Shown here: one piece after another, positions 1 to 64,000 of the stretch
Layout: each line of letters starts with the position of its first letter
How positions within the stretch are numbered: the first letter of the stretch is position 1
Source of the DNA: a bacterium
Lineage (GTDB): Bacteria; Patescibacteriota; Minisyncoccia; Phycocordibacterales; UBA9973
Reading direction: 5' to 3'
NCBI GenBank assembly: GCA_037130655.1
Contig: JBAXSP010000001.1
Coordinates: 37,641 to 101,640, forward strand
Length of the DNA stretch: 64,000 nt
Translations under genes and position numbers: made by a program
The notes under the pieces: generated by a model
What the model was told of the DNA's origin: nothing
The model's database searches: none
The model's input: only the letters and a program-made list of their open reading frames with translations

Positions 1-1
1 G

Positions 2-1303
2 AAAAAATCTACCGAAGAACATCCACTCCTCATCATCGGCACACCGAGTGCGGTTTGTTTCGATAGAAATGACACCGCATATATTGTCATCGAACACGAA
101 CGTTCTCGTGCATACAAAACATTATCATATCCATATATAGACTTGCGACTAGTACTCGAAGCCTATGCGCGCAAAGCTCATATCCCGTGTATCATCGGCG
201 ACTCATTGCTTCGCACCGAAACAATTGCTGAACGTGACAACTACGGACACATCGGACAAACATCACTTCGTCTGCCAGATTTATCAGAAATCAAAATTGA
301 AAGCCTGCGTGATGAAAACGACAAATTCAGTTTGATTTCAAAACCACTCAAAAAAGCACTCGGCCGTGTACAAGAAAATAACGAACATCTTATGTTGTTT
401 GTTCCACGCAAAGGACTGGCACCGATTACGGTCTGTAATGATTGCGGGACCACTGTTCGCTGTACGGGGTGTGATGCACCGCTCGTGCTCTATATGAAAG
501 GCAAAGACAATCGTATCTATAGCTGTAATCGTTGTGGTAATACCGAAGACGCAACAAAATCTTGTACACACTGTACCGGCTGGAATTTGGTCCCACTCGG
601 CATCGGCACAGAAACAGTCAAAGAATTTTTGAGTGATAGTTGCAAAGATGTACCGATTACTATTTTGGACAAAGATCATATCAGTTCAAAAAAAGATGGG
701 CAAAAAATAATAGAAGATTTTTATGCTTCACCATGTGGTATTTTGATTGCGACCGAATATGCGATTCCACTCATGCGTCAACCAATCGACAAAATCGCCA
801 TCGTTACGATGGATACGCTTTTTTCAATTCCACATTTTCGAATGGATGAAAGTATTGTTGGACTCATCATCGCATTGTCAGAACGAGCCAAAGCACCACT
901 TCTTATTCAAACAGACAAAATAGATGCAAAACTATTGTCACACATCAAAAGCGGTAACCTGACTGGTTGGCAAAGAGAAATTGTCGACGAACGAAAAATG
1001 CTAAGCTATCCACCATTCGTACATCTGATTACGATCAGACATCAAGGAAACAAAGTAGATACACAAAAATATAAGACATTGATCGAACGAGAATTTACTG
1101 ATTACAATCCGTACATTCACACCGTAACACTTTCAAAAGTAAAAGAATTGTACGAAACAACCGTCTTGATGAAAATAAAACGCAGTGAATGGCCGTCACT
1201 GACGAATGCAAAAGAAGATTTGCGTGAATTTCCCTTTTACCAAAAAGTCCAAGCCTTTACTCCTGCATACAAAGTAGAAATCAATCCGGATAGCATATTA
1301 TAA
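2..1303 (+). CDS. priA: primosomal protein N' (PriA helicase), 5'-truncated at window edge
   Basis: Frame 2 is open from nt 2 to the stop at 1301-1303. It has the Cys-rich zinc-binding cluster (CNDCGTTVRCTGCDAPL...CNRCGN...CTHC) and the helicase C-terminal region typical of PriA. Confidence 0.85.
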   Translation, partial: KKSTEEHPLLIIGTPSAVCFDRNDTAYIVIEHERSRAYKTLSYPYIDLRLVLEAYARKAHIPCIIGDSLLRTETIAERDNYGHIGQTSLRLPDLSEIKIESLRDENDKFSLISKPLKKALGRVQENNEHLMLFVPRKGLAPITVCNDCGTTVRCTGCDAPLVLYMKGKDNRIYSCNRCGNTEDATKSCTHCTGWNLVPLGIGTETVKEFLSDSCKDVPITILDKDHISSKKDGQKIIEDFYASPCGILIATEYAIPLMRQPIDKIAIVTMDTLFSIPHFRMDESIVGLIIALSERAKAPLLIQTDKIDAKLLSHIKSGNLTGWQREIVDERKMLSYPPFVHLITIRHQGNKVDTQKYKTLIEREFTDYNPYIHTVTLSKVKELYETTVLMKIKRSEWPSLTNAKEDLREFPFYQKVQAFTPAYKVEINPDSIL

Positions 1304-1410
1304 TGACCAATTACTAATGACCGATGACCAATATTCGGAAAACACAGTCGGTTTTGCGAAGTAAAACCGACTGTGTTTTATTAGTCATTAGTCACTGGTC
1401 ACTAGTCATT
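1304..1410. repeat. inverted arrays of tandem 7-nt repeats (TGACCAA/TTAGTCA type) flanking the priA terminator hairpin
   Basis: Left arm 1304-1332 (tgaccaa ttactaa tgaccga tgaccaa), right arm 1380-1410 (ttagtca ttagtca ctggtca ctagtca). The arms are imperfect reverse complements of each other. Confidence 0.7.
1339..1379 (+). terminator. rho-independent terminator after priA (17-bp perfect stem AAAACACAGTCGGTTTT / AAAACCGACTGTGTTTT)
   Basis: Perfect inverted repeat with a 7-nt loop and flanking A/T runs, seen directly in the sequence. Confidence 0.7.
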
Positions 1411-1453
1411 ATTTTTATTTGCACAAAATCCCATTTTGTGATATAAAAATCAT

Positions 1454-1690
1454 ATGGCAATAACAAATGTTGAAATAAAGAAAAATAACAACGAGAACGG
1501 AACAAGTACTATCCGTCGCTTTACTCGTAAAATGCAAGAAACAGAAATTGTAAAACTAGTAAAATCTCGTCGTTATGCGACTCGAAAGCCCTCTAAGCTT
1601 TCACTCAAGGATGGAGCTCTTAAGAAGATTGCAAAACGTGCAGTATATCAAAAGATGCAAAAATTGGGCAAAGTCATTCCAAAAAAATAA
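1454..1690 (+). CDS. rpsU: 30S ribosomal protein S21
   Basis: 78-aa basic protein with the ...RRF.RK....EIVKLVKSRRYATRKPSKLSLKD...KR S21 signature. Confidence 0.85.
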   Translation: MAITNVEIKKNNNENGTSTIRRFTRKMQETEIVKLVKSRRYATRKPSKLSLKDGALKKIAKRAVYQKMQKLGKVIPKK

Positions 1691-1695
1691 AGACA

Positions 1696-2109
1696 ATGGA
1701 TACGATTACGACTAACAACTTAGAAGTAATACGAATGACAAAAGGCAAGCTTCCCCGCTTGCCTTTTGCTAGTTTCAAGGAAAAAATCTTGGGCAAAAAA
1801 TATTCACTCACGATTGTTTTTGCAACACCGACACATATCCAAAACCTGAACAAACAATATCGACAAAAAGAATATGTTCCAAACGTACTTGCTTTTCCAC
1901 TCGATACAAATGCTGGAGAATTATATTTGTCACTCGGCACCATTCGCAAAGAAGCACAAAAACACGACTACACATACGAACAATTCATTGCATATTTACT
2001 TATCCACGGACTTCTTCATTTGAAAGGATACGATCACGGTAGTACAATGGATAACGAAGAGAATAAATTCAAAAAATTCTTCAACGTCACAGAGAAGTCG
2101 AAAAACTAA
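1696..2109 (+). CDS. ybeY: rRNA maturation endoribonuclease YbeY
   Basis: HGLLHLKGYDH zinc-binding motif (H-x3-H-x5-H) near the C-terminus; 137 aa. Confidence 0.85.
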   Translation: MDTITTNNLEVIRMTKGKLPRLPFASFKEKILGKKYSLTIVFATPTHIQNLNKQYRQKEYVPNVLAFPLDTNAGELYLSLGTIRKEAQKHDYTYEQFIAYLLIHGLLHLKGYDHGSTMDNEENKFKKFFNVTEKSKN

Positions 2110-2164
2110 TTAACCTTTTTACAAGCAAGAATTACATCACTTTTGTAATTCCTAACAAAATCAT

Positions 2165-3328
2165 TTGATGAAGCAACTAATTGTCGGTATTGATATTGGA
2201 ACACATCTCACTCGTGTGACGGTATCCGCTACAACACGCGAAAATCCAGTACCACAGATCATTGGTTTCGGACAAGCTGAATCAAAAGGACTTCGTCACG
2301 GCTATATCGTCAATCCGCAAGATGCAACAATGAGCATCAAACAAGCGGTCTTGAATGCCGAAGAAAACACGAGTATCAAAATCAAAAAAGCTATCATTTC
2401 AATTGGTGGTATTAGTTTGTCGTCTGAATACGCAGTTGGTAGTGCTATCATCTCTCGTGCCGACAAAGAGATCTCTCCTATCGATATCAGTAATGCAATC
2501 AATGACAGTGAACAAAATTTGATTCTCACCAACAAACGTATTCTTCACCGTGTTCCGGTTGCTTACAAAGTTGATGGCAAATTGATTTCTGCGCGACCAG
2601 ATGGATTGAAAGGTATCAAACTCGAAGCAAAAGTATTGTTCGTCACTTGTTTGTCACAACACCTTGATGACTTACTTTCTGCAGTAACCAATGCTGGTAT
2701 TGAAGTAATGGACGTTGTCGCGAGTCCATTTGCAGCATCTTCTGTCACTCTTTCTTCAAAACAACGTACTGTCGGTAGTGTGCTCGTAGATATCGGATCT
2801 GAAACAGTGTCGATTGTGGTGTTTGAAAACGACATTCCTCTCACACTCCAAGTCTTCGGTATCGGCGGAGCTGAAATCACCAAAGACATTGCGCTCGGAT
2901 TCAAGATTCCATATGACGAAGCAGAAGGAATCAAAACAGGTTCTATTATGAGTGACCTGTCTCGCAAAAAATTGGATGAAATTATCCAAGCTCGACTCAC
3001 TGATATTTTTGAATTAGTCGATGCTCATTTGAAGAAAAATAAATGTAGCGGATTACTTGCGGGCGGTGCGGTGATTATGGGAGGTGGTGCACAATATCCA
3101 TACATCGAACAATTGGGCAAAGATATTTTGCGATTACCAGTCAAACTCGCTGATCCGGATATTTGGGGTAGTTCAAAAAATAGATTACGCGATTCATCGT
3201 GGTTTATCTCTGCAGGACTTTGTACTGGAATGTTTGGAAGTGGTGTAGATATGGAAGTAGACAATACTTCATTTATCCAAACAATCAAAAAGTTGTGGAA
3301 GAATGTTGTGCATCAGTTGATGCCATAA
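2165..3328 (+). CDS. ftsA: cell division protein FtsA
   Basis: Actin-like ATPase with N-terminal GIDIGT motif; 387 aa, immediately upstream of ftsZ. Confidence 0.9.
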   Translation: MMKQLIVGIDIGTHLTRVTVSATTRENPVPQIIGFGQAESKGLRHGYIVNPQDATMSIKQAVLNAEENTSIKIKKAIISIGGISLSSEYAVGSAIISRADKEISPIDISNAINDSEQNLILTNKRILHRVPVAYKVDGKLISARPDGLKGIKLEAKVLFVTCLSQHLDDLLSAVTNAGIEVMDVVASPFAASSVTLSSKQRTVGSVLVDIGSETVSIVVFENDIPLTLQVFGIGGAEITKDIALGFKIPYDEAEGIKTGSIMSDLSRKKLDEIIQARLTDIFELVDAHLKKNKCSGLLAGGAVIMGGGAQYPYIEQLGKDILRLPVKLADPDIWGSSKNRLRDSSWFISAGLCTGMFGSGVDMEVDNTSFIQTIKKLWKNVVHQLMP

Positions 3329-3372
3329 AACAAAAGAGGCGGAACACTTCGTGTTCCGCCTCTTTTGTTTTT
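3327..3372 (+). terminator. terminator after ftsA (21-bp stem; core GGCGGAACACTTCGTGTTCCGCC)
   Basis: Long perfect hairpin followed by a T-run. The identical 23-nt core recurs at 5829-5863. Confidence 0.7.
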
Positions 3373-3519
3373 ACTACACCTTAGCATCAAGAAGTGTTGT
3401 TTGGCCGATTTTTATATGATAAAAATCGGCCCTGTCAACATTGTTCCATTTTCTCTGGCGTTGGTATATACTCTCTTTGCACATGCCCTGTGCCTTACCC
3501 GTAATCTATATAAGAATGT

Positions 3520-4719
3520 ATGCCTAGACTAAACCCAGACGTAGAATCATTCATCCGAATCAAAGTGATCGGTGTTGGTGGTTCTGGAAAAAACGCATTG
3601 AACCATATGATCAATTCCAAAATCAAAGGAGTTGACTTCATTGCGATGAACACTGATACCCAAGACCTTCACAACTCACTCGCTGAAGCCAAAATTCATA
3701 TCGGGAAAAACTTGACCAAAGGACAAGGTGCCGGAATGAATCCAGATGTTGGACGCCGAGCAGCCGAAGAAACCAAAGCTGAAATTCAAGATGTCATCAA
3801 AGGTGCACATATGGTATTTATCGCTTCTGGTATGGGAGGTGGAACCGGAACAGGCGCAGCACCAATCGTTGCAAAAGCAGCAAAAGAACAGGGCATTCTC
3901 ACTGTGGCTGTTGTCACAAAACCATTTTCATTCGAAGGTAATCAAAGAATGAGACTCGCAGAACAAGGTATTGCAGAACTCGAAAAAGAAGTTGATGCAA
4001 TCATTGTTATTCCAAACGACCGATTGCTTTCAATCGCTTCAAAAGATATGGGATTCAAACAAGCATTTGCTATGTGTGATGAAGTGCTTCGACAAGCAGT
4101 TGAAGGTATTTCTGACCTCATTACAATTCCTGGTCAATTGAACCTCGACTTCGCTGATATCTGTGCAGTCCTTCGTGACGCAGGAACAGCACTCATTGGT
4201 GTTGGTACTGCTGGTGGTGAAGACCGCGCACGCAAAGCCGCACTTGATGCGATCAATTCCCCACTCCTTGATATTTCTATCAACGGTGCACGTGGTGTAT
4301 TGCTTTCTATTGCAGGTGGCGACGATCTAGGAATTCTCGAAATCAATGAGGCAGCCAAAATCGTTACTGAATCTGTCGACAAAGATGCGAAAGTTATCTT
4401 CGGTACAACATTTGATGATCGTTTGAAAAAAGGCGAAATCAAAATCACTGTCATCGCAACTGGTTTTCCAGTAGACACTCCTCGCAAATCTTTGTTTGAA
4501 AGAAATGCAAGTCCTGTGCAACAACAGCAACAACCTGTTCAAAAAGTAGAACAACGTACAGAAAGTACTTTCCCTATCAAAAAAGAAATTCACGAAACAG
4601 CTCCAACAGAAGGACTTCTTCGCAAAGCAGACAATGAAATTCCAACAGAAGAAACTGATGAAATCACTGACGAAGATGACTGGGGAACAATTCCAGCATT
4701 TCTCCGAAGAAAGAAGTAG
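3520..4719 (+). CDS. ftsZ: cell division GTPase FtsZ
   Basis: GVGGSGKNA N-terminal motif and GMGGGTGTGAAP tubulin signature; acidic C-terminal tail. Confidence 0.95.
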   Translation: MPRLNPDVESFIRIKVIGVGGSGKNALNHMINSKIKGVDFIAMNTDTQDLHNSLAEAKIHIGKNLTKGQGAGMNPDVGRRAAEETKAEIQDVIKGAHMVFIASGMGGGTGTGAAPIVAKAAKEQGILTVAVVTKPFSFEGNQRMRLAEQGIAELEKEVDAIIVIPNDRLLSIASKDMGFKQAFAMCDEVLRQAVEGISDLITIPGQLNLDFADICAVLRDAGTALIGVGTAGGEDRARKAALDAINSPLLDISINGARGVLLSIAGGDDLGILEINEAAKIVTESVDKDAKVIFGTTFDDRLKKGEIKITVIATGFPVDTPRKSLFERNASPVQQQQQPVQKVEQRTESTFPIKKEIHETAPTEGLLRKADNEIPTEETDEITDEDDWGTIPAFLRRKK

Positions 4720-4720
4720 A

Positions 4721-4842
4721 AGCTAGCTACTAGCATTTAGCTTCTAGCGACTAGCTAAAACAAAAAGAGCGACAACCGAAGGTTGTCGCTCTTTTTGTTT
4801 CGATACACTAGCAACTAGTCACTAGAAACTAGAACCTAAAAA
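4721..4842. repeat. CTAG-type tandem heptamer arrays flanking the ftsZ terminator
   Basis: Left arm agctagc tactagc atttagc ttctagc gactagc. Right arm acactagcaactagtcactagaaactagaacctaaa, which is nearly identical to 50238-50272. Confidence 0.7.
4757..4800 (+). terminator. terminator after ftsZ (20-bp perfect stem AAACAAAAAGAGCGACAACC / GGTTGTCGCTCTTTTTGTTT)
   Basis: Perfect inverted repeat seen directly. Flanked by heptamer-repeat arms at 4721-4755 and 4806-4842. Confidence 0.75.
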
Positions 4843-4863
4843 TTTCGTGCTATAATTTTTTCT

Positions 4864-5817
4864 ATGCAAACAAACACTACTACAAATACAACTATCTATG
4901 ACTTAGCCATTGTCGGTGGCGGACCTGCTGGTTGTGCAGGTGCAGTATATGCAGCCCGTAAACGGCTCAAAACAGTCTTTCTAACGTCAGAATGGGGCGG
5001 ACAGTCTGTTGTATCCGAAGGTATCGAAAACTGGATAGGAACGCCAGTTATTTCAGGTGCCGACTTGGCCAAAAGTCTCCGTGAACACGTAGAAAAATAC
5101 GATGGCGACTATTTACACATCGTCTCACCTACTTGGGTCAAAACAATTTCAAAAACAGACGGAGGTTTCCAAATTGAACACTCAAAGGGCGAGATTATCA
5201 CTGCCAAAAGTATTTTGATTGCTACTGGTTCAGGGCGTCGCAAACTCGAAGCCAAAGGTGCAGATATATTTGAACACAAAGGACTGACCTATTGCGCAAG
5301 TTGTGACGGGCCACTCTTTGCTGATCAACCAGTTGCGGTCCTCGGCGGAGGAAATGCCGCATTCGAATCCGCAGCTCAGTTGCTCGCCTACTGCTCGCAT
5401 GTATATCTGATCCACCGAAGCAATGACTTCCGTGCTGATCAAATCACGATTGATAAATTGAAGACCAATCCAAAACTCACCATCATCACCAATGCCGATG
5501 TGACTGAAATCACTGGCGACAAATTTGTTGAAGGATTGTCATATCTCGACAAGACGACAAACGAACAAAAAGAACTCACGGTCTCTGGAGTGTTCGTAGA
5601 AATCGGCCAAATTCCAAATACTGATATTGTGAAGGGGTTAGTCGACATCGACAGTCACGGAAAAATCGTCATTGATCCGTGGACTGGCATGTCATCAGTT
5701 GCAGGTATCTGGGGCGCGGGAGATTGTACCAACATCCGCTATCACCAAAACAACATTGCCACAGGTGAAGCGGTCAAAGCTTTAGAAGATATCTATCAGT
5801 GGTTGCATAAGCAGTAA
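4864..5817 (+). CDS. trxB: thioredoxin-disulfide reductase
   Basis: FAD-binding GGGPAG, redox-active CASCDG and NADPH-binding GGGNAAFE motifs; 317 aa. Confidence 0.85.
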   Translation: MQTNTTTNTTIYDLAIVGGGPAGCAGAVYAARKRLKTVFLTSEWGGQSVVSEGIENWIGTPVISGADLAKSLREHVEKYDGDYLHIVSPTWVKTISKTDGGFQIEHSKGEIITAKSILIATGSGRRKLEAKGADIFEHKGLTYCASCDGPLFADQPVAVLGGGNAAFESAAQLLAYCSHVYLIHRSNDFRADQITIDKLKTNPKLTIITNADVTEITGDKFVEGLSYLDKTTNEQKELTVSGVFVEIGQIPNTDIVKGLVDIDSHGKIVIDPWTGMSSVAGIWGAGDCTNIRYHQNNIATGEAVKALEDIYQWLHKQ

Positions 5818-5828
5818 ATACAAATAGT

Positions 5829-5863
5829 TAAGCGGCGGAACACTTCGTGTTCCGCCGCTTTTA
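5829..5863 (+). terminator. terminator after trxB (shares the GGCGGAACACTTCGTGTTCCGCC core with 3327-3372)
   Basis: Hairpin followed by a T-run, seen directly. Confidence 0.7.
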
Positions 5864-5923
5864 TTGTCAGGCAACACTTTTTATGTTACAGTGTTTCCGG
5901 AATAAAAATTAAATATAATACAT

Positions 5924-6421
5924 ATGTTTTACGCAATAGACAAAACAACTGGCGTCATCAGAAAAATGAACGACAAGAAAGAATTTGCTCCGTTTGATCA
6001 ATACAAAAATAATGTAAATGAAAATACTGTATTGGTTTCAGTGGTTGGTAAAAATAAACTCGCAAAGGTTATGCAAAATGTCATCGAAATACATGCGTAT
6101 GACCTCAAGGCATCGCAACGCATGATGCATCTTATTATTACCATTGGCGAGGAAAGATTCATCAAATTCAATACGAACTTGAAAATGATTCCCTCAAGCG
6201 AGGCCTTGGATTTACTGCTTCCCAATATGGAACCGTTACATTTTCTCAAAATGCTTTGCGATATTGAAAAAGAATATTCGGCAGATGAAAAGATTGACCA
6301 TACTCCGTGGTTGGAAGGTTTCCTCGAAAGACAACATCAAAACTCAAAAATAAAAACTTGGGGAAATGTTATAGGAAAAACACCACAGATGTTTAACGAT
6401 TCGAAAAACGACGCCGATTAA
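5924..6421 (+). CDS. hypothetical protein
   Basis: 165-aa ORF with a plausible promoter-distal context and a terminator at 6426-6455. No recognisable domain. Confidence 0.5.
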   Translation: MFYAIDKTTGVIRKMNDKKEFAPFDQYKNNVNENTVLVSVVGKNKLAKVMQNVIEIHAYDLKASQRMMHLIITIGEERFIKFNTNLKMIPSSEALDLLLPNMEPLHFLKMLCDIEKEYSADEKIDHTPWLEGFLERQHQNSKIKTWGNVIGKTPQMFNDSKNDAD

Positions 6422-6467
6422 AACAAAAAAAACTCCCTTAAAAAAGGAGTTTTTATTTTTTAGATAT

Positions 6468-6496
6468 TTGCAAAAATTGGGAAAAATGTTATATTA
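6468..6496 (+). promoter_or_regulatory. sigma70-like promoter for tRNA-Glu (TTGCAA-17-ATATTA)
   Basis: -35 TTGCAA at 6468-6473 and -10 ATATTA at 6491-6496, about 25 nt upstream of the tRNA. Confidence 0.5.
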
Positions 6497-6522
6497 TCTT
6501 TGTTATTTTAACGACAAAAGAC

Positions 6523-6597
6523 GGCCCCATCGTCTAATGGTTAGGACAACGGGTTTTCAATCCGTTAACCGGAGTTCGACTCTCCGTGGGGTCACCA
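6523..6597 (+). tRNA. tRNA-Glu (anticodon TTC), CCA encoded
   Basis: Hand-folded cloverleaf: acceptor GGCCCCA/TGGGGTC, anticodon stem ACGGG/TCCGT, anticodon loop TTTTCAA, T-loop TTCGACT, 3' CCA. Confidence 0.9.
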
Positions 6598-6633
6598 CGA
6601 CAAAAAATCCCAACTGCTTGGGATTTTTTGCTA

Positions 6634-6760
6634 CGTGGTGAAGGCGCAGTGTTGCGTTTTGGAGCACTACGACAAAATGCCACGAGCCGGGGTCGCGAAC
6701 ACTTATGTCCACGCAGTTTACAGAGTAAACGAGTAGACTTAGTGATTCGTGACACAACAG
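6634..6760 (+). ncRNA. tRNA-3'-linked conserved structured element, copy A (putative ncRNA or tRNA 3'-trailer RNA; function unknown)
   Basis: Homologous to 16671-16840 and 46590-46757 (minus). Shares the blocks UACGA(C/U), GAGCCGGGGUCGCGA and ACUUAGU.AUUCGUGAC. The CGAACAC/GUGAUUCG helix shows compensatory changes relative to the other copies. Confidence 0.45.
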
Positions 6761-6804
6761 ATAAAAAAGAGTAGAATTACTTTTATAAAATTATTTTTAG
6801 AAAA

Positions 6805-7452
6805 ATGAGTCCAACAGAAGTATTTAAATCAATAGGATCTTTAAAAATATCTCACCCTTTTCGAGATATTATTGTTCTTATATATGGCATCGGCGCAATT
6901 TTAATATTTCAATATTTATCTATTTTTCAAACATCTGATTATATTCCTAAAAATTTAAATAGAATAGAGTTTGATTTATTTTTTTTAGTTATCGGGTTTA
7001 TTTTAGGTAAACTACTACTAATAATAAGTGATTTAATTTTTTCTATTGAATCAAAAATATTAAGACTACTTTCATCAAACCCCAAAATAGATAAAAAAAC
7101 CTTAAGTAGTCTAAAAATAAACATATTTCGTATTTTAAATAATTTTTTGATTGACAAAAAATATGAAAATATTAGACAAACAGATGTTGAGCACGAAATT
7201 ACAATAGCTGATAAAGCCGAATTAATTCAAAAATATCCTGATTTACACCATGAGTCAGAAAGAATTATTTATTTATTATTTTTTATAAGAATTGCAGTAG
7301 CTGTAACTTTGTTTATCTCCTTTTTTTATTCCTGGAAATTTATTTACTTATTTTTAATCTTTCTGTTGATTTGGCATAAAAACAAAAATGAGCTTATTTA
7401 TAATGATCATTTAATGTATAGATCTATTGTAAAGTCTAAAATAGTAAAATAA
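6805..7452 (+). CDS. hypothetical integral membrane protein (very AT-rich gene)
   Basis: 215-aa ORF with multiple hydrophobic segments. Local composition is markedly more AT-rich than the flanking genes. Confidence 0.45.
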   Translation: MSPTEVFKSIGSLKISHPFRDIIVLIYGIGAILIFQYLSIFQTSDYIPKNLNRIEFDLFFLVIGFILGKLLLIISDLIFSIESKILRLLSSNPKIDKKTLSSLKINIFRILNNFLIDKKYENIRQTDVEHEITIADKAELIQKYPDLHHESERIIYLLFFIRIAVAVTLFISFFYSWKFIYLFLIFLLIWHKNKNELIYNDHLMYRSIVKSKIVK

Positions 7453-7459
7453 TTACGTT

Positions 7460-8317
7460 ATGAAAAAATGGTCTCGAAAAATTGGAATGGCAGTCGTTTT
7501 GGTATTTGCCGTAATCGGTATCGTCTTTACGGCGGTTTTTGTCGGCATGCAATTGGGACTAACCAATGTCCGCGGTAGTAGCAAAGATCGCAATGCATCA
7601 TTTGGCAAAGTGCCGACTATCACCACAGAAAACGAATGTATTAAAAATGACGCCGGCAAAGCTCCGCTTGCTTGTGCGTGGAACGAAACGACTGAATGGG
7701 AAGTCGTCAAAGGCGGATTGACCAAAGATGAATTGGTTATCAAAAAAGTCGCCGAACAAACCGGTGTGAATCCGCGAATGATTGCATCAGTGGTCACTCC
7801 TGAACAACTACGCTATTTCACCGCCAACAGAGAAAGTTTCAAAAAATATTTTGAACCACTCAAGATTTTGAGTTCCCTCACCAAATTCTCTTTGGGTATT
7901 TCTGGTATCAAACAAGATACTGCTCGTGATATCGAGAATTTCGCCAATGACCCTACTTCAGATTTTTATCCAGGAGAAGGAATGGCAGATTTGATTGCAT
8001 ATGACGCAGGTGCAAACAAAGACCAGGTCTTGTACGACCGTCTGACCAATTCACACGATCACTACTATTCATATCTCTACACCGCACTCTTCATCAAAGA
8101 AATCGAAGCACAGTGGGCAAAAGCCGGATTTGATATCAAAGACAATCCAGAAGTCGTCGTAACGTTATTCAACATCGGATTCAAGGCATCACATCCAAAT
8201 GCAGATCCGAAAATTGCTGGCTCAACTATTACCATCGGTGGAACCAATTATTCTTTTGGCAAACTCGGCACACTCTTTTATCGCAGTGATGAATTAACCG
8301 ACATTTTCCCACGTTAA
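7460..8317 (+). CDS. hypothetical secreted/membrane-anchored protein
   Basis: 285 aa with an N-terminal TM/signal segment. Terminator hairpin at 8328-8358. Confidence 0.55.
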   Translation: MKKWSRKIGMAVVLVFAVIGIVFTAVFVGMQLGLTNVRGSSKDRNASFGKVPTITTENECIKNDAGKAPLACAWNETTEWEVVKGGLTKDELVIKKVAEQTGVNPRMIASVVTPEQLRYFTANRESFKKYFEPLKILSSLTKFSLGISGIKQDTARDIENFANDPTSDFYPGEGMADLIAYDAGANKDQVLYDRLTNSHDHYYSYLYTALFIKEIEAQWAKAGFDIKDNPEVVVTLFNIGFKASHPNADPKIAGSTITIGGTNYSFGKLGTLFYRSDELTDIFPR

Positions 8318-8327
8318 ATTTGAGCAA

Positions 8328-8358
8328 AGAAAAAGCCCCTGTTGGGGCTTTAGTTTTG
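8328..8358 (+). terminator. rho-independent terminator (AGCCCCTGTTGGGGCT + T-run)
   Basis: Hairpin plus T-run directly after the stop of 7460..8317. Confidence 0.65.
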
Positions 8359-8775
8359 TGCAACCGGATTTTGATTAGGTAATTGAAAATAAAACGGAAT
8401 TTCTTCGTCGCCAGTACTTTCATCAAAAAATGATCCGTATACATCATACTGATCAAGTAAATTTATTTTTTTTACCAATGATGTTATTTCATCTTCAAAA
8501 AATGGATGAAAAGAAAATACAACCGAATTGATTTTTTCTTCCTCAAAAAATGACTGTATTTCTGATTCAAAGTATTTGATATCCTTCATCCATTTATCTA
8601 TCTTTTTATCAAAAGAAGCGTAATCTAAATAATAAAAATCAATACTTTTTTTCTCGATTTCCGATTCAATAATACCTTTTATTCTGTTATCAATCATACA
8701 AAGTATTGAACAAGAATTTGTAAGGAAATCAGGGACAATGTCGAGCATTGGACAGAGTAATATTATTTTTTTCAT
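8350..8775 (-). CDS. hypothetical protein (AT-rich)
   Basis: 141-aa acidic ORF on the minus strand. No recognisable domain. Confidence 0.4.
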   Translation of the reverse strand: MKKIILLCPMLDIVPDFLTNSCSILCMIDNRIKGIIESEIEKKSIDFYYLDYASFDKKIDKWMKDIKYFESEIQSFFEEEKINSVVFSFHPFFEDEITSLVKKINLLDQYDVYGSFFDESTGDEEIPFYFQLPNQNPVAQN

Positions 8776-8930
8776 TGAGCCTATATGTTTTAAACCTTAC
8801 TAACAATACTCCTTTTTAATAAAATTGTCACATCTTCCAAAAATCAGCTTTTTGAGGTATTATTTTGATGTTGCATTATCGCGCAACAAAGCGAGTGATT
8901 ATGCTGTTTTGGTAGATAACGTAATAGAGC

Positions 8931-9003
8931 GAGCGATTAGCTCAGTTGGTAGAGCGTCTCATTGACGTTGAGAAGGCCACAGATTCGAATTCTGTATCGC
9001 TCA
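8931..9003 (+). tRNA. tRNA-Val (anticodon GAC), no encoded CCA
   Basis: Acceptor GAGCGAT/ATCGCTC, D-arm GCTC-AGTTGGTA-GAGC, anticodon loop TTGACGT, T-loop TTCGAAT. Confidence 0.88.
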
Positions 9004-9004
9004 C

Positions 9005-9036
9005 AAAAAAAAACCACCCTATACAGGGTGGTTTTG
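9005..9036. terminator. bidirectional terminator (CCACCCTATACAGGGTGG with A-run and T-run) shared by tRNA-Val and gmk
   Basis: Hairpin flanked by A9 and T4. Overlaps the gmk stop codon. Confidence 0.7.
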
Positions 9037-9639
9037 CATTTTTACAAAATCAGTAATGATTTTTTCAAATTCGTCTTTTGCTTGTTCGAGCATACCGGCT
9101 TTGTTTCTAACAGAAACATCAAATTTTCTTCTTTCGTGTAATTCTCTTGTTGCCAAAGCGAGTCTTAATTTGATCTCTTCAGGATTGTCTCGTCCACGTT
9201 TTTTGATACGAGTTTCAAGCTCATCGAGATCAGCAAACACAAAAACACTTTTGATTTGATCAGGATATCTTGCTTTTAAAGCAAGTGCTCCGTTTACATC
9301 ACAAACATGAATCGGAATTTTTCCTTTTCTTACACAACCGCGTAACTCTAAAAAAGTAAGTCCGTAAAAAGTTCCGGACTTTGCTAAATCATTTGTTTCA
9401 ATGAATTCATTAGCAGTAACTCTTTTTTGAAATTCTTCTTTTGTTAAGAAAAAGTAATCAACACCATTTGTTTCAGTTTGACCTGGTTCACGTGTTGTAC
9501 AAGTCACTGTTTTAACAAAAGCAGGATTTCTAGCAATAATAGCTTCAACGATCGTTGTTTTACCAACACCACAAGAAGGGCCGGTGAGGACAATCATTTT
9601 GAATGACGGGTCATCGAAAGGGTTTATTAGATTATTCAT
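9019..9639 (-). CDS. gmk: guanylate kinase
   Basis: P-loop GPSCGVGKTT and conserved TTREPR(P)GE-like guanylate kinase core; 206 aa. Confidence 0.9.
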   Translation of the reverse strand: MNNLINPFDDPSFKMIVLTGPSCGVGKTTIVEAIIARNPAFVKTVTCTTREPGQTETNGVDYFFLTKEEFQKRVTANEFIETNDLAKSGTFYGLTFLELRGCVRKGKIPIHVCDVNGALALKARYPDQIKSVFVFADLDELETRIKKRGRDNPEEIKLRLALATRELHERRKFDVSVRNKAGMLEQAKDEFEKIITDFVKMQNHPV

Positions 9640-9725
9640 TACTACTATTTATTTTTTTATTCCAAATATACAATAGTGTAAAAAAGTGTATTTGTCAAAT
9701 TAATCAATTGTGATACGATACCTAT

Positions 9726-10928
9726 ATGAAAATTCTCTCTGTCGAAACAAGTTGTGACGAAACAGCCATTTCAATACTCGAATGTAGTGGTGATTTGAAT
9801 TCGCCCAATTTTTCTATTCTCGGAAACGTTGTCGCCTCACAAGCAGAATTACACGCACAATACGGCGGTGTCTTCCCTGCTATGGCCAAACGCGAACACG
9901 CAAAAAATATTTGGCCGGTGTGTAGCGAAGTTTTGAAGCAATCAAAACTTTTTCATACACAAGAAGTAACCGCTCTTTCCGAAGATAAACAAAATCAACT
10001 CAAAGAAATTCTTGCTCGGGAAGAAAACCTTTACGAAATTTTTATCAATGAAATTTCACTCTTAGAAAAACCTGATATCGATTATATCGGAGTCACAACT
10101 GGTCCAGGACTTGAACCAGCGCTGTGGGTTGGTATTTCTTTTGCCAAAGCACTTGGTGTGCTGTGGGATATTCCAGTATTACCAGTCAATCACATGGAAG
10201 GACACATTCTCTCTGTATTACTTGCACCAGATGCTCGTGAAGTAACTTTTCCTGCACTATCACTCCTCATTTCTGGTGGACACACAGAACTTGTTTTGAT
10301 CAAAAGCTGGGGTGATTATACAAAAATCGGCCACACGCTCGATGACGCAATCGGTGAAGCGTTCGACAAAGTCGCCCGTATTCTCGGGCTCCCATACCCA
10401 GGCGGTCCACACATTTCCCGTCTCGCAAAAATGCACCGAGAACAATTCCCACAATTTGAACCCGTCAAAAAACTTCCTCGTCCAATGATCCACACCAAAG
10501 ATTTTGATTTTTCTTTTTCAGGTATCAAAACAGCCGTACTCTATACAGTAAACGGACAAACACAAAATCCAGGAATGACTCATGATTTTGTATTGGACGA
10601 GCAAACCAAACAAGCAATCGCTCGCGATTTCGAAGATGCGGTTACTGAAGTATTGGTACACAAAACAATGCGAGCTATGCAAGAATACGGATGCGAAACG
10701 TTGATTGTCGGAGGCGGAGTTTCTGCAAACACCTACATCAAAGCAGTACTAACAAAAAAAGTATTGGACTTGAACGAAAACGCAAAAGTATATTTTCCCG
10801 AACAAGAACTCTCAACCGACAATTCTTTGATGATCGGTATTGCGACGTATTTCACTATTCTCAAACAAAAAACCGCCCCAAGCGAACAAGATACTAATCT
10901 TGTCGCTCGTGGCGGGTGGTCACTCTAG
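9726..10928 (+). CDS. tsaD: tRNA N6-adenosine threonylcarbamoyltransferase TsaD (Kae1/Gcp family), with a ~50-aa lineage-specific insertion
   Basis: MKILSVETSCDETA N-terminus, metal-binding HMEGH motif and GG.SAN C-terminal motif. 400 aa against a typical ~340. Confidence 0.85.
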   Translation: MKILSVETSCDETAISILECSGDLNSPNFSILGNVVASQAELHAQYGGVFPAMAKREHAKNIWPVCSEVLKQSKLFHTQEVTALSEDKQNQLKEILAREENLYEIFINEISLLEKPDIDYIGVTTGPGLEPALWVGISFAKALGVLWDIPVLPVNHMEGHILSVLLAPDAREVTFPALSLLISGGHTELVLIKSWGDYTKIGHTLDDAIGEAFDKVARILGLPYPGGPHISRLAKMHREQFPQFEPVKKLPRPMIHTKDFDFSFSGIKTAVLYTVNGQTQNPGMTHDFVLDEQTKQAIARDFEDAVTEVLVHKTMRAMQEYGCETLIVGGGVSANTYIKAVLTKKVLDLNENAKVYFPEQELSTDNSLMIGIATYFTILKQKTAPSEQDTNLVARGGWSL

Positions 10929-11605
10929 CAATCTCCATGACCTGGTGCTATAAGAGTACCTGATCCAGTAGAATACTTTTTAGGTACTTTAGCGAGTAAA
11001 AACGGAGCGAGTCGAACTTCAAGAGATTCCTGAAATCCTTCCTTGCTATACACATTATTTTCTATGTGAATATTAGCAAGTTTAATTGTTTCAGCTAAGT
11101 TCAATAGCCAAGGTTCTGGTGCACATTCTTTGTAATCAAGATCAATAAACTGCTCAAGTGTTTTGATATTGTCAGTAAGAGTTCCTCTTTTCTTTGCCCA
11201 TTCAAAACGATGTTCTGCCTGTGCTGTTACTGAAATCAATAAACCATTTTGATTACTGATATATCTTGCTTCATCAACACGGCGAACAGAATCAATAATC
11301 AAAATTTCCCTTTTTTCAACATATGCTCTTGAGTGAAAATTTTTACAATAGACATCACCACCAAAACGTTCGGTGTATTCATTTGAAAATTTACTCAAAG
11401 CAGGTCTGTCGAGCAAATCTATTTGTCTTTGCTCTTTCTCAGCGACATGTTTTGCAATCGCGAGAATCTCTTCTCTTGTATTGATGTATTGAATACTGTA
11501 ATTAGAAAAACGACGTTGAATATATTTACTTAATGCACTTTTTCCTGCACAATTTTCACCGGTAATACCGATAATAAAAACAGTTGTTTCCATGTATATA
11601 TACAT
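10925..11605 (-). CDS. P-loop nucleotide/nucleoside kinase-like protein (dephospho-CoA-kinase-like fold)
   Basis: Walker A GITGENCAGKS close to the N-terminus when started at the internal Met (MYIYMETTVFIIG). The longer ORF-track N-terminus is unlikely. Confidence 0.45.
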   Translation of the reverse strand: MYIYMETTVFIIGITGENCAGKSALSKYIQRRFSNYSIQYINTREEILAIAKHVAEKEQRQIDLLDRPALSKFSNEYTERFGGDVYCKNFHSRAYVEKREILIIDSVRRVDEARYISNQNGLLISVTAQAEHRFEWAKKRGTLTDNIKTLEQFIDLDYKECAPEPWLLNLAETIKLANIHIENNVYSKEGFQESLEVRLAPFLLAKVPKKYSTGSGTLIAPGHGDC

Positions 11606-11654
11606 TTTTAATCCGAAAAAACTATACCACAAATAAACAAAAAGAAAAACCGTC

Positions 11655-12269
11655 CTAAGACGGTTTTGATAACACAGTAGACATTCCAAGAATATCAACT
11701 GCTAAATAATTTTTAACAGAAACATTCCCCTTACTATCAGGTAAATCGAACGCCTGACAAAAATGGTGTAAATCATCATTTTTGTCATAAGCATCATTCC
11801 ATGCCCTTCTGATTAAATGATTTTCGTTCGCCAACTCTTTGAGCTTAAACAAAAAAGCAGTTAAGCCTGGAGTCACCGTTGGACGGAGATTTTCATACAA
11901 AAACACTTCTTTCCACGAAACAAAAAATTCTCTTCTTCCGTTTTCAAAAGGAATAAAGGCGTTTTTTAGTCGAGAAATCAAAAAATAATGAGTCATTTTT
12001 TGATTCTCATCATCATCTCGTTTTTTAACAATCTCATAAAAAACTGTTTTGTTACCAAGTGTTAACTTTGAAGCAGAAGGAACCTCTTCATCAAACTCTC
12101 TCTCGAATGTTTTAATCATTGAACCAGCATCCACCTTGGCCTCTTTTCCTCCAGGAAAGCCGATTGTTCCATCATTGTTTCTAACAAGTAGAATTTTTAA
12201 TTCTCCTTCCTTTAAAACGTACACAATACCTGAAACGGTATATGTGTTGATAAAATCTTTTACTACCAT
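11655..12269 (-). CDS. NUDIX hydrolase
   Basis: Nudix box GFPGGKEAKVDAGSMIKTFEREFDEEV (G-x5-E-x7-REUxEExGU pattern). Confidence 0.8.
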   Translation of the reverse strand: MVVKDFINTYTVSGIVYVLKEGELKILLVRNNDGTIGFPGGKEAKVDAGSMIKTFEREFDEEVPSASKLTLGNKTVFYEIVKKRDDDENQKMTHYFLISRLKNAFIPFENGRREFFVSWKEVFLYENLRPTVTPGLTAFLFKLKELANENHLIRRAWNDAYDKNDDLHHFCQAFDLPDSKGNVSVKNYLAVDILGMSTVLSKPS

Positions 12270-12366
12270 AATACTATATTTTGTTTTTTAAAATGCCGTT
12301 TTTATCATACTGTATTTTATATGTTATGTCAAATACTACATCCAGCACTGTCAAATATCTTTAAAA

Positions 12367-14637
12367 ATGTTATATTCTATAGATATTATGAAGCCAGAAT
12401 ATCAAGAACCAAATATTGACCCGAAACTATTAGCACCATACAACCCGACTGAAACAGAACGTCGGATTTACAAGATGTGGGAAGACTCTGGATTGTTCAA
12501 TCCGGATATTTGTGTTGAAAAGGGTTACACTGCCCCGGATGCAAAACCATACAGTATCATTATGCCTCCACCGAATGCGACAGGTACACTACATATGGGA
12601 CACGCACTTGGCTTAACAGTTCAAGATATTTTTACTCGTTACAAAAGAATGAATGGTTTTCGTACACTACTTCTTCCGGGAACAGACCATGCATCTATAG
12701 CAACACAATCAAAAGTTGAAAAAGAAATTCAAAAAAATGAAAAGAAAAGTCGTCACGATTTGGGACGAGAAGAAATGCTTCGTCGTATCGATGAATTTGT
12801 AGCAGGTAGTCGCAAAACTATTACCGAGCAAACCAAAATTATTGGAACTTCTTGTGATTGGAGTCGTGAAGCTTTTACGCTCGACAAAGAACGAAATATT
12901 GCGGTCAATACATTGTTCAAAAAAATGTATGATGATGGACTTATTTATCGCGGACACCGCATCGTCAACTGGGATCCAAAAGGACAAACAACTATTGCTG
13001 ATGACGAAATTGTTTACGAGGAACGCAAAGCAAAACTTTATACATTCAAATACAGCAAAGACTTCCCTATTGCTATTTCAACAACTCGACCAGAAACAAA
13101 AATTGGTGACACTGCCGTTGCTGTTAATCCAGACGACACTCGTTACAAAGACCTTGTTGGCAAAGAATATGATTTGGAGTTTTGTGGTGTACAAATACAC
13201 ATCAAAATAATCGCTGACAAAGAAGTTGATATGGAGTTTGGTACTGGAGCACTCGGAGTGACACCTGCTCACTCAATCATTGACTGGGAAATTGCTGACA
13301 GACACAATCTTCCTCGCCCACAAGTAATCAACGAGTACGCAAAAATGATGCTCGGTGACGAACGATTACTTGGTAAAAAAACAACTGAAGCACGCGAAAT
13401 TATTGTGGAATGGCTTCGCTCTGAAAGTCTATTAGAAAAAGAAGAAGACATCACTCAAAATATCAGTACCGCTGAACGAACAGGTGGTATTGTTGAACCA
13501 CTACCGAAACTGCAATGGTTCGTCGCGGTAAACAAAAAAATTCCAGGCAAAGGTAAGACATTAAAAGATATTATGCGTGAAGCAGTAGCTGATAAAAAAA
13601 TTACTATCCTACCTGAACACTTCGAAAAGACTTATTTCCACTGGATAGAAAACTTACGCGACTGGTGTATTTCTCGACAAATTTGGTACGGACATCGAAT
13701 TCCTGTGTGGTACCGTTCGACTGACGCTCACGGCAGACAAAACGGTAAGTCGAGTGAAATCGAGACTTATTGTGGAACAACTGCTCCCGAAGGTGAAGGA
13801 TGGGAACAAGATGCTGACACACTCGACACATGGTTCTCTTCTGGAACATGGACATTCTCAACACTTGGATGGCCAAATCAAACCAAAGACTTAGAAACAT
13901 ACCATCCGACAAGTTTAATGATTCACGCGTATGAAATCTTGTTCTTTTGGAGCGCGAGAATGATTCTTATGACAGGTTATGTACTAGATACGGTTCCATT
14001 CCATACACTCTATTTGACCGGTGTTATCCGTGACAACCAAGGAAGAAAGTTTTCAAAATCACTTGGTAACGGCATTGATCCAATAGAAATTGCAGAAAAG
14101 TTTGGTAGTGATGCAGGACGCATGGCGCTTATTATTGGTGCGGCAGCGGGCACCGATAGTAAAATCGATGAAAACAAAATCAAAGGCTACAAAAACTTCG
14201 CCAACAAACTTTGGAACATCACTCGCTTTATTTTGTCATACCAAGAAGGTAATGACGCACAGGCAGACTTCTCACAATCAGTTTATGAAAAAGAACAATA
14301 CGAAGCGTGGCAAGCAACACTTGCTGATGTGACAACTGATATCGAAAACTTCCGCCTCCACCTTGCATCAGAAAAACTCTATCATTACAGCTGGCACACC
14401 TTTGCCGATATTCTTCTTGAAGATGCAAAAGCAGTATTTTTGAGTGACGATCAACATGCAAAAAATATTCGTTTCCAGTTCCTGATAACTCTATGGAAAG
14501 AAGTTATCACCGCATTGCACCCGTTTATTCCATTTGTTACTGAAGAGATTTGGAGCTTGTTACCAAAAGACGAACAAGAAAAAGATGCTATACTTATGGT
14601 ATCAGTATGGCCATCACAGCGTATCAACAAACAATAA
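12367..14637 (+). CDS. valS: valine--tRNA ligase (short form lacking the long C-terminal coiled coil)
   Basis: HIGH-region PPPNATGTLHMGHAL and KMSKS-like KFSKSLGN; editing domain present; 756 aa. Start ambiguous between 12367 and 12388. Confidence 0.85.
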   Translation: MLYSIDIMKPEYQEPNIDPKLLAPYNPTETERRIYKMWEDSGLFNPDICVEKGYTAPDAKPYSIIMPPPNATGTLHMGHALGLTVQDIFTRYKRMNGFRTLLLPGTDHASIATQSKVEKEIQKNEKKSRHDLGREEMLRRIDEFVAGSRKTITEQTKIIGTSCDWSREAFTLDKERNIAVNTLFKKMYDDGLIYRGHRIVNWDPKGQTTIADDEIVYEERKAKLYTFKYSKDFPIAISTTRPETKIGDTAVAVNPDDTRYKDLVGKEYDLEFCGVQIHIKIIADKEVDMEFGTGALGVTPAHSIIDWEIADRHNLPRPQVINEYAKMMLGDERLLGKKTTEAREIIVEWLRSESLLEKEEDITQNISTAERTGGIVEPLPKLQWFVAVNKKIPGKGKTLKDIMREAVADKKITILPEHFEKTYFHWIENLRDWCISRQIWYGHRIPVWYRSTDAHGRQNGKSSEIETYCGTTAPEGEGWEQDADTLDTWFSSGTWTFSTLGWPNQTKDLETYHPTSLMIHAYEILFFWSARMILMTGYVLDTVPFHTLYLTGVIRDNQGRKFSKSLGNGIDPIEIAEKFGSDAGRMALIIGAAAGTDSKIDENKIKGYKNFANKLWNITRFILSYQEGNDAQADFSQSVYEKEQYEAWQATLADVTTDIENFRLHLASEKLYHYSWHTFADILLEDAKAVFLSDDQHAKNIRFQFLITLWKEVITALHPFIPFVTEEIWSLLPKDEQEKDAILMVSVWPSQRINKQ

Positions 14638-15299
14638 TCATTGCTGTATTATCTGGTGTTATTCCAACACTACTGTGGTTACGTTTTTGGCTTAATGAAG
14701 ACAGAGAAAGAAGTGAACCCCGTGTTCTTATCTTTCTCTGTTTTTTAGTTGGAGGACTTGGTGTATTACTTGCTACCCCACTTGAAAAATTTGTCGCAAC
14801 AATCATCACTGACCGAACAACTTCTATTGCTATTTGGGCAGGAATCGAAGAAGTCATCAAATATTTTTCTGTTGCAATTATCGCTTTTGGTACCAGCGCA
14901 CTTGATGAACCGATTGATTATCCGATGTATCTGATTGCTGGAGCACTTGGTTTTGCTGCAGTTGAAAATACGTTTTTCTTAATCAAACCTATTCTCGCAG
15001 GACAAGCAACAATTTCTTTCATTACTAGCAACTTACGTTTTCTTGGCTCAACATTATTGCACGCAGTTGCAAGTGCGTTGATTGGTATATTCCTCGGTCT
15101 AGCGTTCTACGAAACAAAAGCGGTACGCAAAATTTATTTTTTATTTGGAATGATTGGAGCTATTGCATTGCATACTGTGTTTAATTTTTTTATAATAGAT
15201 AACGAGAACAAAAACATGTGGAACGTATTTGGTTTTCTTTGGGTGATTGGAATTATTGTTGTTCTCTTGCTTGAAAAACTAAAGCGTATGCGTGAATAA
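14607..15299 (+). CDS. PrsW-family intramembrane protease-like membrane protein
   Basis: Multi-TM protein with EEVIKYF, AVENTFF and HAVASA/HTVFN motifs that resemble the PrsW EExxK / FxxxE / HxxxN set. Start moved to the internal Met; the 5' end overlaps the valS 3' end. Confidence 0.55.
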   Translation: MAITAYQQTIIIAVLSGVIPTLLWLRFWLNEDRERSEPRVLIFLCFLVGGLGVLLATPLEKFVATIITDRTTSIAIWAGIEEVIKYFSVAIIAFGTSALDEPIDYPMYLIAGALGFAAVENTFFLIKPILAGQATISFITSNLRFLGSTLLHAVASALIGIFLGLAFYETKAVRKIYFLFGMIGAIALHTVFNFFIIDNENKNMWNVFGFLWVIGIIVVLLLEKLKRMRE

Positions 15300-15322
15300 T
15301 ATTTATTAAATAATTTTTATAT

Positions 15323-15850
15323 ATGTTAAAAAAAAGATCTTTCTTCGAACGACTCACTGGTGGTATCAGACTTGAAGACGAAGTCCAACCAAAACCAAAC
15401 ACACAACCAACAAAAAGTCCTGCAATGGAAATGCCGGCAATGAAAAAGTCTGTGACAATTACACCGAAAGAAGCTGAGAATTTCTCAAAACCGATTGAAA
15501 TCAAAGAACCAGAAGTAGAAGAAGGTCAACTCACTGTTGATGTATATCAAACAACCACCGAAATCATCGTACAAACAATGGTGGCGGGTGTACGACCAGA
15601 AGATCTACAAATCAACATTACCCGTGACCAAGTCACTATTCGTGGTAAACGTGAAGAAAACAAAACAATCACCGATGAACAATTTTTCATCAAAGAACTT
15701 TATTGGGGTGCATTCTCTCGAACAGTTCTACTGCCACAAGAAGTAGAACCCGATATGGCAGAAGCCATCGAAAAACACGGACTCCTTATCATTAAGATTC
15801 CAAAGATTGATAAGAGTAAACAAACTACGTTGAAAGTAAAATCGATCTAA
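15323..15850 (+). CDS. Hsp20/alpha-crystallin family small heat shock protein
   Basis: Alpha-crystallin domain (DVYQT..EIIVQ..VAGVRPEDLQINI..VTIRGKRE...F.R...LP) with an N-terminal Pro/Thr-rich region. Confidence 0.8.
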   Translation: MLKKRSFFERLTGGIRLEDEVQPKPNTQPTKSPAMEMPAMKKSVTITPKEAENFSKPIEIKEPEVEEGQLTVDVYQTTTEIIVQTMVAGVRPEDLQINITRDQVTIRGKREENKTITDEQFFIKELYWGAFSRTVLLPQEVEPDMAEAIEKHGLLIIKIPKIDKSKQTTLKVKSI

Positions 15851-15853
15851 AAT

Positions 15854-15881
15854 AAAAAAACCACCAACTGGTGGTTTTTTT
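15854..15881 (+). terminator. rho-independent terminator after the hsp20 gene
   Basis: AAAAAAACCACCAACTGGTGGTTTTTTT. Confidence 0.7.
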
Positions 15882-15942
15882 ATTTTGACTTACACATCAT
15901 TGTCTGTTATATTTCGTAAGGCGTTATTTAAAAAAATACATA

Positions 15943-16347
15943 ATGAAAACCTCCACACTCCACATATTGCTGGCAGTATTCTCGTTTTTTATTACCTTGT
16001 CTTTTTCACAAGTTAAAAAACAAGTTTCGTTCACACCTGAAAAATTCGAAGCAATACTCTTCGATAGTTCGGATGAGCACTTTAGTGCTGAAATAGTCCT
16101 TGATCCATTGAGAGACAGATATATCATACTGATCGAAGGTGTTGGCACAAAAACAAAAGAAGCCAAAGCCACATTCGAACATTTCCTTGAAACAGGAATA
16201 AAAGATATGATCGTCACAATCAACTCAAAAGAAAAAATTAGTGTCTGGAAAGTTATCCGCGAAACTAAAAAACCGCAAACATCTTCTGGACGTATTACTC
16301 CTGAAATGATGCAATTGTTATTCAGTGGCCCTTGGAGCCACAACTAA
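15943..16347 (+). CDS. hypothetical secreted protein
   Basis: 134 aa with an N-terminal signal-like hydrophobic segment. Terminator at 16347-16376. Confidence 0.5.
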   Translation: MKTSTLHILLAVFSFFITLSFSQVKKQVSFTPEKFEAILFDSSDEHFSAEIVLDPLRDRYIILIEGVGTKTKEAKATFEHFLETGIKDMIVTINSKEKISVWKVIRETKKPQTSSGRITPEMMQLLFSGPWSHN

Positions 16348-16442
16348 TCCCCTAACTCAATCGGGGATTTTTTTTATTTCACCTAGTATACCAGAAGAGC
16401 CATTCTGATGAATGAGCAGTGTGTGTGTCGGATAAACCTATA

Positions 16443-16471
16443 TTGAAAAAATGGAACAAATAAGCTATAAT
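16443..16471 (+). promoter_or_regulatory. consensus sigma70 promoter (TTGAAA-17 nt-TATAAT) upstream of tRNA-Phe
   Basis: -35 TTGAAA at 16443-16448, a 17-nt spacer, then -10 TATAAT at 16466-16471. Read directly from the sequence. Confidence 0.6.
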
Positions 16472-16564
16472 CAAAAAAGTGCATATATTGCTTGGATAGT
16501 TATTTTGGTAGGTATACGCAACGGAAAAAATCTGATATTATTGAAACCATTGAAATACACATAT

Positions 16565-16640
16565 GCTTGGATAGCTCAGTTGGTAGAGCGCTCCCCTGAA
16601 GAGGGATAGGTCCCCAGTTCGAGCCTGGGTCCAAGCACCA
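16565..16640 (+). tRNA. tRNA-Phe (anticodon GAA), CCA encoded
   Basis: Acceptor GCTTGGA/TCCAAGC, D-arm GCTC-AGTTGGTA-GAGC, anticodon loop CTGAAGA, T-arm CCCAG-TTCGAGC-CTGGG, 3' ACCA. Confidence 0.9.
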
Positions 16641-16670
16641 TATAAAAACCACGGAATTCCCGTGGTTTTT

Positions 16671-16840
16671 ATATGGTGCTTGGAAAGTAAATGAACTGCT
16701 TCATTTACGACAGACTCGAAAGACGGAGACATGGTTTTCGTTAGAAAACAGTCGAGTCGGGGTCGAGAGTACTTAGCAGAATTCGAACAAAGTGAAGAAT
16801 TCTAGTTAGTAACTCGTGACCGAGCCTGGGTTCCAAGCAC
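16671..16840 (+). ncRNA. tRNA-3'-linked conserved structured element, copy B
   Basis: Blocks UUACGAC, GAGUCGGGGUCGAGAGUACUUAG and UUAGUAACUCGUGAC. Terminal helix GUGCUUGGAA/UUCCAAGCAC. Ends with an 18/19-nt copy of the tRNA-Phe 3' end. Confidence 0.45.
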
Positions 16841-16847
16841 AAATAAT

Positions 16848-16871
16848 AAAACCTCCGATATCGGAGGTTTT
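16848..16871. terminator. bidirectional terminator (AAAACCTCCGATATCGGAGGTTTT)
   Basis: Perfect hairpin with an A-run and a T-run, between element B and the convergent gene 16877..17194. Confidence 0.7.
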
Positions 16872-16876
16872 ATTAT

Positions 16877-17194
16877 TTATTTATACAAATCGATCAGTGA
16901 TTTCAAATGATTGACATCAGGAATACCCCCAGTACCCACACCTGTTCCACCGGTATACAAATTGAGTAAACTACCCAAATATGGCTGTAAGAAGTAGAAA
17001 GAGCCGAATCCGAGACCGATAATTACAATCCAGTAAAAAATTCTAGTAATTTGTGCGATTTGTTGTCCTCGTCGTACTTTACGAACAATGACCGTATTTT
17101 CTTTTATCAATCCGATTAATTCGTCAATTTTTTGAGACAAATCATTATTTGAATTATTTTGACCATTTAGTTGATTTTGTAAATTTGGTTCCAT
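16877..17194 (-). CDS. hypothetical small membrane protein (Q/N-rich N-terminus, Gly-rich C-terminus)
   Basis: 105-aa ORF with one TM segment. Confidence 0.45.
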   Translation of the reverse strand: MEPNLQNQLNGQNNSNNDLSQKIDELIGLIKENTVIVRKVRRGQQIAQITRIFYWIVIIGLGFGSFYFLQPYLGSLLNLYTGGTGVGTGGIPDVNHLKSLIDLYK

Positions 17195-17229
17195 GGATAT
17201 ATTTTAACATATTTTAAATAATTTCTTTG

Positions 17230-17302
17230 TGTCTTCACTTGGAATCGAACCAAGATTTACTCCTTAGGACGGAGTTGTTCTATCCATTGAACTACGAAGA
17301 CA
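17230..17302 (-). tRNA. tRNA-Arg (anticodon CCT), no encoded CCA
   Basis: Reverse complement folds as acceptor GTCTTCG/TGAAGAC, D-arm GTTC-AATGGATA-GAAC, anticodon stem ACTCC/GGAGT with loop GTCCTAA, T-loop TTCGATT. Confidence 0.8.
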
Positions 17303-17351
17303 TTGTTTCTTATTATACACAAAAGACCCTTTCGGGTCTTTTGTTGTTTTA

Positions 17352-17597
17352 TTATTTTATATCCAATGCCTCTTTCATCAAATCTTCTCTAAATCCGATC
17401 ATGATACCGTATCCTTCTACTTCGATAACTGGCACACCCATTTGACCAGTTTTTTCTACCATTTCTTTTCTTTTCTCAATATCAGCAGCAACGTCGATAT
17501 CAGTAAAAGGAATGTGGTGTTCAGTCAAAAAATCCTTTGCGAGGTGGCAAAAATGACAGCTTGGAGTACTGTAGATTGTTATGTTCTTTGTGTTCAT
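17352..17597 (-). CDS. glutaredoxin-like protein (NrdH/YruB-like thioredoxin fold)
   Basis: 81 aa with a CHFC active-site CxxC after beta-1 (ITIYSTPSCHFC) and a GVPVIEV motif. Confidence 0.75.
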   Translation of the reverse strand: MNTKNITIYSTPSCHFCHLAKDFLTEHHIPFTDIDVAADIEKRKEMVEKTGQMGVPVIEVEGYGIMIGFREDLMKEALDIK

Positions 17598-17677
17598 AAT
17601 ATTTATTAGTTAATGCCTATATAATCATATTATACACCTGATTATTTAAAAATAAAAATAGTTAATTCTTCTTACTA

Positions 17678-17709
17678 TTTAGTCATTAGTAATTGGTCAT
17701 TAGTCATTA
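17678..17709. repeat. tandem heptamer array (tttagtc attagta attggtc attagtc att)
   Basis: Same TAGTCAT repeat family as at 1380-1410, directly abutting the stop of 17714..18100. Confidence 0.65.
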
Positions 17710-17713
17710 TTTT

Positions 17714-18100
17714 CTATTTTTTCTTTCCAAAAACCTTTTTGAGAAAACCGACAAACGCATTATCTTTTTCAGTCACCGGTGTAGGCAATGGTTCATCAAC
17801 AATCATAATCACTTTCTCACCCTCTTTTGCTACTGGATAATGCTCACGGATCACTGTCTCAACACCTCTATCTGTATTCAAATCTCCTAATGTTTTTCGG
17901 AGTTCAATTTCGTGTTTTTGCAAATCGGCATATTCAGCCTCAGATGCACGTTTATTGGAAATAGCCAGTGACATCTTACCCAACACATCAATCACTGAGA
18001 GTAATAAAAGAATTGTAATAACGATACAAAAAACAAGCACTGGTGTCTTCAAAAAAAAGGATTGTACTGGCTTTTTGTGTTGTTGCATTCTTTCATCCAT
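17714..18100 (-). CDS. septum formation initiator family protein (FtsB/DivIC-like)
   Basis: Single N-terminal TM, a coiled-coil segment and the C-terminal IREHYPVAKEGEKVI motif typical of FtsB/DivIC. Confidence 0.6.
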   Translation of the reverse strand: MDERMQQHKKPVQSFFLKTPVLVFCIVITILLLLSVIDVLGKMSLAISNKRASEAEYADLQKHEIELRKTLGDLNTDRGVETVIREHYPVAKEGEKVIMIVDEPLPTPVTEKDNAFVGFLKKVFGKKK

Positions 18101-18270
18101 AGATGTATATTATATCGTATATGTTTTGGAATCCTAAGCACAAAAAGAGAATTGCACTGATTTGGAAGATTATCTGCCTTTTGGTGGTAATCAGTATGAT
18201 TATGTTGTACATTCCGTCATTACTTAGATAGTCAGTATTTTAGATTATAGAGTATAGACAATTCAAGATA

Positions 18271-18300
18271 CAGGACGACCTTCGGTCGTCCTGTATTTTT
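18271..18300 (+). terminator. orphan plus-strand-oriented terminator (CAGGACGACCTTCGGTCGTCCTG + T7)
   Basis: Hairpin with a UUCG loop followed by a T-run on the plus strand only. No plus-strand gene lies upstream. Confidence 0.45.
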
Positions 18301-18337
18301 TATATTCTGAAATACTATACTCTTATATACTTTTTCC

Positions 18338-20137
18338 CTATTCCCCACTTCGCATCATCTTGATGAAAACCTCTTGCGGAATATTCACTTTCCCTCGTTC
18401 TTTCATTTTCTTCTTTCCTTTCTTTTGTTTTTCGCGGAGCTTCATTTTTCGAGTAATGTCACCGCCATACATATGCTGTGTCACATCTTTCATAAAAGCT
18501 TGTACTGTTCTCGATGAAATGATTCGTCCGTTTCCATATCCTTGGATCTTCATTGCAAACATTTGTCTCGGCAACACTTTGTGCAATTTTTCTACGGTCT
18601 TTTCTGCTTCTTCTTCAACTTGGCGTTTTGAAATAACTTTGGTAAACGCTGGGACGATTTCATCCGCAACCAAAATATCTAGTCGCGTTACTTCTGCATG
18701 ACGCAAATCACCGATTTCATACGAGACTGAAGCATAGCCTGAAGTATTACTCTTCAAATCATCAAAAAAGTTTCGCATCAATTCACGTAGTGGCATATCG
18801 AGCAATATTTGTGAACGGTTGTCACCAAAATTTTCAACTCCCATTACTTCAGCTTCATGTTCATAGAAAAATGGCATCAAGTTCGAAACATAATCCATCG
18901 GCGTGATAATAGACACGGTCACCCATGGTTCCATTACTTCTGCAATCAAACCATCATCTGGAAAAAGGTGCGGCGAATAAACGGTGACTTGTTCACCATT
19001 TCGCATTTTTACTTCATAAGTAATAGATGGTGAAGTCACCACCAATTCCAGATTAAACTCACGATGAAGTCGTTCGGTAATGATTTCCAAGTGGAGCATT
19101 CCAAGGAATCCCACACGAAAACCGCGTCCCAGAAGCCCTGAAGCTTCTTCTTCATATGAGAACGCAGAATCCGACAATCGGAGGCGTCCTAGGGCCATTT
19201 TCAGCTCATTAAAGTCATCTTGTGCCTCTGGATAGATCGAAGCCCAGACCACCGGACGAGGTTGCATATACCCAGGAATTGCCGGCAATGGTTTCTTTGC
19301 AGAGACGATGGTGTCTCCGACAGATGCAATACCTGGTTTCTTGATACCAGTTACAATATAACCGATTTGCCCAGCGGTAATTTCTTCGGTCGGTGACTCA
19401 GTTGGCATAAACGCACCAACTTCAAGTGCGATAAATTTCTCTTCTGCAATTGCAAAAAGCAGTTGTTCATTTTTCTTCACACTACCATCGAGTACACGCA
19501 CGAACACAATTACACCTTTGTGGTTGTCATATTTGAAATCAAAGACAAGTCCACGAAAAACATCTTTGTCGACTTCTTGCGTTTGCGGTGCTGGGATTCG
19601 TTTGATAACTTCTGCCAACAATTCAGGCACTCCTTCACCAGTTTTTCCCGACACGGTGAGAATACTATCAATATCGCAATCGAGTAATTTGGCAACTTCC
19701 AACTTAATATCATCAACACGCGCAAGTGGTGAATCAATTTTTGAAAGCACTGGAATGATAACGAGTCCTGATTCACGCGCCATTTGTAATGTGGTCAGTG
19801 TTTGCGCTTGCACACCTTGTGTTGCGTCAACGAGCAGAATCGAACCTTCAACCGCTTTGAGTGCACGAGAAACTTCATAAGAAAAGTCGATGTGACCTGG
19901 TGTGTCAATCAAATTCATTTGATATCCCACACCTTCATATTTGTATTCCATTCGAACTGGTTGCATTTTGATGGTAATACCACGTTCACGTTCAAGCTCC
20001 ATCGAGTCGAGAACCTGATCTTTCATCTTTCTTTTCTCGATAGTATTTGTCACCTCCAAAAGCCGGTCAGCCAAAGTGGACTTCCCGTGGTCAATGTGAG
20101 CGATAATACTAAAGTTTCGAATATGTTTGAGTTCCAT
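18338..20137 (-). CDS. lepA: elongation factor 4 (LepA)
   Basis: NFSIIAHIDHGKSTLADR G1 motif, DTPGHIDF, and the LepA-specific C-terminal domain; 599 aa. Confidence 0.95.
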   Translation of the reverse strand: MELKHIRNFSIIAHIDHGKSTLADRLLEVTNTIEKRKMKDQVLDSMELERERGITIKMQPVRMEYKYEGVGYQMNLIDTPGHIDFSYEVSRALKAVEGSILLVDATQGVQAQTLTTLQMARESGLVIIPVLSKIDSPLARVDDIKLEVAKLLDCDIDSILTVSGKTGEGVPELLAEVIKRIPAPQTQEVDKDVFRGLVFDFKYDNHKGVIVFVRVLDGSVKKNEQLLFAIAEEKFIALEVGAFMPTESPTEEITAGQIGYIVTGIKKPGIASVGDTIVSAKKPLPAIPGYMQPRPVVWASIYPEAQDDFNELKMALGRLRLSDSAFSYEEEASGLLGRGFRVGFLGMLHLEIITERLHREFNLELVVTSPSITYEVKMRNGEQVTVYSPHLFPDDGLIAEVMEPWVTVSIITPMDYVSNLMPFFYEHEAEVMGVENFGDNRSQILLDMPLRELMRNFFDDLKSNTSGYASVSYEIGDLRHAEVTRLDILVADEIVPAFTKVISKRQVEEEAEKTVEKLHKVLPRQMFAMKIQGYGNGRIISSRTVQAFMKDVTQHMYGGDITRKMKLREKQKKGKKKMKERGKVNIPQEVFIKMMRSGE

Positions 20138-20177
20138 TTATGTGCCTATACTAGCAAAAATAAGCTATTTTTGCACG

Positions 20178-20208
20178 AAAAAAGCCCCGTTTGTGACAGG
20201 GCTTTATA
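20178..20208 (-). terminator. terminator downstream of murJ
   Basis: AAAGCCCC...GGGCTTT hairpin preceded on the plus strand by an A-run, which is a T-run on the minus strand. Confidence 0.5.
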
Positions 20209-20364
20209 TATTTTAGAAACGAGAGGGCTTGATTGCATGTAAGTGCCTCAATTTATTGATTTTAAGAAGATGTGTGCCTTTACCCCAAAATTCTATGGCC
20301 ATAGTCTTCCACCAATTGTTTCTAGAAATAGTGTATCATATATAAAATTATCTGTCAAGCAAAT

Positions 20365-22044
20365 CTATTGTTCCTCAGCCACCACTTCCTGTTTCCAAAA
20401 CTTCTTCGAAATTGAACGAGTGACTGACAAAAATTCTTCTGTTTTAAATAGTGAATGAATCATCCCCCACACAATCAGTCCACCAATTCCAGCGACAAAC
20501 CCTTGGATAAATATTCCGATACCTGTTGAGCGTTCAATGTGCGGAGACAGAATTTGCAATAATTTGTACATGACAAAACTCATAATGATAGACGCTCCGA
20601 GATTTTTGATAAATGGTTTAAATAACACACTTGGTTCACCTTTCATAAAATCGTTTCGGAAGAGCAACCACAGCGCAACTCCGTTCAAGAGTGTCCCGAC
20701 AGCATAACCAAGTGACAACATCAACAAGACTGTCCCGTGCACTCCTTGTACTCGAAGCAATGATTCAATCGTATGTGCAAATACTGGTACGGTTTTGAAT
20801 AAATGAATAAAAAGATATGCAAACAAAATTTCAGATCCAGTAAAAATGAGATTCACGACGAGTGGTCTGCGAGTTTTACCAGCGGCATAATACGCACGAA
20901 CAAATAAAATGATGAAACATTGTCCGACAATAGCAATGGTAAAGAGCGCGAGTGACGCAGCAGTCAGTCGTGTGTGGTCCCAATTGAAGGCTCCTGTTCC
21001 CAAAATGACACGGACGATATGAGCACGCAATATCACAAACAATGAAATCACTGGCAATGAAAAGAAAAGAATTTGTTTGGCAGTACTGATGATAGTGTCT
21101 TTGTACAAATCCATATTACCTTCTGAAAATGCTTTTGACAGCACCGGAAATGCCGCTACTCCGTACGATAACCCGATGATTGCAATCGGCACTGATTGTA
21201 AGTTGAATGACAGATTAAAAAGTGAAATAGCACCTGTGTTAAGTTTTGACGCAAGTGCAGTAAGTACGAGCAACGCAAAACTATTGAGCGACAACGCAAG
21301 TGTTCGCGGAAGAGAAAGAAGAAAAACATTGCCCACATTTTTCCATTCGATTTTTGAACTCGCAACAAGTGTTGGGGTATTTTTTGAACGAGCAAGTACC
21401 GGCAAATTGATTGCCATATGCAAAAATGCACCGAGTAATACTCCGATAGCTAATCCATAAATACCACACACCGGCCACAAGAAATAAATCCCAATGATTA
21501 TTCCAAGGTTATAGAAAATTGGTGACAATGCGTAGACAAAAAACTTATGTTGCATTTGTGTTATCGAGCCGAACAAGTTCGATAGTCCGAGTAATATTGG
21601 TGACAACAACATCAAACGACTTACGTTCACCAACGTGTGTTGCATATCACCAGTAAACCCTGGTACAACATATCCAACCAAATACGGCATCAGAAGAAAT
21701 AATATTCCTGAAAGAATGATCATTCCGTACATAAACACCGTAAACATTTGTGATAAGAAATTTCGCACACCCTCATTCCCTTTTTCTTGTAGAATCTTGA
21801 CCAAAAATGGAAGTAGCACGGTCACCGATACCAAAGTAGAAACACTATTGAACATCAAATCTGGAATACGAAACGATGCATAGTAGATATCGAGTGATTG
21901 TGACGGACCAACAATTGAAGCAAAAGACCGGTCACGGACCAATCCAAGTAGTTGAGAAAGGAGCGCAGAAATCCCCAGCAAAAAAGCCGCATTATGAATA
22001 TTACTAAATTCTCTATGTACCATTTTCAGAATTCGATCAACCAT
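20365..22044 (-). CDS. murJ: lipid II flippase MurJ (MviN)
   Basis: 559-aa polytopic membrane protein. The N-terminal region (LLGLVRDR...FG..............FRIP) matches the MurJ family. Confidence 0.85.
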   Translation of the reverse strand: MVDRILKMVHREFSNIHNAAFLLGISALLSQLLGLVRDRSFASIVGPSQSLDIYYASFRIPDLMFNSVSTLVSVTVLLPFLVKILQEKGNEGVRNFLSQMFTVFMYGMIILSGILFLLMPYLVGYVVPGFTGDMQHTLVNVSRLMLLSPILLGLSNLFGSITQMQHKFFVYALSPIFYNLGIIIGIYFLWPVCGIYGLAIGVLLGAFLHMAINLPVLARSKNTPTLVASSKIEWKNVGNVFLLSLPRTLALSLNSFALLVLTALASKLNTGAISLFNLSFNLQSVPIAIIGLSYGVAAFPVLSKAFSEGNMDLYKDTIISTAKQILFFSLPVISLFVILRAHIVRVILGTGAFNWDHTRLTAASLALFTIAIVGQCFIILFVRAYYAAGKTRRPLVVNLIFTGSEILFAYLFIHLFKTVPVFAHTIESLLRVQGVHGTVLLMLSLGYAVGTLLNGVALWLLFRNDFMKGEPSVLFKPFIKNLGASIIMSFVMYKLLQILSPHIERSTGIGIFIQGFVAGIGGLIVWGMIHSLFKTEEFLSVTRSISKKFWKQEVVAEEQ

Positions 22045-22062
22045 ACAGTATGTTAAATAAGA

Positions 22063-24378
22063 TTATTTTTTAGTTGTTTTTGTTGTCTTATTTGAATCAA
22101 CAACTGGAGCAGGTGCTTGTTTTGTACCCAAATCAAGCGTATCAATAGCCTTTAACATTTCCTGGTTACCAACGAATGCAGTTCTGAGTGAACTTAGGAG
22201 TTTGTTTGAGTCATCATTATTACCAGTCTTTCTATATGCTCGCACCAACAATCCAGCTGTTTCCAATGAACTATTGTCGTACACAAAAGAGTTTTGCAAA
22301 TACACTACCGCACGCGCATTCAAACCAAGATCAAGTGCAACAGAACCAGCAACACGCAACGCTGTTGCATTTGTTGGGTAATAATACGCGATTGCATCCA
22401 AACTTTTTACCGCTTCATCATCTTTGTTTTGTGCATGATTAATTCGAGCAAGTAACACATACGCATCAGCATAATTATTTTTCAAAACCAAGGCACTACT
22501 AATATGTTCCACTGCTTTTGCATAGTTTTGGTTGGCGTATTCAAGTTGCGCAAAAGACAATTCACTTATCGGATTTTTGGGATCACGTTGTTTTGCCATC
22601 TCATATGCTTTGGCTGCATAATTGTATGCTTCTGTATTTTTGAGATTCAATCCGATTACATAAATATCACCCAGCGCTCTCCAGTTTTCCGCAGATGTTA
22701 TATCAGTAACATTTACCGCACCATCAGCATATGATCTCGCCAATTCATATGACTGCTGAATAGCTTTTGTATCTGGATTTTGAGATGAAATTGATGTATT
22801 AAACTGACTCAAATAAAACGAAGAGAGTGTTTTGTAGAATAGTTCATTTTTTGAATCCAAAGAAACTGCACGTAATAAATATTTCTCTGTCGTTGCCGGA
22901 GTTGGTGAAGTCACTCCTTTGCCGAACGAATATAGAGAAATATATTTTTCTGTAATTAGATACATCCCAGAAAGAGATGCGACGAGCAAGACAACGATAA
23001 GACTGATACCAAAGAAGCTTTTTCGTGGGTCATCCAAATAAGTAATATTCTTTTCACCGATTAGTTGTTGCTCTCGCAATGTTGCGACAAACAATGCAGT
23101 GAACAAGAACGTTAGCATCATTATTGAAAGCGACGGAGAATAAATCAAACAACAAAACCATAGATACAATGCACCGAGGAATGAACTAGTGACCCAAAAA
23201 TTAAAATCTTTTTCTCTCAAATTTCTAAAAACAAGACGGATACCGGTCAATACAAACACTACAACAAAAAGTACGATTGTTATCAATCCCAAAATACCAC
23301 CAGTCACCGCTAGACTTGGAAGAAATCCATAACCACTACTAAATGGAGTGTTCCAAAAATCAGTTTGATTGATAGACACAGGATGATACAACGCCCAAGC
23401 ACTTGAGAATCTGTTTGGACCGAAGCCAAAAACAGCATGAACTGAACCTGTTGTAACTGTTTTTGCAAACACGGTAGCAGTAGAAGAGAGTGATGGCTTC
23501 ACATCAACACTACTAAAACCTGTTTGTCTTGCAATAAAACCACTAACAAGATTGTTTCCAAGTAAAAACAATAAACAGACGATAATCACACAAAACGGCG
23601 CCATTGGTATTTTTCTTTGAGTGTTGCCTGTCTCATCCGCAGGAGAAAAAGTCAAAATATACACAAAAACAAGGAGTGCAAAAACACCGAGAATCAACCA
23701 AATAGTAGTGAAGTTAATCAAAGCCAAAACAGCCAATATCAAAACCAGCAACGCATTAAGTACGATTTTTTTGAATTTAGAAATCTGTGTTGTGTAGAGC
23801 GCCAACAATACAATCATTCCAATACCACCAGAAAAAATTGCCAAGTCATTCCAAGAACCAGCAAAACTTGTATTCGAAGAAACTCCAAACAATGAAGTGA
23901 ATTTTGTATTAGCAAAGAAGAAACCTGTAAAAGAAAGGAGGGTTGTTATGACAAAAGAAATGAGTAATCGTTTGTAGAGTTTTTTGACCAATGCTATTTC
24001 TTGCAGATATTGAATTGCCAAAAATCCATACATCGCCAACATAATCACACTAAAAGCTGTACCGAATTCAAAACCATTGCCCCAAAATGATTTGTGAACA
24101 ACAGGAGAAATCAATGCAGATAGGGTGAAAGAAAGGGCAAACCACCCCATATTTTTGATAATAGGAGTTTTAGGTATCGCAATATTTGCATCAATCAACC
24201 GAGCAAGCAACCAACAAACGAATGAAGCAAGTACAACAAAAGAAAAAACAAATCCTTTTATTGCTTCAATACTTACGGGTACTTTTGGTAAAAAGAGGAA
24301 TGGTAACACAATGGTTACACTCAAGAAAAGAAACTTGGCTATCTTTTCTATTTTGATGAAATGTTTTGATGGGTTCAT
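22063..24378 (-). CDS. large membrane protein: O-antigen-ligase-like (Wzy_C-type) polytopic domain fused to C-terminal TPR repeats
   Basis: About 12 TM segments in the N-terminal 450 aa. C-terminal repeats carry TPR-like AYxxAAxAYEMAxxRDPxN / YAKAVEHISSAL / ADAYVLLARI patterns. Confidence 0.65.
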   Translation of the reverse strand: MNPSKHFIKIEKIAKFLFLSVTIVLPFLFLPKVPVSIEAIKGFVFSFVVLASFVCWLLARLIDANIAIPKTPIIKNMGWFALSFTLSALISPVVHKSFWGNGFEFGTAFSVIMLAMYGFLAIQYLQEIALVKKLYKRLLISFVITTLLSFTGFFFANTKFTSLFGVSSNTSFAGSWNDLAIFSGGIGMIVLLALYTTQISKFKKIVLNALLVLILAVLALINFTTIWLILGVFALLVFVYILTFSPADETGNTQRKIPMAPFCVIIVCLLFLLGNNLVSGFIARQTGFSSVDVKPSLSSTATVFAKTVTTGSVHAVFGFGPNRFSSAWALYHPVSINQTDFWNTPFSSGYGFLPSLAVTGGILGLITIVLFVVVFVLTGIRLVFRNLREKDFNFWVTSSFLGALYLWFCCLIYSPSLSIMMLTFLFTALFVATLREQQLIGEKNITYLDDPRKSFFGISLIVVLLVASLSGMYLITEKYISLYSFGKGVTSPTPATTEKYLLRAVSLDSKNELFYKTLSSFYLSQFNTSISSQNPDTKAIQQSYELARSYADGAVNVTDITSAENWRALGDIYVIGLNLKNTEAYNYAAKAYEMAKQRDPKNPISELSFAQLEYANQNYAKAVEHISSALVLKNNYADAYVLLARINHAQNKDDEAVKSLDAIAYYYPTNATALRVAGSVALDLGLNARAVVYLQNSFVYDNSSLETAGLLVRAYRKTGNNDDSNKLLSSLRTAFVGNQEMLKAIDTLDLGTKQAPAPVVDSNKTTKTTKK

Positions 24379-24446
24379 AGTTATTGGTAAATTAATAATC
24401 CGTTATAGATTAGATTATACCAACAAACAAGCTTTTTTAGAGTGGA

Positions 24447-26897
24447 TTACAGAACAATGCTCACCAGCTTCCCTTTGACGTAGATTGTTTTTTTGATTTC
24501 CTTACTCTCTATCCATGGCAAGATTTTTTCATTTGTAACAGCGAGTTTGATGACTTCAGCTTCTTCGATATCAACTGGTACCAATAATTCTGCACGAACT
24601 TTGCCGTTGATTTGTACAACAACTGTAATCTCATCATCTTGTGTAAGTGATTCGTCGTATTTCGGCCATGTTGAAAGGTGAATACTAGAGCTTTCTCCAA
24701 GTTCATGCCACAATTGCTCAGTCATGTGTGGTGCAAATGGAGCAAGGAGTTGCAAGAAGATTTTATAAGAATAAATAGGAACAACTTCTTCTTTTTCCCA
24801 AAAATTTAAAAGTATCATCATCCCAGAAATTGCAGTATTAAATTTAAATTTTTCTATATCTTCACTCACTTTTTCTATAGTCTTATGAAGTAATACAGGT
24901 GTTTTTGTTTGATAGTTTACATCTTTTACTTTTTCTTTTAGTCTCCATACTCGCTCCAAGAATCGACGCACACCCACAACACCATTTGGATCCCACGGAT
25001 AATTTGTTGTTACTCCATATGGCCCCATAAACGCCAAATACATACGCACCGTATCAGCACCGAGTAATTGCACAATTTCATCAGGGTCAATCACATTCCC
25101 CTTTGATTTTGACATCTTGTTTCCATCAGGACCGAGGATCAATCCACGGTTGCGACGAATAATAAATTCTTCAGTGTTATTCACTAGTCCAATATCTTTC
25201 AAAGCCTTAGTCCAGAAACGTGAATACAACACATGCATTGTTGTGTGTTCAGCTCCACCCATATACAAATCAATCGGTAGCCATTTATTCATTTTCTCCT
25301 TGTCACAAAAAGCTTCAGTGTTTTTCGGATCAAGATAGCGATAGAAGTACCAAGAAGAATCAACGAATGTATCCATCGTTTCTACTTCCGGTTTCCAACC
25401 TGCACCAAAAATCTTTTCTGTTCGTTCAAACAATTCCTTACTTCGAGCAAGTGGTGAAGTCCCATCTGGTGTATGGTCGACATCTGTCGGCAAAAGCCAT
25501 GGCAAATGTTCTTTTGGGATTGGATGTGCGTTACCTTCCGGATCATAGACAATCGGAATCGGAACCCCCCAATATCGCTGACGAGAAATTCCCCAATCAC
25601 GTAAACGATAGGTCTTTACCAATTTTCCGCCGACAAATTCTGTGATTTTTGTTCGAGCTTCTTGAGAAGATATGTTATTAAAATCACCGGAATTCATTAA
25701 TGGACCGTCTTCTGTAAAACAAAAATCTTTTGCGGTTACAATATTTTTGAGATAGTGACTCGGATCATTTCGATATTCTGTAGGAACATTACCGTGATTT
25801 GTATTGCCACCAATAACTCTTTTTATTGAAAGATTGTATTTTCTAGCAAATTCAAAATCGCGTTCATCATGCGCAGGCACTGCCATCACTGCACCAGTTC
25901 CATATCCTGCAAGCACATAGTCGGCAATCCACACTGGCACATCTTCACCATTTGCCGGATTAATAGCAAAAACCCCCTCGAGACGTACTCCGGTTTTTTC
26001 TTTGTTTTGCTGACGGTCGAGTTCTGATTTCTTTTTTGACTCATCGATATATGAAAAAATGTCCGCTTGATTTTTTACGTTCAAAGAAAGCACTTCAACA
26101 AGCGGGTGTTCAGGAGCAAGTACTACATACGTCACACCAAAAAGCGTATCTGCACGAGTGGTAAATACTTTTATTTTTGCTTCACTATCTTTTATTTGAA
26201 ATTCAATTTCACTTCCTTCACTTCGTCCAATCCAATTTTTTTGTGCAGATTTGATTTCTTCTGGCCAATTCAACTCTTTTAGATCATCAATCAATGCATC
26301 GGCATATTTAGTAATACGAAGCATCCATTGTGCCTGGTCTTTTTGAACAACTTCACTTCCGCAACGTTCACACTTACCATCATGTACTTGTTCGTTAGCA
26401 AGCACGGTCATATCTTTTGGACACCAGTTCACCTTGGTCATTGCTCGGTATGCCAAATCATTTTTCAAAAATTCAGTAAACATCCATTGTGTCCATTTGT
26501 AGTATGCAGGGTCACAAGATACAACCTCACGAGACCAATCAAACATTGCTCCCATCGAACGAAGTTGATTGCGCATTGTTTCCATATGTTCATATGTCCA
26601 CACTTTTGGGTCACGCCCCAATTTGATTGCCGCGTTTTCTGCCGGCAATCCAAAGGCATCAAAACCCATCGGATACATCACATTGTATCCTTGCATTCTT
26701 TTGTAACGTGCAAAAATATCTGGCACCGCAAAAGCGTACCAGTGTCCGACGTGCAAATTTCCTGACGGATATGAAAACTCAACAAGTGCCATATAGTTTT
26801 CCTTTCCAGGAACCTCATCAGAAACTTTATAAATTCCCTTTTCTTCCCAGTCCTTTTGCCACTTTTGCTCTATATCTTTGTGATTGTATGGATTCAT
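24447..26897 (-). CDS. leuS: leucine--tRNA ligase
   Basis: HIGH-region HVGHWY and KMSKSKGN; 816 aa. Confidence 0.95.
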   Translation of the reverse strand: MNPYNHKDIEQKWQKDWEEKGIYKVSDEVPGKENYMALVEFSYPSGNLHVGHWYAFAVPDIFARYKRMQGYNVMYPMGFDAFGLPAENAAIKLGRDPKVWTYEHMETMRNQLRSMGAMFDWSREVVSCDPAYYKWTQWMFTEFLKNDLAYRAMTKVNWCPKDMTVLANEQVHDGKCERCGSEVVQKDQAQWMLRITKYADALIDDLKELNWPEEIKSAQKNWIGRSEGSEIEFQIKDSEAKIKVFTTRADTLFGVTYVVLAPEHPLVEVLSLNVKNQADIFSYIDESKKKSELDRQQNKEKTGVRLEGVFAINPANGEDVPVWIADYVLAGYGTGAVMAVPAHDERDFEFARKYNLSIKRVIGGNTNHGNVPTEYRNDPSHYLKNIVTAKDFCFTEDGPLMNSGDFNNISSQEARTKITEFVGGKLVKTYRLRDWGISRQRYWGVPIPIVYDPEGNAHPIPKEHLPWLLPTDVDHTPDGTSPLARSKELFERTEKIFGAGWKPEVETMDTFVDSSWYFYRYLDPKNTEAFCDKEKMNKWLPIDLYMGGAEHTTMHVLYSRFWTKALKDIGLVNNTEEFIIRRNRGLILGPDGNKMSKSKGNVIDPDEIVQLLGADTVRMYLAFMGPYGVTTNYPWDPNGVVGVRRFLERVWRLKEKVKDVNYQTKTPVLLHKTIEKVSEDIEKFKFNTAISGMMILLNFWEKEEVVPIYSYKIFLQLLAPFAPHMTEQLWHELGESSSIHLSTWPKYDESLTQDDEITVVVQINGKVRAELLVPVDIEEAEVIKLAVTNEKILPWIESKEIKKTIYVKGKLVSIVL

Positions 26898-26990
26898 AGT
26901 ATTTCAACAGTATAGTCCAAAATCGACTTTTTTTCCATAAGAAAACCCCCAGAAAATTCTGAGGGTTTTGGACCTAAGTCCTAATGTCTT

Positions 26991-27254
26991 TTATGCATGA
27001 GCAAGCTCGTGTTGCTCATCGCACAGTTCTTCTGGTTTAGTTTTAGGTTGAAACCCTAAAACAATAATTACCGATCCAATGATTCCTGAAAATATTCCAG
27101 CACCGAGTATTTGTTCGATTTGACTGTCTTTCAGATTTGGTACTGATAACAAGAAGTACATAGTGATAGCGGCACCGATAAGGATGGTAAATCCAATAAC
27201 TAAAGTGATTATTTTATTCATTTTTTTAAATATTATTTGGTGGTCAAAAGACAT
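26991..27254 (-). CDS. hypothetical small membrane protein
   Basis: 87 aa with two hydrophobic segments. Confidence 0.4.
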   Translation of the reverse strand: MSFDHQIIFKKMNKIITLVIGFTILIGAAITMYFLLSVPNLKDSQIEQILGAGIFSGIIGSVIIVLGFQPKTKPEELCDEQHELAHA

Positions 27255-27451
27255 ATCTCGTATAACCTTTGATCACCAAACAATATCTAAGAACTTTTCT
27301 ACATTAGTATTATAGCACAATATATAGTATTTTGTCAATAGCTGTGTACTCCGTACTACATCTACCCAATATGAGACGCCTGAAGGGGTATTTTCTTACA
27401 GAACATCAAAAAAGACCGAAAACCTTGAGGTTTTCGGTCTTTTTCTTTGAC

Positions 27452-28012
27452 TTATTCTGTAAACCTCTTAATTGCTACATAGATAAGCGCAATTAAGGCT
27501 ATTCCCAATATCACCACTCTCAAGATACTTGTCGCAGTCCCCCAGTATCGCATTGAAGCAATGATATATGAGAGTACTCCAGCCCAAGTAAACGCCGGTG
27601 AAAGAATCGGGTGACGTCGCACGATTCCCAATATGGTCAGTGCGATTCCAGCTACGATTAGAGTGACAAATACGTTCAGCTCATAAGCTTTGCGTTTTGT
27701 ATCGTAGTCTTTTTGTTTGGTGTAGTTTGGATCACAGTACCCTTTGCTCACGTCTTGTTTTTTTGGAGCAGTTTTCAACTCAGTATCATAGTTAGTATTC
27801 TCACTCCATTGTCCACCAACAGAGAGACAACTTTCTTTTGTTGTATACGATTCAACAACTTGCGGTTGTGCAAAATAATTTGCATACACCGGTTCTTTGT
27901 ATACAACCGACAATGTATAGTTCAAAAAGAGATTGATAACAATAACGAGACCAACAACAAGTGCAACGCGAACGAATTTATTTGAAGTATTTGTATTATT
28001 TGTTTCCATCAT
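27452..28012 (-). CDS. hypothetical membrane protein
   Basis: 186 aa with N- and C-terminal TM segments flanking a Cys-containing extracytoplasmic segment. Confidence 0.5.
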   Translation of the reverse strand: MMETNNTNTSNKFVRVALVVGLVIVINLFLNYTLSVVYKEPVYANYFAQPQVVESYTTKESCLSVGGQWSENTNYDTELKTAPKKQDVSKGYCDPNYTKQKDYDTKRKAYELNVFVTLIVAGIALTILGIVRRHPILSPAFTWAGVLSYIIASMRYWGTATSILRVVILGIALIALIYVAIKRFTE

Positions 28013-28080
28013 AGATACATTATACCAAATTTACTGTTTTAAACATATTATTTTTTGTCTATGTCTAGTACAATGAATAT

Positions 28081-28686
28081 ATGCAAAAACCAATGGAGTA
28101 CAACACAAAAAGTGGACAACGAATTGAAGTTCTTGCAATTCGTGCGACACGTTGGATTGGCTCTGTTTCTTCTATCGTATTTCACACAATTATCTTCATT
28201 CTTTGTTTCGTATTAATTCTCCTTGGCGCACCGACAGACAAAGTATTACTGACACTGACGACCATTGTCTCACTTGAAGCGATTTACCTCTCAATCTTTA
28301 TTCAAATGTCAGTCAATCGTTCAAACAGACGGTTGGTCGCTGTTCGTAAAGACTTGGAAGACATTCAAGAAGGAGTGGAAGAAATCGGGGAAGACATCGA
28401 ACACATTGAAGAAGATATTGGAGAAATCCAAAAAGACGTCGAAGAAATTCAAGGTGAAGTCGGAGAAATTAGTGATGACATTGAAGACATTCAGGAAGAC
28501 GTCAAAGAACTCGGCGAAGAAGTCGAAGACATCGGAGAAGAAATGGATGAAGATGACGAAGAAGGCAAGGCTCGCGATGCGATGATTATGGCAAAAATGG
28601 AAGTGAAGCTCGAAGAGTTACTCCAAGAAATTGCTGTCCTCAAAGAACAAACTGCAAAGAAAAAACCAACAAAGAAATCTGAATAA
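28081..28686 (+). CDS. DUF1003-like membrane protein with an acidic tandem-repeat domain
   Basis: N-terminal RIEVLAIRATRWIGSVSSIVFHTIIFILCFVLILL resembles the DUF1003 core. It is followed by degenerate ~9-10-aa acidic repeats (EDIQEGVEEIGEDIEHIEEDIGEIQKDVEEIQGEVGEISDDIEDIQEDVKELGEEVEDIGEE). Confidence 0.55.
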   Translation: MQKPMEYNTKSGQRIEVLAIRATRWIGSVSSIVFHTIIFILCFVLILLGAPTDKVLLTLTTIVSLEAIYLSIFIQMSVNRSNRRLVAVRKDLEDIQEGVEEIGEDIEHIEEDIGEIQKDVEEIQGEVGEISDDIEDIQEDVKELGEEVEDIGEEMDEDDEEGKARDAMIMAKMEVKLEELLQEIAVLKEQTAKKKPTKKSE

Positions 28687-28715
28687 AAAAACAGCATCCG
28701 AAAGGATGCTGTTTG
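28685..28715. terminator. bidirectional terminator (AAACAGCATCC-GAAA-GGATGCTGTTT)
   Basis: Perfect hairpin with a GAAA loop, between convergent genes. Confidence 0.7.
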
Positions 28716-28719
28716 CATT

Positions 28720-29133
28720 TTAAACATCTGAATCAATTGCATCGATTTTATTTTTTTTATGTTCTAAACATAACCTAACAATCAACACAACACTCAAAAT
28801 ACCACCGAAGACCATTTGAATAATAAATACTCTATTGAACGCATTTGATGATAATCCAATAGACCAATCCAGAACCAAAAATATAAGAAGAAGCGTTGTA
28901 TTGAATACTTTCAAGTATTTGTCATATCTTGAAATGATATCTTTTTCCTTGAAAGATATGCAGTAAAAAAAGAAAAGCTCCATAACCACAATCTTTAAGT
29001 GAAAGGAATTTCCTTTGTAAAATGGAATACTAGGCAGACTAAACGGAAGATCAACAGGAAAAAGAGACACGACAAAAATCAACGAGATTACTCCGAAAAT
29101 AAACATCAGAGTTTTGAATAAATTTGCTTTCAT
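28720..29133 (-). CDS. hypothetical membrane protein
   Basis: 137 aa with four hydrophobic segments. Confidence 0.45.
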   Translation of the reverse strand: MKANLFKTLMFIFGVISLIFVVSLFPVDLPFSLPSIPFYKGNSFHLKIVVMELFFFYCISFKEKDIISRYDKYLKVFNTTLLLIFLVLDWSIGLSSNAFNRVFIIQMVFGGILSVVLIVRLCLEHKKNKIDAIDSDV

Positions 29134-29325
29134 TATTATATATTTTATTTAAAAGATACCTTTTATATAATACTACTTTAAAATATAAAAGTCAATATAT
29201 CTATATTAATACTTCTGCCGTAAAGCACTTCTGTATGGGTGGTAGAAACATGCCACAAGCAATCGAGAATATCGAAAAGATTTTGAGAAAGATAAAATAA
29301 AAAATCCCGCAAAAGCGGGATTTTA

Positions 29326-29607
29326 TTATTTTTTCTCTGCATCTAATTTAAAGCCAACAGGCGTCATTTCATTGTTTCCATAAAAAGAGCTCTGTATTGA
29401 TTGTGATGCCAAAAAAGCATATGCTTCTTTCAATTCATCACTCGTACACCCGGTAAATTTTTCTAATTCTCCTAAAAGATTTCTAAACTTCTCTGGGGAG
29501 GCAGGCATTCCAGATATCATACTTTGATGTATCACTATTTTACCTAAGACTATATAAAGTCTATTATTTTTTTTATTTTGCATAACATTACAATTGTCCG
29601 ATAACAA
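29326..29607 (-). CDS. hypothetical protein
   Basis: 93-aa ORF. Start uncertain; the alternative Met is at 29583. Confidence 0.35.
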   Translation of the reverse strand: MLSDNCNVMQNKKNNRLYIVLGKIVIHQSMISGMPASPEKFRNLLGELEKFTGCTSDELKEAYAFLASQSIQSSFYGNNEMTPVGFKLDAEKK

Positions 29608-29723
29608 AATAACATTATTTTAATTTATTGTCAAAAAATTGATTTTAAAAGTCTTTTTTACTATTTATAGATATCTTATACTTTACATGTTAAAGTAATT
29701 AAGGAAAATTAAATGTACAAAAA

Positions 29724-30104
29724 ATGAAAGATACAAAAGCATCGTTGCGACGCTTTGCAAGAAATGTATTTTACTTCCACTTAGGCTGGATTCTAATGGT
29801 ATTCATTGGAACATTGGTGGAAACATTCTATCGTCCGTATGCCCATGTCCAAATTTGGATTATCATTGGTACTGCATTATTCCAACTGTTGGGACAAGGT
29901 CATTGCCCACTGACATATCTAGAAAACTCACTACTAGAAAAATCAGCTCCTGAGAAAGTCTATTGGGATCAAAAAACACACGAAGCATCTTTTGTTCGGT
30001 ACTGTCTAAAGAAATTTTTAGGCATTAGCGCACCCAAAGGAACCACGACCATTTCACTAATTGTGATATTAATTATCAGTACTTTAATTCTTTTATTTGA
30101 ATAA
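29724..30104 (+). CDS. DUF2784-like small membrane protein
   Basis: Two TM segments and a GQGHCPLTYLENSL motif, which is the CPLT signature of the DUF2784 family. Confidence 0.5.
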   Translation: MKDTKASLRRFARNVFYFHLGWILMVFIGTLVETFYRPYAHVQIWIIIGTALFQLLGQGHCPLTYLENSLLEKSAPEKVYWDQKTHEASFVRYCLKKFLGISAPKGTTTISLIVILIISTLILLFE

Positions 30105-30110
30105 CAATCT

Positions 30111-30138
30111 AAAAAAGATGCTTACGCATCTTTTTTTT
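30111..30138 (+). terminator. rho-independent terminator (AAAAAAGATGCTTACGCATCTTTTTTTT)
   Basis: Hairpin plus T8, seen directly. Confidence 0.75.
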
Positions 30139-30231
30139 ATTTCCTAAATTTTAAACTCAATTGCTTCGGAAATTGGTTTGTGGCCAATTTCCGACATCTC
30201 CGAATTCAAAATATAAATAAGTTTTACTTAT

Positions 30232-31338
30232 TTATATTTTGAATTCTACGACGTCGCCGTCTTTGACGATGTATTCCTTCCCTTCAGTTCGTACTAATCC
30301 TTTCGAACGAGCTTCCCCCATAGAACCTGCATCAAGCAAGTCTTTCCAAAAAACTACTTCTGCACGAATGAATTTATCTTTGAAATCTGTATGAATCGCC
30401 ATACCCGCAACTGGAGCAGTGCTTCCCTTTTTGATTGTCCATGCACGAGTTTCTTCTACACCAGTAGTGAAGTATGTTTCAAGTCCGAGCAATTTGTAAC
30501 AGCCACCAATCAAATCATTGATACCGTCATGTTCGCCACCCATTTCTTTGCGGAACATATCTTTTTCTTCACCTTCGAAATCTTTCAATTCATCTTCGAT
30601 TTTTGCATCAATCAAAATAAATTGTGAACCATCTTTCAAAATTTGTTCAGTCAATTGTTTGAAATATTCAGGTTTTTCTTCATCAAGATTTTTGACACCA
30701 GCTTTTTTATTGAGCCCGTAAATCATTGGCTTACTCGTAAGCAAGTTCAACATTTTTACTTTTTTCAATTCTTCTTCAGTATATGAAATACTGTTTGCCA
30801 ATTTTCCCTCTTCCAATACTTTTTCTACTCGTTTCAAAAGCACTTCTTCAAACAACGCTTCTTTGTCGCCTTTCTTTGTATCTTTTTGTAGATTGTTAAT
30901 CCGCTTCGTCACTGTTTCAAAATCTGCCAAAATAAGTTCAAGATTGATTACTCCGATATCACGAAGAGGATCAACATTGCCATACACATGGGCAATTTCT
31001 TTATCACCACCAGAGAGTGGAAATAGTCGGACCATATGGAGTATTGCGTCAGTCTCACGAATGTTTGCAAGGAATTTGTTTCCAAGTCCTTCACCCTTAC
31101 TTGCACCTTCAACCAGACCAGCAATATCAACGAATTCGATAGCGGCTGGAATCGTACGATTTGTTTTTGAAAAGTCTGCCAATTTGTAGAGACGGTCATC
31201 AGGCACCGCAACAATACCAACTGATGGATCAATCGTACAAAATGGATAATTTTCTGCAGGCACCCCCTTTTTGGTCAACGCATTAAAAAGCGTCGATTTG
31301 CCGACGTTTGGGAGACCAACAATTCCGATAGATAAACT
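30232..31338 (-). CDS. ychF: ribosome-binding ATPase YchF
   Basis: IGIVGLPNVGKSTLFNALT G1 motif, and the TGS domain at the C-terminus. Start set at MSLSIGIVG. Confidence 0.9.
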   Translation of the reverse strand, partial: SLSIGIVGLPNVGKSTLFNALTKKGVPAENYPFCTIDPSVGIVAVPDDRLYKLADFSKTNRTIPAAIEFVDIAGLVEGASKGEGLGNKFLANIRETDAILHMVRLFPLSGGDKEIAHVYGNVDPLRDIGVINLELILADFETVTKRINNLQKDTKKGDKEALFEEVLLKRVEKVLEEGKLANSISYTEEELKKVKMLNLLTSKPMIYGLNKKAGVKNLDEEKPEYFKQLTEQILKDGSQFILIDAKIEDELKDFEGEEKDMFRKEMGGEHDGINDLIGGCYKLLGLETYFTTGVEETRAWTIKKGSTAPVAGMAIHTDFKDKFIRAEVVFWKDLLDAGSMGEARSKGLVRTEGKEYIVKDGDVVEFKI

Positions 31339-31393
31339 CATATAAATACAACTATAACAAAAAATCACCGTTCTGGGAACGGTGATTTTTTGT

Positions 31394-31699
31394 TTACTTA
31401 TTCATCATTACTTGCATGATCGGAGCAAGGACATCTTTGTGTTTAGCAATTTCTGCTTTGTATTTTCCTGCTACCAGCATTCCGGCATACATTTCATTCA
31501 TTCCTTCTTTCTTTTTTTCCTCCACTTCTTTTTGAATCTTTTCAAACAATTCTTTAACTTCTTTGTTTGAGTCCAATGCTTTCAAGGCATTGACCATTTC
31601 TGGATTAGATTCCAATTGTTCTGCAATACGTTCAGCATCTTCTTTCGAAGACCCTTTCATTCGCAATGCACTTTTCATTAAAAATTTCTTCATTCCCAT
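31394..31699 (-). CDS. hypothetical small protein
   Basis: 101-aa charged helical ORF. Terminator at 31358-31391. Confidence 0.4.
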   Translation of the reverse strand: MGMKKFLMKSALRMKGSSKEDAERIAEQLESNPEMVNALKALDSNKEVKELFEKIQKEVEEKKKEGMNEMYAGMLVAGKYKAEIAKHKDVLAPIMQVMMNK

Positions 31700-31773
31700 A
31701 TGACGATTGTAGCAAAAATAAACACCCTATTCAACAGTATAAATATACCAAAATACCTGATATACTAACCAGT

Positions 31774-32457
31774 ATGGAAGAAGCAAAATTTGAAATAATC
31801 AAAAGATACGTTGAATCGAAAGAAGAAAAAGCCCTTAACGAGTGTTTGGAGCGACTAATTGAACGATCTGAAAGTATTGGTCTTGGTGGTAATGCAGAAG
31901 TGTTTGGTCTTAATGATCCTCACTTTGGGGAACTTTGCGTCAAAAAAATCCACAAAATACCTCAGATGAGATGTAATGACGAAGAAACTGAATTTGAATA
32001 TCAAGAAGAAATTGGAGAGCTTGGTGTCCGAGTACCAGCACTTATTGCTTATATTCAAAATGAAGAAACGAAAGATAAGTACATTATTATGGAACGCATT
32101 ATGGGGCCTTCTTTTGAAGACATTATCGAAAGAAATGTTGCACTACCCGAAAACTATAATCACACGGCGTTTTGGAAAGAACTCAACCGACAACTGAAAT
32201 TAATGCACGATGCAAATATCTATCACAGAGACCTTCATAAAGGTAACATTATGATAGACAAAGATGGCGGTCCTGCAATTATTGACTTTGGTACAGCTGG
32301 AAGATCTTGGGGTTCTGAAGAAAACCCGTATAAAGACGCTGTCCCTATGTTAAACAGTAAAACAGGTCGATATGATATGGCTTCTGGTTATTTTCAACGA
32401 GATGAAAGTAAGGCCGAATGGATACGAGGTGAAATAGCCAAAAAGTTGCAAAATTAA
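31774..32457 (+). CDS. small protein-kinase-fold protein (eukaryotic-like kinase motifs)
   Basis: Gly-rich loop LGGNAEVFGL, VAIK-like CVKKI, catalytic loop IYHRDLHKGNIMID and IIDFGTAG (DFG). Short C-lobe without an APE motif. Start set at the internal Met MEEAKFEII. Confidence 0.55.
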   Translation: MEEAKFEIIKRYVESKEEKALNECLERLIERSESIGLGGNAEVFGLNDPHFGELCVKKIHKIPQMRCNDEETEFEYQEEIGELGVRVPALIAYIQNEETKDKYIIMERIMGPSFEDIIERNVALPENYNHTAFWKELNRQLKLMHDANIYHRDLHKGNIMIDKDGGPAIIDFGTAGRSWGSEENPYKDAVPMLNSKTGRYDMASGYFQRDESKAEWIRGEIAKKLQN

Positions 32458-32498
32458 TTATATATGTTATAATTTAGAAAATTAATTAGTTCCCTATT

Positions 32499-32711
32499 AT
32501 GTCTATAAAAACAAGTAACGTTTTCAAGAAAAGCGTAGAGAAAAAAGCAAAAGAAATGATTGAGCAAGATATAACTTCTGCGGAACTAGGAATAGCTCCT
32601 TTTACGAAGTTACTCATATCTATCAACATAAAACCTGAAATAGTTTTTATGGAATTCACTTTTGATGATATTCCTGGCAAAACAATCTATATCGAAGGTC
32701 CTTCTGCTTAA
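32499..32711 (+). CDS. hypothetical small protein
   Basis: 70-aa ORF followed by a terminator at 32712-32741. Confidence 0.35.
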   Translation: MSIKTSNVFKKSVEKKAKEMIEQDITSAELGIAPFTKLLISINIKPEIVFMEFTFDDIPGKTIYIEGPSA

Positions 32712-32732
32712 TAAAATAACCACCATTGGTGG

Positions 32733-33503
32733 TTATTTTTTTAATTCAACACACATAAACATCGGAAATTCCTTACGAGCAACGTCTTCTGCAGATTTCC
32801 GTGGACCAATTCCACTTTCTTTGTGAGAAATCCATTCTTCAAGACCGACAACTGAAAGTCCGGTCTTTTTGAATAATTTGAAATACCATTGCAGTGGTCG
32901 GTGATACGACGTTGTGGTAATTTTCTTAGCTGTTTTTTGTCCAGGATGAGCATCAATCGCGTACGCAACCTCTTTCATATACAAATCAGTTCTTCGGTAT
33001 TGCACTTTTTTTGCTTCGTCATATCCCCAGTCACTATCTTTTGGAATACGGAAACATGGATGCATCAGTACGATATGCAAACTACCACCATCTATCAATA
33101 CACGTTTTGCTTCAGTGAGCACACCGAGCACGTTATCCATATTTTCAAGTGCAAGTACGATTACCGCTTTATCTTGTGATAAATCTGTCACACCCGACAT
33201 TTTGTCAGCACTGTGAATCAAATACTTGATATCTGTAGACTTTTCTTTTGCAGTAGCAATGAGCGATTTTGAACTATCAATACCAACAACTTGTGCGCCA
33301 CTGAGTGCAAACAATCGACTAAAATATCCTTGCCCACAAGCAATATCAACAATTCTATCTCCTTTCTTGGGACTCAAAAGGCGAATCAAGTTCGGAGCAA
33401 TAACTTTTGCTTGCAAAGTGTCTTCACTTTTTTCTAGATAATCATCGTACCAAGTAGAAACCTTTTCCCATGAAGTATCTTTTTTGTAATTTTTATTAGT
33501 CAT
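32733..33503 (-). CDS. class I SAM-dependent methyltransferase
   Basis: Motif I VDIACGQGYFS, and post-I acidic residue motif VVGIDSS. Confidence 0.75.
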   Translation of the reverse strand: MTNKNYKKDTSWEKVSTWYDDYLEKSEDTLQAKVIAPNLIRLLSPKKGDRIVDIACGQGYFSRLFALSGAQVVGIDSSKSLIATAKEKSTDIKYLIHSADKMSGVTDLSQDKAVIVLALENMDNVLGVLTEAKRVLIDGGSLHIVLMHPCFRIPKDSDWGYDEAKKVQYRRTDLYMKEVAYAIDAHPGQKTAKKITTTSYHRPLQWYFKLFKKTGLSVVGLEEWISHKESGIGPRKSAEDVARKEFPMFMCVELKK

Positions 33504-33530
33504 TGGTCATTAGTAATTAGTCATTACTTA
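33496..33530. repeat. tandem heptamer array (cattggt cattagt aattagt cattact)
   Basis: TAGTCAT family. Spans the methyltransferase start codon and the ndh stop codon. Confidence 0.6.
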
Positions 33531-34750
33531 TTATATTCTTTCAAATTATTTTCCTTTCGATACTTGCGTCCATCTAACCAAAGCCCTATAACCTTACCAA
33601 ATGGCATCCAGCCAGCAAAAAACTTCAAATCGATAACATGTCTCATAAAATATGCAAAACGTCCGTACAGCTTAAATTTGCCCATAGAAAAGACCGCCCA
33701 ATTATCTCCGATTGGAATCGCATATCCAACAGACTGTGCCTTGTATTCTTTGTATGACTTATTGCGAAGTGAATTATTGATCACAGTTGCAACATATGTA
33801 CCATCAAACATCGCTGTTTGTGCGAGTCCTGTGTATTGTGTCTGAGCACAGTCACCAACAATAAAGATTTCTCGGTGCGCCGGCACCCGAAGATATTCAT
33901 CAACAACAACTCTTCTTCGTGGAGAAAGTTCGACACCCGACATACTACTTGCCAATGAATTTATTTTTGTCCCCGCAGTCCAAATGACTGTCTTTGCTTT
34001 CATTGACATATCTCTAAGATAGACTTGCTCAACATCTTCTTTCATCAAGGTACGATTCAAGAAAATATTCACCCCCATACTTTGTAATTTCTTCAATACT
34101 TTTGCAGAAACATCAGCTGGTAATGATGGTAATACTTTTCCGGCCCCTTCAATCAAATCAACGGTCACCAGTGACGGGTCAACTTTCATTTTTCGAGCAA
34201 TACGCTTCATGAATGACACAATGTCACCTGCAATTTCAACTCCTGACGGACCAGCACCAACAATAACGACATGGTAATGCGACACACGTTCTTCTTCACT
34301 TGGATGCATATGTTCTTCAAACAATCCATAAATATGATTTTTGATTCGAAGTGCATCATTGGTTGATTTGAAAGAAAACGCCAACTCAGACACACCAGGA
34401 ATATCAAAATAGTTTGCTTCACTGCCGAGTGCAAAAACCAAATTGTCATAGTGATACACAATACCGTCTTGCCCGTGAACCTCTTTGTTTTCTGGAACGA
34501 TTTTTGTCACCACATCTTTCATTATTTTTACCCGCTCTGGAAGGACATCTTCAAGGGGTACACAAACCTCAATCGGAGAAGCGCAAGTCACCACACGATA
34601 AAGCGCTGGGTAATACTCAAAGTATGATTTATTTGAAATAAGAATAATTTCTGCAAAACTAGGTGCCTTTTTCGCCAGTTCTCGAGCACAAGAAATACCA
34701 GCGAATCCCCCACCAATAATGACAATTTTATGTTTTTTCTCTGAATTCAT
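33524..34750 (-). CDS. ndh: type II NADH:quinone oxidoreductase (NDH-2) / FAD-dependent pyridine nucleotide-disulfide oxidoreductase
   Basis: KIVIIGGGFAG FAD-binding fold, and a second GAGPSGVE NAD(P)-binding fold. Confidence 0.8.
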   Translation of the reverse strand: MNSEKKHKIVIIGGGFAGISCARELAKKAPSFAEIILISNKSYFEYYPALYRVVTCASPIEVCVPLEDVLPERVKIMKDVVTKIVPENKEVHGQDGIVYHYDNLVFALGSEANYFDIPGVSELAFSFKSTNDALRIKNHIYGLFEEHMHPSEEERVSHYHVVIVGAGPSGVEIAGDIVSFMKRIARKMKVDPSLVTVDLIEGAGKVLPSLPADVSAKVLKKLQSMGVNIFLNRTLMKEDVEQVYLRDMSMKAKTVIWTAGTKINSLASSMSGVELSPRRRVVVDEYLRVPAHREIFIVGDCAQTQYTGLAQTAMFDGTYVATVINNSLRNKSYKEYKAQSVGYAIPIGDNWAVFSMGKFKLYGRFAYFMRHVIDLKFFAGWMPFGKVIGLWLDGRKYRKENNLKEYNK

Positions 34751-34862
34751 ATATTCATAATATCACTATTTGACGATATTCTATAGCAAAAACAAGGTAA
34801 AAACCGTATACTTTAAAGAGCGGTATTTCCCTGTAATATATGGGATTCATATACGTCTATAA

Positions 34863-35384
34863 TTGATGAATAGCGAAGATTCCACAAACCAAGAAAAAGC
34901 CTTCCTCGATTGCTATGAAAAGTATAGTGATGCTATTTTTCGCTTCTGTTATTACAAAACTGGCGACCGTGAACTATCGCTCGACCTGACCCAAGAAACC
35001 TTTATTAAAACCTGGGAATATATCAGATCGGGCAAAAGTGTTGGAAACCTCCGTGCCTTTTTATACAAAATAGCCGGTAATGCGGTAATCGACTTTTATC
35101 GAAAGAAAAAAGCATTATCACTCGACCAGCTCGGAGAAGTAGGTTTCGACCCCACAGATACTCACTATACAGACAAAACAACACACCAACGAGAGGTAGA
35201 AGAGGTCAAGAAAGTTATCGACACTCTTGATCCAAAATATAGAGATGTGTTGTATTTCAAACTAATCGAAGAATTATCAATTAGTGAGATAGCGGATTCA
35301 ATAGGAATAAGCGAAAACGCCACGTCAGTACGAATCCACCGAGGTATCAAATTATTACAAGACAAACTCAATTATGAAAATTAA
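34863..35384 (+). CDS. ECF-family RNA polymerase sigma factor
   Basis: Sigma70 region 2 (LTQETFIKTWEYI...FLYKIAGNAVIDFYRKK) and region 4 (ELSISEIADSIGISENATSVRIHRGIKLL). Confidence 0.85.
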   Translation: MMNSEDSTNQEKAFLDCYEKYSDAIFRFCYYKTGDRELSLDLTQETFIKTWEYIRSGKSVGNLRAFLYKIAGNAVIDFYRKKKALSLDQLGEVGFDPTDTHYTDKTTHQREVEEVKKVIDTLDPKYRDVLYFKLIEELSISEIADSIGISENATSVRIHRGIKLLQDKLNYEN

Positions 35385-36189
35385 CAATTCACAATGGAAA
35401 AATGTTCGAATGAGCGATTCAGAAAAATCGCTTATTCGTGCACGTCTTGTACAATCTCTCCACACTGCACCAGTCCTTTCTCCTTATCACCCACGTCACA
35501 TCTTTTCTTCTTTTGGAATGGTTGGCAAAGCGGTAGTCGCCTTTTCTTTCATTTTTGTACTTGTTGGCGGTGGTTCTATTGCAAACAACGCACTTCCTGG
35601 TGACATACTCTACCCATTCAAAGTTGGAGTAATCGAAGAAATCAAATCATCAACTTATCGCACTCCTGCCCAAAAGATTGTTTGGCAAAAAACTCGTGTA
35701 GAAAACCGCCTCAAAGAGCTCGAAACATTGAGTACCAACGGAGATCTCACCCCTGAAAACAAAATCTTGGTTGAAAATCAAATCAACACACAACTGACAA
35801 CATTGAATGAGCAGATGACTGTTGCCAAGGCAAACCCGACACAAGAATCAAAAGATGCTGTTATTGAAGTAGCTAAACTTGAACAAACAATCGAGGATCA
35901 CAAGGAAGTCCTTTCGACACTCACGACAAACGTAGAACCAGCGATTGAAACACCAACAACACTTACAGCAATTGCAAGTTCAACAGAAATAATCAAGAAG
36001 GAAGTCGTAGAAACACCTATACTCAAGCTTTCAAGTACCCTTCAACAAATAACCAATACAATTGAACAAGCAAAAACGACAGCCGAAGAGATAGACAGTG
36101 TTATCAACGGAGCACCTGCTCACGACATTGTTTCTCCAGAAGATTTTTCTCAAGCCGTTACAACAACAGCTACTACAACAAAGAAATAA
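35374..36189 (+). CDS. putative anti-sigma factor / DUF5667-domain membrane protein
   Basis: Overlaps the sigma-factor gene by 11 nt. Has a single TM and a LPGDILYPFKVGVIEEIK motif typical of DUF5667. Confidence 0.6.
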   Translation: MKINNSQWKNVRMSDSEKSLIRARLVQSLHTAPVLSPYHPRHIFSSFGMVGKAVVAFSFIFVLVGGGSIANNALPGDILYPFKVGVIEEIKSSTYRTPAQKIVWQKTRVENRLKELETLSTNGDLTPENKILVENQINTQLTTLNEQMTVAKANPTQESKDAVIEVAKLEQTIEDHKEVLSTLTTNVEPAIETPTTLTAIASSTEIIKKEVVETPILKLSSTLQQITNTIEQAKTTAEEIDSVINGAPAHDIVSPEDFSQAVTTTATTTKK

Positions 36190-36192
36190 AAA

Positions 36193-37578
36193 TCATTCAT
36201 CTATCAAAGAAAACTCATCAACAGATGGGTTTTCTTTTTTCTTGGAATACATTACAAAAGCACCGACAAAAACAAAAACTACTAAGGCGAGTATGATTAA
36301 CCATGAAGGAATTGTGGTACCAGCATCAGAAGCATTGGCACCAAGCGAATCGGTATCAATAGCATTCAAATCAATACTATTATTATCAATAACACTTGCC
36401 CGTTGAATAGATTTACTACTATGATCTTCAACAACATAAGTATTCGCACTTACTTCAGCTATTTGTGGTACTTCAATCGGCGCAATTGAGGCCAATAAAA
36501 CACCTTCTCGTGATACTAATAATGGTGATACAAAAGAAAATCCAGTAACTGTTTGTGTTATTGGTATTTCAGCTTTTGAAACAATTTTCATTCCGAATGG
36601 AAAAACAAAGATATTATCATTGTCGACAATCTTACTTTGTGACAAATCAACGTCATCTTCACCGGTATTTTTAATAAGCAACACATTATTGTCTTTGGTT
36701 ATCGAAAGGGTGTTTTTTGATACCGTAATCGTACTTGATCCGATATATGTTGGTTCTGGTTGATATTGCGATACAAAATAAGACAGCGAGACATTATACA
36801 CACCAGCTCGTTCATAATGATATGCCAACTTATCAAGATAATTTGTTGTAAAAGATTTTCCATCCCCCATACTCCATACAAAATATCCAGTCGTAATATT
36901 TTCACTCCACGAACCAAACACTTTGGCTGACAATTTGATTGGCAAATTAACACTGATTGATTTTGGTACGGAAATCAAAACAACTTCTTTTGGTAACACC
37001 GGTTCTTTTTTCACCGCAACACTCGTGTTTGGAGCAACCAAACCACCACCAGTATTGGTAGTCGTAGTGTTTGTTGTTATTGATGATGATTGACTGGTGC
37101 CACCAGCTTTTGGTGTAGCACTTGCGGTGATCCATACACCACCACTTTTCTGCATTGTATCTTTGGTACTAACATCACCAGCCGGCCAACCACTTGTATA
37201 GTTGAGTGATTCGATTGTATTACCGGCATCATTTTTCAAATACAGTGTTTCTCCAGCATTCGAAAGTCCGTGACCGAACGTTGCAATCAAATCAGCTGGC
37301 ACATTTGCAACAGAATCATCATCAGTTCGCTCAATCAAATAATATCCTTTTGCGGAAATAGTACCTGATAGATTGATAGAAATATTATTATCTTCAGAAA
37401 CAATTTTCCATCCATCCAAATTCTGACTTTGATCACCATCGTTAAACAATTCAATCCATTCATTGGTCGACGAGACCGTTGTACCCATCCAAGCTATCTC
37501 AGAGAAAAAGACAGTAGCCGAGACATTTTTTGTCATTAAAAGAAACAAAATAATGCTGTAGACTACCGCCTTTTTCAT
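36193..37578 (-). CDS. secreted lamin-tail-domain (LTD) protein with C-terminal TM anchor
   Basis: Signal peptide; LTD signature EIAWMGTT...NEWIELFN...GWKI...GETLYLKN; Thr-rich linker; C-terminal hydrophobic anchor. Confidence 0.7.
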   Translation of the reverse strand: MKKAVVYSIILFLLMTKNVSATVFFSEIAWMGTTVSSTNEWIELFNDGDQSQNLDGWKIVSEDNNISINLSGTISAKGYYLIERTDDDSVANVPADLIATFGHGLSNAGETLYLKNDAGNTIESLNYTSGWPAGDVSTKDTMQKSGGVWITASATPKAGGTSQSSSITTNTTTTNTGGGLVAPNTSVAVKKEPVLPKEVVLISVPKSISVNLPIKLSAKVFGSWSENITTGYFVWSMGDGKSFTTNYLDKLAYHYERAGVYNVSLSYFVSQYQPEPTYIGSSTITVSKNTLSITKDNNVLLIKNTGEDDVDLSQSKIVDNDNIFVFPFGMKIVSKAEIPITQTVTGFSFVSPLLVSREGVLLASIAPIEVPQIAEVSANTYVVEDHSSKSIQRASVIDNNSIDLNAIDTDSLGANASDAGTTIPSWLIILALVVFVFVGAFVMYSKKKENPSVDEFSLIDE

Positions 37579-37581
37579 ATG

Positions 37582-39567
37582 CTATTCATCCAAAAGTTTA
37601 CGGAGAACATCTTCTGGAACTTCTTTGTTTGTATCACTTTTTTGCGACTCTTTTTTCTCATCAGCAACATGAGGAGTTATCGGTCTTGCTGGAGCTGGAG
37701 CCGGTGCCGGTTTTGGAGCTTGCGATTTCGAAGCTTCCCCTTGTGCACTGTGCGAGACTTTCATCAATGCTTCTTTGAGTGAAGAAACTTTTTCAGCCGA
37801 AGCTGATTTGTCTTTTGTTAGTGATGAAAGTGAGAGTCCTTTTTTAGGTTCATCTTCTTTGTTGTTGATATTTCTTTCAAGCTCATCAACACCTTCTAAT
37901 TCACGAAGGATGTGGTGCATTTTTGAAGAAAAAGTATTTTTTTGAACAACAGGTTGCGGTGTTACTTCTTTTTGTATGACTTGTTCTGGTGCTCGATATG
38001 CTGTTTTTTTCTGTTCAAATACTTTCTTTTCAATTGTTTGCAGTACTTCTTTGACTGCTTGTTTTTCAGGTAAAATATTTTTGAAAGCTTCTTTAATTTT
38101 ATTTACCGGAGCAGGGAAGTTTGGTTTTTGGTTTTGAGTACCTGCATTTGTTGGTCCTTTTGTAGTGTAACTAGATGGGGAAGTCGGTTTAAATGAAGAC
38201 GATTGTTCTTTTGTATTCCCTGCTGGAGAAAATTTTTCTTTTTGAGAAAAATCGCCTTCTTTTTTACGTTCTGGAGCCTTTGTGGCTTCGAGAGAAATAC
38301 CAATTGCCTTTTCAACTTCTGCACGAGGTTTTGCGTACTGCTCTCTCGAACGTTCAATTACCCTATCCCTGTATGGTTGTGGCTCATTGACCGGCAAAAT
38401 AGTTCGAGCTGAAAACGGACGTGATTCTTGCCCATCAATCATCAAGCGAAGATATACTTGTGCGAAGCCCAGGTTCACCAAATCTTGATTCACAAACACT
38501 GGTGAGAATTGTTTTTCAAAAATATCAGCATCATCGGGGCCAATACGGAACGAAATCATCGTTCCAACGTTACCCAAAATAGCATCGCGAACTTCTTCAG
38601 TCATCTGTGCGACATATTGATTCGCAACAGTTAGTGCCAATTTGTATTTTCGAGATTCAGACAAAATTTGTGCAAATGCTTCGTTGGCAAAGTTTTGAAA
38701 TTCGTCCACATAGAAATAAAATGGCGCGGCTTTGTCCAATTGATCGCGACTCATTTCTGCGCGTTCCATCGCAGCCAAATAGATTTTGGTAATAATCGTA
38801 CCACCCAAAAGACTCATACTTTGCTCACCAATACGTCCTTTTGAAAGGTTAGCGATGAAGATTTTTTTCTTATCCATGATTTCTCGGAAATCGAACGATG
38901 ACGTTGGTTGTCCGATAATATTTCGAATAACTGGATTGGTAGTGAATTGTCCAATTTTGTTTTGAATCGCAGGTGTAGCTTCTTGAGCAAAACGGTCCGT
39001 ATATTTAGCAAATTCATCTACCCAAAAAGACTTCACCGCAGGGTCAGTGATGTGCGCGACAACTTGATTACGAAATTCTTTATCGGCAAACATTTTGTTG
39101 ATGAGCATCAACGTTGAACCCGGGTATTCGAGCAGTGCCAAAATCGTATTGTTCAGCATGTGTTCCATACGAGCAGAGAAAGAGTCTGGCCAAATCTTTT
39201 TGAAGGTACTCATGAGTCCTGATGCGACCAAGTGACGTTTGTCTGGGCCAATATTTTCCATGACATTGAAGGCGATTGGATATTCCAAATCAAACGGCGC
39301 AAAATACACCACATCATCAATACGGTGTGCAGGAATATATTCCAAAATTCGTTCCGCGAAAGAACCGTGAGGGTCAATAATTGCAAGCCCTTCGCCATTG
39401 TTCACGTCTTGGATTGCCAACGTTTCAAGGAGTGTTGATTTTCCAGTTCCAGTTTTTCCAATGATGTACGTGTGACGTGCACGATCTTTTTCTTTGATAC
39501 CAAAACGAACATTGCGATTGCGATGATCGGTTTCTCCAAAGTATGTGATGTGAGGATTTTCTGCCAT
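37582..39567 (-). CDS. TraD/VirD4-family (type IV coupling protein-like) P-loop ATPase with ~250-aa disordered K/P/E/S-rich C-terminal tail
   Basis: Walker A IIGKTGTGKSTLL...IDPHG, and Walker B/TraG-D_C-like FYVDEFQNF...ESRKYKLALTVANQ. Start moved to MAENPHITY. Confidence 0.65.
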   Translation of the reverse strand: MAENPHITYFGETDHRNRNVRFGIKEKDRARHTYIIGKTGTGKSTLLETLAIQDVNNGEGLAIIDPHGSFAERILEYIPAHRIDDVVYFAPFDLEYPIAFNVMENIGPDKRHLVASGLMSTFKKIWPDSFSARMEHMLNNTILALLEYPGSTLMLINKMFADKEFRNQVVAHITDPAVKSFWVDEFAKYTDRFAQEATPAIQNKIGQFTTNPVIRNIIGQPTSSFDFREIMDKKKIFIANLSKGRIGEQSMSLLGGTIITKIYLAAMERAEMSRDQLDKAAPFYFYVDEFQNFANEAFAQILSESRKYKLALTVANQYVAQMTEEVRDAILGNVGTMISFRIGPDDADIFEKQFSPVFVNQDLVNLGFAQVYLRLMIDGQESRPFSARTILPVNEPQPYRDRVIERSREQYAKPRAEVEKAIGISLEATKAPERKKEGDFSQKEKFSPAGNTKEQSSSFKPTSPSSYTTKGPTNAGTQNQKPNFPAPVNKIKEAFKNILPEKQAVKEVLQTIEKKVFEQKKTAYRAPEQVIQKEVTPQPVVQKNTFSSKMHHILRELEGVDELERNINNKEDEPKKGLSLSSLTKDKSASAEKVSSLKEALMKVSHSAQGEASKSQAPKPAPAPAPARPITPHVADEKKESQKSDTNKEVPEDVLRKLLDE

Positions 39568-39652
39568 ATTGATTACAGTATAGCAAGAAGTATGAGGATA
39601 AAGTATGAGGATAAAAAACTCTCTATTAAAATAGAGAGTTACATTCGATTTA

Positions 39653-40246
39653 CTATTTAATTTTGTACAGATCAAACTGTATAATAGCTTGAACCATTTC
39701 GTGATTTACAAAATGTTCTTTCTTATGAAAAGAATATTTTCTAGAGTCCTCCTTACTAATTCCGTTCAATACCATAAAATCAGTCCCGGCAACCTTCATT
39801 GCCCAATCATCCATATCGATAGTTGAAGGAAATGGTTCAGTAAAAGCATCTTTGATAACTATTTGATGTGTAGGTCCATTAACTTGATTGCCGGCATTTG
39901 GAGAAAGGCGTGAAAAATCTATACAAAAGGCATTTAAATTATTATCCTTCATATACTTATTTCTCAGATTAACATACTTGGCCGGAGCCTCTCGAAACAT
40001 TTTTTTCTGAAAAGCCTGCCATACAGCAAACAGTTCTTTGGTTTTTATTTTCTTTTCATCTGACAAAACTTCATAATTTCCATCAATAATCCGAGAAATA
40101 AAATCACGATTTTTCTGTTCTTGAACCTTTTCTTCTTGATCAATATCGGCAAGATTCTGCTTCTTGTTTTTGTTTTTAATATATAAAAAATGTATTAAAA
40201 TCCATAATAATACAGCACCGCCGACTATGTACACTAAAATATCCAT
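39653..40246 (-). CDS. hypothetical membrane-anchored protein (first gene of the TraD-like operon)
   Basis: 197 aa with an N-terminal TM segment; co-directional and tightly spaced with the next two genes. Confidence 0.5.
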   Translation of the reverse strand: MDILVYIVGGAVLLWILIHFLYIKNKNKKQNLADIDQEEKVQEQKNRDFISRIIDGNYEVLSDEKKIKTKELFAVWQAFQKKMFREAPAKYVNLRNKYMKDNNLNAFCIDFSRLSPNAGNQVNGPTHQIVIKDAFTEPFPSTIDMDDWAMKVAGTDFMVLNGISKEDSRKYSFHKKEHFVNHEMVQAIIQFDLYKIK

Positions 40247-40299
40247 ATTTGTTTATTTTTTAATCCGAAATCACTATACACATATGATGTCATTATGTC

Positions 40300-40331
40300 A
40301 AAAGAGCGCAACCTTCGGTTGCGCTCTTTTG
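40300..40331. terminator. terminator (AGAGCGCAACC-TTCG-GTTGCGCTCT)
   Basis: Perfect hairpin with a UUCG loop downstream of rlmB. Confidence 0.7.
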
Positions 40332-40352
40332 AATTTCATTATTAATTCGTAA

Positions 40353-41096
40353 TTAAATAAAGTTTTGTTTACTCCATTCCCAAATCAATACAGCAGATGA
40401 GACTGATGCGTTCAAAGAATCAACGCCTGACTTCATTGGAATACGTACCAAGATATCACAAATTTCTGTCGTCTTTTGCGCAATACCGTGTTCTTCATTT
40501 CCAATAATAAAAACTGAAGGGGAGTCAAAAGTAATTTCAGACAGGGAAGTCGTAGCTTTTTCAGAAAGTCCGTATGTCCAAAATCCTTCATCTTTCAATG
40601 TACGCAATGTTTGATTGATATTCCCTATTTGCACCAAGGGAATCTGCGTTACTGTTCCAGCTGATGTTTTATACACAGCACCAGTAATTCCCGCTTGATT
40701 ATCCTTAGGTATCAATACCCCAGACACCCCCAATGCACACGCAGAACGAATAACTGCTCCAACATTGTGTGGATCAGTCAGTTCATCCAATATAACCAAA
40801 CTCGGATTCTTTGTTTTATCAAGTGTCTTCAAAAAATCTCCAAGCATCAACATTTTTGGCGGATTAATTTCTGCCATCACACCTTGGTGGACGGCATCAC
40901 GAACACGCTCGCGAAAAGGAGCATCGTTCATACAAATTTCCACGGGGATTTGCGCACGATGTGCTATCGCGACAATTTTGTTCATTTCTTTTTGTGTACT
41001 TGTTTTCTTGACCCAGATCTTTTTGATCTCTTTTGGGCTTACAGAAATAGTTTCAAGTACTGGATGAATTCCATAGATATAGAGTGTTTTTGCCAT
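40353..41096 (-). CDS. rlmB: 23S rRNA (guanosine-2'-O)-methyltransferase RlmB (SpoU/TrmH family)
   Basis: SpoU substrate-binding N-domain, and the VILDELTDPHNVGAVIRSA / IGNEEHGI / LNASVSSAV SPOUT motifs. Confidence 0.85.
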   Translation of the reverse strand: MAKTLYIYGIHPVLETISVSPKEIKKIWVKKTSTQKEMNKIVAIAHRAQIPVEICMNDAPFRERVRDAVHQGVMAEINPPKMLMLGDFLKTLDKTKNPSLVILDELTDPHNVGAVIRSACALGVSGVLIPKDNQAGITGAVYKTSAGTVTQIPLVQIGNINQTLRTLKDEGFWTYGLSEKATTSLSEITFDSPSVFIIGNEEHGIAQKTTEICDILVRIPMKSGVDSLNASVSSAVLIWEWSKQNFI

Positions 41097-41298
41097 ATCC
41101 CTACCCTATCATTTTTTTTGACTTTTTGCAATATATGTTTCAAAATAAAGTTTCTTCGCTGGGAATTTGAGATATTACATACACTCGCTTCTTTCGTACT
41201 TTGTCAGAGTAAAATCCCGCGATACTAACCTTTGTTTCGTCTTCGACTCGGACGATGTGAAAGTAACGACACTTTCAGACGCTCCTCGCTCGACGAAA

Positions 41299-41325
41299 TA
41301 AAAAAAATCCCGAAAATTTCGGGAT
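41299..41325 (-). terminator. terminator of 41325..41801 (ATCCCGAAAATTTCGGGAT with an A8/T8 run)
   Basis: Hairpin overlapping the stop codon. Confidence 0.65.
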
Positions 41326-41801
41326 TAGATTGCAACGGTCAGTTGAGGCATGAGATACACTTCTTGCGTCTTACCTTTTATCAAAATAACTTCTTCAAGT
41401 AATTTTGGTGCATAAAAAAGTTTACGCAACCCATTCTCCATAAAAATAAAACCTGCATTGTAAAAATCTTTTGACAATGCAACGCCGTACTCTTTCGGAA
41501 TAACGATAACTAACTCTTCTTCTGAAGAAACGGCGGGACGTTGTGCAACGAGGTGTTTCTTTCCAGATGTCATCCTGACTTCATAAAAAGCGATATCATA
41601 AATTATTTTTTTATAATCACCATCTATCCATTTTTTGAATGAGTAGGCAGGTGGACGATGTTCACTAAAAAGAATTTTTGATTTTTCTGAAGCAGTATTC
41701 CCCATCAAAAGATATGGGACTTTGACAAAAGAACCATCTGGATCGTGAGCAACAATTCCGGGAACGATTCCCGTACCAGGAACAAAGGTATATGCTTTCA
41801 T
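41325..41801 (-). CDS. hypothetical protein
   Basis: 158-aa ORF. No recognised domain. Confidence 0.45.
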   Translation of the reverse strand: MKAYTFVPGTGIVPGIVAHDPDGSFVKVPYLLMGNTASEKSKILFSEHRPPAYSFKKWIDGDYKKIIYDIAFYEVRMTSGKKHLVAQRPAVSSEEELVIVIPKEYGVALSKDFYNAGFIFMENGLRKLFYAPKLLEEVILIKGKTQEVYLMPQLTVAI

Positions 41802-41917
41802 TTTTGTCTGTATAGTATAAATTCCATATAAACTAAACCATATTTATAAACAAAAAGCAATATTTCTAAGTTTATCGAAAAATGTATGAAATAAAAAAAC
41901 CGTTTAATAAAACGGTT

Positions 41918-42181
41918 TTAAAAATCTTGAAATCCCCTTTCGTGAGCTATTTTTCTTCGGCGTGCCAAATCATTGAAATACCATTCTTGTTGTTTTTTGT
42001 TCATCGTTTCTAATGCGTCAATATCTAGACTTAATGAACCATGATGAAATTCATCTTTGCGAACATATAAACGTGACCAGAAAAGTCTCATTCGGCTTCG
42101 TGTAAACTTACAGAAAAACTGTATAGAGGACGATATCCTGTATAACAAATACTGCAACTGTGGGAGTATATTCTTTTTCAT
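41918..42181 (-). CDS. hypothetical small basic protein (questionable)
   Basis: 87-aa ORF ending in a terminator hairpin at 41893-41919. Arg-rich; could be spurious. Confidence 0.3.
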   Translation of the reverse strand: MKKNILPQLQYLLYRISSSIQFFCKFTRSRMRLFWSRLYVRKDEFHHGSLSLDIDALETMNKKQQEWYFNDLARRRKIAHERGFQDF

Positions 42182-42286
42182 ACTATTATAAAGTGCTTTT
42201 TACCAAGGTCTTTATACCACAATAAAAAATAATTAGAAAGGTTTTCAACGCACCGGAAAAAGGAAGCTATTTTTAACAATTTTTAT

Positions 42287-42919
42287 TTAGAAATGATTTT
42301 TAATATACTCTTCAAGATGAGTAGTTGTATCAACAATTGCAATAAGATTTTCATAAATACCCTCTTCAAAATATTCTCTCGGATGGACTCCCCATGTTAC
42401 TGCAATTGTTGGTAATCCAACCTCTCTCGCTTCTTTAATATCACCAATCGTATCAGTAATAAAAATCATATTTTCAATTTTCTGATTGAATTTTTCTGCA
42501 ATGATCTTAAATTTTTCAACCTTACTCGTATGCACCTCCTTTGTTGCAATAAAAGAAAATAATTCGGTAATTCCTTCTCTGTCAAACAAGGGTATACAAT
42601 TTGGTAAAATTGCAGAACTATTTACTACAAGTGTGCATATGTCAGCAAGATGATGCAAGAGCTCTTTTATTCCTTCATACATCGGAGCATTCGCCTTATT
42701 CTTGGTATATGTTTCTGTTCTCTCTTTACGCTCTTCTTCTGTTTCTTCTTTCATGAGATGAGTAATTTTACTTATCTCTTCAAAAATATTACCAGTATGT
42801 AAATCTCTTATCTCTTTATCTGATAAGGTCGGATATCTTACCTTTGTATCTTGATGCATCAATTCTACAGAATCAAACAAAACACCATCAACATCAAAAA
42901 TTACTACTTTTTTATTCAT
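42287..42919 (-). CDS. HAD-superfamily hydrolase
   Basis: Motif I VVIFDVDGVLFDS, and motif III/IV (K...GD/ITDT). Confidence 0.75.
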   Translation of the reverse strand: MNKKVVIFDVDGVLFDSVELMHQDTKVRYPTLSDKEIRDLHTGNIFEEISKITHLMKEETEEERKERTETYTKNKANAPMYEGIKELLHHLADICTLVVNSSAILPNCIPLFDREGITELFSFIATKEVHTSKVEKFKIIAEKFNQKIENMIFITDTIGDIKEAREVGLPTIAVTWGVHPREYFEEGIYENLIAIVDTTTHLEEYIKNHF

Positions 42920-42960
42920 ACTATTGATTATACCAAAAAACCTCCTTTCGGAGGTTTTTA

Positions 42961-43344
42961 TTATAGATTAACTGGAGCAGTAACTGCTTGTAACTTGTGG
43001 TAATACTTATATGAAATCGCAAGGATGACAAATGCGACAGCCGGAATCAAAAGCATTGGACCAAATCCTGCTACTGCCCAAATACTCCAAAAGGCGCAAA
43101 TGAAATCAATTCCAAATCCTGCATATGCCCATTCCTTCATATTCTTCGGGAACTTCGGAACAATGAGCACAATTGCCCCTGCAACTTTGAATACTGTCAG
43201 CATGGTAACGAAATATAGTGGATAACCAAGGTTAGTAATACCATCGATAGACATTTGACTTTGTGAAGTCAAAGCTGGCATCACCCCTTCGAATAAAAAG
43301 ATAATTGTTGTCGTAATCCAAAAAATGATTTTATGTTTTTTCAT
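42961..43344 (-). CDS. DoxX-family membrane protein
   Basis: 127 aa with four TM segments and a DoxX-like pattern. Confidence 0.55.
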   Translation of the reverse strand: MKKHKIIFWITTTIIFLFEGVMPALTSQSQMSIDGITNLGYPLYFVTMLTVFKVAGAIVLIVPKFPKNMKEWAYAGFGIDFICAFWSIWAVAGFGPMLLIPAVAFVILAISYKYYHKLQAVTAPVNL

Positions 43345-43408
43345 ATAGGAGTATTATAACAAGTAATTATAAAAAATAAAAAAGGCTTTTAAAGCCTTTT
43401 TTGATTAG

Positions 43409-43750
43409 TTATTCTACTTTCCAATTAATTTTTACTACACTAGAACCAGCCAGTTGGTTAATTTTCGTTACGATAAAAAAATCAGAATCGTATTTTACAA
43501 AATAAACAGTACCAAAATCCTCAACATAAACTTTCACCGCTGTTTTATTATCATTACTGTAACCAGCAACTGCTGCACCAAGTTGAATCATTACATCAAT
43601 GAAACTTACGAGCAGCGGATCGGACTGAAGCTTACCTTTAGTAACCTCAGCAATAACACTGTCACCATATGTTCCGGTAGGATAGGTATAATATTCCACC
43701 AATGTTTTTCTACTAGTCAGAATAGTGTCTAAAATTTCTTTATGTATCAT
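43409..43750 (-). CDS. hypothetical protein
   Basis: 113-aa ORF. Confidence 0.4.
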   Translation of the reverse strand: MIHKEILDTILTSRKTLVEYYTYPTGTYGDSVIAEVTKGKLQSDPLLVSFIDVMIQLGAAVAGYSNDNKTAVKVYVEDFGTVYFVKYDSDFFIVTKINQLAGSSVVKINWKVE

Positions 43751-43849
43751 TTTATTTACTTATTTATTTCCATTTTCAACAATAGCACATTAAATTGGTA
43801 TTGTAAATATCAATAAAAAAACTTCCTTTTCGGGAAGTTTTTTTATTAC

Positions 43850-44257
43850 TTATTTAAACCAAGCACTTTGCCATCCTTTCATCATTTCAATCTCTTTTGT
43901 TTGAGCCGAAATAATGTCATTTGCAAGTTTGATCAATTCAGGTCGTTTTGATGTTGCAAGGACTTGCTTTGCCATGACTACCGCCCCTTCGTGGTGCATA
44001 ATCATCTCTGACAAAAACGCTTTATCAAAATCATCACCTGATTTTCCTTCCAAAGAAGCACTCATTCCTTTCATCATACTCTCCATATCCATTCCAGTAT
44101 TACTCATCATACTTCCGTCGGGCATTTGATGCATCATAGCTCGTTCATTTCTTTCGTTCCAGTTTCTGTGTGAACCAAACGAAGTAAACGCACCCATGAT
44201 AAGCAATCCGGCAAGTAATCCAATCACTCCATACAGTACATTTTTGTTTTCCATCAT
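43850..44257 (-). CDS. DUF305-domain protein
   Basis: N-terminal TM, Met-rich segment, and FDKAFLSEMIMHHEGAVVMAK...HPELIKLANDIISAQTKEIEMMKGW, the DUF305 signature. Confidence 0.7.
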   Translation of the reverse strand: MMENKNVLYGVIGLLAGLLIMGAFTSFGSHRNWNERNERAMMHQMPDGSMMSNTGMDMESMMKGMSASLEGKSGDDFDKAFLSEMIMHHEGAVVMAKQVLATSKRPELIKLANDIISAQTKEIEMMKGWQSAWFK

Positions 44258-44593
44258 ATTTTTTGAGTTAGTAGTAATACTACAAGTATATCATTTTACA
44301 AAGAAAGGATAATTAGGTGTAATCAGATATGTGTGTCATAACACAATTTAGCTTGCTTTATGTCAATATTAAGCACATACTATCTCTGGTGAACGGTATC
44401 TAATGACCGATACATAAAAACAGACTTGTTAATCTTAAAAATCGACTGCGAAGTATTCCTAACCTGATTCGCAATAGAAATCTCTTATGGTGTGTAATTT
44501 AGAAATCGATTTACTTCAAGAATATCGAATTCTCGAATTAATCGTCTAAAACAAGTATTTAAAAAATATATTTGTTTTAGTAAAAAAAATAGT

Positions 44594-45265
44594 ATGGCTA
44601 ATAAAATCGTTTCTTCATTGAAGAAAAATCTTTTAACTGGAACAGCCTTGGCTCTTATCATTATCCCCGCACTTTCTTCTGCTGATACACTAACTCGTTA
44701 TTTACAACTTGGTGCAAAAGGAGCTGATGTTACATCATTGCAAAGTTTCCTTGCTGGAGATAACACTATCTACCCTCAAGGCAAAGTAACTGGCTACTTT
44801 GGATCTCTGACAAAATCAGCAGTTTCAAATTACCAAGTTCGAAACAATATCCCAACTCCAAATGGTGTTGGTGCAGGACGTGTTGGTCCATCAACAATGG
44901 CGAGTATCAACGGACAAATGAATGCTGGTGGAATAAACAATGGTGCAAATGTTGACGCAGCGATTATATCATTAGTATCTGTAGCAACAACAAATAATAA
45001 TGCATACGTATCTTGGAATACAAATGAACTAGCAAAAGGAGTTGTGTACTACAGTACATACCCACTTTCTCTAACAAATGAGACTTTGAACTCAATTGAT
45101 ATTTCAGGAAGTGTTGCTCAAAATGACAACGCATTGCGCACTTCACAAAGTATTAATCTTTCAGGTCTACAAGCAAATACTACATACTACTATGCGATCT
45201 ACACAACAGACGCCGCAGGAAATGTTAGTATGACTTGGCCTACAAGTTTCAAAACTTCAAACTAG
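44594..45265 (+). CDS. secreted protein with a peptidoglycan-binding (PGBD-like) domain and a C-terminal beta-rich domain
   Basis: Signal peptide. LQLGAKGADVTSLQSFLAG...GYFGSLTKSAVSNYQ matches PG_binding_1. Confidence 0.6.
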   Translation: MANKIVSSLKKNLLTGTALALIIIPALSSADTLTRYLQLGAKGADVTSLQSFLAGDNTIYPQGKVTGYFGSLTKSAVSNYQVRNNIPTPNGVGAGRVGPSTMASINGQMNAGGINNGANVDAAIISLVSVATTNNNAYVSWNTNELAKGVVYYSTYPLSLTNETLNSIDISGSVAQNDNALRTSQSINLSGLQANTTYYYAIYTTDAAGNVSMTWPTSFKTSN

Positions 45266-45277
45266 TATTCAACTAAG

Positions 45278-45430
45278 ATGCTTACAAACATTGCACTCGT
45301 CTTGTTGATTATCTGGCTCCTTGGATTTTTTGGATTACACCTCGTCGGAGGATTCATCCATATACTCCTTGTAGTCGCAGTAGCACTCTTTCTCATCAGA
45401 ATTATTCGCGGAGAAAATCCACTGACATAA
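45278..45430 (+). CDS. lmo0937-family small membrane protein (50 aa; not in the ORF track)
   Basis: Translates to MLTNIALVLLIIWLLGFFGLHLVGGFIHILLVVAVALFLIRIIRGENPLT, matching the lmo0937 family pattern (W.LGF......GG.IH.LLV.A...L.I). Followed by a terminator at 45444-45473. Confidence 0.6.
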   Translation: MLTNIALVLLIIWLLGFFGLHLVGGFIHILLVVAVALFLIRIIRGENPLT

Positions 45431-45443
45431 AAGAAGTAAAAAC

Positions 45444-45473
45444 AAAAAAATCACCCCGATAGGTGATTTTTTT
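45444..45473. terminator. bidirectional terminator (AAAAAAATCACCCCGATAGGTGATTTTTTT)
   Basis: Perfect hairpin with an A7 run and a T7 run between convergent small genes. Confidence 0.75.
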
Positions 45474-45477
45474 GTTT

Positions 45478-45606
45478 TTACTTCTTCTTCCCTTTTACTA
45501 CCTTTTTTCTTGAAGCAAGTAGTGCGATCTTCTTTGCTACACGAGCTGCTGGCTTATGTGCTTTGACGAACTTTAGTTTACTGATTGAATTTTTTCTTTT
45601 TGCCAT
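45478..45606 (-). CDS. hypothetical 42-aa highly basic protein (not in the ORF track)
   Basis: Minus-strand ORF MAKRKNSISKLKFVKAHKPAARVAKKIALLASRKKVVKGKKK. It ends at the bidirectional terminator and is ribosomal-protein-like in composition, but no family was recognised. Confidence 0.35.
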   Translation of the reverse strand: MAKRKNSISKLKFVKAHKPAARVAKKIALLASRKKVVKGKKK

Positions 45607-45706
45607 ATATGTTGATTGTATAATAATTTAGAGCTTTATACACCCTACTATACACAATTTACAGCTTACTGTAAATAAAAAACCATTGGTTTGATATACT
45701 ACCCTT

Positions 45707-54004: not shown

Positions 54005-55492
54005 TTACTTCAATAACTCTTTCAATGTCTCAATTACCAATTGCGGATTTGCAGAACCATTTGATTCTTTGATCACCTTACCGACGAGTGCCATAATGGC
54101 GTTTTCTTTGCCACCTTTGTAAGTTGCTACAACATCAGGATTTTCGTCGAGAATTTTTTGCGCAAGTATTTTGAGTCCTTCGGTATCGTTACTTTGGAAG
54201 AGATTCTTTTCTTCAGCTATTTTCGCAGGGCTTTCATCGTTTACGACAATCATTGCAAGAATATCTTTTGCTGTACGAGAAGAGATTTTGTTTTCACTAA
54301 AGAGTATGACTAATTCTGCAAAGTGAGCAGTGGTTGGAAGTTTTGATTCAGGAATTGTTTTCTTGATGCCAACATAATCAGAAGTCAGAAAGTTTGATGC
54401 GGTTTGAATGTATCTTTTATCAGTAAGCAACGGAACAACTTGCTCGAAATAATCTCCGAGTTCTTTGTCATTGATATAACTTTCTGTGTCTTCGGCTTTG
54501 ATACCGAATTCGTTCAAAAAACGTGCACGTCGTCCAGACGGAAGTTCTGGTAATCCAGCTTTCAAGTTGTTCAAATCAAACAAACTATGTAAATAGAATT
54601 TTGGAATATCTGGTTCAGGGAAATAGCGATAGTCGTGAGCGTCTTCTTTTGCTCGCTGTGAGAAAGTTGATTGTTTGATTTCATCCCAGCCACGAGTTTC
54701 TTGCACGAGTTCGTCAGCTTTTCCTGCTTCAATCATTTCTTTCATTCGATTGAGTTCAAACAATACTGCGCGTTCAACACTGCGGAATGAGTTTAGATTC
54801 TTCACTTCAGTTTTGGTACCAAGTGCACCTTTGTATTTTGACAGATCAAGTCGTCCGACGATTGCTGGTACACCTTTTCCATCCAACTTACTTTTTTGGG
54901 CAAGAGAAATATTTGCTTCCACACGCATTTCACCTTTTTCCATATTTGCTTCACCAACACCGAGGTATTGCAGAAGTAGTTGCAATTCACGTCCGAAGTT
55001 CCCTGTCGCCTTAGACGCTCCTTCAAATGAATCAAACATATGCGCTTCGGTTACAAGCTCCATGAGTGGCACCCCTGCGCGATTGTAGTCAATCAAAGAA
55101 AAGTCTCCGCGGTCATGCTTTGAGTTGGCAGTGTCTTCTTCCAAGTGAATACGAGTAATATCAAAATCCGCCAAGTGTCCATTTGAAACGATTGGATATT
55201 TGTATTGTGTGATCTGATAGCCTTTTGGAATATCAGGATAGAAATAGTTTTTGCGATCGAATTCAGAAAAGTCTGCAATATCAGCACCTATTGCAAGGCC
55301 GACTTTGATGACATTTTCAATTGCCTTTTTGTTTGGTACTGGAAGTGTGCCCGGATGCGCCATACAGACCGGACAAATGTTCACATTCGGACGAGTTTCG
55401 TCTGCGTCGTTTTTGCACGAACAAAACATCTTCGAATTGGTTTTCAATTCTGCGTGTACTTCGATTCCGATGACTGGGTAATATTCGTTCAT
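54005..55492 (-). CDS. gatB: Asp-tRNA(Asn)/Glu-tRNA(Gln) amidotransferase subunit B
   Basis: N-terminal IGIEVHAEL...SCKNDADETRPNVN, and C-terminal GatB/YqeY domain; 495 aa. Confidence 0.95.
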   Translation of the reverse strand: MNEYYPVIGIEVHAELKTNSKMFCSCKNDADETRPNVNICPVCMAHPGTLPVPNKKAIENVIKVGLAIGADIADFSEFDRKNYFYPDIPKGYQITQYKYPIVSNGHLADFDITRIHLEEDTANSKHDRGDFSLIDYNRAGVPLMELVTEAHMFDSFEGASKATGNFGRELQLLLQYLGVGEANMEKGEMRVEANISLAQKSKLDGKGVPAIVGRLDLSKYKGALGTKTEVKNLNSFRSVERAVLFELNRMKEMIEAGKADELVQETRGWDEIKQSTFSQRAKEDAHDYRYFPEPDIPKFYLHSLFDLNNLKAGLPELPSGRRARFLNEFGIKAEDTESYINDKELGDYFEQVVPLLTDKRYIQTASNFLTSDYVGIKKTIPESKLPTTAHFAELVILFSENKISSRTAKDILAMIVVNDESPAKIAEEKNLFQSNDTEGLKILAQKILDENPDVVATYKGGKENAIMALVGKVIKESNGSANPQLVIETLKELLK

Positions 55493-55574
55493 AATTTATA
55501 GAGAAATTATAGCAAAGAAAATGGTTTTTGGCTTTGTTTGACAAATAATTATAATACTATATAATATATACAGT

Positions 55575-55626
55575 GTTTAATTGGTTATTTTTATTCCTTT
55601 ATGGGACTAAAAATAACCAATTAAAC
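55575..55626. promoter_or_regulatory. perfect 19-bp inverted repeat with 14-nt spacer (GTTTAATTGGTTATTTTTA ...N14... TAAAAATAACCAATTAAAC)
   Basis: Exact reverse complementarity of 55575-55593 and 55608-55626, about 12 nt upstream of the start of 55638..55958. Confidence 0.6.
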
Positions 55627-55637
55627 TAAAGTACATT

Positions 55638-55958
55638 ATGCATTTATTAGAAATTTTAAAAACGAACGGAACAGGTCTATTACAAGGACTCTGCCGTCCA
55701 AAAGAATATGATTCTTTTCCAGAAATTCCCAAATTGTTAACAGGAAATCAAAATACTGACCCTGCAAATATACAATTTTCCCTTAATGAGAAATACTTAG
55801 GAGAGTGTGAAGTTAAATTTACAGCACTCCATAGTGATGATTTAGGTGCTGTAGCAATATCTACAGATGAAAAAATTTCTTTTGATTTTACATGGGAAAA
55901 CGATTGTAGTGATCATTGTTACTTTAAAGCAACACTGTCTCAATCAAATAGAAATTAA
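55638..55958 (+). CDS. hypothetical protein
   Basis: 106-aa ORF followed by a terminator at 55974-56004. Confidence 0.45.
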   Translation: MHLLEILKTNGTGLLQGLCRPKEYDSFPEIPKLLTGNQNTDPANIQFSLNEKYLGECEVKFTALHSDDLGAVAISTDEKISFDFTWENDCSDHCYFKATLSQSNRN

Positions 55959-55973
55959 TATAATCCCATATTT

Positions 55974-56004
55974 AAAAGCCCGCCGAATGCGACGGGCTTT
56001 TTTT
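55974..56004. terminator. bidirectional terminator (AAAAGCCCGCCGAATGCGACGGGCTTTTTTT)
   Basis: Hairpin with an A-run and a T-run between convergent genes. Confidence 0.7.
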
Positions 56005-56006
56005 AT

Positions 56007-56981
56007 TTATCCATTTTTTCTTAAAACACCGATCAGTTCGTCAGAGAATTTTTTGACTGATTCGTCATCAAAGAGTGACACAACAAATACTGGTTTGCCG
56101 AGCTTTGAAAATTCTTTTTCAGTACTCTTGATTGTCGCTTCATCGGTCACGTCAGTTTTTGTTAGAAGAATTATTTCATCTTTTGCATCAAGTCCGTTTG
56201 CGTATTGTTCCAATTCTTTACGAATCTGTTTGTATGTTTCCATCATATGTTCGTTTTCGAAAGAAACAAGGTGTACCAACATTTTTGTGCGTTTGATATG
56301 GCGGAGGAATTTTGTTCCAAGTCCTTTCCCTTCTGAAGCACCTTCAATCAATCCTGGAATATCTGCAAGAATGTATCCATAGAAATCTCCCAAGTTCGGA
56401 TCAAGTGTCGTAAATTGGTATGAACCAATTTTTGCTTTGGCATTAGTTAGTGCATTCAAAAGAGATGATTTGCCAGCATTTGGTAATCCAACAAAACCAA
56501 CATCAGCAAAAAGTTCAAGTTCAATATGAAAATCTGCTTCGTCACCTTCTCGTCCAGGAGTTGCACGTTCGGGAGTAGTGTTGGTTGATGATTTGAAATG
56601 TTCATTTCCGAGTCCGCCTTGCCCACCACGAAGCACGATAACTTTTTCATTTTCTTTGAGTACGGTAAAAGAGAAACTGGTTGTCTTGTTGGTCACAATA
56701 GAACCGACTGGCACATCGATAATGCAGTCTGCCCCATCAGAACCATGTTTACTACCACCCATTCCAGCTTCACCGTTTTCTGCTTCAAAACTACGCTTGG
56801 CTTTGTAACGAGCGAGAATGCTAACATCGCGAATACCGCGAATATAGACATCACCTCCACGTCCACCATCACCACCGTTTGGTCCACCTTTGTCGATGTA
56901 TTTTTCTTGACGCCAACGAACAACACCGTTTCCTCCGGTTCCCGCTTTGGCACTAATTGTTACTTCGTCGATCAATTGCAT
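56007..56981 (-). CDS. obg: GTPase Obg/CgtA
   Basis: Obg fold N-domain (Gly-rich GGDGG repeats), G1 GLPNAGKSSLL, and G3 DIPGLIEGAS. Confidence 0.95.
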   Translation of the reverse strand: MQLIDEVTISAKAGTGGNGVVRWRQEKYIDKGGPNGGDGGRGGDVYIRGIRDVSILARYKAKRSFEAENGEAGMGGSKHGSDGADCIIDVPVGSIVTNKTTSFSFTVLKENEKVIVLRGGQGGLGNEHFKSSTNTTPERATPGREGDEADFHIELELFADVGFVGLPNAGKSSLLNALTNAKAKIGSYQFTTLDPNLGDFYGYILADIPGLIEGASEGKGLGTKFLRHIKRTKMLVHLVSFENEHMMETYKQIRKELEQYANGLDAKDEIILLTKTDVTDEATIKSTEKEFSKLGKPVFVVSLFDDESVKKFSDELIGVLRKNG

Positions 56982-57031
56982 AGTTTAAAGTCGTTAGTCT
57001 ATTAGTCACTTAGTCGTTAGAATGTGAAAAT

Positions 57032-57388
57032 CTATTTGCTTGTGTTTTTTATTAATACTCTAAGTATCTTAAGGATTTCAGTAAGAAGATTTTCAACATT
57101 TTCATACTTTTCTATATTACCATATTTTAATCTTTTTGCAATAGTAAGATGTGTTTCAATTTCTGCACCTGAAGCGAATGCGATTAATAAAAATCGTTTA
57201 AACTCAACTTCTCCTCCTCTCATCCTACCTTCTGCAATGTTTGCAGAAATAGAAACAGCAGCTCTTCTTGTCTGAGAAATCAATCCATATCTTTCATCTT
57301 CTGGAAAATCTTTGAGGAGCTCATAGACAGCAATAACAAGGTCTATACTTTTTTGCCAAACAATGAGATTCTTATAATTTTCATTCAT
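57032..57388 (-). CDS. four-helix-bundle protein (23S rRNA IVS protein / Avd-like family), paralog 2
   Basis: NLIVWQKSIDLV...RRAAVSISANIAEGRMRGGEVEFKRFLLIAFASGAEIETHL. Flanked by inverted heptamer arms at 56984-57024 and 57399-57432. Confidence 0.8.
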   Translation of the reverse strand: MNENYKNLIVWQKSIDLVIAVYELLKDFPEDERYGLISQTRRAAVSISANIAEGRMRGGEVEFKRFLLIAFASGAEIETHLTIAKRLKYGNIEKYENVENLLTEILKILRVLIKNTSK

Positions 57389-57420
57389 ATGTTTTTCTAT
57401 ATGACTAAGCGACTAACAGA

Positions 57421-58329
57421 CTAATTGACTCCTATAAGTGCCTTAGTTGCTATCTGCATCGCACTTTCTTTTGTTTTGGTCACACATAAAAATCTGCAGT
57501 TGTGACAGAAAACAACATCAGAAACACCTGTCGTTTGTTCGAGTTCTTTTTCTTTCAAACCTGCCCAACTTTCAGGAAACTTTTTACGCGGAGTAAATTC
57601 ATTATTTGAATCCTTAATAGTCTCTACTCGCCACCCTCCTCCTGTACCACTTCTCGGAAGCACCACAAACAACACTTCTGGTTTTTCAAGAAGCACTGAA
57701 TTCAAATCATATCGCGAGACATATTCATCGAGTACCAAGATGCTTTTTTCTGGACTTGATTCAAACACAGACAAAATCATTTGTTTTTTTGTAATAAAAC
57801 TGGTGGCTTTGCGAATTTCACCAGAGAGAATTTCTTGTGCGAGCGAAACTGCATTCATAAATGCTTTATATTTCTCTTTGTCTGTGGCAGTATCCAATGC
57901 TTCAATACTAGAGAGCACATCATTGATTGTGTATGGGAAAATACTTGCTTCTTTGATACAACTCATTCCATTGTCGATTGCATCGATCGGAAAAACGAGT
58001 CGCTGTTCAATCATACTTGCAACCTCTTCGTTTCCATTACACACAGATACTCCGTACTCTTTCCATACCAGACCAAACGATGCATACGGAATCGTATTTG
58101 TTCGAACACCTGCACCGCCAATTTGATGATGATCAAAACGGTTAATAGAAGCATCATACACACCACCGACATCAATTACGAAATCTGCTTTGTCTATTTC
58201 TTTTTGATCACGCGTACGAATGACACGAATAGCACCTTTCAAAAAAAGTGAAAGTGTGGCGCAAGCAAAAACATCATCTGCGTGATAACTACCATTGTGC
58301 ACCGCGATTGTTTTTTTCAGAAACCACAT
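57421..58329 (-). CDS. MYG1/UPF0160-family metal-dependent hydrolase
   Basis: N-terminal HNGSYHADDVFA, and conserved His cluster RFDHHQ; 302 aa. Confidence 0.7.
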   Translation of the reverse strand: MWFLKKTIAVHNGSYHADDVFACATLSLFLKGAIRVIRTRDQKEIDKADFVIDVGGVYDASINRFDHHQIGGAGVRTNTIPYASFGLVWKEYGVSVCNGNEEVASMIEQRLVFPIDAIDNGMSCIKEASIFPYTINDVLSSIEALDTATDKEKYKAFMNAVSLAQEILSGEIRKATSFITKKQMILSVFESSPEKSILVLDEYVSRYDLNSVLLEKPEVLFVVLPRSGTGGGWRVETIKDSNNEFTPRKKFPESWAGLKEKELEQTTGVSDVVFCHNCRFLCVTKTKESAMQIATKALIGVN

Positions 58330-58386
58330 AATTTATTATACGTATCATAACATAAAAAATACGGAACCTCTCGGGTCCGTATTTTG

Positions 58387-58992
58387 TTACTCATTATTTC
58401 TCCATTCTGCAATTGCTTTTGCCAAAGAAATGAGTAATCTTTGGACAATGATAAACAAGACGATGAAGAGTAGTACAAAAATAATAATTTTCCTGAAGTC
58501 ATGACTGATATTCATTGCTGTGTAGGAGAAAAAATACCCAATTCCAAACAATCCAAAAGCCCAAACAAATAATGAAGAGAAATCAGCTTTCAGTACTTTT
58601 TTGAATGGAATTTTTGAATAGCCTGAAAAAATAAGGGTGAACATATGCAGTCCGAGTGTAAAAAATCGTGCTGCAAAAATAGACCAAAATGGCTTCCTTT
58701 CAAATCGCGGGAGAAAATAATCGATTCGCTTTTTGATCACCATAAAAAATCGATGCGCACCAAACTTACGCACCAGAAGAGACCCAATACCATATCCCAA
58801 AAAGAGTTTTGCAATTCCACCTAAAATAATGACAGCGAGTGTTACCGGAACTGAAATCGCACCCAAATGAGAAAGTGCGCCGGCAACAAGCACGATCACA
58901 TCACCCTCTATAATGATACCGAGAACAATAACCGCGTAAGTAAAAAATTGGTGCGAACCAACAAGTGAAGTAAATTCGAACAAATGATGCAT
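58387..58992 (-). CDS. DedA-family membrane protein
   Basis: DedA/SNARE-associated pattern (F...LGIIIEGDVIVLVAG...G..K with multiple TMs). Start chosen at the internal Met to abut the upstream gene. Confidence 0.55.
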   Translation of the reverse strand: MHHLFEFTSLVGSHQFFTYAVIVLGIIIEGDVIVLVAGALSHLGAISVPVTLAVIILGGIAKLFLGYGIGSLLVRKFGAHRFFMVIKKRIDYFLPRFERKPFWSIFAARFFTLGLHMFTLIFSGYSKIPFKKVLKADFSSLFVWAFGLFGIGYFFSYTAMNISHDFRKIIIFVLLFIVLFIIVQRLLISLAKAIAEWRNNE

Positions 58993-58993
58993 A

Positions 58994-59338
58994 TTATTCA
59001 CTATCACCAAAAATCTTTCCACCCAACCAGTTCACCACAGAGACAACGAGCGCACCCAAAATCGCAGCAGTGAATGTTGCAACAACAAACCCTGGAATGT
59101 ATTTTGAAAGCAACCAAAAGATTGCACCATTAATGACAATACCAAAAAGTCCGAGTGTGAGTAAATTGATTGGCAATGTCAGTAGATTGATAATTGGTTT
59201 GATTACGGTATTGATAACAAACAAACATGCACCAACAATGAACGCAACCCAAAATGGATTAACGGTGACACCTTTGATGATGTATGGGGTTACAAAAACC
59301 GCGATTGATAATAGAAGAAAGTGTTTTAAGATACGCAT
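58994..59338 (-). CDS. DUF360 / phage-holin-4-like family membrane protein
   Basis: 114 aa with four TMs. VINTVIKPIINLLTLPINLLTLGLFGIVINGAIFWL matches the DUF360 pattern. Confidence 0.6.
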   Translation of the reverse strand: MRILKHFLLLSIAVFVTPYIIKGVTVNPFWVAFIVGACLFVINTVIKPIINLLTLPINLLTLGLFGIVINGAIFWLLSKYIPGFVVATFTAAILGALVVSVVNWLGGKIFGDSE

Positions 59339-59510
59339 AGCTAAAAAATTATACGAATAATGAATCGATGACTACTCTTATTATACATAAATATAATATT
59401 AATGCTTAAAATTTGAATGAAATTCAATGAAAAAATAAGTAATTTTGCGAGGCGTATATGACATACGGCGAACAAAAGACGAAATTTTTGAAGCAGAAGT
59501 TCGTCAAATT

Positions 59511-59966
59511 TTAAGCATTAAACAAACCGTCTATCACCTCCTTAACGGTACTGCCGTCTGCTTTACCTTTGAGCTCTACCATAACTTCTTTCATCAACAA
59601 TCCTTTTTTAGTTGGATCAATCTCGCCCAGCTTTGTCATAATAGCTTTGACCTGTTGTTCAACTTCTTCTTTACTCATCATTGTTGGTAAAAATACTTCG
59701 AGCACTTTCAATTGTGCTTCTTCTTCAACAACCAAATCCATTCGTCCTCCTTTGGTAAATTGTTCGATGGAATCTTTGCGTTGTTTTGCAAGACGAGTAA
59801 TTACTTTCAAACACTCTTCATCTGATAACTCTTCTTGTGGTTTTCTACCAGTTGCTACAAGTTCATTAGTAAAAGCAGATGACAACCCACGCATTACATC
59901 AAGACGGACTTGATCTTTTGCTTTCATTGCCTCCTTTATGTTGTTTTTTATATCTTCAAAAATCAT
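59511..59966 (-). CDS. yqeY: GatB/YqeY-domain protein
   Basis: YqeY motifs (IKEAMKAKD..RLDVMRGL, KQRKDSIEQF.KGGRMDLV.EE, GKADG..VKEVI); about 150 aa from the internal Met. Confidence 0.75.
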   Translation of the reverse strand: MIFEDIKNNIKEAMKAKDQVRLDVMRGLSSAFTNELVATGRKPQEELSDEECLKVITRLAKQRKDSIEQFTKGGRMDLVVEEEAQLKVLEVFLPTMMSKEEVEQQVKAIMTKLGEIDPTKKGLLMKEVMVELKGKADGSTVKEVIDGLFNA

Positions 59967-60006
59967 ATAGAAAAGTATATCAGAATATAGATAAACAGAG
60001 TATAGA

Positions 60007-60363
60007 CTAGCGATTTCGCTCAATTAATTTATTTAACATTCTCATTATTTCTGATAATTTTTCATATAGTTCGATTTCCTCTTTTTTAGAAACATATTTT
60101 AATCTTTCAGCTATTTTTATTTGAGTATCTAGTTCAGCCAAAGACCCTAGTGACATAGTTAAAAAATGAGCGAAATCTTTTTGAGTATTACGACGACTTC
60201 CTTCAGCAATATTTGAAGGTACTGAAATTACAGCTCTTCGTATTTGAGATGTAAGTGCATAATCTTCATTCTTAGGAAATTTTTTAGTAATCTCGTAAAC
60301 AAATATGACAAAATCCATACTCTTTTGCCAAACAACCAATTTTTCATAATCATGCATCTGCAT
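60007..60363 (-). CDS. four-helix-bundle protein (23S rRNA IVS protein / Avd-like family), paralog 3
   Basis: KLVVWQKSMDFV...RRAVISVPSNIAEGSRRNTQKDFAHFLTMSLGSLAELDTQI. Flanked by TATAC-type inverted arms at 59975-60011 and 60381-60412. Confidence 0.8.
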   Translation of the reverse strand: MQMHDYEKLVVWQKSMDFVIFVYEITKKFPKNEDYALTSQIRRAVISVPSNIAEGSRRNTQKDFAHFLTMSLGSLAELDTQIKIAERLKYVSKKEEIELYEKLSEIMRMLNKLIERNR

Positions 60364-60422
60364 ATATACATATTGTATCCTCTATATTCTAAAATACTAT
60401 ACTCTGATATACTTTGTTTTAT

Positions 60423-61136
60423 ATGAATCTTATCTTTTTGGACACCGAAACAACCGGCATCGGACCCGATGATTATCTCTGCCAATTGGCATATAAGCAT
60501 AATGACGAAGTTTTTTGCGAACTCTACAATCCTGGCAAGAAAATTCCTCCAGAAGCAAGTGCGGTGACACACATTTCAAATAAAATGATCGAGGGAAAAC
60601 CCTCTTTTCGAGAAAGTGCCGACTATCAAAGAATAAAAAGTTTGCTTGAAAATCCTGAGAATATTTTTGTTGCTCACAATGCAAAATTTGATCTGATGAT
60701 GATCAACAAAGAAGATATCATTCCCGCAAATGTGATCTGTACATTGCGTGTTGCTCGATATCTTGATCCGGAACACAAAATTCCACAGCACAAATTGCAA
60801 TTCTTGCGATATTATTTGGAAATTGAAATCGAAGCACAAGCCCACGACGCACTCGGTGACGTACTAGTACTCGAACAACTTTTCCCTCGTTTGTATAAAA
60901 AAATCGCCGAAGAAGTTGGCGAAGAAAAAGCGTTGGAAAAAATGATTGAGGTCTCATCGCGACCATCAATGATGTATTCATTCTCTTTTGGTAAGCATCT
61001 TGGCAGAACAGTAGCTGAAGTTGCACAGATTGATCGTGGTTATTTGGAATGGCTGCTCGCTTCAAAAGAAAAAGATGCACCAGACGATGAAGACTGGATT
61101 TACACCCTGCGTCACCATTTAGGAAAATTAGTATAA
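60423..61136 (+). CDS. DnaQ-like 3'-5' exonuclease (DEDDh) with C-terminal DUF3820/ExoX-C-like domain
   Basis: Exo I FLDTETTG, Exo II HNAKFDL and Exo III HDALGD motifs. C-terminal FSFGKHLGRTVAEVAQIDRGYLEWL. Confidence 0.8.
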   Translation: MNLIFLDTETTGIGPDDYLCQLAYKHNDEVFCELYNPGKKIPPEASAVTHISNKMIEGKPSFRESADYQRIKSLLENPENIFVAHNAKFDLMMINKEDIIPANVICTLRVARYLDPEHKIPQHKLQFLRYYLEIEIEAQAHDALGDVLVLEQLFPRLYKKIAEEVGEEKALEKMIEVSSRPSMMYSFSFGKHLGRTVAEVAQIDRGYLEWLLASKEKDAPDDEDWIYTLRHHLGKLV

Positions 61137-61142
61137 AAAAAT

Positions 61143-61169
61143 AAAAATCCTGTTTTCACAGGATTTTTT
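61143..61169. terminator. bidirectional terminator (AAAAATCCTGTTTTCACAGGATTTTTT)
   Basis: Hairpin with an A-run and a T-run between convergent genes. Confidence 0.7.
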
Positions 61170-61175
61170 GGGAAT

Positions 61176-61772
61176 TTACTCTTCCCATAGAATGTTGTTT
61201 TCTTCTTCGCGAATATAGGCATTGCCTAGTTTTTTCTTTTGTTTCAGTGGAAGATTTTCTTTAACGGTAATAATATTACCTGGACTTTTTATAACCAAAA
61301 GGTTCTTTAAATCCATATTGATAATTTTATTAAATACACGCTTGGCTTTTGCCATCCTTTCTTCATCCTCTTTCTTTTGACTCTCCTCGCCTTTTGGATA
61401 TGTTTTCAATACACGAAGATTAAAATCAACAGCATACCAACTAATCCTTGTTTTAGTATAATCTGCAAACAGTGAATCTGTAAATAAAATTTTTGCAGTA
61501 TATGAATGACAAGGGACCTTAATTTCAACCTCTTCTTCATTATCATACTCAACAGAAAAATCATTATTATTTTCAACCGGAATAGTGACTTCCATCGCCC
61601 TCGGTACAAACACATAATCCTGTGGAGACTCACGTTTTACCACTGGTTTCTTTTCTATTTGAGAAGAATCCACTGTTGTTTGATTTTCAGGTTCCTTGTT
61701 TTCTGAATTACAAGAAAAAAGGGATATTGTCAGCACTGATGCTAGTACCAATAAGAATAGTATATTTTTCAT
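61176..61772 (-). CDS. hypothetical lipoprotein
   Basis: Signal peptide with a lipobox (LTISLFSC); 198 aa. Confidence 0.55.
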   Translation of the reverse strand: MKNILFLLVLASVLTISLFSCNSENKEPENQTTVDSSQIEKKPVVKRESPQDYVFVPRAMEVTIPVENNNDFSVEYDNEEEVEIKVPCHSYTAKILFTDSLFADYTKTRISWYAVDFNLRVLKTYPKGEESQKKEDEERMAKAKRVFNKIINMDLKNLLVIKSPGNIITVKENLPLKQKKKLGNAYIREEENNILWEE

Positions 61773-61862
61773 TTTTAATAACTTTTTACCGGTATCAATT
61801 TATCATATAAAACTTGTTTTGTCAACAAAAAAATCCCCCGCCATCATGGCAAGGGATACTAC

Positions 61863-62381
61863 TTAGTTTTCAGGGAGAATTTCTAAGAAAAGATATTCGT
61901 CGTTGTATTGTTGTTCAAAATTTGATTTGTACACAGTACCGATGGAATCACCTTCTTCAAAAATTACAATTGGAATGGTTAGATTTTCATAACCATCCTC
62001 CTCCAACATTGAAATCTCGTTCAACAAAACAATCTTTTGATTTTTAGGAAAAAGAACAATATTCAGATCTTCTAGTTGCCTGAATTCATCAATCGAAAAA
62101 AATAGTGAGTTTCTCCGCTTTGAAAAAACAAGTGCATCATTAGCAGGAATAAAATGTTCTTTTTTAATTTTCAAAAAATTACATTGATATGATTTACCGG
62201 GTATCAATTTGGGTTTTAATTGAGGAAAAATTGAATCTAATTTAATAAAAAGACCCAAAGATCTTCCTATGATACCAATTTGATTTCCTGGTATTTCAAT
62301 TTTTTGACTCAAAAACACTTCAAATCCTGAATGAATCAAGTCAACTGACTCAGGTATAAAAGATTTATCTTCTTTTATCAT
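61863..62381 (-). CDS. hypothetical protein (weak dUTPase/dCTP-deaminase-like hint only)
   Basis: 172-aa ORF. IGIIGRSLGL loosely resembles the dUTPase RS(G/S)L motif. Not confidently assignable. Confidence 0.4.
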   Translation of the reverse strand: MIKEDKSFIPESVDLIHSGFEVFLSQKIEIPGNQIGIIGRSLGLFIKLDSIFPQLKPKLIPGKSYQCNFLKIKKEHFIPANDALVFSKRRNSLFFSIDEFRQLEDLNIVLFPKNQKIVLLNEISMLEEDGYENLTIPIVIFEEGDSIGTVYKSNFEQQYNDEYLFLEILPEN

Positions 62382-62450
62382 TTTTTATATACAATAATTA
62401 TCCGATATATTTATAAACTAAATATATGAATTTGTCAATAAATTAGATAT

Positions 62451-63317
62451 TTATTTCAGGTAGGTATTTACAACTGTGTTGATTTGCTCTTCAGTAAACG
62501 TCGTTGCATTCTTATCAATCGGCAGATTTTTCCATGGAGATTTTACTTTGTAATCATATTCACCAAAAATAATTACCGGCGTGCCGTTTTTGGCTACAGA
62601 TTGTTTGTCAGACGAAAGCACCCATTGATCAGCCCAATTGTAAAAGAAGAGTGCATCTTCTTCACGCAAACGTACGCACGAATGACTGGCCGCATAACCC
62701 GGAAGTTCGTATTGGTGCATCGAAATTCCTTCGAGGTTTTGAAGGTTGAAATACCATGGCATTATCCATGTTGGATCAACAGTACTCGTAACTGACTTCC
62801 CTTTCCAATTCGTATGATACAACGCTGGCGGTGTCGGAGTAGATTTCTTGCCAGTACTAACTGGACCCCATCGAACAAGTACGCCGTTTTCATATACACC
62901 AAATGCTTGAATTTTTTGTGAGACTAAAATAATTTTTGGCACTACTTGCAGTGATTCCATCTTTTTTGGAAATGGTGAATACTCCATCCAATCAGTAAAA
63001 CTATCCGGAACAGTGATTGTCATTCCTTTGCGGATGAATTTTTTATCAATGCGATTGAGTCCGAGTACAGTGATGAGATTTTCTTTGCCGACAACTGCAG
63101 TCAGTTCAGCCAGCGGTTTATCAGTCGCCAAAACAAGCGAATGATAGGTGATATCTTTTGGGATTTCTGGAACAACAATCGGTGCAGGAGTTTCAACTAC
63201 TGATGAATTTGATTTTATCGTAGTTGGAGTATTTTTATAAAAAACAAAAAATCCACCGACAACAAGTGCGATGGCAGTAATTATTAAAATAGATTTCAAA
63301 TGTGATTTCATTTTCAC
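62451..63317 (-). CDS. L,D-transpeptidase (YkuD domain) with N-terminal membrane anchor
   Basis: Catalytic motif HQYELPGYAASHSCVRL (His...Ser-His-x-Cys-V-R-L). Confidence 0.8.
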   Translation of the reverse strand: MKMKSHLKSILIITAIALVVGGFFVFYKNTPTTIKSNSSVVETPAPIVVPEIPKDITYHSLVLATDKPLAELTAVVGKENLITVLGLNRIDKKFIRKGMTITVPDSFTDWMEYSPFPKKMESLQVVPKIILVSQKIQAFGVYENGVLVRWGPVSTGKKSTPTPPALYHTNWKGKSVTSTVDPTWIMPWYFNLQNLEGISMHQYELPGYAASHSCVRLREEDALFFYNWADQWVLSSDKQSVAKNGTPVIIFGEYDYKVKSPWKNLPIDKNATTFTEEQINTVVNTYLK

Positions 63318-63359
63318 TTACTATAATGGAATAGAAAAATAAAGACAAGAAAAAGCGGT

Positions 63360-63638
63360 TCATTTCTGAAACCGCTTAAAGCCTGATGGTCTTGTACCCA
63401 ATAAAGTAATTTTCTTTTGCACTGAAGATGATTGACTTAAATATTCCTTCTTAAAACCATCGTTAGACTGATTCTGTTTATTCGTATTTAAATAAAACCA
63501 TACAACTAGAAATAAAGGTACTCCGATGTACAGTAGCTCGAAAAAACTCTCTAAACGACGACCGCCTATTTCATCTTCTCTGTACCAACGATCATATTCT
63601 TCTAGCCTTCTTTTTTCCATTTCTTCTTCTTTTGTCAT
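63360..63638 (-). CDS. hypothetical small membrane protein
   Basis: Likely starts at MTKEEEMEKRR; one TM segment. Confidence 0.35.
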   Translation of the reverse strand: MTKEEEMEKRRLEEYDRWYREDEIGGRRLESFFELLYIGVPLFLVVWFYLNTNKQNQSNDGFKKEYLSQSSSVQKKITLLGTRPSGFKRFQK

Positions 63639-63789
63639 TTTTATATAAATTAATTTGGTTGCTTCAAATTCCGTAAAGAAACTGAAGTAACCAATTAATC
63701 TATAATTCAAAGAACTTTCTACTCCTACATAATAACATATTATATGTACATTTGTCAATAGTAAAAGACCCTTATAACAAAGGGTCTTT

Positions 63790-64000
63790 TACTATTGCTT
63801 TCTTATATTATTTACTGAGATACTTCCCCATAAATTCCTCCTTGAATTCTATAAATCGATCTTCCAAAATCGCTTGGCGCATATCGGCAACGAGATGGTT
63901 GATGAAGTAGAGATTGTGAAGTGAGCCCAAAATTCCAGCTAGCATTTCTTTGCTGTGATACAAGTGAGAAATATATGCTCTCGTATATCCCGTGCGAGCC
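63790..64000 (-). CDS. tgt: queuine tRNA-ribosyltransferase, C-terminal fragment (gene continues beyond window end)
   Basis: Minus-strand frame is open to the window edge. It translates ...ARTGYTRAYISHLYHSKEMLAGILGSLHNLYFINHLVADMRQAILEDRFIEFKEEFMGKYLSK, which is the conserved Tgt C-terminus. Confidence 0.75.

Follow-up and report, generated by a model that had tools for sequence, protein, structure and literature searches.

Some intervening sequences (IVSs) of 23S rRNA contain an ORF that encodes an S23p or four-helix-bundle (4HB) protein; its first description is credited to Ralph and McClelland (1993). These S23p-type IVSs are found in Leptospira, Coxiella burnetii, Azospirillum and others. 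They have the following in common with the element described here: a PF05635 ORF of about 120 aa within an element of about 430 to 470 nt; terminal inverted repeats that form a stem of more than 20 bp around the ORF; arms composed of short units in tandem, which stand ahead of the start codon; an upstream array that is purine- or G-rich on the gene strand; and the lack of a promoter of their own, with carriage on the host transcript (predicted in our case). In Coxiella the IVS is 428 nt long, its S23p ORF has three to four tandem heptamers (GACAGAT) ahead of the start codon, and its 28-bp terminal stem is cut by RNase III, although the authors argue that S23p is not translated there (PMC4990558). 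Whereas these IVSs sit in rRNA, our element lies between the protein-coding genes MYG1 and obg.

Short tandem repeats also occur between genes. Tandem heptamers are said to have been reported in cyanobacteria about 1990. Reports from Xanthomonas and Beggiatoaceae followed in 2015. Cyanobacterial STRR, Xanthomonas GGGAATC, Nostoc GGGGA(C/T)T and Beggiatoaceae TAACTGA arrays share with ours units of 7 nt repeated in tandem from a few to a dozen times, an intergenic position that is often inside operons, and frequent convergent inverted pairs able to form hairpins. The TAACTGA arrays close all three reading frames and overlap upstream stop codons; GGGAATC is reported to be enriched genome-wide in Xanthomonas. 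A role in translation or transcript stability has been suggested for STRR, GGGAATC and TAACTGA arrays. The heptamer-repeat literature that we examined does not mention S23p/4HB genes, whereas the arrays described here bracket such a gene, and a full-text literature search found no paper that connects tandem arrays in the flanks with S23p/4HB genes lying outside rRNA.

In REPIN-RAYT systems, a single small gene is flanked inversely by a short repeat that is dispersed between genes as hairpin-forming doublets, and different paralogues have different repeat families. As an analogy only, our locus likewise has a gene within its own inverted repeat, hairpins elsewhere and paralogue-specific repeat families. 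Unlike for RAYT, however, no catalytic activity is known for the 4HB protein, which is not an HUH/Y1 transposase, and the repeats are tandem arrays instead of single palindromes. Avd, the accessory protein of diversity-generating retroelements (DGRs), is a homologous, pentameric, positively charged four-helix-bundle barrel, and an RNA stem-loop is contacted by all five protomers of its pentamer through the same residues (bioRxiv 10.1101/2023.10.23.563531). Our protein gives a weak HMM match to Avd (PF22296, E = 2e-5). We rejected membership in the DGR Avd family: the NF033474 score is 23.1 bits against a cutoff of 80 (27.9 and 42.8 for the other two copies nearby), no reverse transcriptase is found among the neighboring genes within about 4 kb, and no template/variable repeat was noticed there.

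The locus lies in a 64-kb stretch of patescibacterial DNA (the window), whose features are collected in Table 1. The ORF matches PF05635 over profile positions 1 to 104 of 106 (E = 1.7e-35; 121.9 bits, cutoff 33.8), TIGR02436 (115.9 bits, cutoff 24) and, in the structural database, PDB 2GSC (XCC0516; E = 2.4e-20). The 2GSC and 2RLD structures each have five chains, and on the strength of these two homologues the window protein would be a homopentameric barrel. The published family motif is RxxxSxxxNxxE, printed as GxxRxxxSxxxNxxE (PMC3936711). Its core, R42-S46-N50-E53, is present, and Q39-x-x-R42-x-x-x-S46-x-x-x-N50-x-x-E53 is invariant across all three PF05635 copies of the window. MYG1, the 4HB gene and obg share the minus strand, and the neighborhood out to about 4 kb comprises yqeY, a holin-like gene, a VTT-domain gene, MYG1, obg, gatB and a beta-lactamase-like gene. 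In the collections searched for closer relatives, the best full-length MYG1 match was 47% identical and the best 4HB match 65%. A search of the cassette's gene strand turned up nothing resembling a promoter or a terminator. We found no RNase III signature within the window and no rRNA at the locus; an Rfam scan of the window gave tRNAs only.

Table 1. Features of the MYG1-obg cassette and of related elements in the window
Feature	Position	Strand	Remarks
obg	56007-56981	-	PF01018; ATG at 56981
Downstream array	56990-57020	-	CTAACGA CTAAGTGA CTAATAGA CTAACGAC, reverse complement of upstream units
4HB (S23p / 23S_rRNA_IVP) gene	57032-57388	-	118 aa, intact; PF05635, TIGR02436
Upstream array	57397-57434	-	Five TAGs, spacings 11, 8, 8 and 8 nt; TTAGTCNN units; pairs with downstream array
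MYG1 stop codon	57421-57423	-	Second TAG of upstream array
MYG1	57421-58329	-	PF03690
Cassette 1	49822-50271	-	4HB ORF 49861-50226 between frr (RRF) and rseP-like M50 peptidase
Cassette 3	59965-60422	-	4HB ORF 60007-60363, upstream of yqeY
ORF-less array hairpin, cognate of cassette 1	4717-4838	.	Fold z = -6.2
ORF-less array hairpin, cognate of cassette 3	18224-18333	.	Arrays plus GC hairpin

The original prediction, made from the sequence alone, placed inverted arms around the ORF and had the cassette fill the whole space between MYG1 and obg. Both claims hold: the best repeat alignment pairs 56994-57015 with 57403-57424 (22 nt, 91% complementary, 387 nt apart), register-shifted alternative pairings also exist, and the cassette of about 445 bp takes up the intergenic space. 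The arms are not the plain inverted repeats that had been described, however, but tandem arrays of four to five 8-nt units, TAG-type upstream of the gene and CTA-type downstream. On the gene strand, the upstream arm reads TAG GAGTCAAT TAG TCTGT TAG TCGCT TAG TCATA TAG; it ends 8 nt from the 4HB ATG, and its TAGs, read directly off the sequence, occupy all three reading frames. The arms had also been said to overlap the MYG1 stop codon and to abut the obg start codon. The overlap is real, since the stop codon is itself an array TAG, but the downstream array, which starts 11 nt past the 4HB stop, finishes 8 nt short of the obg ATG. These 8-nt units with TAG, and an array that supplies the stop codon of the upstream gene, distinguish the cassette from S23p-type IVSs. 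The prediction had gone no further than a four-helix bundle for the protein; the S23p family, the ORF-less hairpins and the likeness to rRNA IVSs are additions of our analysis. Folded as RNA, the cassette forms a continuous 22-bp stem with 6 outer pairs in the MFE and centroid structures alike.

Could such arms surround any ORF? We took every window ORF of 90 aa or more, 117 in all, and ranked them by the complementarity of their flanks. The three PF05635 ORFs came top with scores of 36 to 37, the next ORF scored 22 and the median was 14. We conclude that the arms are far beyond chance and specific to 4HB genes.

Three cassettes were found in the window where two had been predicted. They are of one design with unrelated arm sequences, which upholds the idea of arm subfamilies within a preserved architecture of inverted flanks and a 4HB gene. 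The arms of cassette 1 (49822-49853 and 50239-50271) consist of CTAGT-type 7-nt units, the first of which is the frr stop codon (TAG, 50269-50271); those of cassette 3 (59965-60006 and 60381-60422) are TATAG-type. A terminal stem is seen in the MFE and centroid folds of all three cassettes, and the three 4HB paralogues are 37 to 47% identical.

Tandem arrays are also more frequent in the window than expected (11 observed versus 3.1), and they show the hallmark of intergenic heptamer arrays: three or more tandem units of roughly 7 nt between genes, often in convergent inverted pairs. The TTAGTC type occurs solely at the MYG1-obg cassette within the 64 kb, whereas the two other arm types have one ORF-less copy each. 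At the cognate of cassette 1, a 6-unit TAG array (4717-4754) runs from the ftsZ stop codon; next come a perfect 20-bp hairpin with its T-run (4758-4800) and, last, an inverted array (4808-4838). This element shares 19/19 and 28/31 nt with the cassette 1 arms. The cognate of cassette 3 has a left array (18224-18259), a GC hairpin with a T-run (18270-18294) and a right array (18301-18333), the last identical at 36/41 positions to the cassette 3 arm at 60375-60415. Hence, ORF-less hairpins built from cassette arm families occur in the same genome, and these two pairs are of the same kind as STRR, GGGAATC and TAACTGA arrays.

A check of whether orthologous obg-MYG1 junctions are empty had been suggested along with the prediction. 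All 42 syntenic junctions from other Patescibacteria lacked the gene; their spacers had a median length of 33.5 nt, and no 4HB homologue was detected in them even at E <= 1. The outcome named as a refutation, a gene at the junction in all relatives, did not occur. Plain short spacers accounted for 39 of the 42, while three had a solo 5-unit CTA array, similar in kind to that of the cassette, just ahead of obg. The larger MYG1-obg gaps in loci L045 and L053 held no arrays and no 4HB gene. Because the syntenic junctions are short and never hold the gene, we conclude that the gene-bearing junction is the derived, inserted state within a conserved MYG1-obg(-gatB) string. In 405 kb of MYG1 loci without 4HB genes we counted three arrays of at least 4 units, all solo and all at the MYG1-obg junction; 389 kb of 4HB-gene loci contained about 170 arrays, and for 119 of these the gene was no more than 120 nt away.

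We surveyed related 4HB genes in the same way. For 83 genes in 78 genomes, median flank complementarity was 25 versus 13 for controls, and scores exceeded the controls' 95th percentile in 71% of genes and the 99th in 65%. Arms co-varied within cassettes: arms scored a median of 25 against the partner from their own cassette and 14 against those from other cassettes, and in 24 cases the own partner ranked first among 86. Upstream TAG chains had a mode of 5 units (35 cases with 5, 4 with 6 and 1 with 7), spaced by 7 nt in 162 cases and 8 nt in 61. The last TAG lay a median of 11 nt from the start codon, and the last CTA unit a median of 4 nt from the start of the next gene. A co-directional upstream ORF was present in 74/86 cassettes and ended in TAG in 56/74; in 38 its stop codon was a member of the array. 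Checked by conserved rRNA motifs and Rfam, none of 80 related loci was inside rRNA; one motif match (L137) was unconfirmed.

The arrangement is not confined to one phylum. Cyanobacterial and Bacteroidota homologues (Riemerella, for example) have similar flanking arrays. Arrays outside Patescibacteria have 4 to 15 units, and non-stop units occur in other phyla. In Xanthomonas, the arms of the accB-[4HB]-accC element are 30 nt long, 87% complementary and 383 nt apart, and their units are the GGGAATC repeat itself. We conclude that a gene within inverted short-period arrays is a design found in Patescibacteria, Cyanobacteriota, Bacteroidota, Xanthomonas and viral contigs. A genuine 23S helix-45 IVS from Azospirillum has arms of 36 nt, 86% complementary and 397 nt apart, with four to five GAKGACR heptamers. 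Arm length and spacing in the Xanthomonas and Azospirillum elements match those of the window cassette; the genuine IVS has the same size and anatomy, and the cassette is nearly identical in anatomy to a real rRNA IVS.

We therefore favor, as the probable explanation, that the region is an IVS-type 4HB cassette outside rRNA, a promoter-less S23p/PF05635 gene bracketed by inverted TAG/CTA arrays. MYG1, the cassette and obg would be co-transcribed. Translation of MYG1 would stop at the in-frame array TAG, and the TAGs together would close three frames, so that ribosomes would be kept out of the stem. In the transcript, the two arrays would pair into a 22- to 28-bp duplex closing a loop of about 390 nt that contains the ORF. 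RNase III may cut this duplex, as it does in the Coxiella IVS; excision is demonstrated for rRNA IVSs and predicted here by analogy. Such a cut would free the 4HB RNA and separate the MYG1 and obg messages. The pentameric protein probably recognizes the arrays or their stem, just as its homologue Avd binds an RNA stem-loop.

Several observations count against this explanation. In about 29% of the surveyed genes the flanks score no higher than those of controls, a short downstream array being the main cause; the arms fail to match at 15% of their aligned positions; and in a few homologues (L162, L197) the arrays are direct, not inverted. If any stem would do, the tandem 7- to 8-nt arrays and the use of TAG but not TAA or TGA in Patescibacteria would be unexplained. 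Moreover, a terminated transcript would lack the distal array, because the ORF-less pairs flank a terminator-like hairpin. A strand test for an RNA-level stem showed no bias and did not separate RNA from DNA pairing: on the gene strand, arm mismatches in 47 cassettes were G.U in 41 cases and A.C in 37, and without a G.U excess nothing proves that pairing was selected in RNA rather than in DNA. We rejected the idea that a generic stop-codon barrier explains the arrays on its own: TAA and TGA do not serve as array units, and other phyla have non-stop units.

Perhaps the arrays are primarily binding platforms, in RNA or single-stranded DNA, for a cognate 4HB pentamer? We consider this possible, though not our first choice; it overlaps the IVS-type explanation without excluding it. 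Each paralogue would be flanked by its own array family and act on it in trans, including the ORF-less hairpins elsewhere in the genome. It would regulate its own translation and, for host transcripts, their processing, stability or termination, arm pairing being secondary. The sharp drop in upstream array length above the five-unit mode fits a pentameric family (2GSC, 2RLD and, as stated in its title, Lin et al.), but outside Patescibacteria array length is not five. Also in favor are the proximity of the last TAG to the start codon, the strict use of TAG, the contact of all five Avd protomers with RNA through the same residues and the GGGAATC arms of the Xanthomonas gene, a heptamer reported to be enriched genome-wide in that genus. 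Every paralogue of the window comes with an arm family of its own, and two of these families reappear in ORF-less hairpins. In loci from Patescibacteria, 48% of the TAGNNN units of gene-less arrays also occur in the local cassette arms, versus 21% in those of other loci (p = 1e-5); however, common descent and concerted evolution of tandem repeats could produce such within-genome similarity without recognition by a protein. A further objection is the argument that S23p is not translated in Coxiella.

It is unlikely that the cassette is instead a DNA mobile element whose arrays are terminal or subterminal repeats for a recombinase that acts in trans or needs the 4HB protein. The ORF-less hairpins, 88 to 100% identical to cassette arms, would then be its non-autonomous offshoots, comparable to MITEs or REPINs, and the element would favor TAG stop codons as targets. 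Presence and absence at the MYG1-obg junction agrees with this, as does the confinement of the solo arrays in MYG1 loci to that junction. Where the upstream stop codon belongs to the array, it is exactly the first unit in 29/38 cases, whereas a random frame would give 1/3. The family occurs on viral contigs and plasmids and in many unrelated operons (accBC, suf, cas, par, T4SS and RNR). On the other hand, there is no target-site duplication, no direct repeat of at least 5 nt abuts the arms, and no transposase lies in or adjoins the cassette. The window copies have diverged to 37 to 47% identity, and the closest protein elsewhere is only 65% identical. Identical proteins, traced in 20 and 24 contigs, always had one genomic context, and alaS-[4HB]-pgi and [4HB]-PrgI are positions kept over whole clades, which implies long vertical inheritance. 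We saw no sign of recent transposition, and the duplications, transposase and near-identical copies of an IS- or MITE-type transposable element were not found.

Least probable is that the array hairpins are ordinary operon punctuation (all-frame stop barriers with stabilizer or terminator stems, like cyanobacterial STRRs) that predates the gene, the 4HB ORF having merely lodged in one hairpin's loop: the solo CTA arrays ahead of obg in three gene-less lineages, the terminator-like hairpins within ORF-less pairs at gene ends and the roles suggested for STRR, GGGAATC and TAACTGA arrays are in its favor, but arrays are concentrated in 4HB-gene loci, arm families are paralogue-specific, and the identical anatomy exists inside rRNA, where stop codons are irrelevant.

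The IVS-type reading has consequences beyond this locus. The anatomy of IVSs is not peculiar to rRNA; in at least five phyla it is the general manner in which operons accommodate PF05635 genes, and the arms appear to consist of short-period repeats native to the host genome. The locus and the survey show that two old puzzles belong together: the function of the rRNA IVS ORF and the mobility of IVSs, and the purpose of tandem heptamer repeats. We put forward a wider idea that remains doubtful as a whole. S23p/4HB pentamers may be the missing trans-acting partners of the 7- to 8-nt arrays (STRR, GGGAATC, TAG and possibly TAACTGA), each paralogue being bracketed by, and acting on, its own family; ORF-less hairpins scattered through operons would be other targets, and rRNA IVSs, with or without an ORF, would be the rRNA-resident members of one gene-plus-repeat system. 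If true, that system spans bacteria, with a logic comparable to that of RAYT-REPIN. The arrangement surrounds a protein of known crystal structure in Xanthomonas campestris (accB-XCC0516-accC), and these ideas are therefore directly testable. The PF05635 family has been described as "CRISPR-associated" (PMC3936711); such reports can be reinterpreted, cas operons being one among many host operons. For the annotation of Patescibacteria, the cassette accounts for insertions of about 450 bp that recur in operons otherwise compact and conserved.

The 118-amino-acid protein encoded between MYG1 and obg (see the table) is a member of the four-helix-bundle (4HB) family PF05635/TIGR02436, also called S23p: it scored 115.9 bits (cutoff 24) against TIGR02436, "four helix bundle protein." The closest solved structure was XCC0516 of Xanthomonas campestris (PDB 2GSC; E 2.4e-20), an entry with five chains. 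The original prediction placed inverted-repeat arms around this gene, and a repeat search confirmed them at 56994-57015 and 57403-57424 (22 nt, 91% complementary, 387 nt between). Each arm is a tandem array in its own right, which is why pairings shifted by 8 nt were equally good. Read on the gene strand, the upstream arm is TAG-GAGTCAAT-TAG-TCTGT-TAG-TCGCT-TAG-TCATA-TAG and the downstream arm CTAACGA-CTAAGTGA-CTAATAGA-CTAACGAC. With their 8-nt period, the upstream TAGs shut all three reading frames; the second of them (57421-57423) is the MYG1 stop codon, and the 4HB ATG follows 8 bases past the arm. The predicted overlap with the MYG1 stop therefore stood, but the predicted abutment on obg did not, as the obg ATG lies 8 bases past the downstream array. 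The cassette (arms of 22-30 nt, about 445 nt in total) fills the 439-nt MYG1-obg spacer.

Could such arms be a chance feature? We ranked 117 window ORFs of at least 90 amino acids by flank complementarity. The three PF05635 ORFs took the top three places with scores of 36-37, while the best of the other ORFs reached 22 and the median of the set was 14. We conclude that the arms are not due to chance.

Features of the cassettes and related arrays (window coordinates unless a homologous locus from another genome, L number, is given)
Feature	Position	Strand	Context or evidence
obg	56007-56981	minus	PF01018, E 7.9e-50
4HB ORF, 118 aa	57032-57388	minus	PF05635/TIGR02436
MYG1	57421-58329	minus	PF03690, E 1.8e-67
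Cassette 1, 4HB gene	49861-50226		between frr and rseP-like peptidase gene; inverted arrays, CTAGT-type 7-mers
Cassette 3, 4HB gene	60007-60363		before yqeY; inverted arrays, TATAG-type
ORF-less array hairpin	4717-4838		between ftsZ and thioredoxin-reductase-like gene; TAG-chain scan
ORF-less array pair	18224-18333		flanks GC hairpin with T-run
Solo CTA arrays	L018 4893-4923; L035 1889-1919; L054 769-799		three distant lineages without a 4HB gene
Xanthomonas citri/campestris 4HB gene	L190, L191 1501-1881; L192, L193 1501-1830

The other two 4HB copies in the window, found by tblastn, are 37-47% identical to the MYG1-obg copy and retain the invariant family residues. Each of the three cassettes has its own unit type within the same inverted bracketing, which bears out the expectation that arm subfamilies preserve one architecture. 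In cassette 1, the array's first TAG doubles as the frr stop codon. At 60381-60425, the upstream arm of cassette 3 runs exactly to the ATG (60423) of a divergent RNase T-like exonuclease gene; therefore, the promoters of both genes would lie within the TATA-rich arm or coding sequence.

Arrays also occur in the window without an ORF: a TAG-chain scan found 11 arrays where 3.1 were expected. At 4717-4838, a 6-unit TAG array beginning at the ftsZ stop codon precedes a terminator-like hairpin (perfect, 20 bp, with a T-run), beyond which lies an inverted array (fold z = -6.2); the arms of this element have 19/19 and 28/31 nt in common with those of cassette 1. The right array of the second pair is identical to a cassette 3 arm (60375-60415) at 36/41 positions. 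The TTAGTC type of the MYG1-obg cassette had no second copy within the 64-kb window.

A MYG1 protein query retrieved 72 metagenomic loci, among which the gene order holin-like/VTT/MYG1/obg/gatB was broadly conserved. Both gene ends could be placed in 42 of these, all distant relatives (MYG1 38-47% identical); none of the collections searched contained a genome closely related to that of the window. In these 42 loci the MYG1-obg spacer had a median of 33.5 nt (range, -1 to 338), and none contained a 4HB homologue, even at E<=1, which answers the original question of whether related junctions are empty. The two long spacers (L045 and L053) carried neither a 4HB gene nor arrays. We conclude that the cassette is an insertion at the MYG1-obg junction. 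Only three TAG/CTA arrays of at least 4 units occurred in 405 kb of MYG1 loci, all in the MYG1-obg spacer. Each is a solo array of 5 units (CTAAAAA CTAATCA CTAGATA CTAGTCA CTAACT) that occupies a 44-nt spacer directly before the obg ATG, in the same position and orientation as the downstream arm in the window. The junction has thus gained or lost array sequences more than once; the solo arrays could be what is left of a lost cassette, or could have been there beforehand as a landing site. On the other side of obg, the gatB-obg spacer (55493-56006) measures 514 nt in the window and only about 15-100 nt in many relatives; it contains a 106-amino-acid ORF on the opposite strand (55638-55958) that matched no Pfam family and, at 55538-55565 (+), a perfect match to a sigma-70-like promoter.

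We then aligned the three window 4HB proteins and used the alignment to scan one genome per species, which gave 80 loci, mostly from Patescibacteria. Flanks were scored by local alignment of the 80-nt upstream flank to the reverse complement of the 80-nt downstream flank. The median score was 25 for 83 4HB genes, compared with 13 for shifted control windows (95th percentile, 18; 99th, 20; maximum, 23); 71% of the genes exceeded the control 95th percentile and 65% the 99th. Upstream units consist of TAG plus 4-5 variable bases, and downstream arrays of complementary units ending in CTA. TAG spacing was 7 nt in 162 cases, 8 in 61 and 9 in 15, and the TAG count had a sharp mode of 5 (35 genes, with 18 at 4, 4 at 6 and 1 at 7). 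Chains of TAA or TGA were not used upstream of the surveyed genes, and control windows almost never reached three-unit chains. The arms co-vary: scored against their own downstream flank, upstream arms had a median of 25, versus 14 against those of other cassettes, and among 86 candidates the own flank ranked first in 24 cases and within the top five in 48. Some 50 arrays lay apart from the gene in 4HB loci, often as adjacent inverted pairs, and 48% of their TAGNNN units matched the local cassette arms versus 21% for the arms of other loci (p = 1e-5). Thus, the gene-plus-inverted-array design is general in Patescibacteria. A Kiritimatiellia MAG (L140, 2037-2364) carries upstream of its 4HB gene a higher-order tandem repeat, with 7 copies of the 4-unit array TAGTGGC TAGTGAC TAGTGGC TAG at 54-nt spacing.

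The cassettes are also closely fitted to their neighbors. The upstream ORF was co-directional in 74/86 cassettes and ended in TAG in 56 of those 74; its stop codon belonged to the TAG chain in 38, being the first unit in 29. From the last TAG to the start codon the median was 11 nt. The downstream gene was co-directional in 67/82 and started a median of 4 nt past the last CTA unit. Given these shared stops and short gaps, the cassettes are seamless replacements of intergenic spacers within operons.

Are the cassettes mobile? We sampled 20-24 contigs for each of two 4HB proteins and saw one context every time: before the type IV secretion operon PrgI-TraC-TraG for P0083, and between corA and cysS for P0006. 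At the latter, the first TAG of the array is the corA stop codon, and strains encoding an identical 4HB protein (L168-L174) differ in the copy number (2, 3 or more) of a 43-nt block with the downstream CTA array; several of their assemblies break into N runs at this block. The alaS-[4HB]-pgi (L099, L108, L115) and [4HB]-PrgI positions are common to different candidate phyla-level groups, and a cassette lies directly upstream of PrgI-TraC-TraG in many Paceibacteria-like genomes (L175-L184, L074, L101, L126, L129, L144). The same design occurred in five viral contigs. The window cassettes lack flanking target-site duplications. The evidence is for stability rather than recent movement; a purely DNA-level transposon is less likely, and identity as a conventional IS or MITE was rejected.

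The closest likeness is to the intervening sequences (IVSs) of rRNA genes. An Azospirillum lipoferum homologue lies inside a 23S rRNA gene at the helix-45 position (Rfam LSU match, 1786-4984), with arms of GAKGACR heptamers at 2939-2974 and 3372-3407 (36 nt, 86% complementary, 397 nt between). The Coxiella helix-45 IVS (428 nt) carries an S23p ORF, a 28-bp terminal stem cut by RNase III, and three to four tandem GACAGAT heptamers ahead of the start codon; their strain-variable number recalls the 43-nt block of the corA-cysS cassette (PMC4990558). Because its arm length, spacing and overall size resemble those of these two, the window cassette is anatomically an IVS. However, it lies in a messenger operon, and the 64-kb window contains no rRNA. 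By location it is not an rRNA IVS, although it matches one in every other structural respect. Profile scores rejected identity of the window protein with Avd, the accessory protein of diversity-generating retroelements.

In Xanthomonas, the gene for XCC0516 homologues separates accB from accC, two genes that E. coli and many other bacteria carry side by side in the accBC operon. Its arms (GGGAATC-GGGAGTG-GAGAATC-GGGAATC-GG and complement; 30 nt, 87% complementary, 383 nt between) are built of GGGAATC units, which means that they consist of the heptamer repeat dispersed through the same genome, a parallel to the cognate ORF-less hairpins of the window. A striking enrichment of GGGAATC repeats has been reported for Xanthomonas, and X. 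campestris has about 70 pairs of them in convergent, inverted orientation (PMC4692102). TAACTGA repeats shut all three frames, overlap upstream stops and are oriented toward downstream starts (PMC4679880), and cyanobacterial STRRs are hairpin-forming 7-bp tandem repeats between operon genes (PMC2670836). All three are without an established function in the literature. Neither PMC4679880 nor PMC4692102 (both 2015) mentions S23p or 4HB genes, and full-text searches of the literature outside subscription titles turned up no account of S23p cassettes with tandem-array arms outside rRNA, or of a link of S23p cassettes to heptamer repeats.

Homologues on cyanobacterial plasmids (tblastn) lie within operons and are co-directional with them, except for one between RNR beta and alpha that is on the opposite strand. 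The sites include the cas6-cas4 (two genera), cas10-cmr3 and parA-parB junctions and conjugation operons. Tandem arrays with units of 7-9 nt were present in most plasmid flanks inspected; the upstream ones were mostly rich in G/purine and the downstream ones in pyrimidine, as in (GTAGGGA)x8/(TCCCTAC)x5, (AGGGAAC)/(GTTCCCT)x7 and (GGGTGTA)/(TACACCC); no array was seen in the L198 flanks. In Riemerella (Bacteroidota), the 4HB gene is in the suf operon with AAGGTTY arrays.

How might the arrays act? The 4HB gene is probably co-transcribed with MYG1 and obg, because all three genes lie on one strand, arrays occupy nearly all of the 32-nt and 50-nt spacers, and no promoter-like or terminator-like site was found on the gene strand of the cassette. 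In the transcript, the two arrays would pair: MFE and centroid folds both contained a continuous 22-bp stem plus 6 outer pairs, with the two DNA mismatches becoming G.U pairs on the gene strand (overall z-score, -3.5), and cassettes 1 and 3 likewise folded with a terminal stem. By analogy with Coxiella, RNase III would cleave the array duplex, and the TAG array may be a barrier halting the upstream ribosome at the stem foot. This stem model has weaknesses. The arms are imperfect and showed no bias of G.U over A.C mismatches across 47 cassettes, about a third of genes have short downstream arrays, and ORF-less array pairs flank terminator-like hairpins. Two plasmid loci with direct rather than inverted arrays are exceptions to it: L162 (Pseudanabaena, cas6-[4HB]-cas4), with (AAAGCTA)x15 upstream and (AAAGCCA)x9 downstream, and L197 (Oscillatoria), with G-rich arrays on both sides of the gene.

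Moreover, the stem model gives no reason for the tandem periodicity or the TAG specificity, features that point to possible recognition by a multimeric protein. Perhaps each array is bound by its cognate 4HB pentamer? The family forms pentamers, array length in Patescibacteria peaks at five units, and arm families differ from one paralogue to the next. Avd, a homologue, contacts an RNA stem-loop through all five protomers, the same residues of each touching flipped-out bases (bioRxiv 10.1101/2023.10.23.563531). The RNase III-type stem has the better precedent and the pentamer-bound array is the more novel proposal; the two are compatible and may be halves of one mechanism.

Follow-up and report, generated by a model that had tools for sequence, protein, structure and literature searches.

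Intervening sequences (IVSs) that carry an S23p/4HB open reading frame (ORF) are known from the 23S rRNA of Coxiella burnetii, Leptospira, and Xanthomonas, where the terminal repeats of the rRNA IVS form a stem that is cut by RNase III; the origin and purpose of both the IVS and its conserved ORF have been debated since the early 1990s (PMC4990558). The encoded protein, 23S_rRNA_IVP, is also listed by a large screen among the proteins linked to CRISPR-like arrays (PMC10910872). A sequence grammar that will concern us below is that of the HutP operator, UAGNNNNUAGNNNNUAG, in which (UAG-N4)3 arrays surround an intrinsic terminator (PMC2425495). Here we describe a gene for a four-helix-bundle (4HB) protein of this type, the third in a window of 64,000 nucleotides (the whole stretch of DNA that was analysed) from a Patescibacteria (Paceibacteria-like) MAG. 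The window holds no rRNA, only five tRNAs, and gene 3 lies between two protein-coding genes; we conclude that the segment 59965-60422 is very probably an IVS-type 4HB cassette residing outside rRNA. The locus is composed of the following features:

59511-59966, minus strand: yqeY (GatB/YqeY domain; PF09424 and homologues), flanking gene
59965-60006, minus strand: downstream arm, the 'left box' of an earlier note on this DNA, TCTATACTCTGTTTATCTATATTCTGATATACTTT
60007-60363, minus strand: 4HB gene 3, 118 aa (116 aa if translated from its second ATG, 60357)
60364-60380, minus strand: segment directly 5' of the gene 3 start, GGATACAATATGTATAT
60381-60422, minus strand: upstream arm, the earlier 'right TATAC box', whose sense strand reads AAAGTATATCAGAGTATAGTATTTTAGAATATAGA
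60423-61136, plus strand: divergent flanking gene for a DnaQ/ExoX-like exonuclease (exo; PF00929 and PF20600)

The 4HB identity that had been proposed for gene 3 from the letters of the DNA is borne out by full-length matches to PF05635 (E 7.6e-42, 142.3 bits against the Pfam cut-off of 33.8) and to TIGR02436 (E 2.2e-40, 137.3 bits against a cut-off of 24), the family named 23S_rRNA_IVP (four-helix-bundle 23S rRNA intervening sequence protein), and the other two 4HB genes of the window, genes 1 and 2, also score above the PF05635 and TIGR02436 cut-offs. The nearest solved structure is that of XCC0516 (2GSC, E 3.4e-26), which has five chains in the deposit, as does a further solved homologue, 2RLD. 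An exact look-up of the gene 3 protein gave no match, and gene callers begin it at the second ATG. The segment 60364-60380 is probably the promoter of a near-leaderless 4HB mRNA, given that the pattern TGnTAnnnT-N6-7-ATG is common in this genome.

The two flanks of gene 3 (59965-60006 and 60381-60422) form an inverted repeat of 42 nt that is 74% complementary, with a Smith-Waterman score of 40 (highest score among 500 dinucleotide shuffles, 37), which confirms the earlier description of imperfect inverted repeats at this place; the left flank sequence is present as described, but the string counts 33 nt and thus occupies 59975-60007 rather than 59975-60005, overlapping the 4HB stop codon. The minimum-energy RNA fold of the cassette pairs 29 positions from flank to flank. 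Within the upstream arm, the TAG units are spaced 8 and 7 nt apart, and the arm is homologous to that of a cassette from another genome, L024 (score 49). The core motif AGAGTATAG occurs four times in 64 kb, against a chance expectation of 0.23, with all occurrences falling at the gene 3 and lepA loci and in inverted pairs, and the copy number of this arm family in the 64 kb is two loci. The fetched loci and the scans of public collections yielded no further copies of it: an exact scan of the genome contig collection for the box pattern TATAYTCT-N6-CTATAYTCT-N-ATATAC returned no match, and four metagenome-contig matches were set aside as representing one unrelated sequence without similarity to the window. 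Rfam contains no family that falls at the gene 3 or lepA boxes, and neither locus shows a recombinase, a transposase, or a target-site duplication.

The second locus of the arm family lies beside lepA and contains the following:

18236-18262, plus strand: left arm, TAGATTA TAGAGTA TAGACAA
18265-18299, plus strand: intrinsic terminator between the arms, a 16-bp hairpin followed by a T-run
18292-18334, plus strand: right arm, abutting the lepA stop codon (18338)

In agreement with the earlier note, the boxes at lepA enclose nothing more than this terminator hairpin, which ends a small plus-strand ORF at 18120-18230. The right box recurs here with 27/29 identical positions (60384-60412 against 18302-18330); with up to three mismatches allowed, the window has no match beyond these two, and 100 shuffles gave none. 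Over 42 nt, the two loci are still 88% identical (18292-18333 against 60374-60415; Smith-Waterman score 59, maximum 34 in 500 dinucleotide shuffles). The recurrence of the left box holds as far as AGAGTATAGAC, the left-arm core of gene 3, is concerned, with its position corrected from 18250-18260 to 18249-18259; this similarity is the weaker one, with a score of 28 that was attained by 4/500 shuffles, and it is weak beyond 11 nt. The order of the arms is that of the cassette, namely a TAG-type arm, an insert, and a CTA-type arm, and the two loci cease to be alike at the 4HB stop codon towards one end of the gene and, towards the other end, 10-20 nt ahead of its start codon.

The pairing of a 4HB gene with a gene-less module proved to be a repeated arrangement in the window, to which the following features contribute:

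49821-50272, minus strand: 4HB cassette 1, between frr and rseP, ORF 49861-50226
56985-57438, minus strand: 4HB cassette 2, between a MYG1-family gene and obg, ORF 57032-57388
1301-1411, plus strand: gene-less module with TGACNAA / TTAGTCA heptamer arms around a terminator at 1339-1379
4722-4839, plus strand: gene-less module in the ftsZ-trxB spacer, with CTAG-type arms around a terminator at 4762-4796
17663-17715 and 33487-33539: single arrays

All three 4HB genes of the window are bracketed by inverted arms, each with a different arm family, with CTAG-type arms at 49821-49852 and 50239-50272 in cassette 1, and TTAGTC-type arms at 56985-57024 and 57398-57438 in cassette 2. The inverted repeats of cassettes 1 and 2 each beat all 500 shuffles, and the minimum-energy RNA folds of the three cassettes contain 29-36 flank-to-flank pairs (34 in cassette 1). 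Modules of the form arm-terminator-arm and lacking a gene are found at three places (1301-1411, 4722-4839, and, of the TATAC type, 18236-18334), the right arm of 4722-4839 being 90% complementary to a cassette-1 arm over 31 nt. Each arm family of the window thus surrounds a 4HB gene in one place and a terminator in another, and the lepA/gene 3 pair is one instance of this pattern.

Both kinds of element vary among relatives. Gene 2 is missing from its slot in L010 and L012, and the 1301-1411 module is missing from L104. Relative to the 94% strain, the heptamer array that follows divIC is an indel of 52 nt, flanked by an imperfect direct repeat of 11 nt. The ftsZ-trxB spacer of three strains whose FtsZ proteins are 98% identical measures 144, 210, and 278 nt and has non-homologous cores; in L105, its arm is identical over 25 nt to the gene-1 arm of the window, and its terminator core, GGACGACCGAAGGTCGTCC, is the lepA hairpin of the window. 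Near-identical strains thus differ in the arm-bearing modules that they possess.

The bracket extends well beyond this genome. One genome per species was scanned with the three window proteins, which gave 80 loci, mostly from Patescibacteria, with some from Verrucomicrobia, Lentisphaerae, Fibrobacter, Firmicutes, and Bacteroidales. For each gene, the 90 nt upstream of the ORF were aligned with the reverse complement of the 90 nt downstream, and 339 other genes from the same loci served as the control set. The median inverted-repeat score was 33 for 81 4HB genes, as opposed to 14 for the 339 other genes (Mann-Whitney p 1e-27). TAG was counted 3.95 times per 60 nt upstream of the 4HB genes and 0.82 times upstream of the others, and it was present in all three frames in 58% and 2.7%, respectively. 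The earlier claim that 4HB genes are tied to a discrete repeat element is therefore upheld, with 3/3 such genes in the window and 69% of the 81 elsewhere (those scoring above the 95th percentile of the 339 other genes), but not its reading of the two loci as a filled and an empty site, to which we return below. Successive TAGs in the arms are separated by 7 nt in 53% of cases and by 8 nt in 15%, and the commonest upstream run consists of five units (22/84), within a broad distribution of run lengths. The same bracket surrounds 4HB genes on viral contigs. A bracket of (TAGNNNN)n arrays is hence a family-wide signature and not a chance repeat. None of the 18 other 4HB loci tested for location lies in rRNA (0/18), and in the literature we found no description of heptad arms around PF05635/TIGR02436 genes outside rRNA. 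A gene of another family, GxxExxY (TIGR04256), is bracketed likewise in L046.

The similarity of the arms follows that of the proteins across genomes (rho 0.375; Mantel test, 0/300 permutations). For most pairs of nearest proteins, the flanking genes are the same, a sign of vertical inheritance within fixed slots; for several pairs they are not, and related cassettes are also encountered in unrelated gene contexts.

We lean, with moderate confidence, towards a full account in which gene 3 belongs to an IVS-type cassette with the family-wide TAG arms, is an old resident of its slot, and has a gene-less copy of its arms at lepA. The cis-acting part of such a cassette would be its arms, of about 42 nt, imperfectly inverted, and built of TAG-initiated units of 7-8 nt. 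These could enclose the ORF in a long stem, as in the rRNA IVS where RNase III cuts, and would place TAG in all three frames against anything reading into the cassette, whichever side it comes from. Recombination between loci could copy the arms or exchange them, whether or not the ORF goes with them, and we take their spread by homologous or illegitimate recombination as the default assumption. That the arms function as an RNA stem for RNase III strikes us as doubtful. In cassettes 1 and 2, which sit inside co-directional gene strings, the stem would be transcribed. Among 56 arm pairs, the mismatches showed no G-U bias on either strand (47 versus 43, with 189 transversions), and this absence of wobble bias argues against selection on an RNA stem. 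When four orthologous cassettes were examined for concerted evolution of their two arms, the arms of one genome were not consistently more complementary to each other than to those of another genome. At gene 3, the stem may never be transcribed, because the upstream arm lies beyond the likely start of 4HB transcription, in the divergent promoter region.

What the arms of gene 3 probably do provide is a pair of promoters. The outer 9 nt of each arm read TGATATACT, which stands 7 nt before the yqeY ATG (59966) and 9 nt before the exonuclease ATG (60423, plus strand). No Shine-Dalgarno sequence was found in any of the 59 confidently called genes of the window (0/59), and in 28 of the 59 a TAnnnT hexamer lies 4-9 nt ahead of the ATG, preceded by TGn in 11 of these 28, from which it appears that leaderless transcripts from extended -10 promoters are common in this genome. 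The position of TGATATACT, the lack of Shine-Dalgarno sequences, and the wide use of TGnTAnnnT-N6-7-ATG together suggest that the arm ends double as extended -10 promoters of leaderless yqeY and exonuclease transcripts. A scan for canonical -35/-10 promoters did not call the arm ends, and the promoter reading is one of the extended -10/leaderless pattern and of no other signal. For the annotation of Patescibacteria, this would mean that such arms can supply leaderless extended -10 promoters.

It could be argued from here that the boxes are purely regulatory, that is, promoters or operators of a shared regulator, alike on account of the co-regulation of their genes, with the 4HB gene merely happening to lie between divergent promoters. 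The outer arm ends, 7-9 nt before leaderless start codons, are what one would expect in that case; relatives with YqeY 79-81% identical and no 4HB gene (L015-17) also have TATATTCTGATATACTTTTTCAT-ATG in front of yqeY, so that L015 keeps the element as a yqeY promoter without the gene, and a -35/-10-like pair overlaps the left arm at lepA on the minus strand. Yet the right arm at lepA points into the 3' end of lepA, where there is no gene for it to drive, and the TG of its extended -10 is gone; the 27/29 identity exceeds the need of a promoter consensus; and the bracket is found as well in the co-directional operons that hold cassettes 1 and 2, and around 69% of the family elsewhere. We consider a purely regulatory role unlikely.

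A further explanation, which we put forward by analogy with HutP, sees the arms as putative binding arrays of a ring-shaped 4HB oligomer that would read (UAG-N4)n in RNA or single-stranded DNA (ssDNA), controlling its own expression in cis and acting in trans on termination or processing at gene-less arrays. It would draw together the 7-nt TAG spacing that dominates the arms, the five-unit run as the commonest length alongside the five chains deposited for 2GSC and 2RLD, the gene-less twin at a terminator that each arm family of the window possesses, and the covariation of arms and protein. It would also suit the lepA left arm, whose three TAGs, 7 nt apart, stand directly 5' of the terminator on the transcribed plus strand (UAG-N4-UAG-N4-UAG at 18240-18260). 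The fold of HutP, however, is unrelated, the covariation is explained equally well by joint inheritance, the run-length distribution is broad, and read-through of the lepA terminator would yield only antisense lepA RNA. As matters stand, binding arrays of this kind seem improbable, and so, to the same degree, does the generalisation that 4HB (IVS) proteins might be sequence-specific readers of (UAG-N4)n arrays, with each paralogue addressing its own arm family, at its own gene as well as at the gene-less arrays beside terminators in other parts of the genome. If true, the IVS proteins would make up a widespread class of array-specific RNA/ssDNA-binding regulators or mobility factors, with rRNA intervening sequences as no more than one of many landing places.

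The preferred account, that of an old cassette with a derived copy of its arms at lepA, draws on the orthologous sites in related genomes, and these sites also bear on the interpretation offered in the earlier note, in which the TATAC boxes would be a resident attachment or landing site, occupied between exo and yqeY and empty at lepA. That interpretation has in its favour that the two loci share both arms and their inverted order, that the similarity breaks off at the stop codon of the 4HB gene and some 10-20 nt 5' of its start, and that gene-less arm-terminator-arm modules exist in other arm families as well.

In the closest relative (YqeY 92% identical; L005-7), the exo/yqeY slot holds the same cassette, with boxes at the 4HB locus that are 100% identical. 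The arms and spacers show 0/99 differences, and the 4HB ORF differs at 13/357 positions, with 12 codons changed synonymously and one non-synonymously, whereas exo and yqeY differ by 8.2-8.8%; the cassette as a whole (13/456) is significantly less diverged than the flanking genes (97/1129; p 1.7e-5). This low divergence points to strong constraint or to a recent exchange of the cassette. We had considered lower divergence of cassettes than of their flanks as a general rule, and abandoned it because other orthologous pairs are inconsistent. Judged from these substitutions, gene 3 is under purifying selection and not decaying; it is a conserved gene that looks expressed.

More distant genomes place the cassette deeper in time. 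Three other Paceibacteria genomes from GTDB (L024-L026) have the order exo, 4HB gene, yqeY, with homologous arms, e.g., AAGTATATAGTAGTTAGTATGTTAGAATATAGA, and with identities to the window of 58-64% for the 4HB protein and 62-66% for YqeY. The YqeY of L025, which has the gene, is 78% identical to that of L010 and 74% to that of L009, both without the gene, and 64% identical to that of the window. As the cassettes of L024-L026 occupy the same slot and the divergence of the 4HB protein matches that of YqeY, the cassette is old and not a recent insertion; the simplest history is that it has been inherited mostly vertically in the exo/yqeY slot of this Paceibacteria clade, with at least two losses. 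In L049 and L066, the 4HB gene follows yqeY, which puts it in other slots of the same gene block in other lineages.

Gene-less orthologous sites are of two kinds. In L009 and L010-14, only 30-36 bp separate the divergent start codons, and the box pair is absent from these spacers. In L015-17, the spacer is 140 bp long and has an AT-rich hairpin, and of the arms it retains just the yqeY-proximal end. At 24/29 positions, the L009 spacer is colinear with the segment directly 5' of the 4HB start, and since both start codons sit in TATATG, it fits better as the remnant of a deletion that joined the 4HB ATG to that of yqeY. Another reading of this match, in which a recent insertion had trapped an ancestral promoter, was dropped, as L024-L026 show the cassette to be old.

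At lepA, the comparison with the closest relative (DivIC 94% identical; L018-22) gives the direction of change. Its lepA-divIC spacer measures 178 nt, versus 237 nt in the window, and instead of the box-hairpin-box of about 107 nt it contains about 48 nt with a plain bidirectional terminator, AAAAAGTGGCGGAACC...GGTTCCGCCACTTTTT; L018-22 have no TATAC box at lepA, and no target-site duplication is visible at the lepA junctions relative to L018. An 87% relative, known from its spacer length alone, has a lepA-divIC spacer of 176 nt. Given that the 94% relative has identical 4HB boxes and a plain lepA terminator, the lepA module is likely to be a derived gene-less copy, gained in the lineage of the window strain, and not a vacant target; the boxed module at lepA is most likely younger than the arms of gene 3, which both strains share. 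This polarity is read from one sequenced relative and one spacer length. The left arm at lepA is far more diverged than the right, so that the donor need not be the resident cassette and may have been another.

These sites weigh heavily against lepA as the empty counterpart of gene 3. The closest relative has the boxes at the 4HB gene and none at lepA, the gene-less exo/yqeY orthologues lack the box pair, which assigns the boxes to the cassette rather than to its target, the arms covary with the protein across genomes, the cassette has been in its slot since before the divergence from L024-L026, and a portion of each box is probably just the extended -10 of the adjacent leaderless gene. No 4HB gene adjoins lepA or ftsZ, as a 'filled' allele would, among the 80 loci. 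A true filled/empty pair is, in our judgement, highly improbable. Chance similarity in AT-rich intergenic DNA, a doubt for which the AT-richness of the genome and the construction of the boxes from -10-like hexamers gave some ground, can be regarded as negligible, since no shuffle equalled the right box or the inverted repeat.

Returning to the IVS-type cassette, its wider meaning is that an ORF with inverted heptad arms is the normal form of this protein family, mostly outside rRNA and between ordinary genes. The heptad arms may also account for the link of 23S_rRNA_IVP to CRISPR-like arrays in screens (PMC10910872). The arms occur, in addition, without the gene around terminators, with turnover between strains whose FtsZ is 98% identical.

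Four known systems lend themselves to comparison. Gene 3 resembles Avd in its homologous four-helix-bundle fold, with sub-threshold matches to PF22296 and NF033474. Avd is a nucleic-acid-handling cofactor of diversity-generating retroelements (DGRs). An identification of gene 3 as Avd was rejected, with NF033474 at 42.8 bits against a cut-off of 80 and with yqeY and an exonuclease gene as neighbours; no reverse transcriptase lies beside any of the cassettes. With HutP/TRAP systems, the likeness is one of grammar, the arm sequences matching the UAG-heptad grammar of HutP, whereas homologues of HutP and TRAP are missing from the cassette, the 4HB protein is of an unrelated fold, and the arrays come as inverted pairs.

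Correia elements and bacterial MITEs are intergenic elements of about 100 bp with terminal inverted repeats that form a long hairpin. The ends of Correia elements are -10-like, and the elements lie beside a terminator or act as one and are polymorphic between strains. The arm modules of the window are similar in size, hairpin, promoter-bearing ends, and strain polymorphism. They differ in that no target-site duplication or partner transposase was found at the gene 3 and lepA loci, in their very low copy number, in that the arms are periodic heptad arrays, and in that the 'full-length' partner carries a 4HB gene and not a transposase.

The nearest known entity is the 23S rRNA IVS, whose protein belongs to the same family as that of gene 3. 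The gene 3 cassette departs from it in lying between protein genes and not in helix 25 or 45 of 23S rRNA, in the purifying selection that acts on its gene, in arms co-opted as predicted promoters, in gene-less twins that enclose terminators, and in the doubtful role that RNase III processing would have at gene 3. The two agree on the following points: the ORF lies in the loop of a stem of terminal repeats (28 bp in Coxiella and a predicted 19 + 10 bp here), heptamers repeated in tandem adjoin the ORF, the element is about 430-460 nt long, and its distribution among relatives is patchy, with mobility long suspected and no recombinase found.

Inverted arms and their extra copies extend beyond the four-helix-bundle (4HB) cassettes of the window, as illustrated by two loci from other genomes, namely L046, one of the 80 loci retrieved by a scan with the three 4HB proteins of the window, and L024, from a genome with a 4HB cassette in the exo/yqeY slot:

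L046, 4654-5061: GxxExxY (TIGR04256) gene inside a 42-nt near-perfect inverted repeat
L024, about 2120-2210: third arm copy, TCTATATTCTAATTACTATTTACTAACTACTT, downstream of the exonuclease gene

The repeat in L046 is of the same general kind as the 4HB arms, and 4HB genes are therefore not the sole cargo of such arms. By virtue of the third copy in L024 the exonuclease gene is bracketed too, and the occurrence of additional arm copies close to a cassette is not confined to the window.

At the lepA locus, where the arm pair encloses no gene, two further features deserve attention:

Window 18120-18230, + strand: unannotated hydrophobic ORF of 36 aa, MFWNPKHKKRIALIWKIICLLVVISMIMLYIPSLLR
Window 18270-18295: terminator core, 8-bp stem with tetraloop, GGACGACC-GAAG/CTTC-GGTCGTCC

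The ORF, which is convergent with lepA and is ended by the + strand terminator enclosed in the boxes, is kept in the 94% relative (L018) with exclusively conservative substitutions. The same terminator core also occurs in the ftsZ-trxB spacer of the sister strain L105 (about 1400-1430), and terminator cores may be shuffled jointly with the arms.

Closely related strains differ in several other segments:

Window 17663-17715: heptamer array, 52 nt, AATAATGACTAATGACCAATTACTAATGACTAAATAG, directly past the divIC stop
L010, 3690-3770, and L012, 3665-3745: MYG1-obg spacer segment of about 69 nt with inverted-repeat ends (GAGAATRTTTRCTTTCC...)
L104, 9379-16120: block past the shared genes, encoding a serine recombinase (Resolvase), a T5orf172 protein, a ResIII helicase and an N6/N4 methylase

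The heptamer array, flanked by imperfect 11-nt direct repeats (AAGAAAAAATA / AAGAAGAATTA), is missing from L018 (compared at about 9300-9330). The spacer segment has opposite orientations in L010 and L012, two relatives without a 4HB gene in this slot whose YqeY proteins are identical, which reflects either an inversion or insertion of the element both ways. The L104 block, carried by a strain with a 98% identical FtsZ, is probably a strain-specific island.

Among the 59 genes called in the window, none has a Shine-Dalgarno motif, and about half carry a -10-like hexamer, often preceded by TGn, 4-9 nt ahead of the ATG; the genome appears to be largely leaderless. The window also contains two other repeats:

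Window 28343-28572: at least seven 21-nt tandem repeats within a coding region
Window 6683-6753 and 46602-46672, opposite strands: 71-nt element, CGAGCCGGGGTCGCGA...GACTTAGT.A.TCGTGAC

The former encode an acidic, E/D-rich repeat of the ...EDIxE... type. The two copies of the latter are 80% similar, and each follows a tRNA gene at a distance of about 90-130 nt. No Rfam family matches this element, which may be an undescribed structured RNA.
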